Shown here: in pieces, positions 1 to 27,187 of the stretch | Layout of the letters: each line of letters begins with the position of its first letter | Numbering within the stretch: the stretch's first letter is position 1 | Assembly: GCA_041611735.1 (NCBI GenBank) | Contig: JBFIML010000052.1 | Span: 1-27,187 of the forward strand | Direction: 5' to 3' | Length of the DNA stretch: 27,187 bases | From: Myxococcota bacterium | Lineage (GTDB): Bacteria > Myxococcota_A > UBA9160 > PR03 | Notes under the pieces: generated by a model | Database searches by the model: none | What the model saw: the letters and a program-made list of their open reading frames with translations, nothing else | Told to the model about the DNA's origin: nothing | Translations under genes and position numbers: made by a program

Positions 1-1
1 C

Positions 2-616
2 GAGGGCCGCTGCAACGAGATCCGCAAGCAGGTCGACGAGACCACGTCCGACTACGATCGGGAGAAGCTCCAGGAGCGGCTGGCGAAGCTCGTGGGCGGC
101 GTCGCGGTGATCAAGGTGGGTGCCGCCACCGAGACCGAGATGAAGGAGCGCAAGGCCCGGGTCGAGGACGCGCTGCACGCGACCCGCGCCGCGGTGGAGG
201 AGGGCATCGTGCCCGGCGGCGGGGTGGCCCTGCTGCGGGCCCAGAAGTCCCTCGAGAGCCTCGAAGGCGAGATCAACGAAGAGCAGCGGGCGGGGCTGAA
301 CATCGTGCGACGCGCGATCGAGGAGCCGCTGCGCATGATCGCCCAGAACGCCGGGATCGACGGCTCCATCGTGGTGGAGAAGGTCAAGAACGGCAAGGGC
401 GCCTTCGGCTTCAATGCCCAGACCGAGGAGTACGAGGACCTGATGAAGTCGGGGGTGATCGACCCGACCAAGGTGGTGCGCACGGCGCTGCAGAACGCGG
501 CCAGCGTGGCGTCGCTGCTGCTCACCACCGAGGCGATGGTCGCCGACAAGCCCGAGGAGAAGAAGGAAGGCGGCGGGCCCGGTGGCATGCCGGGCGGCAT
601 GCCGGGGATGATGTAG
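2..616 (+). CDS. groEL: Chaperonin GroEL, 3' part (5' end outside the window)
   Basis: The frame is open from base 2: [77 protein letters not shown], and a GGM-repeat tail. Confidence 0.99.
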
Positions 617-638
617 GGAGCCTGCTCGGGTCTCGAGC

Positions 639-676
639 GCGGGTCTTGAGCGCCCCCAGGGGCGCTCAAGACCCGC
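639..676. terminator. GC-rich hairpin after groEL (probable terminator or mRNA-stabilising stem)
   Basis: Perfect 18-bp inverted repeat GCGGGTCTTGAGCGCCCC (639-656) / GGGGCGCTCAAGACCCGC (659-676), starting 22 nt after the groEL stop. There is no U-tract. Confidence 0.6.
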
Positions 677-702
677 CTCGGGGCCACCGAAGACGACGGG
701 GC

Positions 703-2037
703 GTGAGTGCGCTGCTTCGTCTTTCCGCCATGGGCCTGCATCCCGAGCCGCTCCCGAACGGCCGCGGGGCGCTGGTCACCCTCCCCTTCGGTCCGGCGCC
801 GCTTCCCACCCTGGGCCGCCCGCGTCGTCTCGAGGCCGTCCGCTTCGCCACGGTCGGGACCGACCGGATCAAGTGTCTGGCGCCGCGGGTGCTCTTCTAC
901 CTGCCGCTGATTCCGATCACGGACTGCGAGACGCGCGAGGACCTGGAGGCGCGCATCCGGGACGCGTGGCGTGCGCGGCTCGACGCCTTGCGCCGCGCCC
1001 GCGGCTGGCTCGAAGGCCTGGGGGTCGAGGCGCAGGCTCCGAACGACACCCCGCAATGGACCTTTCCGCTACCGATCGGCGACGGCTCGGGCCTGGCCAG
1101 CTGCACGGAGCCCGGGAAGGTGGTGCTGCCCTCCGTGGGCGCCCTGGCGGGCGTGGCCCTGGAGGACCCCAAGGACCGCACCCTGACCGTGGATCGGACC
1201 CTCGCCTCCGCCGTCGATCTCGAGATCGCCATCACCAACCAGATCGAGTCCCTGGGCCGGGCCCACGCGGAGCGGGAGGCACGCCGCCGCCAGCGCGGTC
1301 TGCTGCTGGACCCGCCGCCCACAGCGGCCGAACGCCAACACCTGCCGCCCGTGCTCCTGCTGGGACCTGGCCTGGAGGCGCAGCAGACGCTGCACGAGTC
1401 GCTGCGCTTGCGCGGCTTCCGGGTCTCCGCGGTGCGCTCGATCCAGGAGGCCGTGGAGGCCTTCCAGGAGGCGTCCTACGAGCTGGTGCTCGCGGAGGCG
1501 AGCCTCGACCGGGGAGACGGCATCGAGACGATCCCGGCCATCCGCGGCCTGCCGGGCATGGCCCGGGTGCCGGTGGTGATCGTGGACGACCGCTTCCGGC
1601 AGGCGCGGCGGGAGACGGCGCGCGAAGCGGGGGCGAGCGGCTACCTGACCCAGCCCCTGGACGTGGGGCGGCTGGCCCCGACGCTCACGCGCCTGGTGAC
1701 CCGACCCCGGCACCGCCGCTTCACGCGCTATGCGCGTCCCCTGGCGGTGTGCTGGCGGGGAACCCGGGACGGGGAGGTCGCCGCCGTGGTGGGACGGGGC
1801 GGGATGTTCGTGCGCACGGAGCACCCCTTCCCGCAGAACGCCTGCGAGCGCTTCGAGCTGTACCTGCCGGATTTCGGCCAGGGGGTCGCCGTGGAATCGG
1901 AGATCGTCTACCGGCTCGCCGGCGGCGCGACGAGCCCCGCGGGCGTGGGCATCCGCTTCCGGGGCTTCCCGGACGGAGGGGAGTCGCTGTGGATCGCCTG
2001 GCTGCGCAGCCTCGAGCCGGCCGGGACGACCGGCTGA
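703..2037 (+). CDS. Signalling protein: uncharacterised N-terminal region, atypical receiver (REC) domain, C-terminal PilZ-like domain
   Basis: REC-like segment GFRVSAVRSIQEAVEAFQEASYELVLAEASLDRGDGIE...VPVVIV...EAGASGYLTQPLD. PilZ-like segment RRFTR...GRGGMFVRT...AGVGIRF. The start is uncertain (GTG 703 or ATG 730); the ORF-track start at 646 lies inside the hairpin. Confidence 0.8.
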   Translation: MSALLRLSAMGLHPEPLPNGRGALVTLPFGPAPLPTLGRPRRLEAVRFATVGTDRIKCLAPRVLFYLPLIPITDCETREDLEARIRDAWRARLDALRRARGWLEGLGVEAQAPNDTPQWTFPLPIGDGSGLASCTEPGKVVLPSVGALAGVALEDPKDRTLTVDRTLASAVDLEIAITNQIESLGRAHAEREARRRQRGLLLDPPPTAAERQHLPPVLLLGPGLEAQQTLHESLRLRGFRVSAVRSIQEAVEAFQEASYELVLAEASLDRGDGIETIPAIRGLPGMARVPVVIVDDRFRQARRETAREAGASGYLTQPLDVGRLAPTLTRLVTRPRHRRFTRYARPLAVCWRGTRDGEVAAVVGRGGMFVRTEHPFPQNACERFELYLPDFGQGVAVESEIVYRLAGGATSPAGVGIRFRGFPDGGESLWIAWLRSLEPAGTTG

Positions 2038-2057
2038 AGCCCCTCCGGGCTACGGGC

Positions 2058-2279
2058 CTACATGCCCCCGTCGAGCTTGGACCGCGCCCGGGCGATGTCC
2101 TGGTCCATGACGGTCTTGCGCTTGTCGGCGGCGGCCGAGGCCTGGGCCTCCCGGGCCAGCCGGGCGATATAACCCTCCGCCGCCTCCACGGCCTTCTCGA
2201 GCGCGCTGCCGGAAACACGCAGACCGCCGCCGTGCTTGGCGAGAAGCCGCTTGATCACCGCGTTGGGAAGTTCCCCCAT
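2058..2279 (-). CDS. Histone-fold protein (archaeal HMf-like; NFYB/HMF family)
   Basis: 73 aa, MGELPNAVIKRLL...LRVS...AREA...KRKTVMDQDIARA, aligning by eye to HMfA/HMfB (MGELPIAPIGRII...ERVS...GRKTIKAEDIELA). SD GGAGGG lies 6 nt upstream of the ATG. Confidence 0.92.
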   Translation of the reverse strand: MGELPNAVIKRLLAKHGGGLRVSGSALEKAVEAAEGYIARLAREAQASAAADKRKTVMDQDIARARSKLDGGM

Positions 2280-2309
2280 CGATATCCCTCCAGGGAGCGC
2301 AGGGCGCTC

Positions 2310-2339
2310 ATGCTAGGTGGCAGACCGGAGCCTTGTCAA
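2310..2339 (-). promoter_or_regulatory. Putative sigma70 promoter of the histone gene
   Basis: On the - strand: TTGACA (2339-2334), 18 nt, TAGCAT (2315-2310), ending 30 nt upstream of the ATG. The -35 box overlaps the larC stop codon. Confidence 0.7.
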
Positions 2340-3550
2340 CGCGGAGTCTGCCGCCGGGCAGCCTCCTCGGCCAGCCGCACGATCTCCCGCAGCGGGATTC
2401 CCGCGCGACGCGCCAGCCGCTTGCAGTCGTCGTACTCGGCGGAGGCGCTGACCCCGCCCTGCGGGTCGCGGACGAGCTTGACCCGGACCGGCCCGTGGCG
2501 GGTCGCGACCCGGCGCACCTGGCGGTGGAGCACCAGGCGGTCGCACTCCTGGACCCGGACCCCGAGCGTGGTGGACTCGGCGAACAGCACGCGCGCCACG
2601 GCCAGCCGCTCCGACGGGCGCGCCAGCACGCGCAGGCCGAAGCCCGGCCGGCTCTTCTTCATCTGCAGGTGCTGGAGCGTCACGTCCAGGGCGCCGGCTT
2701 CGAACAGGCGCTCCATCAGGTACTCGAAGTGCTCCGGCACGAGGTCGTCGAGGTTCGTCTCCAGGCACACGACCCGGTCCGCCGAGAGGCCGTCGGCACG
2801 ACCGAGCACGGCGCGCAGCACGTTCGGGAGCACGCCGGGGCGGTCGTCGCCGGCGCCGTGACCCACCGCCTCCACCCGCAGCGCCGGCAGCGGGCGGAAC
2901 TCGTCCACCAGCGTGCGCGCCAGGGCCGCCCCGGTGGGCGTCACGGTCTCCCAGGCCACGTGGGCCGGCACCACCGGGACGCCGCGCAGGAGCTCGAGGG
3001 TGGCGGGGGCCGGGAGCGGCAGCGTGCCGTGCTCGGTCTCCACCTGACCGTGGCCCAGGGCCAGGGGCGAGCAGGTCAGACGGCGCACGCCGAGCCGACG
3101 CAGGCCCGCCACGCAGCCCACCACGTCCACCAGCGCGTCCACGGCCCCGACCTCGTGGAAGTGCACGCGCTCCACGCGGACCCCGTGCACGCGCGCCTCC
3201 GCCCGGGCCAGCCGCTCGAAGACGGCCAGGGCGCCGGCGCGCACCTCGTCGGCCAGGCGCGCACGCTGGAGCAGGCGGCGGATCTCGGCGAAGCTGCGGC
3301 CGTGCGAGTCGGGATGGCGAGGCACCTCCACCTGCACGTAGCGCGCCGCCAGCGGGCCGCGCCGCACCCGGCCCACGCGCAGGCGATGGCGCAGGCGGAG
3401 GCCCGCCAGGTCGGCCTGGAGCTCGCGCCGCGGCAGTCCGAGATCCAGCAGCGCGCCGAGCAGCATGTTGCCGGCGATGCCCGAGAAGGCGTCGAGATGC
3501 AGCACGCGCCCGGCCGCGCCGCTAGAGGCGGTTGATGAGCGTCGCGACAT
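2336..3550 (-). CDS. larC: Nickel-pincer cofactor biosynthesis protein LarC (nickel insertase)
   Basis: Motifs LHLDAFSGIAGNMLLGALLDLG, VHFHEVGAVDALVD, PAPATLELL, TPTGAA, ETNLDD, MKKSRPG, ESTTLGVR, AEYDDC. Confidence 0.95.
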   Translation of the reverse strand: MSRRSSTASSGAAGRVLHLDAFSGIAGNMLLGALLDLGLPRRELQADLAGLRLRHRLRVGRVRRGPLAARYVQVEVPRHPDSHGRSFAEIRRLLQRARLADEVRAGALAVFERLARAEARVHGVRVERVHFHEVGAVDALVDVVGCVAGLRRLGVRRLTCSPLALGHGQVETEHGTLPLPAPATLELLRGVPVVPAHVAWETVTPTGAALARTLVDEFRPLPALRVEAVGHGAGDDRPGVLPNVLRAVLGRADGLSADRVVCLETNLDDLVPEHFEYLMERLFEAGALDVTLQHLQMKKSRPGFGLRVLARPSERLAVARVLFAESTTLGVRVQECDRLVLHRQVRRVATRHGPVRVKLVRDPQGGVSASAEYDDCKRLARRAGIPLREIVRLAEEAARRQTPR

Positions 3551-4271
3551 GGGCCGCCCCGAAACCGTTGTCGATGTTCACCACGGTCACGTTCGAGGCG
3601 CAGCTCGTGAGCATGCCGAGCAGGGCGGCGACGCCCCCGAAGGAGGCGCCGTAGCCGACGCTCGTGGGGACGGCGATCACCGGCCGGGCCACCAGCCCGC
3701 CCACCACCGAGGGCAGCGCCCCCTCCATGCCGGCCACCACGATCAGCACGCGGGCGGAGCGCAGCAGCTCGTTCGAGTGGAGCAGCCGGTGCAGACCCGC
3801 CACGCCCACGTCCTGGAGCAGCTCGACCTTGTTGCCGAAGCGGCGCGCCACCCCCACCGCCTCGGCGGCCACCGGCAGGTCCGAGGTGCCCGCCGAGACC
3901 ACCACGATCAAGCCCTTGCCGAGGGTGGGCACCTCGCTGGGCCCGTACCAGAGCAGGCGGCCGGCGGGGTCGTAGTCGCCCTCGGGCAGGCGGGCCAGCA
4001 CGTCCCGGGCCAGGTCGGCCGGCACGCGGGTCACCAGCACGGGCAGGCCCGCCCCGCGCTGGGCCACGATCCCCTCGGCGATCTGCTCGGGAGTCTTGCC
4101 GGGCCCGAAGACCACCTCGGGCAGGCCCTGGCGCAGGGCGCGGTGGGTGTCGATGCGCGCGGCGGAGGTCTCGACGAAGGGCAGGCGCGCCAGCCGCTCG
4201 AGCGCCTCGTCGAGGTCGAGCTGGCCGCGTCGCACTTCGTCGAGCAGCTCGCGCAGGCGTTCCCGGTCCAC
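3522..4271 (-). CDS. larB: Nickel-pincer cofactor biosynthesis protein LarB (PurE-like carboxylase)
   Basis: Motifs [80 protein letters not shown] precedes the GTG. Confidence 0.96.
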
Positions 4272-4295
4272 GCGCTCCTCCCGGAGCGCACGGTA

Positions 4296-4823
4296 TCAGA
4301 CCGACGGCTCGGGGTCGGGCGTCCAGACCAGGAGCCCCTGCAGCGTCCCGGCCGCGTCCACCAGCGGCGTCTCGATGCGCAGGGGCCCGGGCCGCCGCGT
4401 GGCGCAGCGCTCGACCTGCGGCACCGACGGCACCACGCGGGCCGCCAGGGTGTCCGCCAGGGCGGAGAGGGCGTGGGAGGCCAGGATGTTGCCGGCCTCG
4501 CCGAGAGCCGACTCCACCTGCTCCGGCGCCGACTCCGACTCCGGGGTCCCCAGCAGGCGCGCGAGCAGCGACGCCCGGGCGCTGTCCGGGAAGAGCACCG
4601 CCAGGCTGCCGCCGAAGCCGCCTTCCACCCGGAACAGCACCCCGGTGGCGTCGGGCTCCGGCGCAGCGGGCTCCGGGGCCCGGGTCGGAGCCTCGCTCAG
4701 ACGCGGCACCTGCATGCGGATCGTCCGGCCCAGCAGCACCGCCAGGGCGCCGGCCGCATGGCCTGCCCCGATGTTGGCCAGCTCCGCCCAGCGGTCGAGT
4801 TCTCGGGGAGAGTGGTGGCTCAT
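4296..4823 (-). CDS. cheC: CheC-family phosphatase (DifG-like)
   Basis: Two ExxN motifs ([14 protein letters not shown] and [14 protein letters not shown]); ATGA overlap with the cheA stop. Confidence 0.88.
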
Positions 4824-5956
4824 GGCAGCTGGCCGAGCTCCACCACGAAGACCGGCCGGCCATCGCCGAGCAGCGTCAGGCCGGCGATGCCGCGCAGGCG
4901 GGCCAGCAGCGCCGGGAGCGGCTTCACGTAGATCTCCTGCTGGCCGGCCAGGCGCTCCACGCGCAGCGCCACCCGCTGGCCGCGGATCTCGGCCAGCAGC
5001 AGCGGGCAGGCAGGCCCGCTGGCCGGCACCTCGCCCCAGCCGAGACGCTCGGCCAGGTCGAGCACCAGCACCGGCTCGCCGTCCAGGGAGACGAAGCTCT
5101 CCCCCCCGCTGCGCTCGATGGCGTCGGGTCCCACCTCCACGATGCGCTCCACCTTGGCGATGGGAACCGCCACCAGCTCCTGGCCGATCCCGACCAGCAG
5201 CACGCTCTGCACCGCAGCGGAGATCGGCACCACGAGCGTGGTGGTGGTTCCCTCGCCCCGGCGCGACACCAGCTCCACCTGGCCGCCGAGCGCCTCGATG
5301 GTGGCCCGCACCGCGTCCATGCCCACGCCGCGGCCCGAGATCTCCGAGACCCCCTCTGCAGTGGAGAGGCCGGGGCGGAACACGAAGGCCGCCACCTCGT
5401 CGGGCGGCAGGTCCTCGGCCAGGTCCGGGTGGAGGAACTTCTCCGCCACGGCGCGCGCGCGCACCGCCTCCACGTCGATGCCGGCGCCGTCGTCGCGCAC
5501 GGCGATGCGGATCACCTCGCGGTCCCGCATGGCCGCGATCTCGAGCCGGCCCGCCTCGGGCTTGCCCGCGGCGCGGCGGCGGTCCGGGGTCTCGACGCCG
5601 TGATCGACCGCGTTGCGCACGAGGTGCACCAGGGGGTCGTAGAGGCGGTCGAGGATGGCGCGGTCCAGCTCGAGCTCGACGCCGCGCAGCTCCACCTGCA
5701 CGCGCTTGCCGCCGCGCAGGGCCACGTCGCGGGCCACGCGGGGGAGGTTCTCCATCACGCGCAACAGGCGCGTGGTGCGCAGGCCCAGGGCGCGGCGCTG
5801 CAGGTCGCCCACCACCCGGTCCATGCGGTCGAAGCCGCGCGTGAGCCGCGCCGAGCGGCCCGTGGCGTCGGCGGCGGTGCGAAGCTGGCTGGTGGCCAGC
5901 ATCACCTCGCCCACCGCCGAGAGGAAGCGGTCGATGGACTCGGTGCGCACGCGCAC
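4820..5956 (-). CDS. cheA: CheA C-terminal part (P3 dimerisation, HATPase, CheW-like P5); the frame is open back to the A9 run at 6019-6027
   Basis: [73 protein letters not shown]. No Hpt domain in this frame. Confidence 0.93.
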
Positions 5957-6000
5957 CGAGGGCGGCGGAGGCGGCGCCGCCGGTCTGGCGGGAGCCGCCC

Positions 6001-6417
6001 CTACCGGAGCGTCGGGGCTTTTTTTTTCGGTTCTCGGGCGGGGGCGGGCGCCACCGCCAGGGCGCGCACGAGCGCCGGGTCGGCGGACGGCGGGGCTCCG
6101 CTGGCGCGCACGGCGCCGATCAGGCGCTCGAGCTCCTCCAGAGCGCGGAACCAGAGCGGCAGCTCCTCGGGCTCCCCGATCCCGCCGGTGCTGCGGCAGC
6201 GGCCGATGCGGTCCTCGAGCCGGTGGGCCACCTCGGTGATCGGGTCGTACTCCAGGGAGCCGGCCATGCCCTTGATGGAGTGGGCCATGCGGAACAGCAG
6301 CTCGAGCGGCTCGGCGGCGCTCGGATCCTTCTCGAGCGCGAGCAGCGCCCGGCTCATCTCGGCCAGGTGCTCGCCCGCCTCTTCGAGGAACAGGCTGCGG
6401 TACTTGGCGACGTCCAA
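6001..6417 (-). CDS. cheA: CheA N-terminal Hpt (P1) domain as a separate 138-aa ORF
   Basis: [18 protein letters not shown]...[15 protein letters not shown]...AHRLED. TTG start. It ends [13 protein letters not shown] just after the A9 run. Confidence 0.9.
6019..6027 (-). other. A9 homopolymer at the cheA frame junction (candidate slippery site)
   Basis: The - strand reads CCG AAA AAA AAA GCC CCG ACG CTC CGG TAG. A -1 shift (or one extra A) gives [31 protein letters not shown], continuous with the kinase frame. Confidence 0.75.
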
Positions 6418-6421
6418 CGGC

Positions 6422-6823
6422 CTAGGACCGCCCCGTCACGGCCTTGCGCAGGGTGACCAGCACGCGGTCGGGCTTGAAGGGCTTCACGATGAAGTCGCAG
6501 GCCCCCGCCTCGAGCGCCTCGCTCACCAGGGACTCCTGGCCCAGGGCCGAGACCATGACCACGCGCGCCTGGGGATCCGTGGCGAGGATCTTGCGCACCG
6601 AGTCGAGACCCGAGCAGCGGGGCATCACGATGTCCATGGTGACCAGGTCCGGCTTCAGGTTCTGGAACGCCTCGACCGCCTCGACGCCGTCGGTGGCCTC
6701 GCCGATCACCTGGAAGCCTTCGGGCTCGATGATCTCCCGGATCATCTCGCGCATGAAGCGGGCGTCGTCCGCAACCAGCACACGAATCGCCGTCGTCATC
6801 GTCATCGTGTTCGTCATGGTCAT
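6422..6823 (-). CDS. cheY: CheY-like single-domain response regulator (DifD-like)
   Basis: [36 protein letters not shown]; the catalytic residues are intact. There are four in-frame ATGs (6823, 6817, 6805, 6799). Confidence 0.93.
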
Positions 6824-6829
6824 CTTGGG

Positions 6830-7282
6830 CTATTGCTCCTGTGCCTCGATGGCGCGAAGCGCCTCGCGGATCACGCGCTCCGCGTCGAGGATCGCCACGA
6901 TGCGGCCCTCCACCTGGCGCCGCTCCACCACGAGGCCGGGGCCGGCCGCCTCCCGGGCGTGGCCGGCCACGATCCCGAGCACCCGGTCCACCGGGAGCCC
7001 GATCCGCTCGCTGCGGTGCTCGCCGCCCCCGATCACCAGCACGTGGGCCGGCTCTGCGAAGCCCGGCGTGGGCTCCTCGAACAGCACGCCGCGCGCCACC
7101 ACCGGCAGCGCGTCGCCGTGCAGGTTCATGACCGACGCCACCCGGCGCGGCAGCATGGGAATGCCGGCGGGCGGCCCGGGCTCGCTCACCTCGATGACCT
7201 GGGCGATGGGCAGGGCGTAGGCGGCGCTGCCCACCTCGAAGAGCACCAGGCGGTCCGTGGTCGCGTCGGCGGGAAAGCTCAC
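6830..7282 (-). CDS. cheW: CheW coupling protein (DifC-like)
   Basis: [44 protein letters not shown]; located between the MCP and CheY genes. Confidence 0.88.
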
Positions 7283-8649
7283 GCGCTCGGGCCCTCCTCC
7301 GGCGCCGCATCGGTGCGGAAGCGGCGCAACACGCCGCGCATCTTCTCGGCCAGGGCGGTGAGCGCCTGGGCGGAGGACACCGTCTCGGCCATGCCCTCGA
7401 ACTGCTGGCGGGCGGCCTCGGAGCCGTCGCGGGCGGCGGCGGCGTTGTCCGAGGCGAGCCGCGCGATCTCGTCCATGGAGGCCACCATGCGCTCGGCGTC
7501 GCGGGCCTGGGTGTCGGCGTCCTGGAAGATCTCCTCGGCCCGGGCCGAGGCCTCCCCCACCGCGGCGCGGATCTGCTCGAGGGAGTGGGCGATCGTGTTG
7601 ACGTCGTCGCGGCCCTCCCCGATCACCTGGCTCGACTCGCGCATCTCGTCGGCCACGTCGCGGGTGTCGGACTGGATCTGGTGGACCAGCTTCGAGATCT
7701 CCTCGGCGCTGCGGCCGGCGCTCTCGGCGAGCTTGCGGATCTCCTCGGCCACCACCGAGAAGCCGCGGCCGGCCTCGCCGGCCCGGGCCGCCTCGATGGA
7801 GGCGTTGAGCGAGAGCAGATTGGTGCGCTGGGCGACGCTGTGGATGATCTCGGTGATCTGGTGCACGTAGCGCGTCTTGGTCTCGAGCTCGAAGACCTTG
7901 TGGCCGGCCTGCTCGACGCGCTCGAACACGGTGCGCATCTTCTCGATGGCCAGGCGCGAGACGTCCACGCCCGAGTTGGCCTTCTGGTTCGCCTCCGCGG
8001 CGAAGCCGAAGGCCTCGCGGGCGCGGGAAGCGGTGACCTCCACCGCCTGGGCGATGTCGCGGATCAGCCCGTGGGTGCCCTGGAGCAGGTCCTGCTGGTG
8101 GGCGACGCCCTTGGCGACGCGCTCCACCGTGGCGGAGATCTCCTCGTTGCCACCCCGGGCACCCTCGGCGTGGCGCGAGAGGTCGCGGGCCGCCGCCGAG
8201 ACGCGATCGGCGGTGGTCTGCACGTGCTCCACGAGCTCGCGCAGGCTCGTCAACATGGCCTGTACGCTGCGCCCGAGGTCGTCGATCTCGTCGTGCAGGC
8301 GGTGGGGCGGGCCGCCGAAGCGGACGGTCAGGTCGCCCTGGCTGATGCGGTCCGTGGCGCTCTGCAGGGTGCGGAACTTCCAGGCCAGCTCCCGGGACAG
8401 GAAGAAGCCCAGGCCTCCGCCCACGCCCAGGGCCACGAAGGGCCAGACCCAGCCGGGGGCGGGCAGGCCGATGCGGGTCGCCACGGCCGGCAGGCCGAGC
8501 ACGATGGCCGCCACCAGCAGCGCCCCGAGGACGAAGCGATGGGAGAGGGAGAGCCGCACGCCCTTGGGTATCGGCCCGTGGAAGGGCGGCCTTGACGCGT
8601 CAGAAGTGGCGCCAGCCTCCGGCGTCCCGACGGGCGGCGTCGGCTCCAC
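7279..8649 (-). CDS. Methyl-accepting chemotaxis protein with two TM helices, almost no periplasmic domain and a HAMP domain (DifA-like)
   Basis: Hairpin-tip motif [49 protein letters not shown]...[13 protein letters not shown]; two adjacent hydrophobic helices. Start uncertain (8649 or 8559). Confidence 0.93.
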
Positions 8650-9580
8650 CCGCGGGGAACGCGGGGAGCACGCGGACGCCCCGGGCCGTGATGCGGCCGA
8701 TCTCGGTCACCGGGACCCCCAGGCGGCGGGCCAGGCGGGGGGTCGGGACGGCGTTCGGGCGCAGGCTGAAGAGGAGCTCGAAGTCCTCGCCTCCGGCGAG
8801 AAGGAGCTGCTCCGGATCGAGGCCCAGGCGGGCACAGGCGGCCTCGAAGCCCCGGGGTCGCGGGAGGCGCCGCCGGTCCAGGATCGCCCCCACCCGCGAG
8901 GCCCGCACCAGGTGGCCGAGATCGGCGCGCAGGCCGTCGGAGACGTCGATGCAGGCGCCGGCGCCGGGCAGCCGCGCCAGGGCCCGGCCCGCCCGCAGGC
9001 GCGGCTCCGGGGCCCGGCGCAGGGCGCCCCGGCCGCGCTCGGCCCGGGCCCGGGCCAGGGCGCTGGCCCCGAGGACCCCGGTGACCAGCAGCCGATCGCC
9101 CGGCCGGGCTCCCGCCCGGGAGAGCGCCCGGCCCCGGGCCACGGCCCCCAGGGCGGTCAAGGCCAGGGCGGTGTGCGGTCCACGGCTCACGTTGCCGCCC
9201 ACCAGCGGGCAGCGGTGGGCGCGGCCCGCCGCCAGGAGCCCGCGCAGCACGCCATCGAGCCGGCGCAGCTCGAGGTCGGGCGGCGCCTCCAGGGCCAAGA
9301 GCACGCCGAGCGGGCGGGCGCCCATGGCGGCCAGGTCCGAGAGGGCGGCGCCGAGCGCCCGGCGTCCCAGCAGCGCGGCAGGATCCGTGGACCAGCGGAA
9401 GTGGACGTCCTCCACCAGGGCGTCGGTGGTGACCACCAGGTCCTCGGCGGGGCGGGGACGCAGCACGGCGGCGTCGTCGCCGATGCCCACGCGCCAGGGG
9501 CCCGGGGGCGCACCGGCCCGCCGCGCCACCCGCGCGATGCGCTCGATCAGGCCGAACTCACCGAGGTCCCGCAGGCGCAC
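8600..9580 (-). CDS. thiL: Thiamine-monophosphate kinase
   Basis: [58 protein letters not shown]-terminal GWRHF. Confidence 0.96.
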
Positions 9581-11975
9581 GCGCGGGGAGCGTACTCGGC
9601 TTCGCCTCGCCGCGCGCGCGGCCCGGCCACGCCGGGCGCGGCGTGGGAACCAGGGCCGCCTCCAGCACCTCGTCCATGTGGGAGACGGGCACGAAGGACA
9701 CGCGGCGCTTCACCTCGCGCGGGATGTCGCGCAGGTCCTGCAGGTTGCGGGCGGGCAGGATCACGCGCGTGATGCCGGCCCGCACCGCGGCGAGGGCCTT
9801 CTCGCGCACGCCGCCCACCGGGAGCACGCGCCCGCGCAGCGTCACCTCGCCGGTCATGGCCGAGTCGGCGCGCACCGGCACCCCGGTGGCCAGGGACACC
9901 AGCGCCGTGGCGATGGTGATGCCCGCGGAGGGGCCGTCCTTGGGGATGGCGCCCGCCGGCACGTGCACGTGCACCTGGCGGCGGGCCAGGGCCCCCTCGT
10001 CGAAGCCGCGCCGCTCGAGATACGAGCGCGCGTAGGTGAGCGCCGCCTGGCCAGATTCCTTCATCACCTCGCCGAGCTGGCCGGTGAGCACGAGGCCGCG
10101 GCCGCGCGTCACCTCCACCTCGATGCGCAGCAGCTCGCCGCCGCTCTCGGTCCAGGCCAGGCCGTTGGCCACGCCGGCCTCCTCGGGCTGGAGACGCTCG
10201 TCGGCGGGATGGCGCGGGGGGCCCAGGAAGCGCACCACCGCGCGACCCGAGAGGCGCACGGCCGCCTCGTTCCCCTCGGCGGCCCGGCGCGCCACCTTGC
10301 GGCAGACGGCCGCGATCTGGCGCTCGAGGCCGCGCACGCCGGCCTCCTGAGTGTACTCGGAAACGACGCGGCGAACGGCCGCCGTGGACCAGGCGATGCG
10401 GTCGGCGGGGAGCCCGTGCTCCTCCATCTGGCGCGGAATCAGGAAGGAGCGCGCGATCTCGCGCTTCTCCTCGGGCGTGTAGCCCGGCAGGCGGATCAGC
10501 TCCATGCGGTCGCGCAGGGGCCCCGGGATCGGGTCGAGCAGGTTCGCGGTGGCGATGAAGAAGACCCTCGAGAGGTCGAAGGACAGGTTCAGGTAGTGAT
10601 CGCTGAAGCGGGAGTTCTGCTCCGGGTCGAGCACCTCGAGCAGGGCCGAGCTGGGGTCGCCGCGGAAGTCGGCGCCGAGCTTGTCCACCTCGTCGAGCAT
10701 GAAGACCGGGTTGTTGACGCCCGCCTGCTTCATGCCCTGCAGGATGCGGCCGGGCAGCGCCCCCACGTAGGTGCGCCGGTGCCCGCGGATCTCGGCCTCG
10801 TCGCGCACTCCGCCCAGGGAGATGCGCACGAACTCGCGGCCCATGGCCCGGGCGATGGAGCGCCCCAGGGAGGTCTTGCCGACCCCGGGCGGCCCCACGA
10901 AGCAAAGGATCGGCCCGCGCGAGTCGGGCCGCAGCTTGCGCACGCCCAGGAACTCGAGGATGCGATCCTTGATGCGCTCGAGATGAGCGTGGTCGGCGTC
11001 CAGGATCGCACGGGCGTTGGCCAGGTCGAGGCGGTCGGGGGAGGAGCGCGCCCAGGGCAGCTCCACCAGCCAGTCCAGGTAGCAGCGCACCACCTGGGCC
11101 TCGGGGCCGTCGGGGTGCATGCGCTCCAGGCGCCGCAGCTGGCGTTCCGCCTCCTGGTGGGCGTCGGCGGGCAACCCGGCGGTCTCGATCTTGGTGCGGT
11201 AGTCGTCGGCTTCCTCGACGCGCCCGTCACCGTCGCCGAGCTCGGACTGGATGGCGCGCATCTGCTCGCGCAGGTAGTGCTCGCGCTGGTTGCGGGAAAT
11301 CTCGTCCTTCACGTGGGAGTGGATCTCCGCCTGCATGGCGGAGACTTCGAGCTCGCGGCGCAGCAGCGCGTCCACCCGGCGCAGGCGCGCCAGGGGATCG
11401 ACGAGCTCGAGCACGTCCTGGGCGTCGGCCAGGCGCAGGCGCAGGTTCGAGGCCACCAGGTCCGCCAGGCGTCCGGGCTCCTGCACGTTGGTGGCCACGG
11501 CCAGCACCTCGGGCGGCAGGTTCTTGAGCGCCAGCAGCTCCTCGACGCGCGCGCGCACCGAGCGCATGAGCGCCTCCACCTCCACGCACCAGGGGGGCTC
11601 GGCATCGGCGGCGGCCAGCGGCTGCGCGCGCGCCCAGGGCGCCGTGCCGTACTCCACGAAGGACTCCACCCGGGCCCGGGCGATGCCCTGCACCAGCGCC
11701 TTCACGCGCCCGTCCGGCAGGCGCATGGAGCGCATCACCATGGCCACGGTGCCGATCCGGTAGAGGTCGGCGGGCTCCGGGTCCTCGAACTCGGGGTCGC
11801 GCTGGGCCAGCAGCAGGACGAAGCGGTCCCCGGCCAGGGCGTCGTCCAGGGCCACCACGGAGCGCTCGCGCACCAGGAACAGGGGCAGCGCCATGTAGGG
11901 AAACACCACGAGCTCCCGCAGCGGCACGACGGGCAGCTCTTCGGGGAACTCGTAGCGCGGGTCGCCGTCGCGCAT
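9558..11975 (-). CDS. lon: ATP-dependent Lon protease (endopeptidase La)
   Basis: N-domain LPVVPLRELVVFP; Walker A GPPGVGKTS; RGHRRTYVGALPG; Walker B MLDEVDK; catalytic PKDGPSAG and VGGVREK. Confidence 0.98.
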   Translation of the reverse strand: MRDGDPRYEFPEELPVVPLRELVVFPYMALPLFLVRERSVVALDDALAGDRFVLLLAQRDPEFEDPEPADLYRIGTVAMVMRSMRLPDGRVKALVQGIARARVESFVEYGTAPWARAQPLAAADAEPPWCVEVEALMRSVRARVEELLALKNLPPEVLAVATNVQEPGRLADLVASNLRLRLADAQDVLELVDPLARLRRVDALLRRELEVSAMQAEIHSHVKDEISRNQREHYLREQMRAIQSELGDGDGRVEEADDYRTKIETAGLPADAHQEAERQLRRLERMHPDGPEAQVVRCYLDWLVELPWARSSPDRLDLANARAILDADHAHLERIKDRILEFLGVRKLRPDSRGPILCFVGPPGVGKTSLGRSIARAMGREFVRISLGGVRDEAEIRGHRRTYVGALPGRILQGMKQAGVNNPVFMLDEVDKLGADFRGDPSSALLEVLDPEQNSRFSDHYLNLSFDLSRVFFIATANLLDPIPGPLRDRMELIRLPGYTPEEKREIARSFLIPRQMEEHGLPADRIAWSTAAVRRVVSEYTQEAGVRGLERQIAAVCRKVARRAAEGNEAAVRLSGRAVVRFLGPPRHPADERLQPEEAGVANGLAWTESGGELLRIEVEVTRGRGLVLTGQLGEVMKESGQAALTYARSYLERRGFDEGALARRQVHVHVPAGAIPKDGPSAGITIATALVSLATGVPVRADSAMTGEVTLRGRVLPVGGVREKALAAVRAGITRVILPARNLQDLRDIPREVKRRVSFVPVSHMDEVLEAALVPTPRPAWPGRARGEAKPSTLPARAPAGPR

Positions 11976-12014
11976 CCGAAGGACGTTTCGACCCGGGGGA
12001 CAGGGGACTTGAGG

Positions 12015-14072
12015 CTAGGGAAGCGAGACGAACTCCCCCCGCTCGACCCCCACCAGGAAGGGACGTTTCGCCGCATTGCCGTCCGGCCGCATGGCGGTGA
12101 CGCCCGAGACGCCGGGGAAGGCCCGCACCTGGAGGAGCCCTTGGCGCAGGTCGCCCGGACGCTCCCGGCCGCTCAGGAGCTGGAGGAGCGCCAGGTTGGT
12201 GGCGTCGAAGGACTCGGCTGCGAACACGCTGGGCGGCTCGCCGTAGGCCTGCTCGTAGCGGCGTGCGAAGTCCTGCACCGTCGGATAGGGGCTCGCCGGA
12301 TCGAAGGCGGCGGTGAAGACCGCGCGCTCCACGTGGCGGCCGCCGATGCGCAGGAGGTCCGGGTGGTACCAGCCGCTCGGCCCGAGCAGCCGGACCCCGT
12401 CCACGTCGTGGAAGGCCAGCTGGGGCGCGATGAGCACCACCTTGTCGTGGGAGTCGGGGATGAAGATCGCCTCGAAGTCCACGATGGGCGGGAGCGGCGT
12501 GCCGTCGGGGGCGAGCAGCCCCGCGGCCTGGGCGCGCAGCTCGGCGGCCTTCTCGGACGTCTGGCGCTTGGCGCGCGTGAGCAGGGCGCGGCGCTGGGCG
12601 AGGCGGCCCTTCTCCTCGGGCGTGAGCAGCTCGTAGCCCACCAGGCGGCGGATCGGCTCGGCGAAGTCGGTGTCGCCGGGCTCGTAGGCCGCCACGCCCA
12701 CCACGCGGCCGCCGCGCGCCTCCACCGCCCGCCAGAAGAGGGCGCGGAATTCCCGGCCGTAGGCGTCCGCCGGATACAGGATGGCGAAGCGGGTCGCGCC
12801 GAGCTGGCCCACGGCGTGCTCGGCCAGGGCCTCCGCCTCCATGCGCCGGGTGGTGCCCAGGCGGAAGACCTGGGTGTGTCCGCGGGTCACCTCCTCCTGG
12901 CGGGTCAGGGACAGGAGCGGGACCCCGGCGCGCTCGGCCGCATCGCCCGCCGCGCGCGCCTCCTCCACCATCAGCGGGCCGATCACTGCGGAGAGGCCCT
13001 TCTCCCGGGCCAGCTCCTCCACGGCCGCGGAGGCGGCCTCCGGGCGGCCGCCCGAGTCGCGCACCAGCACCCGGACGCCGCCGTCGCCGCTGGCGTCGGG
13101 ACGGAAGACGTTGGCGGCGAGCAGGATGCCGCGCAGGCTCTGCTCGGCCACGTTCGCCAGGGAGCCGGTGAGGGGCAGCACGACGCCGAGGGTCCCGGAC
13201 GCCCGGGCGAAGGCCGGCAGGGGCTGCGCGGCCACCTCGCCCAGGGACGGCGGCAGGACCGCCTGGGCGGGCTCGAGCTCGCCGACGGCGAGGCCCTGCT
13301 CCAGGGCCACGTGGCGGCGCGCCTCCTCGGGCGACAGGGGGAGCTTGGCGGCCCGGGCGAGTGCCGCCTGGGCGCCCTTCGCGTCGCCGGCCTGGAGGGC
13401 TCGCTCGACCTCCTCGAGCCACAGTCGCGCCGCCGGCTTGCGGCGGTTCAGGCGCTCGGCCGCCCGCACCAGGCCGTCCCGGTCCAGGCGCGCCACGATC
13501 GCCCCGATGCGTTCCTCGGCCGCGGCCGCCGCCTGGGGATCGCCGGCGTCGGCGGCGACGCGCGTCAGCCAGTGGAGCTCGTGGGCGATCTCGCCGCGCT
13601 CGCGGGCGAGATCGGCCAGAAGACGGTGGGCCCGGCGCCGCTCGTCCTCGTCGAGGAGCGGGAGCTGGAGGTCCATGATGGTGCGCCAGGCAGCCTCCGC
13701 GTCGCGGTCCTCGTGCTGCAGGCGCGCCAGCAGGAGGCGAGCCGACGCGGAGCGGTCGGCCTTGGGGTGGGCGCGCAGCAGGGCCTCGAGGCGGCCGCGG
13801 GCGGCCGTGCGGCGGCCCGCAGCCAGCTCGAGCTCGGCCAGGCGCAGGCCGGCGTCGTCGGCCAGGGCGCCGCGGGGCCAGCGGGCCAGGAAGAGCTCGA
13901 GGGCCTTGGCCTCGGCTGCCGCTCCCCGGGTGCCGAGGCCGCGCGCCGTCTCGAAGTCGCGCCGCTCCTCGGCGGTGGCGCGGGGCGCCGGGCGCAGGGA
14001 GGGCGGCACGCAGCCGGCGAGCCACCACGAGGCGACCAGCAGGGCTGCGAGCCGCAGGGACAGAGGGTTCAC
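12015..14072 (-). CDS. LpoA/LppC-like penicillin-binding-protein activator lipoprotein (TPR-like N-terminus plus periplasmic-binding-fold domain)
   Basis: Lipobox LAGC; helical repeats; LGVVLPLTG, AVIGPL, FAILYPADAYG, DFEAIFIPD, FPGVSG. Confidence 0.8.
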   Translation of the reverse strand: MNPLSLRLAALLVASWWLAGCVPPSLRPAPRATAEERRDFETARGLGTRGAAAEAKALELFLARWPRGALADDAGLRLAELELAAGRRTAARGRLEALLRAHPKADRSASARLLLARLQHEDRDAEAAWRTIMDLQLPLLDEDERRRAHRLLADLARERGEIAHELHWLTRVAADAGDPQAAAAAEERIGAIVARLDRDGLVRAAERLNRRKPAARLWLEEVERALQAGDAKGAQAALARAAKLPLSPEEARRHVALEQGLAVGELEPAQAVLPPSLGEVAAQPLPAFARASGTLGVVLPLTGSLANVAEQSLRGILLAANVFRPDASGDGGVRVLVRDSGGRPEAASAAVEELAREKGLSAVIGPLMVEEARAAGDAAERAGVPLLSLTRQEEVTRGHTQVFRLGTTRRMEAEALAEHAVGQLGATRFAILYPADAYGREFRALFWRAVEARGGRVVGVAAYEPGDTDFAEPIRRLVGYELLTPEEKGRLAQRRALLTRAKRQTSEKAAELRAQAAGLLAPDGTPLPPIVDFEAIFIPDSHDKVVLIAPQLAFHDVDGVRLLGPSGWYHPDLLRIGGRHVERAVFTAAFDPASPYPTVQDFARRYEQAYGEPPSVFAAESFDATNLALLQLLSGRERPGDLRQGLLQVRAFPGVSGVTAMRPDGNAAKRPFLVGVERGEFVSLP

Positions 14073-14087
14073 GGCCAGCTCGCTCGC

Positions 14088-15209
14088 CTAGCCGAGGAGC
14101 TTGCGGAGCTTCTCGAGGAAGCTCTTGGTCACGGGCGACATCTCCACGCCGCTCTCCGCGGCGAACTGCTCCAGCAGCTCGCGCTGCCGGCCGGTCACCT
14201 GGCTCGGCACCTCCACGAAGATGCGCACCAGCTGGTCGCCACGCACGCCGGAGCCCAGGGCGGGCAGCCCCCTGCTGCGCAGGCGGAAGACCGTGCCCGA
14301 CTGGGTGCCCTCCGGGATCGACATCTTCACCTTGCCCTCCAGGGTGGGCACCTCGATCTCGGTCCCGAGCACCGCCTGCACGAACTGCACGGGAACTTCG
14401 CACAGGAGGTCGCTGCCGTCGCGCTCGAAGAAGGGGTTGCGCTTGATGGAGATCACCACGTAGAGGTCGCCGGGCGGCCCTCCGGCGATGCCCGCCTCGC
14501 CTTCGCCCGGGATGCGCAGGCGGCTGCCGTCCTCGATGCCGGGCGGGACCTTCACGGTGAGGCTCTGCTGGCCCTCGGTGCGGCCGCTGCCACGGCAGGC
14601 GCTGCAGCGATCGCGCACCACCTCGCCGGCCCCGCCGCAGGCGTCGCAGGGGCGGCTGATGCGGAAGAAGCCCTGCTGGAAGATCACCTGACCGGTGCCG
14701 CGACAGCGGTCGCACAGGGTCGGCCCGCTGCCCGGGCGCGCGCCGCTGCCGCTGCAGGTGGCGCAGGGGCGCATCTTGGGGAGGTCGAGGGTGGGCTCGA
14801 CGCCCGTCAGCACGTCGGCGAGCTCGACTTCGAGGTTGTAGCGCAGGTCCGCGCCGCGCTGGCCGCGCCCGCGATGGCGCCGGCCGCCGGCCCGGCCGCC
14901 GAAGATGTCGCCGAAGAGATCGTTGAACAGATCCCCGAAGCCGCCCAGATCGCCGAAGTCCGGGAAGCCGCCGGGACCGGCGCCGCCCAGGCCCTGGAAG
15001 CCGAAGCGGTCGTAGCTGCGGCGTTTTTCCGGGTCCGACAACACCGCGTAGGCCTCGGAGGCCTCCTTGAAGCGCTCCTCGGCGGAGGGATCGTCGGGGT
15101 TGCGGTCCGGGTGGTACTGGAGGGCGAGGCGCCGGTAGGCCGCCTTGAGCGCCCCCGCGTCCGCGTGGCGCGGTACGCCGAGCACCTCGTAGTAGTCGCG
15201 CCGTGCCAC
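14088..15209 (-). CDS. dnaJ: Chaperone DnaJ
   Basis: [12 protein letters not shown] motif, G/F-rich region, four CxxCxGxG motifs. Confidence 0.98.
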
Positions 15210-15252
15210 GGAACCCTGGGCCTCTTCCCTGCGTTTTCCCTCGAAGTGGCGG

Positions 15253-15258
15253 ATTGTA
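15253..15258 (-). promoter_or_regulatory. Possible -10 box of an internal promoter upstream of dnaJ
   Basis: TACAAT on the - strand in the 94-bp dnaK-dnaJ spacer; no clear -35 box. Confidence 0.35.
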
Positions 15259-15303
15259 ACGCGGGGCCCGGGGCGGGGAACCCTTCGGGGAGGGGCGGCC
15301 AGG

Positions 15304-17127
<1,824 letters not shown>

Positions 17128-17178
17128 CGGCGCCGGACATCCCTTCTGCCGGGACCGGGCCGGGCTCGGTCCGCTAGC

Positions 17179-17868
17179 TCAAGCTTCGGAGTCTTCCCCC
17201 GCCGACCCCGCGTCGCCGGGCTTCGAGACGGCTACCCGCGTCGGCCTCAGCAAGCGATCCCGCAGCAGGTATCCGCGCTGGAACACCTGGACCACGGTGT
17301 TGGCCGCTACGGAACCGTCCACCGCCTGAGTCATCGCCTCGTGCACTTCGGGGTCGAAGGGCTTGCCGTGGGCTTCGATCTCGGCGACGCCGTGCTTCTG
17401 GAGCACCGTCAGCAGCTCGCGTAGCACCAGCTCGACGCCTTCCAGCAGGCCCTGGCGGTCGCCCTCCCCGCCCTCGCGCGCGTGGTCGATGGCTCGCTCC
17501 AGGTTATCGACCGTGGGCAGGAGATCCTTGACGAGATTCTGGTGGCCGTATTGAAGCGCTTCCTGCCGGTCCTTGAGGGCCCGGCGCCGGAAGTTCTCGA
17601 GGTCCGCGGCGGTGCGCAGCATGCGCTCCCGGGCGGCCTCGAGCTCGGCCCGGGTGGCCTCCAGCTCCTCGGCGAGCTTGCCCTTGCGAGCCGCCCCCGC
17701 GGGACGATCCCCGCGTCGCTCCTCCACGGCCTCGGCGGCCTCGCGGAGGGCCTGCTCGAGCTCCTCGCCGGGGTGGAGGGCCTTCTCGGTGGCCTCTTCG
17801 GCGAAGCCTTCCCAGCCTTCGTGGCGGTCGGACGCCTCGGGGCGGTTGTCGTCGGAGTTGCGGCTCAC
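17179..17868 (-). CDS. grpE: Nucleotide exchange factor GrpE
   Basis: ADLENFRRR, DLLPTVDNLERA, FDPEVHEAM, QRGYLLRDRLLRPTRVAVS. The GTG start at 17868 overlaps the hrcA stop (GTGA). Confidence 0.96.
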   Translation of the reverse strand: MSRNSDDNRPEASDRHEGWEGFAEEATEKALHPGEELEQALREAAEAVEERRGDRPAGAARKGKLAEELEATRAELEAARERMLRTAADLENFRRRALKDRQEALQYGHQNLVKDLLPTVDNLERAIDHAREGGEGDRQGLLEGVELVLRELLTVLQKHGVAEIEAHGKPFDPEVHEAMTQAVDGSVAANTVVQVFQRGYLLRDRLLRPTRVAVSKPGDAGSAGEDSEA

Positions 17869-18959
17869 GGGCCAGGTTGCTCCGTCAAGTGTTCCGTCAG
17901 GAGTTCGGACAGGAACCCCACCACCGGGATTACGCGAGCGTAGTCCATGCGCGAGGCACCGATCACCCCCAGAACGCCGAAGGGGCGGTGGGGATCCCCG
18001 TAGGGGGCGGCCACCAGGGCGCACTGGCGCAGGCCCGGCTCGCCGAGCTCGGCACCGAAGGCCACGCGCACGCCTTGTCCCTGGGGCTCCAGGGCCTCGA
18101 GCACCGAGTCCACCACGCGCAGCAGGGTGGCGCGGACCTCCACCACGGCGAGCAAGCTTCGGATGCGCTCGGGATCGTGGAACTCGGGCTGGTCGAGCAA
18201 GGCGAGGCGGGTCGCCACCACCAGGTCGGCGGGCTCCTCCGCTTCGGCGGCCAGCGCCCGTTGGCCCAGCTCGACGGCGCGCCGCAGGAGCCGGTTGGCT
18301 CCGTCGCGCAGAGCGCGCAGCTCCCCGGCCAGGAGCTCGCGCACCTCGGCCAGGGTATGCCCGGTGACGCGCTCGGAGAGGGCCACGGCGATGCGGTCGA
18401 GCTCAGCCTGATCGCCGGCGTCGCGGTCCCAGAAGACGCGGCGATGGGCTTCGCCGGTTCGGGAGACCAGCACCGCCAGCACCCGGTCGCTGGTGAGCCG
18501 AACCAGGGAGACGTGGCGCAGCACGACCCGTTCGAGCCGCGGTCCAACCACGAAGCCCAGCTGACGGGTGCGCTCCGAGAGCACCTGGGAGGTGGCGTGG
18601 AGCAGCGACTCGGGGTCCGCCTCGTCGACGCTCTCGGCCAGGGCCCGCTTCTCGTAGTCGCCGAGGAGGCGGGGATCGAGCAGCCGGTCCACGAAGATCC
18701 GGAGGCCCGTCTCGGTGGGAACCCGGCCCGCCGAGGGATGGGGCTTGTCCACCAGCCCGAGGTCGGCCAGCTCGCCCATGGTGTTGCGGATGGTGGCGGC
18801 CGAGAGCGGGGCGGAGAGCAGATAGGAGACCGTGCGGGAGCCCACCGGGCTGCCATCGCCCAGGTAGGCGGCCACCACGGCGCGCAGGACGTCCTCTTGG
18901 CGTTGGGTGAGTCGGATGTCCGAAACCCCCTGGGAAAACGGTCCTATACGGTTATCCAC
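17865..18959 (-). CDS. hrcA: Heat-inducible transcription repressor HrcA
   Basis: C-terminal part of the 1690-aa ORF: LTQRQEDVLRAVVAAY, PVGSRT, SAATIRNTMGELADLGLVDKPHPSAGRVPTETGLRIFVD, GVLGVIGASRMDY. Start uncertain (GTG 18959, or non-canonical near 18917-18926). Confidence 0.95.
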   Translation of the reverse strand: MDNRIGPFSQGVSDIRLTQRQEDVLRAVVAAYLGDGSPVGSRTVSYLLSAPLSAATIRNTMGELADLGLVDKPHPSAGRVPTETGLRIFVDRLLDPRLLGDYEKRALAESVDEADPESLLHATSQVLSERTRQLGFVVGPRLERVVLRHVSLVRLTSDRVLAVLVSRTGEAHRRVFWDRDAGDQAELDRIAVALSERVTGHTLAEVRELLAGELRALRDGANRLLRRAVELGQRALAAEAEEPADLVVATRLALLDQPEFHDPERIRSLLAVVEVRATLLRVVDSVLEALEPQGQGVRVAFGAELGEPGLRQCALVAAPYGDPHRPFGVLGVIGASRMDYARVIPVVGFLSELLTEHLTEQPGP

Positions 18960-18960
18960 A
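18952..18960 (+). promoter_or_regulatory. Consensus DnaA box at the 5' end of hrcA
   Basis: Exact TTATCCACA in a locally AT-richer stretch between hemW and the conserved part of hrcA; only one copy seen. Confidence 0.45.
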
Positions 18961-19015
18961 CGGGGCGCGGCGTCAACTTGCCGGGGCCCCGAGGCCTCGA
19001 GCCTCTTATCGGCCG

Positions 19016-20191
19016 CTAGACGAAATGCTCGAACACGGAATCGGACAGGAGCACGCCGCGGGGGGTCAGGCGCAGGCTGCCGTCGTCCCCTTCGGCTAGC
19101 AGCTCGGCGGCAACCAGCTGGCGGATGGCCCCGTCGTAGAAGCTCCGGGGCGAGGCGCCGAACTCCCGGGCGAAGCCCGGGGCGGCGAGCCCGGTAGCGG
19201 TGCGCAGGGCCAGGAAGATCGCCTCGCCCCGGGCCGTGCGGGCATCGAGGCGCTCGGGCGGGCCCTCCGCGGGCGACGCTCCGGCGGCCACGCGCTCCAG
19301 GTAGCCGGCGAGGCTGCGCTGGTTGGCGCGGCGGGCGCCGAAGGGGGCATCGGGCCGCGGCGGCTCCGTGGACCAGGCCCCGAGGCCGAGGCCGAGCACC
19401 GGGAGGCGCTCCCAGTAGCGGCGGTTGTGGACGGACTCGGCCCCCGGACGGGCGTAGCTGGAGATCTCGTAGCGGAGCAGGCCCGCCGCGCCGAGCCTGC
19501 GCTCGGCCGCTTGGAACATGTCCGCCATGGCGTCCTCGTCCGGGGGCGTGAGCTGACCGCGGGCGACGGCCGTGGCATAGGGCGTCCCCGGCTCGACGGT
19601 GAGCTGGTAGGCGGAGACGTGGGCGGGCTCGAAGCCCAGGGCCTCCACCAGATCCGCCTCGAAGCCGGCCCGGGTCTGGCCGGGGATCCCGAAGATGAGG
19701 TCCAGGGAGACGTCGGCGAAGCCGGCGGCGCGGCAGGCTTCGAGGGTGCGGCGCGCTTCGTCGGCGCGGTGGGCGCGGCCGAGGCGGCGCAGCAGACGGT
19801 CGTCGAAGGACTGGACGCCCACGGACAGGCGGTTCACGCCGGCGGCCCGGAAGCCCGGCAGGCGCTCGCGCTCCAGGGTGCTCGGGTTGACCTCGAGGGT
19901 CGTCTCGGGGTCTTCGTCGTGGACGAAGGCGGCGCGCACGGCCTCGACGAGGCGCGCCACGGACTCCGGGCGCAGCAGCGAGGGCGTTCCTCCGCCCAGG
20001 TAGATGCTGCGCAGGGAGCGTCCGGCGAAGTCGGGCCGGCGGGCCGCGAGCTCCGCCAGGAGCGCGTCCACGTAGACGTCCTCGGTTTTCGCTCCGAGGG
20101 GGCGGGCGCGCACCACGGCGAAGTCGCAGTACGGGCAGATGCGCTCGCAGAAGGGAACGTGGAGGTAGACGCCGACCGTGCCGTCGTCCAT
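19016..20191 (-). CDS. hemW: Radical SAM heme chaperone HemW
   Basis: YLHVPFCERICPYCDF, GGGTPS, NRLSVGVQSF, DLIFGIPGQT, YEISSYA, HNRRYW (HNxxYW). ATG at 20191; the usual position upstream of hrcA. Confidence 0.94.
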   Translation of the reverse strand: MDDGTVGVYLHVPFCERICPYCDFAVVRARPLGAKTEDVYVDALLAELAARRPDFAGRSLRSIYLGGGTPSLLRPESVARLVEAVRAAFVHDEDPETTLEVNPSTLERERLPGFRAAGVNRLSVGVQSFDDRLLRRLGRAHRADEARRTLEACRAAGFADVSLDLIFGIPGQTRAGFEADLVEALGFEPAHVSAYQLTVEPGTPYATAVARGQLTPPDEDAMADMFQAAERRLGAAGLLRYEISSYARPGAESVHNRRYWERLPVLGLGLGAWSTEPPRPDAPFGARRANQRSLAGYLERVAAGASPAEGPPERLDARTARGEAIFLALRTATGLAAPGFAREFGASPRSFYDGAIRQLVAAELLAEGDDGSLRLTPRGVLLSDSVFEHFV

Positions 20192-20249
20192 GGGGCAAGG
20201 ATAACCGGGGGCGCGGGGGCGCGGCGTGGCGGCTAGAATCGGTCTCGTC

Positions 20250-22820
20250 TTGGGAGACGTCCACTTCGAAGTGCTGCCCAACGGGCTCACGCTGCTGCTG
20301 CGCGAGTCCCGACGCGCGCCCGTGGCCGCGGTCCAGATCTGGGCCCGCGTCGGCTCGGCCGACGAGCGCCCCGGCGAGGAGGGACTCGCCCACTTCCACG
20401 AGCACATGCTGTTCAAGGGCACCGAGCGGCGGGGCCTGGGGGAGGTGGCGGGCGAGATCGAAGGCGTGGGCGGGCGCATCAACGCCTACACGAGCTTCGA
20501 CGTGACGGTCTACCACGCCACCGTGCCGGCCGACGCCACCACGGCCGCCCTCGACGTGCTGGTGGACGCCGTGCGTCGCTCCGTCTTCGACCCGGACGAG
20601 ATCCGCCGGGAGATCGACGTGGTGCTGGAGGAGATCCGGCGCTCGGAGGACTCGCCGCACCAGGTGTGCGGGAATGCGCTCTTCGCGGAGCTGTATCGGG
20701 CGCATCCCTACCGGGCGCCGATCCTGGGCACGCGGGAGAGCGTCGCGTCCTTCGACCGCGACCGGGTGCGGGCCTTCTTCCGGCGCTGGTACACGCCGGA
20801 GCACCTGATGGTGGTGGCGGTGGGGGACTTCGACGCGCAGGCCCTGGGGCGGGCGGCGGCGGCGGCCTTCGCCGACGCGACACCCGGCGAGGCGCGCCGC
20901 GCGCGCCCGGCCGAGCCGGCGGAGCGCGTCCTCAGGGCCCTGCTGCTGCGACGGAACTTCGAGCGCGCCTGCGTGGAGCTCGGCTGGCCCGCGGTGGGAC
21001 TGGCGGACGCCGACACGGCGGCTCTCGATCTGCTGGGCTTCGTGCTGGGCGAGGGCGAGAGCAGCCGGCTGGTACGGCGGGTGAAGGAGCGCGCGGGCCT
21101 GGTGGATCGCATCGACGCCTTCGCGTACACGCCGCTCGATCCCGGGGTGTTCGGCGTGGCGGTGGACCTGGACCCGGAACGCACGGAGGACGCCCTGGCG
21201 GCGATCCTCCAGGAGACGGAGCGGGTGCGGCGCCACGGCGTCTCCGCGGAGGAGCTGGAGAAGGCGCGCACGAACTTCCTGGCCCAGGAGGACTTCGACC
21301 GCGAGAGCGTGGGCGGCCTGGCGCGCAAGCTCGGCTCCTTCCAGGCCCTGGCGGGGGACTTCCGGCGCGAGGCGGAGTACCTGGACGCGGTGCGGCGCGC
21401 CACGCCCGAGGACCTGCGGCGCGTGGCCCAGGACTACCTGGCGCCGGAGCGGCTCTCGATGGCAGCGGTGGTGCCGGAGGGGAGCGTCGCGGAGCTCGAC
21501 CCGGAGGCGCTGGTCGCCGCCGTGCGGCGCGGCGCCGACGCGCGCAGCGTGCAGGCGAGCGTCCTTGCGCCGGCCGCGCGGGCGCCGGAGCTGCGCCACT
21601 ACGCGCTCCCGAATGGGGCGGAGCTCTTCGTGGAGGCGCGCCGGGAGGTGCCGGTGGTGGCGGCGCGGGGCGCCTTCCTGGGTGGGCTGCTGGCCGAGGA
21701 CCAGAAGAACGCTGGTCTCACCAGCTTCTTGACCTCCATGTGGCTGCGCGGCACACGCCACCGCTCCGCGGCGGAGCTGGCGCGGGCGATCGAGTCGCTG
21801 GCCGCGGATCTGGACGGCTTCTCGGGGCGCAACTCGATGGGCGCGACGCTCGAGGTGCCGAGCGCGCGCCTGGAGCCAGCCCTGGATCTGTTCGCGGAGG
21901 TGCTGCTGGAGCCGGCCTTCGACGCCGAGGAGCTGGAGCGCGAGCGCCGCGACACGCTGGCGGCCATCGCCCGGCGCGAGGACCGGCTGGCGGCGCGCGC
22001 GTTCGATCTCTTCTGCGCCACGCACTGGGAGCGCCACCCGTACCGGCTGCCGCTGGTGGGGAGCGCCGAGAGCGTGGCGCGCGTCAGCCGGGCGGATCTC
22101 GAAGCCCACCACGCGCGTCTCGTGCGCAGCCGCAACCTGGCGCTGGCCGTCGTGGGCGATGTGGACCCGGACGACGTGGCCGAGGCCCTGGCGGGGCGGC
22201 TGGTGGATCTCGACGGCGGCGGCTTCGAGGCGCCCGCGCCGCCGCTGGAGGCGCCGCCCCGGGAGCCGCGCGAGGCGGAGCTCGTGAAGGAGCGCGCCCA
22301 GGCGCACCTGGTGATCGGCTTCCGCGGCGTGACGGTGCACGACGAGGACCGCTACGCCCTGGAGGTGATCGCCCAGCTGCTGGCGGGCCAGGGCGGGCGA
22401 TTGTTCCTGGAGCTGCGCGACCGGCGCAGCCTCGCCTACTCGGTGAGCGCCATGAACGTGGAGGGGCTCGCCCCGGGCTTCTTTGCGGTCTACATCGCCT
22501 CGGCCCCGGAGAAGCTGGGGGAGGCGCGCCGCGGGCTCTTCGAGGAGCTGGAGCGGCTGGTGCAGGAGGCGCCGTCGGACGCGGCGCTGGAGCGGGCGCG
22601 CCGTTACCTGGTGGGGAACTTCGCCATCGACCGGCAGCGCAACGCCGCCCGGGCCGCCCAGACCGCCCTGGACGTGCGCTACGGCCTCGGCGCGGACGCG
22701 GCCGTCCTCTACCCGGAGCGCATCCGGGCCGTGGGGCGCGAGGACGTGCTTCGCGTGGCCCGGCAGGTGGTGGACCTCTCGGCCTACACGCTGGCGGTGA
22801 TCCGCTCGCCCGGCTCGTAG
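20250..22820 (+). CDS. M16 family (pitrilysin/PqqL-like) zinc protease with fused active and inactive halves
   Basis: LPNGL, GLAHFHEHMLFKGT (HxxEH), INAYTSFD; second module LPNGA...HPY...ELRDRRSLAYSV. Start is TTG 20250 or GTG 20226. Confidence 0.93.
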   Translation: MGDVHFEVLPNGLTLLLRESRRAPVAAVQIWARVGSADERPGEEGLAHFHEHMLFKGTERRGLGEVAGEIEGVGGRINAYTSFDVTVYHATVPADATTAALDVLVDAVRRSVFDPDEIRREIDVVLEEIRRSEDSPHQVCGNALFAELYRAHPYRAPILGTRESVASFDRDRVRAFFRRWYTPEHLMVVAVGDFDAQALGRAAAAAFADATPGEARRARPAEPAERVLRALLLRRNFERACVELGWPAVGLADADTAALDLLGFVLGEGESSRLVRRVKERAGLVDRIDAFAYTPLDPGVFGVAVDLDPERTEDALAAILQETERVRRHGVSAEELEKARTNFLAQEDFDRESVGGLARKLGSFQALAGDFRREAEYLDAVRRATPEDLRRVAQDYLAPERLSMAAVVPEGSVAELDPEALVAAVRRGADARSVQASVLAPAARAPELRHYALPNGAELFVEARREVPVVAARGAFLGGLLAEDQKNAGLTSFLTSMWLRGTRHRSAAELARAIESLAADLDGFSGRNSMGATLEVPSARLEPALDLFAEVLLEPAFDAEELERERRDTLAAIARREDRLAARAFDLFCATHWERHPYRLPLVGSAESVARVSRADLEAHHARLVRSRNLALAVVGDVDPDDVAEALAGRLVDLDGGGFEAPAPPLEAPPREPREAELVKERAQAHLVIGFRGVTVHDEDRYALEVIAQLLAGQGGRLFLELRDRRSLAYSVSAMNVEGLAPGFFAVYIASAPEKLGEARRGLFEELERLVQEAPSDAALERARRYLVGNFAIDRQRNAARAAQTALDVRYGLGADAAVLYPERIRAVGREDVLRVARQVVDLSAYTLAVIRSPGS

Positions 22821-24604
22821 GCGACCAGCGGCGGGCGGCCTGAGCGAACGCCGAGCTCGAAGCGCAGCCGGTCCGGCGCGTGGCCGGCGCAGCGCACGAT
22901 CCCCCGATGCACGCCGCGCAGGTGGTGCCAGGCGCACAGGGTCGTGCGGTTCGAGAGCTCGTTGGAGCCGCCTTGGGAACGGAAGACCACGTGGTGGTCG
23001 TGCAGGTTCTTGTAGGACGAGCAGCCGGGCACCGTGCAGCGCCAGCCGTCGCGGTCGAAGACCGGGTGGGGCGCGCCGGGGCTCCGCCAGGCGTGGAAGA
23101 CGTGCTCGAGCATGGCGTCGAGGGCCTGGCCCTCGCTGGGCGTGCCGGGGAGGCGTCTTCGGAGCGAGCAGAGGGCGGCGCGGAAGAAGCGGGTGGACGC
23201 GACCGGGCCGTTCCAGAAGACGCGGGCGGTCTCGGCTTCGCGCTGGCTTCCCGGGTCGTCTCGACCGGCGGCACTGGGATCCGCACCCGTTTGCCGCCCC
23301 GTGGGGTCGAGGACGCCGCTGGCCAGGGCTGCAGCCACGTCGTCCTGGAGGCGGCGCACCGAGACGCGCTGCGCGTGAGCGATCCAGCGCGCCCGGAAGC
23401 GCTCGGCGTGCTCCGGCACCAGCACCGGGAGGAGCGCGTGGGCCTGGACCCAGGAGATCCGTCCCTCGCGGAAGGCACGGCGCAGCTCCGGGCAGACGTC
23501 GCCGGCGCGCTCGAGGCGCAGCAGCATGCGGACCTTGCGGGGCGCCAGGCCGAGGCGTTCGCGGGCGTACTCCTCGAGGCTGCGGCAGCCGGCGTGCCGG
23601 TAGAGGCGCTCCCGGGCAACTTGCAGCAGGAGCGGCGCGAGCTTGGCTGCCAGGCGCTGCTCCAGGGTGAGGGCCGCGCGCAGGCGGGCGTCGAGGGCGA
23701 AGGCGTCGGCGTGCTCGAGATCGGCGACCAGGGGTGCCAGGGGGGCGGGAAGCAGGACGGGCCGCGCGCGCGGATCGGTGCCGGTGTCCGGGGCGGGTTC
23801 CGGGTGGGGCTCATTGCCGGGCCGGCCCTGGGATTCGCACCCGTTTGCCGCCCCGCGGGTCGGGGCGCACGCGCGGGTCTCCCCGGTCTCGCAGCCCGTC
23901 TCGCAGACCGCGGCGGCCGACGCCTGCGCGTCCAGCGGGAAGGCGGAGAGCACCTCGGCGGCGATCGTCTCCATGCACTCCCAGACCGGGAGCGCCTCGC
24001 CGGCCACGCGCCGGGCGAGCTGCCGCGCCGAGTGCCAGCGCGCCTGGACGCCCGGCGTGCAGCGGATGGCGAGGGTCTCCCGGGCGTCCTCGGGGATGCC
24101 GTCCTCGTCCGCCTGGGCCGCCCCGGCCTCGAGGGAGCCCACGTCCACCGCCCGCACCGCCCGGGCCAGGGCGCGCGCCGACGTGCCCCGGGCGAAGGCG
24201 AGCCAGCGCGGCTCGTCGGCGGACGTGGCCACGCGGCAGAGCAGCCGCGCCTCGGTCCACGTGAGCGTGCCGCCCACGAGCGCCGCCTCGACGCGCGGCA
24301 GCCCCGCCAGGGCGGCGTCCGTGCGCGCGAGATCCTGCACCGAGCGCGCGGCCAGGCCGAGGCGCTCGCGGGCGTAGTCCGAGAGGCGGGCGTAGCCGAG
24401 CCGCTCCCAGGCGCGGCGCTCGACCAGGCGGCCGGCCAGGGCCGCCACCACCCGCCGCAGGGCCCCGCCGCTCTCGGCCAGGGCCTCCAGGCGCTCGAGC
24501 GCGTCCCGGGCCGGCGGGGCGCGCACCACCCGGAGGGCAGGACGCGGGCCGGCGCGGATGCGGAGGACGGCGCGCGAGGCGCGGCGCCGCGAAGCCACGA
24601 ACAC
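22784..24604 (-). CDS. HNH endonuclease with duplicated DUF222-like helical domains
   Basis: C-terminal RDGWRCTVPGC...HDHHVVFRSQGGSNELSNRTTLCAWHH; two YARERLGL modules. Start uncertain (GTG 24604 or 24598). Overlaps the M16 gene end by 37 bp. Confidence 0.85.
   Translation of the reverse strand: MFVASRRRASRAVLRIRAGPRPALRVVRAPPARDALERLEALAESGGALRRVVAALAGRLVERRAWERLGYARLSDYARERLGLAARSVQDLARTDAALAGLPRVEAALVGGTLTWTEARLLCRVATSADEPRWLAFARGTSARALARAVRAVDVGSLEAGAAQADEDGIPEDARETLAIRCTPGVQARWHSARQLARRVAGEALPVWECMETIAAEVLSAFPLDAQASAAAVCETGCETGETRACAPTRGAANGCESQGRPGNEPHPEPAPDTGTDPRARPVLLPAPLAPLVADLEHADAFALDARLRAALTLEQRLAAKLAPLLLQVARERLYRHAGCRSLEEYARERLGLAPRKVRMLLRLERAGDVCPELRRAFREGRISWVQAHALLPVLVPEHAERFRARWIAHAQRVSVRRLQDDVAAALASGVLDPTGRQTGADPSAAGRDDPGSQREAETARVFWNGPVASTRFFRAALCSLRRRLPGTPSEGQALDAMLEHVFHAWRSPGAPHPVFDRDGWRCTVPGCSSYKNLHDHHVVFRSQGGSNELSNRTTLCAWHHLRGVHRGIVRCAGHAPDRLRFELGVRSGRPPLVAYEPGERITASV
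23274..23855. repeat. 28-bp direct repeat pair inside the HNH gene
   Basis: CTGGGATCCGCACCCGTTTGCCGCCCCG (23274-23301) and CTGGGATTCGCACCCGTTTGCCGCCCCG (23828-23855), 27/28 identical. Confidence 0.85.
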
Positions 24605-24696
24605 GACTTGGGAAGGCTCGCCCGGGACCGATCGGGGTAGCCGCCAGACTACGCGCCCCGCGTGACAGAAACGGTCACGCCCACGAGCGGGCCGCA

Positions 24697-24720
24697 AGAA
24701 AAAACGCCCGGAGCGCCCCC
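24697..24720 (-). terminator. Possible weak intrinsic terminator after the methyltransferase
   Basis: The - strand reads GGCGCT-CCG-GGCGTT followed by TTTTCTT directly after the stop; the stem relies on G-U pairs. Confidence 0.3.
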
Positions 24721-24721
24721 C

Positions 24722-25585
24722 CTACCCCGCCCGCTCCATCCAGAAGCTGCAGCCATGGGACGGCTGCACGCCCCGGTAGAGTTGATCGAGCTCGTCGCGC
24801 CGGTGCTGCCAGAGGTAGCGGTTGGCGATCACCACCCGGAAGTGCGGGTTGTACATCAAGAAGGCCTGGAGCAGGTACTGCTCGTTCCAGGTCTGGCCGC
24901 GCTGGAAGATCCAGGGCTCCGGGTACTCGGAGGGCAGGAAGATGTCGTGCAGGTGGATCAGCACCCCGGGACGCAGCCGCGGCAGGATGCGGAAGAAGAA
25001 CCAGTTGACGTCGCTGGCCACCTTGGCGCAGTGGGAGCCGTCGTAGAAGAGGACGTCCCCCGGGCCGAGGGCGTCGAAGAGCGCCAGCGGCACGCGCTGC
25101 ACGATGCCGCGGTGCAGCTCCCAGTCCTTGGGCAGGGCCGCGAAGATCACCTCGTTCGGGTAGGGATCCACCTGGGTCACCCGGCAGGGCTCCGGGTTGC
25201 GGGCCAGGGCCCGGGCCAGGAGCAGGCTCGACCAGCCGCACCCGATCTCCACGTAGCGACGCGGACGCCGCGAACGCACCAGCCCGTACTGCACCAGGGC
25301 GTCGGCGTTGTTCCAGAAGTCGTTCTCCCAGCAGTAGACGCCGGGCTGGCTCGCGCGCGGGGGGACGTCGGCGAGCTCCTCCACGAAGGCCGCCACCTCC
25401 CGGGCCACGGCCAGCTGGCCCTCCAGGTTCCAGTCGATCTCCGGCGGCTCCACGGGCTCCGCCCAGAGATCGCGGTTCGCGTCCAGGAAGTCGCAGTCGT
25501 TGAGCGGGCTGTAGAAGTCGTTGGGCTGGAAGTGGAAGCCGAGCCGCTGGAGCTGCCGGAAGCCGGTGGCGCGCAGGGTCTCCAT
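24722..25585 (-). CDS. Class I SAM-dependent methyltransferase (Methyltransf_24-like)
   Basis: VEIGCGWSS, DVLFYDGSH, SDVNW, LIHLHDIFLPSEYP, WNEQYLLQAFL; ATG at 25585. Confidence 0.88.
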   Translation of the reverse strand: METLRATGFRQLQRLGFHFQPNDFYSPLNDCDFLDANRDLWAEPVEPPEIDWNLEGQLAVAREVAAFVEELADVPPRASQPGVYCWENDFWNNADALVQYGLVRSRRPRRYVEIGCGWSSLLLARALARNPEPCRVTQVDPYPNEVIFAALPKDWELHRGIVQRVPLALFDALGPGDVLFYDGSHCAKVASDVNWFFFRILPRLRPGVLIHLHDIFLPSEYPEPWIFQRGQTWNEQYLLQAFLMYNPHFRVVIANRYLWQHRRDELDQLYRGVQPSHGCSFWMERAG

Positions 25586-25656
25586 GGCCGCGCGGACGTC
25601 CGGGCGTCGCCGGACGAATCTCAAGCTCGTGCCCTCCCCGGGGCCGACGGAGGACG

Positions 25657-26292
25657 CTACTCCCGCCGCGCCCGCTGGATCACCACCGGCTCCGTCGGCA
25701 CGTTCTGGTGCATGCCGCGGGAGCCCGTGGGCACCGCGGCGATCTTGTCCACCACGTCCATGCCGGAGGTGACGCGGCCGAACACCGCGTAGCCGAAGTC
25801 GCGCGCGCCGTGGTTCAGGAAGACGTTGTCCGAGAGGTTGATGAAGAACTGGGCGGTGGCGCTGTTCGGGTCGGAGAGGCGCGCCATGGCCAGGGTTCCA
25901 CGCGAGTTCAGGAGCCCGTTGTCGGCCTCGTTGCGGATCGGGGCGCGGGTCGACTTCTCCTGCATGTCCACGGTGAAGCCGCCGGCCTGGATCATGAAGC
26001 CCGGCATCACGCGGTGGAAGATCGTGCCGTCGTAGTGGCCGGCGTCCACGTAGCTGAGGAAGTTCTCCACCGTCTTCGGCGCCTTCTCGGCGTCGAGCTG
26101 GATCGTGATCGAACCCTGGTCCGTCTCGAACACCACCACCGGGGATCCTCCCTGCTTCGGGGTCTGGGCCTGGGGCGCCTGGGCCGGGGATGCGGGCGCG
26201 GCCGGCTGCGCGGTCTCGCCGCCGTTGGGTCGTCCGCACGCCACCAGCAGCGTGGCGGCGAGCGCGAAGACGAGAGCACGTCGGACCGGCAT
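25657..26292 (-). CDS. Cyclophilin-type peptidyl-prolyl isomerase, lipoprotein
   Basis: Lipobox [64 protein letters not shown] upstream of ATG 26292. Confidence 0.95.
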
Positions 26293-26324
26293 GGGCATCC
26301 CTCCTGGGGCGCGGGTCGCGGAGC

Positions 26325-27185
26325 CTACCGTCCGCGGGGCCCGAGCGCGAGGCCGTCGCTGCGCGGGTCGCTGCCGCCGCGGTGGAGGCCCTCGGCGCGG
26401 TCGATCTCGATGGCCTGGGCGCTGGACCAGTCGCGCGGCGAGACCTCCACCCGGTGGCCGCGGCGGCGCAGGGCCTCCACCACGTCGCGGGGGATGGCGC
26501 GCTCCAGGTAGAGGACGTCGGGCACCCACTGGTGGTGGAAGCGCGGCGCCGCCACCGCCTCGGCCACATCCATCTCCCACTCCACCACGTTCAGCAGCAC
26601 CTCGAGCACCGTGCTGATGATGCGAGGGCCGCCGGGGCTCCCCAGCACCAGGAGGGGCAGCCCGTCGCGCAGCACGATGGTGGGCGTCATGCTGGAGAGC
26701 GGGCGCTTGCCCGGGGCCACCGCGTTGGCGCCGCGCACGTCCACCAGCCCGAAGGCGTTGGGTCGGTTCGGCGCCACCGAGAAGTCGTCCATCTCGTCGT
26801 TCAGCACGATCCCCGTGCCGGGCACCGTGATGCCCGAGCCGAAGATCAGGTTCACGGTCTGGGTGATGGCGACAGCGTTGCCGGCGGCGTCGGTCACCGA
26901 GAGGTGGGTGGTGCCGCCGTCGAGGGTGGGCGCGCCGGGCGGCACGCCCGGCCCGTCCACTCGCAGGGCGCGCGGCGGGCCGCCCCAGCGCCAGGGCGGG
27001 CGCCGCCACCACGGCCGCTCGAGGCGCGCGCGCAGGCGCGCCGCCGAGTCCTTGGCCACCAGGCCCGCCACCGGCACCTCCACGAAGTCCGCGTCGCCGA
27101 GCCAGGCGGCGCGGTCCGCGAAGGCGAGCTTCAGGGCCTCGGCCACGCGGTGGATGGCCGCCGAGGAGCCGGCGCCGAGCCCCGC
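26325..27185 (-). CDS. ggt: Gamma-glutamyltransferase, 3' part (5' end outside the window)
   Basis: [10 protein letters not shown], autocleavage site [47 protein letters not shown]. Confidence 0.96.
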
Positions 27186-27187
27186 CA

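Follow-up and report, generated by a model that had tools for sequence, protein, structure and literature searches.

The window studied here, meaning the whole stretch of DNA that was analysed (27,187 nucleotides, contig JBFIML010000052.1 of an uncultured Myxococcota bacterium), carries on its minus strand, at 2058..2279, a gene that is real, native to its bacterial genome and encodes a histone. The protein is predicted to have a histone fold of full archaeal HMf-type length, and its alignment indicates that it lacks the residues from which the archaeal histone HMfB builds its four-helix bundle. Among bacterial singlet histones it represents a third kind, of full length, whose occurrence in bacteria published classifications deny. 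We consider it probable that the protein is a native, vertically inherited, homodimeric nucleoid DNA-binding protein that uses canonical histone contacts; that it forms no canonical hypernucleosomes is slightly more likely than not.

The open reading frame starts with ATG, comprises 73 codons and ends in a stop codon at 2058-2060; the product is 73 aa long (7.6 kDa). It has 13 K+R against 9 D+E, a pI of 9.86 and a charge of about +3.6 at pH 7, and the median pI of its relatives is 9.30. Pfam recognizes it as a bare fold, with no additional domain: PF00808 (CBFD_NFYB_HMF) matches at E 2.7e-10 and 40.8 bits, against a cut-off of 21.4, with protein residues 3-65 placed on profile positions 2-64 of 65, and the core histone profile PF00125 scores 36.4 bits (cut-off 26.4). 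The NCBIfam model of archaeal histones (NF043032, archaea_histone) gives 40.1 bits, below its cut-off of 50. The sequence carries the motifs E3-L4-P5, R11, R21-V22-S23, R54-K55-T56 and D61. A sequence-only reading of this DNA had described a 73-aa basic histone with these motifs and had proposed a search with CBFD_NFYB_HMF as a check; reading frame, residues, pI and Pfam all agree with that description, and the profile search was passed at 40.8 vs 21.4 bits.

The gene is accompanied by candidate expression signals. A Shine-Dalgarno-like GGAGGG (2286..2291, minus strand), read from the sequence and of putative function, lies 6 nt before the ATG, and similar GGAGG runs precede the histone ATG in orthologous loci. 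Further upstream is a sigma-70-type promoter-like site, TTGACA-N18-TAGCAT (2310..2339, minus strand), which matches at 10/12 positions and is the sole such site in 1900-2700 (mean of shuffles 0.0); the TGA stop codon of the upstream gene larC (2336-2338) sits inside its -35 hexamer. The histone gene appears to have a putative promoter-like site of its own, common to 16 of 33 distinct loci: in those 16 the pattern TTGACN-N16-21-TANN[AC]T occurs within the 160 nt that precede the histone gene, and elsewhere in the 33 loci it is matched three times in 197,564 nt, both strands counted. The sequencing runs that match this stretch are DNA metagenomes, with no RNA run among them; some may be the source of this DNA.

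The surroundings of the gene are those of a bacterial housekeeping region. Upstream on the same strand is larC, for a nickel insertion protein (2336..3550, minus strand; PF01969, E 8.2e-134). On the other side a response-regulator gene with a weak PilZ-like C-terminus (646..2037, plus strand; PF00072, E 8.1e-11; PilZ at 20 bits, below the cut-off of 22.5) converges on the histone gene, the two stops lying 20 nt apart. The neighbours in the window include groEL, larC and larB, a che cluster, lon, dnaJ, dnaK and grpE, a hemN-like gene, an M16 peptidase and a gamma-glutamyltranspeptidase. Among the window ORFs scanned, none was a mobile-element gene, and an Rfam search of the window returned no match. 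The assembly spans 118 contigs and 4.09 Mb, with a completeness of 95% and a contamination of 0.64%. It contains one histone-fold gene (PF00808) and two HU/IHF-family genes, so the chief protein of the nucleoid may be one other than the histone.

Gene order was compared across the 33 distinct loci, with flanks of 1.5 kb to either side. In 30 of them the histone gene has a larC homologue upstream on its own strand; this is the arrangement beside larBC that the sequence-only reading had suggested surveying. A homologue of the response regulator is convergent downstream in 22 of the 33. In 13 of the 30 larC loci the gap between larC and the histone gene exceeds 800 nt, which leaves space for another gene. 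A functional tie between the histone and larC/larB was considered and rejected because of the histone gene's own promoter-like site and these long gaps in 13/30 loci. Against the closest genome, conservation is highest for the histone, with an identity of 88%, compared with 81% for larC and 62% for the regulator. GC3 of the histone ORF is 0.89, compared with 0.91-0.97 in neighbouring genes (window GC 74%), and dN/dS against orthologues of the same family is 0.10-0.21, with dS near saturation. The histone gene is native, as had been proposed from the sequence alone, and it is old, vertically inherited and constrained: its neighbours are bacterial housekeeping genes, and gene order and gene tree follow taxonomy.

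The distribution of the histone is broad within one part of the phylum. A protein search found it in 33 of the 41 genomes of the family and order, the study genome included; it occurs in 15 of the 16 further genomes of its family, in 19 of the 23 genomes at least 90% complete, and in 10 of the order's 12 families. When the phylum was sampled evenly, 37 of the 301 genomes had a PF00808 match. These matches are confined to this order and to one family of the same class, where all ten of ten genomes have one; none was obtained in the remaining families of the 301-genome sample. One family of the order lacks the gene in every one of 19 sampled genomes, each at least 90% complete (and in 0/3 in the protein search), and this absence implies that the histone is dispensable in close kin. 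Thirty-six of the 37 matches were read as sequence (30 from phylum-sample loci and 6 from other loci or proteins) and all are of the same full-length type. In a maximum-likelihood tree of 55 sequences and 74 columns, in which many forks are unresolved, two taxonomic families form clades (f1, 97/87; f13, 97/82), and archaeal-like singlets fall outside, weakly (78/92).

Among 5.8 billion proteins there are 382 relatives at E <=0.001, and the best 120 of the 382 are 70-97 aa long. Database names among these 120 are 'histone H3/H4' (JGI) and, from Myxococcota or Deltaproteobacteria MAGs, 'histone-like protein' or 'NFYB/HAP3 family transcription factor subunit'. A set with a single genome for each species (185,579 in all) contains 145 stretches that encode a relative; of the best 80 of the 145, 78 are titled MAG, two are other uncultured or unnamed assemblies and none is a named cultured strain. 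Only 67 of 1.84 billion 50%-identity representatives match at E <=0.001, and none at 1e-30. The closest full-length representatives are other bacterial-type singlets; archaeal-like ones appear at E ~1e-5 to 1e-4. Judged by these sequence searches, the histone family is compact and rather isolated. Relatives also occur on contigs of several megabases, which runs counter to the gene being missing from closed or long-read genomes of the lineage. A scan with the Acidobacteriota protein confirmed at least one locus; in the genome of that locus PF00808 missed a truncated copy.

Structural modelling places the protein among full-length histones. The AlphaFold2 model (pLDDT 92.5, from a 32-sequence alignment) has the three helices of the fold: alpha1 at 6-16 (11 residues), alpha2 at 24-51 (28) and alpha3 at 59-71 (13). 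Loop 1 contains R21-V-S and loop 2 contains R54-K-T; R54 and D61 form the R-D clamp, and 12 residues follow the clamp aspartate. The model superposes on HMfB from the hypernucleosome crystal (5t5k_A) with Z 10.1 and an rmsd of 0.9 A over 67/67 residues, on HMfB 1a7w with Z 9.9 and 1.1 A over 68/68, and on HPhA 1ku5_B with Z 9.4 and 1.1 A over 66/66. On the Bdellovibrio histone HBb (8cmp_A), the sole bacterial histone among the structure matches listed, it gives Z 6.3 and 1.8 A over 58 residues spread across model residues 2-66. The top chain in Foldseek is HPhA (TM 0.90 on target, 1.3 A). A profile built from bacterial sequences only (128 rows) ranks archaeal histones first among the PDB matches listed: HMk (1.8e-11), HPhA (2.7e-11), HMfA (1.7e-9), HHoB (7.9e-9) and HMfB (1.2e-6). 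The sole indel relative to HMfB, HMfA and HPhA is one additional residue in loop 1.

According to these models, the histone fold is of full archaeal HMf-type length. The sequence-only reading had reached the same view from the 33-residue spacing between R21 and R54, which it equated with that between R19 and R52 of HMfB. The spacing proved correct against residues 2-67 of 1a7w_A, and the archaeal length is borne out by model helices of 11, 28 and 13 residues and by the superposition, which covers 67/67 residues of HMfB at 0.9 A and only 58 of HBb. The distance from the loop-1 serine to the loop-2 arginine tells the same story: 31 residues here, as in HMfB, vs 27 in a Bdellovibrio singlet (Hocher et al. 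2023, supplement).

These lengths bear directly on how prokaryotic histones have been classified. PMC11390915 (Schwab et al. 2024) divides them into two groups; in the alpha3-truncated one, alpha3 has just 3-4 residues and alpha2 is 4-5 residues shorter than in nucleosomal histones. The bacterial singlets it describes are all alpha3-truncated, as face-to-face (FtF) or bacterial-dimer histones. PMC12701072 (Hu et al. 2025) repeats this division, and both papers state that nucleosomal full-length histones 'exist exclusively in archaea'. Reference lengths for the nucleosomal kind are about 28 residues for alpha2 and about 10 for alpha3 (PMC11390915; 10.1101/2025.06.26.661778). In PMC10627809 (Hocher et al. 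2023) the shortness of alpha2 is termed 'diagnostic of bacterial singlet histones', among which the sprocket arginine is reported not to be conserved. The present protein departs from the alpha3-truncated class on both counts, with an alpha3 of 13 residues and an alpha2 that is not shorter. It has the alpha2 and alpha3 lengths of the HMf type as well as the sprocket arginine R21 and the RxTxxxxD motif, R-D clamp included; what it lacks of that type are the bundle residues L46/H49/L62 and a score above the NF043032 cut-off.

Comparison with individual histones sharpens these points. With archaeal HMf-type proteins (HMfB and HMfA, 1a7w, 5t5k, 1b67, 1hta; HPhA, 1ku5; the Asgard HHoB, 9qv5) the protein shares fold and helix lengths, RxTxxxxD, the sprocket arginine, the R-D clamp and the N-terminal ELP...R, as well as the lack of tails or extra domains; superpositions lie at 0.9-1.2 A over 66-68 residues, although identity is only 32-39%. 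It differs from them in its bacterial host and in the positions of L46/H49/L62, which in the family hold S/A/L, A and K/R. With HBb (Bd0055 of Bdellovibrio bacteriovorus, 8cmp) it has in common that it is a bacterial, tail-less singlet with an RKT loop 2, an R-D clamp and no bundle histidine (PMC10627809, PMC11390915), and by analogy it may act as HBb does, as a DNA-bending dimer. In contrast, the alpha2 of HBb is described as one turn shorter and its alpha3 as a single turn (PMC10627809), whereas the present protein is full length, and the sprocket arginine, not conserved in bacterial singlets according to the same source, is the invariant R21 here. FtF histones have been reported in Myxococcota among other bacterial phyla (PMC11390915, PMC12701072). 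HLp of Leptospira perolatii and HTkC of Thermococcus kodakarensis, both FtF and neither among the structure matches listed, share the histone fold and the R-D clamp; set apart from them by published description only, the protein has a 13-residue alpha3 and a 28-residue alpha2 and, in place of the FtF tetramer residues R48/N52, S48/D52, positions mapped by spacing back from the clamp arginine rather than by an FtF alignment. The protein most resembles an HMf-length dimer, and we do not file it in either published class.

The pattern of conservation separates the DNA-facing residues from those of the bundle. We aligned 118 relatives, that is the best 120 matches minus two longer than 78 aa; these are close kin (71-100% identity) and not independent. 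K10, R11, R21, R54, K55, T56 and D61 are invariant in 118/118, and R21, R54, T56 and D61 align to HMfB R19, R52, T54 and D59. The retention of the DNA-contact residues and the R-D clamp, noted earlier for the single protein, therefore extends to all 118. The same holds for the proposed change of HMfB L46/H49/L62 to S48/A51/R64: the alignment confirms it in this protein, and the positions are changed throughout the relatives. Position 48 is S in 67, A in 27, L in 23 and V in 1; position 51 is A in 102, S in 10, G in 4, N in 1 and D in 1; and position 64 is K in 86, A in 13, R in 8, E in 4, S in 3 and T in 3. Histidine at 51 and leucine at 64 occur in none of the 118, and leucine at 48 in 23. 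Position 52 is D in 90, N in 20, E in 7 and S in 1. Charge is common at two adjoining sites, 63 (E in 50 and D in 41 of 118) and 64 (K in 86 and R in 8). As far as this alignment indicates, the four-helix-bundle residues of HMfB are absent throughout the family.

Structure prediction, proposed earlier as a check, gave not only the histone fold but also a dimer. A four-copy complex prediction scored 0.79 (best control 0.00). In a calibration made with two copies and the predictor's own alignments, that mark was attained by 20 of the 30 proteins whose solved form is a pair and by 1 of the 23 whose solved form is a single chain. The complex runs had at least 89% of contacts in common and a partner pLDDT of at least 84. 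The confident contacts are those of the alpha2-alpha2 and L1-L2 handshake, in one pair of copies only. Positions 47, 48, 51, 52, 64, 67 and 68 are not named in the confident interface, which marks them as merely uncertain. The dimer score probably reflects resemblance to solved histone dimers.

The mechanism that we propose starts from this dimer. Two chains would form a classical handshake homodimer, in which the paired N-termini of alpha1, with K10 and R11, would make one DNA-contact site; the L1-L2 sites would present sprocket R21, K55 and T56, with the R54-D61 clamp to hold them. Judged by its conserved residues, such a dimer would bind and bend ~30 bp of DNA without sequence specificity, and since it has the full length of an HMf-type dimer its DNA-binding ridge would be as long as that of archaeal nucleosomal histones. 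The hydrophobic and histidine core of the HMf bundle is swapped for small or charged residues. Because the bundle His and Leu are missing, canonical hypernucleosomes are not expected, and the sequence inclines us, by a little, to the view that the histone does not build them; it would act as a DNA-bending dimer or assemble via a different interface. The missing His and Leu do not prove that tetramers are absent, and histone tetramer predictions are reported to be unreliable without DNA (10.1101/2025.06.26.661778). DNA binding, abundance and oligomer state on DNA are inferred here.

The most serious competitor to a bending dimer is a true DNA-wrapping histone, in which a re-wired alpha2/alpha3 contact of polar or charged nature (K/R64 facing acidic partners, for example) would join full-length dimers on DNA as tetramers or as longer HMf-like superhelices. 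The fold is HMf-like in full, including the 13-residue alpha3, the helix that builds the bundle; the canonical DNA contacts are all kept; and the conserved charges at 63 (E/D) and 64 (K/R) could pair across an interface. HMfB itself is reported to tetramerise only on DNA (PMC12701072). Yet none of the 118 relatives has His 51 or Leu 64. The extra residue in loop 1 presumably falls where successive hypernucleosome turns pack, and we count it against wrapping. The histidine is described as the four-helix bundle's hallmark, and the lack of it has been tied to the non-wrapping behaviour of HBb (PMC10627809). We regard wrapping as unlikely for this protein, and hold at the same low level the broader proposal that a whole class-level Myxococcota lineage, and with it a related group of MAGs from Acidobacteriota and Lentisphaerae, relies on full-length, nucleosomal-type histones to package part of its chromosome, wrapping DNA by means of a re-wired dimer-dimer contact.

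A role outside chromatin, as a histone-fold scaffold or a specific regulator, seems to us improbable to a greater degree than wrapping. The NCBI pipeline does name some members 'NFYB/HAP3 family transcription factor subunit', some eukaryotic histone folds do not organise DNA (PMC10627809), and the gene is absent from some families of the same order. However, this 95%-complete genome has a single histone-fold gene (PF00808), and so offers no NF-YC-type heterodimer partner; the protein is a bare 73-aa fold without an extra domain; its invariant residues are exactly those with which HMfB contacts DNA; and archaeal chromatin histones head both its sequence and its structure matches. That the nearest solved relatives are archaeal could also point to an archaeal contaminant in the bin or to a very recent transfer from an archaeon, an origin to which we give hardly any weight. 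On its 27-kb contig the gene is surrounded by bacterial ones (groEL, larC, che, lon and dnaK), its composition is native (GC3 0.89), the same gene order recurs in 30/33 loci and presence tracks taxonomy. The archaeal histone model stays below its cut-off (40.1 vs 50 bits), only 67 of the 1.84 billion representatives match, and the closest full-length ones are bacterial-type singlets. Contamination and recent transfer were rejected on composition, gene order and taxonomic distribution.

Members of the family have been recorded before. The supplement of Hocher et al. 2023 lists a 70-aa protein from 'Deltaproteobacteria bacterium UBA6930' whose contig, DKAI01000097.1, is that of one of the relative loci studied here, and also, from the related group, a Lentisphaerae protein of 76 aa. 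The claim to novelty made from the sequence alone therefore survives in part: the protein fits neither length criterion of the alpha3-truncated histones, but it already bore the name 'histone-like protein' and has a family member in a published supplementary table. According to its methods, PMC10627809 measured alpha2 after proteins of more than 65 aa had been taken out, and because such proteins were dropped at that step the family was overlooked and the rule that bacterial singlets are short arose. The available portions of the papers returned by a literature search on bacterial, Myxococcota and nucleosomal histones contain no description of a full-length bacterial histone, and the accessible part of the source data of Schwab et al. 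holds none of the family's motifs, nor the word Myxococcota. The family is already catalogued in databases and lacks a dedicated study.

The family breaks both published rules: that bacterial singlets have a short alpha2, and that full-length nucleosomal histones are exclusive to archaea. Nor is the gene a stray one: most families of the order, and a sister family, retain it together with its gene order and promoter-like site. An HMf-length dimer that apparently does without the HMf tetramer residues is a natural experiment, and comparison with HMfB, HBb and HLp would separate dimer length from bundle interface as possible determinants of bending versus wrapping. The hosts are uncultured (here a marine myxobacterium), yet a protein of 73 residues can be made from a synthetic gene. 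The family also adds a data point on the spread of histones between archaea and bacteria. If the wrapping reading were true, HMf-type DNA wrapping would not be confined to archaea and eukaryotes, and the full-length fold would either be older than the archaeal/bacterial split or have crossed it in the distant past and been retained.

The window histone has counterparts in another group of bacterial singlet histones that are likewise full-length and ~50% identical to it in sequence alignment; the alignment is free of gaps and an extra residue in loop 1 is common to both. Members of this group are the proteins P0135, P0228–P0231 and P0236 (72 aa), the loci L125–L128 and the proteins P0138, P0149 and P0164. 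The group is present in MAGs labelled Acidobacteriota/Vicinamibacterales, where it lies on contigs of up to 5.5 Mb; it was detected in only two of the 121 genomes sampled from the class to which these MAGs belong. A Lentisphaerae protein belonging to the group is already among the entries of the supplementary table of Hocher et al. 2023 (PMC10627809). In the maximum-likelihood tree the group forms a long branch within the Myxococcota radiation, a placement with weak support (85/82).

Among the representatives at 50% identity, the nearest matches outside the family of the window histone include five doublet histone-fold proteins of metagenomic origin (P0144, P0163, P0167, P0172 and P0177; 154–203 aa), each with two matched stretches (E values from 1e-8 to 2.5e-4). 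Many other representatives (P0124, P0126–P0129, P0131, P0137, P0140, P0147 and others) match only the first 40–50 residues and consist of a histone N-terminus that continues into sequence of no relation to it. Such proteins probably stem from frameshifted or chimeric gene calls in metagenomes and are not fusions.

Several features of the window itself deserve mention. The TGA stop codon of larC falls within the −35 hexamer (TTGACA, 2334–2339, reverse strand) of the promoter-like site of the histone gene. Elsewhere, a CheA-like kinase is spread over two reverse-strand ORFs. The first (6001–6417; 138 aa) encodes Hpt alone, and the second (4820–5956; 378 aa), which starts 44 nt after it, a HATPase_c–CheW protein. 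No Pfam match to the dimerisation domain was found at 1e-5, and the arrangement could reflect a real split or a frameshift. A further ORF of 637 aa (22784–24697, reverse strand) is coding-like in composition (GC3 of 0.93), and returned no Pfam family at E ≤1e-5.

Genome G010, from the same family as the genome of the window (98% complete, 4% contamination), contains two histone matches, one at C121:2456–2671 and the other at C31:11345–11551. Because the score and open-frame length of the second are identical to those of the copy in G031, a genome of another family, this second copy may have arisen from faulty binning and not be a true paralogue. Two families of the same order, f10 and f7, gave no histone-fold matches in either of two samples (0/19 and 0/3 genomes for f10; 0/1 and 0/3 for f7). 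Most of these genomes are at least 90% complete, yet none returned a match, which suggests that in both families the histone gene has been lost, and hence that it is dispensable there.

Follow-up and report, generated by a model that had tools for sequence, protein, structure and literature searches.

A conserved A-run between the two reading frames of cheA in uncultured Myxococcota, a candidate site of programmed recoding

The split cheA gene and its operon

The window analysed here is a whole 27,187-nucleotide stretch of DNA (positions 1 to 27,187 of the forward strand of contig JBFIML010000052.1, assembly GCA_041611735.1) from a Myxococcota bacterium. Its minus strand carries a chemosensory operon with the gene order MCP-CheW-CheY-CheA-CheC. 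This order matches what we take to be that of the Dif operon of Myxococcus, which has neither CheB nor CheR, and "Dif-like" refers to this presumed order alone. Within the operon, cheA is divided between two reading frames at a run of nine A residues. The features of the locus are as follows.

7279..8649, minus strand: MCP (HAMP and MCPsignal domains), the operon's first gene (Pfam)
6830..7282, minus strand: CheW (Pfam)
6422..6823, minus strand: single-domain CheY-like response regulator (Pfam; NCBIfam)
6001..6417, minus strand: Hpt (CheA P1) ORF in the 0 frame, TTG start, 138 residues including a five-residue tail after the run (APTLR), phospho-accepting His46 (ORF list, Pfam, alignment)
6019..6027, minus strand: A9 run (T9 on the plus strand), read AAA AAA AAA in the 0 frame (sequence)
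6025..6019, minus strand: slippery heptamer A_AAA_AAA, in phase (sequence)
6001..6003, minus strand: 0-frame stop codon TAG, 15 nt 3' of the A9 run (sequence)
5957..6019, minus strand: linker in the -1 frame, 21 codons from the Lys run to the start of P3, with no start codon (sequence)
5963..6006, minus strand: predicted 17-bp hairpin beginning 12 nt after the A9 run, of uncertain role (60-nt fold)
4820..5956, minus strand: CheA kinase core in the -1 frame, with P3 (H-kinase_dim), P4 (HATPase_c) and P5 (CheW-like), 378 residues from the GTG (ORF list, Pfam)
4296..4823, minus strand: CheC/CheX-type phosphatase, the operon's last gene (Pfam; NCBIfam)

The Hpt ORF ends with CCG AAA AAA AAA GCC CCG ACG CTC CGG TAG. 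The -1 frame is free of stop codons across the A9 run and leads into the kinase ORF (5956..4820) to give a product of 532 residues. Pfam places Hpt in the first ORF and H-kinase_dim, HATPase_c and CheW in the second; it returns no match for the CheY-binding P2 domain in either. In alignments, His46 pairs with His48 of E. coli CheA, and kinase residues 2–376 align with E. coli P3-P4-P5, including the N, G1, F and G2 motifs. A complete set of CheA parts (P1 histidine, P3, P4 and P5) is present only when both frames are joined. The first-pass annotation had described this arrangement, namely a cheA split at A9 with the kinase in the -1 frame, catalytic motifs kept in both halves and a joint product of about 532 residues lacking P2, and both the anatomy and the domain searches agree with it. 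Only the 21-residue linker separates the run from P3 in the window, and in-frame orthologues carry a low-complexity linker of 55–85 residues in place of P2. The base composition of the window's linker (GC1.81, GC2.76, GC3.78) reflects its richness in Pro and Ala, so GC3 cannot tell the frames apart.

The A9 run is out of character for this genome. It is the longest A/T run of the 4,086,371-base draft, which has only six runs of at least 7; about 0.15 such runs would be expected per genome, as estimated from base composition. The remaining A/T runs of at least 7 occur in intergenic or AT-rich DNA, or close to the beginning of an ORF that has no Pfam match, and yielded no supported second recoding site. 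Across 1278 long ORFs, AAA accounts for 296 of 10,406 Lys codons (2.8%), and there are no AAA-AAA pairs as against 279 AAG-AAG pairs, which bears out the earlier remark that the AAA codons are anomalous. Genes for both tRNA-Lys(UUU) and tRNA-Lys(CUU) are present. Logan contigs of two separate sequencing runs, both possibly stemming from the source study, span the run as T9 on the plus strand and contain no variant, although contigs can hide minor run-length variants; over positions 5970–6150, run X5 of another study yields no contig. Rfam gives no match within 5700–6300. An antisense intrinsic terminator formed by the hairpin and the T9 of the plus strand was considered and rejected: a terminator scan was silent, and relatives have a spacer between helix and run.

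Conservation of the run, the frame break and the two halves

The comparison covered 88 unique orthologous loci, comprising 72 loci with both halves from a genome set and 16 new loci from metagenome contigs. A -1 break accompanied by a run of A7 to A11 was found in 70 of the 88, in related uncultured Myxococcota, so the conservation that the first-pass annotation had proposed to look for is present. Of the 72 loci in the genome set, 60 have a -1 kinase frame (61 once locus L035 had been inspected more closely), as do 9 of the 16 from metagenome contigs. The rest of the 88 are ten loci fused in frame without a run, four fused with a run (L113, L146, L154 and L157) and four that need a +1/-2 shift; 70 of the 78 run-bearing loci are thus in the -1 state. 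The break also occurs in genomes of 1 to 3 contigs (G017, G027, G151 and G217). As a control, distant cheA loci from other phyla (33–40% identity) are in frame in 59 of 61 cases. Separately, in an unrelated Acidobacteriota cheA, loci L060 and L048 differ by an apparent homopolymer miscall.

The position and phase of the run are also conserved. In the -1 loci of the genome set, the run sits ahead of the Hpt stop, within the stretch over which the -1 frame is open. The heptamer A_AAA_AAA stands in X_XXY_YYZ phase in 70/70 loci of the -1 layout; each of the 32 A7 runs in the genome set reads xxA AAA AAA, and in longer runs the additional A's are found only at the 5' end. No A7 or A8 run was seen in another phase, although substitutions could shift them. 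This constancy is partly inherited, because a change of phase needs two compensating indels. By length, the 60 genome-set loci divide into 37 with A7 or A8 (32 of them A7) and 23 with A9–A11. The -1 relation is identical for A7, A8, A9, A10 and A11, so the frame is independent of run length modulo 3. Three of the fused loci have DNA one A longer (L154 with A9, L157 and L113 with A10), and locus L164 resembles the A10 type minus one A. A small lineage known from three independent assemblies (L123, L152 and L161) has the +1/-2 layout, with its kinase frame kept under purifying selection.

Both halves of the gene are maintained. In eight of eight close pairs, dN/dS is 0.06–0.27 for the kinase and 0.17–0.52 for Hpt, and on these ratios purifying selection is acting on both; kinase core identity across the clade is 43–82%. 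In-frame orthologues in the genome set mostly have no run (8/11). On the kinase tree they occur singly and scattered, and well-supported branches force at least seven changes. This pattern points to repeated loss of the A-run site through fusion, and so to the fused protein as the working kinase. For the linkers of in-frame sister genes, it is the -1 frame that gives the best alignment in 6/6 pairs, with weak scores. A search with an Hpt query detected no extra stand-alone Hpt gene in five in-frame genomes, so free Hpt may be dispensable.

Candidate routes to the kinase core

The A-run of cheA is, on the comparative evidence, very probably a site of programmed recoding, by ribosomal slip or by RNA-polymerase slippage. 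The first-pass annotation had proposed just such a frameshift or slippage, giving free Hpt plus CheA, and both the recurrence of the break in relatives and the selection on the two halves support it. As the main route to full-length CheA we lean, by a modest preference, towards a ribosomal -1 slip, which we take as the core mechanism of the clade. Ribosomes that read the run normally would meet the stop five codons on and release the free 138-residue Hpt (P1). A fraction of them would slip back by one base on the in-phase A_AAA_AAA; two tRNA-Lys(UUU) would re-pair from AAA AAA to AAA AAA, and AGC would be read next. These ribosomes would continue through the Pro/Ala linker into P3-P4-P5 to make a 532-residue CheA without P2, and this fusion would be the sole route to the kinase core. 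Because the run at the window locus has lengthened to A9, some of the transcripts probably also receive an extra A from RNA polymerase, with an identical protein outcome. More generally, A9–A11 loci mostly lack a stable hairpin, and in these loci, the window included, polymerase slippage may add to the ribosomal slip or replace it. The free Hpt could serve as a substrate in trans, a shuttle or a sink for the kinase; alternatively, it could be no more than a side product of a mechanism for keeping the kinase at a low level.

Signals that could stimulate a ribosomal slip are distributed unevenly. The downstream fold falls below the 20th percentile of windows from the same gene in 32/36 A7/A8 loci, as against 5/23 A9–A11 loci, and the mean downstream MFE is -24.3 kcal/mol for A7, -22.9 for A8 and -18.9 for A9–A11. 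A consensus helix emerges in each of two A7/A8 sub-clades, where 3/9 and 4/6 pairs show compensatory changes. RNAalifold found no consensus helix over all 41 A7/A8 cassettes, because the helices occupy different registers. The association of short runs with hairpins comes down to only four independent pairs (sign-test p 0.25 or more), and the independent-pairs test was not significant for run length against either hairpin or SD-like motif. Spacers measured from the outermost MFE pair were too noisy for use. Classical stimulatory structures lie 5–9 nt after the slippery site, and the sub-clade helices begin further away, 10–13 nt after the heptamer. The SD-like motifs of relatives, counted from codon listings, lie only 4–9 nt upstream.

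At the window locus itself the classical stimulators are weak. A GCCCC...GGGGC stem directly after the A9 run, noted in the first-pass annotation, is indeed predicted in a 45-nt fold. As a stimulator it is not convincing, because it leaves no spacer and a longer hairpin displaces it in the 60-nt fold. That fold reaches -33.7 kcal/mol (z -1.56), and 18 of 200 shuffles are as stable. Upstream of the run there is no SD-like motif; the anti-SD duplex there measures -3.0 kcal/mol, at the 61st percentile of the gene. These weak signals, together with the distances of helices and SD-like motifs in the relatives, count against a ribosomal slip, as does the +1/-2 lineage, which a -1 slip cannot serve.

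Some weight falls to a mainly transcriptional route, in which RNA-polymerase slippage would add one A, or drop two, in a share of the mRNAs and normal translation would yield full CheA. This is possible, though we doubt that it is the principal route. It would suit the 23 of 60 loci with A9–A11, which mostly have neither a stable structure (5/23) nor an SD-like motif (4/23), and loss of one A in RNA could serve L123, L152, L161 and L164, where a -1 ribosomal slip cannot. The fused loci L154, L157 and L113 are the DNA equivalent of a slipped transcript. Against it, 37/60 loci have only A7 or A8, and runs of that length are short for E. coli RNA polymerase to slip on efficiently; the A7/A8 helices with compensatory changes would stimulate ribosomes rather than the polymerase, and these runs never occur in another phase. 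The A9 of the window is the length at which T. thermophilus dnaX is described as slipping in about half of its products (Baranov 2005, in passages of PMC1088944).

Explanations without recoding fare worse. Hpt and kinase core could be two proteins acting in trans, the core being translated on its own from an internal start or by ribosomes that reinitiate beyond the Hpt stop, with the A-run an unstructured landing site or of no role. Split CheA proteins offer a precedent, since R. sphaeroides CheA4 is reported to phosphorylate the His domain of CheA3 (in the relevant part of PMC6829392), and a GTG stands at the start of P3 here and in about half of the relatives. The GTG at 5956, however, has no SD-like motif upstream, and the first-pass judgement that it is an unlikely start holds up across the 60 loci: between the run and 12 nt past the start of P3, ATG, GTG and TTG are absent in 17 and occur solely within the conserved VRV motif in another 17, and an upstream start candidate with an SD-like motif exists in only 5. 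The PPPS/T-VRV motif is conserved 5' of any candidate start, and no stop interrupts the -1 frame between run and P3 in 60/60 loci, as against 43.5 expected from shuffled linkers. Independent translation would also leave unexplained the in-phase heptamer, the fixed -1 relation and the loss of the run in most fused forms, and it sits poorly with the match, weak as its scores are, of in-frame sister linkers to the -1 frame. An independent start for the kinase core is therefore unlikely on sequence grounds, and we regard the reading as two separate proteins as improbable. Still less probable is the switch that the first-pass annotation had offered as an alternative, in which replication slippage between A9 and A10 in the DNA switches the pathway on and off. 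Long runs of A are hypermutable, and the four run-bearing fused loci and L164 are what such toggling might leave behind. Yet the -1 state is the same "off" frame in nearly all run-bearing loci at any run length, 32/60 genome-set loci have only A7, the T9 is identical in contigs of two samples, and a kinase switched off in nearly every species would not retain dN/dS of 0.06–0.27. Least credible of all is an error of assembly or sequencing, with A10 as the real length, or a pseudogene that broke recently. Homopolymers are prone to error, the draft genome is in 118 contigs, and the L060/L048 difference looks like a miscall; but the break recurs in 70 loci from many assemblies, among them the genomes of 1 to 3 contigs, the contigs of both runs have T9, purifying selection acts on both halves, and even A10 would be a gross anomaly for this genome.

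Within the recoding reading, we put forward a bolder proposal speculatively, and think it rather unlikely as a whole. The output of two products, free P1 and full CheA, would be kept while decoding machinery and layout switch: a ribosomal -1 slip with hairpin at A7, RNA-polymerase slippage at A9–A11, a -2/+1 layout in a single lineage, and a "reversed" arrangement whose slip yields the shorter protein. The balance between free P1 and kinase would be tuned and perhaps regulated, for example through a rare tRNA-Lys(UUU), and could give the ultrasensitivity predicted by models of split kinases.

Significance and comparison with known systems

To our knowledge, only a few non-mobile bacterial genes carry a conserved programmed frameshift, namely dnaX, prfB, copA and Mg-chelatase. 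The literature searched does not describe recoding of cheA, although a cheA cluster may be among those listed by Antonov 2013 and Sharma 2011. There is no mention of cheA in the main text of Antonov 2013 (PMC3711429) or in the available portion of a 2016 review (PMC5009743) or in PMC4066793, and the first of these texts and the same portion of the review do not mention chemotaxis or a histidine kinase either. Within the literature searched, no conserved programmed frameshift is reported for a chemotaxis or two-component kinase. If the recoding reading is right, one gene would set the ratio of free phosphotransfer domain to kinase, a new wiring of a chemosensory pathway, and the clade would be a natural series for ribosomal versus polymerase slippage on one gene. 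In Myxococcota MAGs, such cheA genes are likely to be annotated as pseudogenes or as two ORFs, and reconstructions of the pathway would then mistake the kinase for a broken one.

Among the known cases, dnaX is alike in being a cellular gene with an A-run at the boundary between domains and two products with a common N-terminus. The stimulatory helix of E. coli dnaX lies 6 nt downstream, and the cheA helices begin further away. The cheA heptamer is A_AAA_AAA, not A_AAA_AAG, and cheA encodes a signalling kinase. Slippage in dnaX gives the shorter product, whereas in cheA it would give the longer one, except at L113 and L154, which are laid out like dnaX. The parts of PMC1088944 that treat dnaX describe a ribosomal slip in E. 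coli and a polymerase slip in T. thermophilus, and cheA with A7 and a hairpin, as against A9–A11 without one, suggests the same pair of mechanisms. Mg-chelatase is likewise a non-mobile cellular family with a conserved -1 break at A7–A11, although it is another protein family. For its cassettes, frameshifting is given as 10% (A7), 40% (A9) and 63% (A11) in the pertinent text of Antonov et al. 2013 (PMC3711429), from which we infer a rough expectation of about 40% for A9.

In copA, as would be the case for cheA, one gene gives a free N-terminal domain and a full multi-domain protein. The slippery site of copA is not known to be an A-run, and the frameshift there yields the short product. The E. 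coli case, programmed ribosomal frameshifting to the free N-terminal domain beside the full protein, is cited in a passage of PMC6747150. Shigella flexneri mxiE resembles cheA in its two overlapping ORFs and in that the longer fusion is the functional form; it differs in its run of U's and in its product, a transcription activator. There, according to the mxiE passage of PMC1088944, a non-templated base at the homopolymer is needed for the functional fusion.

Two forms of CheA are themselves familiar, as E. coli makes CheA-L and CheA-S from one gene. These forms and R. sphaeroides CheA3/CheA4 come from an internal start or from separate genes, not from recoding. That P1 and the kinase core can act in trans on separate polypeptides is described in parts of PMC6829392 and PMC3591291; in the window cheA, by comparison with split CheA, the kinase core would never be free of P1. 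Finally, the heptamer type recalls the OrfA-OrfAB arrangement of IS3 and IS1 elements, in which A_AAA_AAA or A_AAA_AAG, often with a stem-loop, joins two overlapping ORFs (relevant sections of PMC4066793). Those are mobile elements, whereas cheA is a vertically inherited chromosomal signalling gene in a conserved operon context.

The split cheA locus and its sequence setting

The cheA locus belongs to a chemosensory operon on the minus strand, with neither cheB nor cheR present within the window. Its features are as follows:

8649-7279, minus strand: MCP
7282-6830, minus strand: CheW
6823-6422, minus strand: CheY
6417-6001, minus strand: Hpt ORF, 138 aa
6019-6027: A9 run (T9 on the plus strand)
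5956-4820, minus strand: CheA P3, P4 and P5 ORF, 378 aa
4823-4296, minus strand: CheC/CheX

The Hpt ORF ends in ...CCG AAA AAA AAA GCC CCG ACG CTC CGG TAG. The -1 frame, which encodes the kinase ORF, is already open far upstream of the A9 run and reads [34 protein letters not shown]... from the run onward; Hpt and kinase joined in this frame would give a 532-aa protein without a P2 domain. The phospho-accepting histidine of Hpt, His46, aligns to His48 of E. coli CheA, and residues 2-376 of the kinase core align with E. coli P3-P5 and keep the N, G1, F and G2 motifs. The first-pass annotation had claimed that both halves retain their catalytic motifs, and its description of the locus was right on all points checked. 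Directly 3' of the operon, on the same strand, are genes for the nickel insertion protein LarC and a LarB-like member of the AIR-carboxylase family (2336-4271, minus strand). Further along, a 463-aa protein (646-2037, plus strand) combines a receiver domain with a weak PilZ match (E 0.0009, below the Pfam cut-off). The same genome also encodes a second, canonical cheA (contig C9, 14063-16018) with P1 and kinase in a single 706-aa frame and a core identity of 39%.

The draft genome (4,086,371 bases in 118 contigs, 72% G+C, the window being the entire contig C52) contains only six A/T runs of at least 7, and the cheA A9 is the longest; the remaining ones fall within AT-rich or intergenic sequence, or close to the beginning of an ORF that has no Pfam match, and none has support as another recoding site. 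Across 1278 long ORFs, AAA accounts for 296 of 10,406 Lys codons, and AAA-AAA pairs number 0 versus 279 for AAG-AAG, bearing out the earlier remark that three AAA codons in a row are anomalous here and that Lys is almost always AAG. An A7 run (CCC AAA CAA AAA AAG CGG) at 19510-19516 of contig C21 (L147:2011-2017) lies some 17 codons from the start of a 507-aa ORF that has no Pfam match, where the overlapping open frames give nothing indicating a second recoding site.

Conservation and history of the frame break

Orthologous loci were sought in 41 related genomes, 301 genomes sampled across the phylum, one genome-contig scan and one metagenome-contig scan, and further stretches were retrieved by coordinate. 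The clade falls among uncultured Myxococcota; orthologues of at least 55% identity occurred only in the window's order, and within the same class a sister family stands at 43-47%. The genome set comprised 75 loci with both halves, 72 of them unique. In 60 of them the kinase sits in the -1 frame and an A run is present (A7 in 32, A8 in 5, A9 in 11, A10 in 11, A11 in 1), and L035 was added to this class through its first kinase segment, an assembly gap shifting the remainder. Eight loci are in-frame fusions without a run, L113 (A10) and L146 (A7, an error-prone assembly) are fused with the run kept, and in L123 the kinase is read in the +1 frame. Sixteen new loci with both halves came from the metagenome scan (L151 being identical to L018): nine with the -1 layout and a run, three with a +1 layout and a run (L152, L161 and L164), two fused with the run kept (L154 and L157) and two fused without it. 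Twelve more metagenome loci (41-46% identity), in frame without a run, were left uncounted as they may be other paralogues.

Over all 88 unique loci, the -1 break with a run, whose conservation the first-pass annotation had proposed checking, thus occurs in 70, the others being 10 run-less fusions, 4 fusions that have a run and 4 loci in +1. In 70 of the 70 -1 loci, the run lies within the open -1 frame and 5' of the Hpt stop, and A_AAA_AAA stands in the X_XXY_YYZ phase. Distant cheA loci from other phyla, taken as controls, are in frame in 59 of 61; the two exceptions are L094 and L060, which resembles a homopolymer miscall. At the sequence GAA AAG AAA AAA A, the record of L060 has A7 out of frame and that of L048 has A8 in frame (both unrelated Acidobacteriota / Terriglobia cheA), a difference that looks like a miscall in one assembly and not a recoding site. 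Separately, L145 (G010:C31) and L026 (G031:C78), from genomes representing different species, agree in every base over the first 600 nt of the kinase, which may reflect bin overlap or contamination.

A maximum-likelihood tree of 69 kinase cores was obtained by a quick IQ-TREE search, omitting L030 (truncated), L035 (gapped) and L146 (error-prone). The eight fused run-less forms appear as scattered singletons within shifted clades, and well-supported branches force at least seven changes. Given this scatter, the shifted layout must be old, predating the split of the order from the sister family, and the tree points to its repeated loss through fusion. Such loss in turn points to the joined protein being the working kinase.

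Sequencing or assembly error does not explain the break, which recurs in many assemblies, including genomes of one to three contigs, with a frame relation that is constant across run lengths 7 to 11. Logan contigs from two sequencing runs, both from a study that is possibly the source, span the A9 without a difference; a third run, from a different study, has no Logan contig there. Decay into a pseudogene is rejected by dN/dS in 8 of 8 close pairs (0.06-0.27 for the core, 0.17-0.52 for Hpt). The phase-variable switch that had been suggested also fails, since 70 of 78 run-bearing loci share the same 'off' frame and 32 of 60 genome-set loci have merely A7. An independent kinase start had been called unlikely, and the survey agrees: from the run to the 12th nt of P3, 17 of 60 loci contain no ATG, GTG or TTG, another 17 have a start codon only within the conserved VRV motif, and just 5 combine an upstream start candidate with an SD-like motif. 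Further evidence against separate genes is that the -1 frame from run to P3 is open in 60 of 60 loci versus 43.5 expected from shuffled linkers, and that VRV is preceded by a conserved PPPS/T motif. When linkers of in-frame sister genes are aligned to shifted loci, the -1 frame gives the best match in 6 of 6 pairs; the sequence is of low complexity and the scores are weak.

Probable slippage by ribosome or polymerase

Programmed recoding, by whichever machinery, is very probable on this comparative sequence evidence from uncultured organisms. Several features favour a ribosomal -1 slip. All A7 runs read xxA AAA AAA and longer runs are extended at the 5' side only, a constancy that is partly inherited because a change of phase requires two compensating indels. 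Although the genome has both tRNA-Lys(CUU) and tRNA-Lys(UUU), the heptamer ends in the codon AAA and not in AAG; AAG is not known to be shifty where tRNA-Lys(CUU) is present. Stable structure lies just 3' of the run in A7/A8 loci (32 of 36 below the 20th percentile of same-gene windows), with mean downstream MFE of -24.3 for A7, -22.9 for A8 and -18.9 kcal/mol for A9-A11 (Mann-Whitney p 0.00025, among kin that are not independent). Upstream anti-SD pairing is stronger in A7 (-5.6) and A8 (-6.9) than in A9-A11 (-3.3) or background (-3.75), and two sub-clades each yield a consensus helix in which 3 of 9 and 4 of 6 pairs, respectively, show compensatory changes. The ribosomal case is weakened by spacing, as consensus helices begin 10-13 nt 3' of the heptamer and SD-like motifs lie just 4-9 nt upstream, both differing from the dnaX optima, and by the contrast of run length with hairpin, which comes down to four independent pairs (p at least 0.25).

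Both stimulators are mostly absent from the 23 A9-A11 loci, a point in favour of polymerase slippage. The window's own cassette weakens the ribosomal case: it lacks an SD-like motif (-3.0 kcal/mol), and its hairpin, with z -1.56, begins 12 nt downstream; the sister locus L002 (82% identity) carries A8 and a GGAG motif. Also on the polymerase side, the window's run equals in length the A9 of Thermus dnaX, where transcriptional slippage affects about half of products (PMC1088944, available text). For the Mg-chelatase cluster, frameshifting on A-run cassettes in E. coli reached 10% with A7, 40% with A9 and 63% with A11 (PMC3711429). With evidence on both sides, we lean slightly towards the view that the mechanism is at its core a -1 slip of the ribosome, to which slippage by the polymerase is added at the window's A9; that the polymerase provides the main route seems less likely.

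The exceptional layouts bear on the same question. In L123 (a MAG) and in L152 and L161 (two metagenome contigs), three independent assemblies, the Hpt frame reads CAA AAA AAG GCC/CAC TGA, the kinase is in the +1 (= -2) frame, and GGAGGG lies 5 nt upstream of an A7 run. This layout is, by its substitution pattern, maintained, because pairwise dS is 0.39-1.35 with dN/dS of 0.14-0.25 in both halves. No -1 slip can bring these two halves together, but the ribosome could do so by slipping -2 or +1, as could RNA that has lost one A. Measured against the kinase frame, the run has the register (AAA)(AAA)(A..), as in all other loci. In the in-frame fusions L113 (A10) and L154 (A9), the -1 frame meets a stop within about five codons, and a slip would yield Hpt alone, a 'reversed' layout like that of E. 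coli dnaX. L157 (A10) is fused without a nearby -1 stop, and L164 (A9) resembles an A10 type that is one A short. Homopolymer miscalls, rather than real variation, may account for some of these exceptions.

A proposed free Hpt and related systems

The sequences establish the anatomy of the locus; from it we infer that the free Hpt could have a role of its own. Split-kinase models predict ultrasensitivity (PMC3591291), and CheA4 of R. sphaeroides acts in trans, with the His domain of CheA3 as its phosphorylation target (PMC6829392). Five in-frame, run-less genomes were compared with five shifted ones: no extra stand-alone Hpt gene was detectable in the former with the query used, all their other matches lying within long cheA frames, which counts against an essential role. 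The A-run site may instead serve mainly to limit the kinase to a fraction of what the upstream genes produce.

A full-text literature search found no description of cheA recoding, although a listing in the supplementary clusters of Antonov 2013 or in Sharma 2011 is possible. The first 300,000 characters of a 2016 review (PMC5009743) and the main text of Antonov 2013 mention neither cheA, chemotaxis nor histidine kinase, and cheA is also absent from PMC4066793. In its logic, the cheA locus comes closest to E. coli copA/CopA(Z), where, in the available text, one gene gives a free N-terminal domain as well as the whole protein (PMC6747150).
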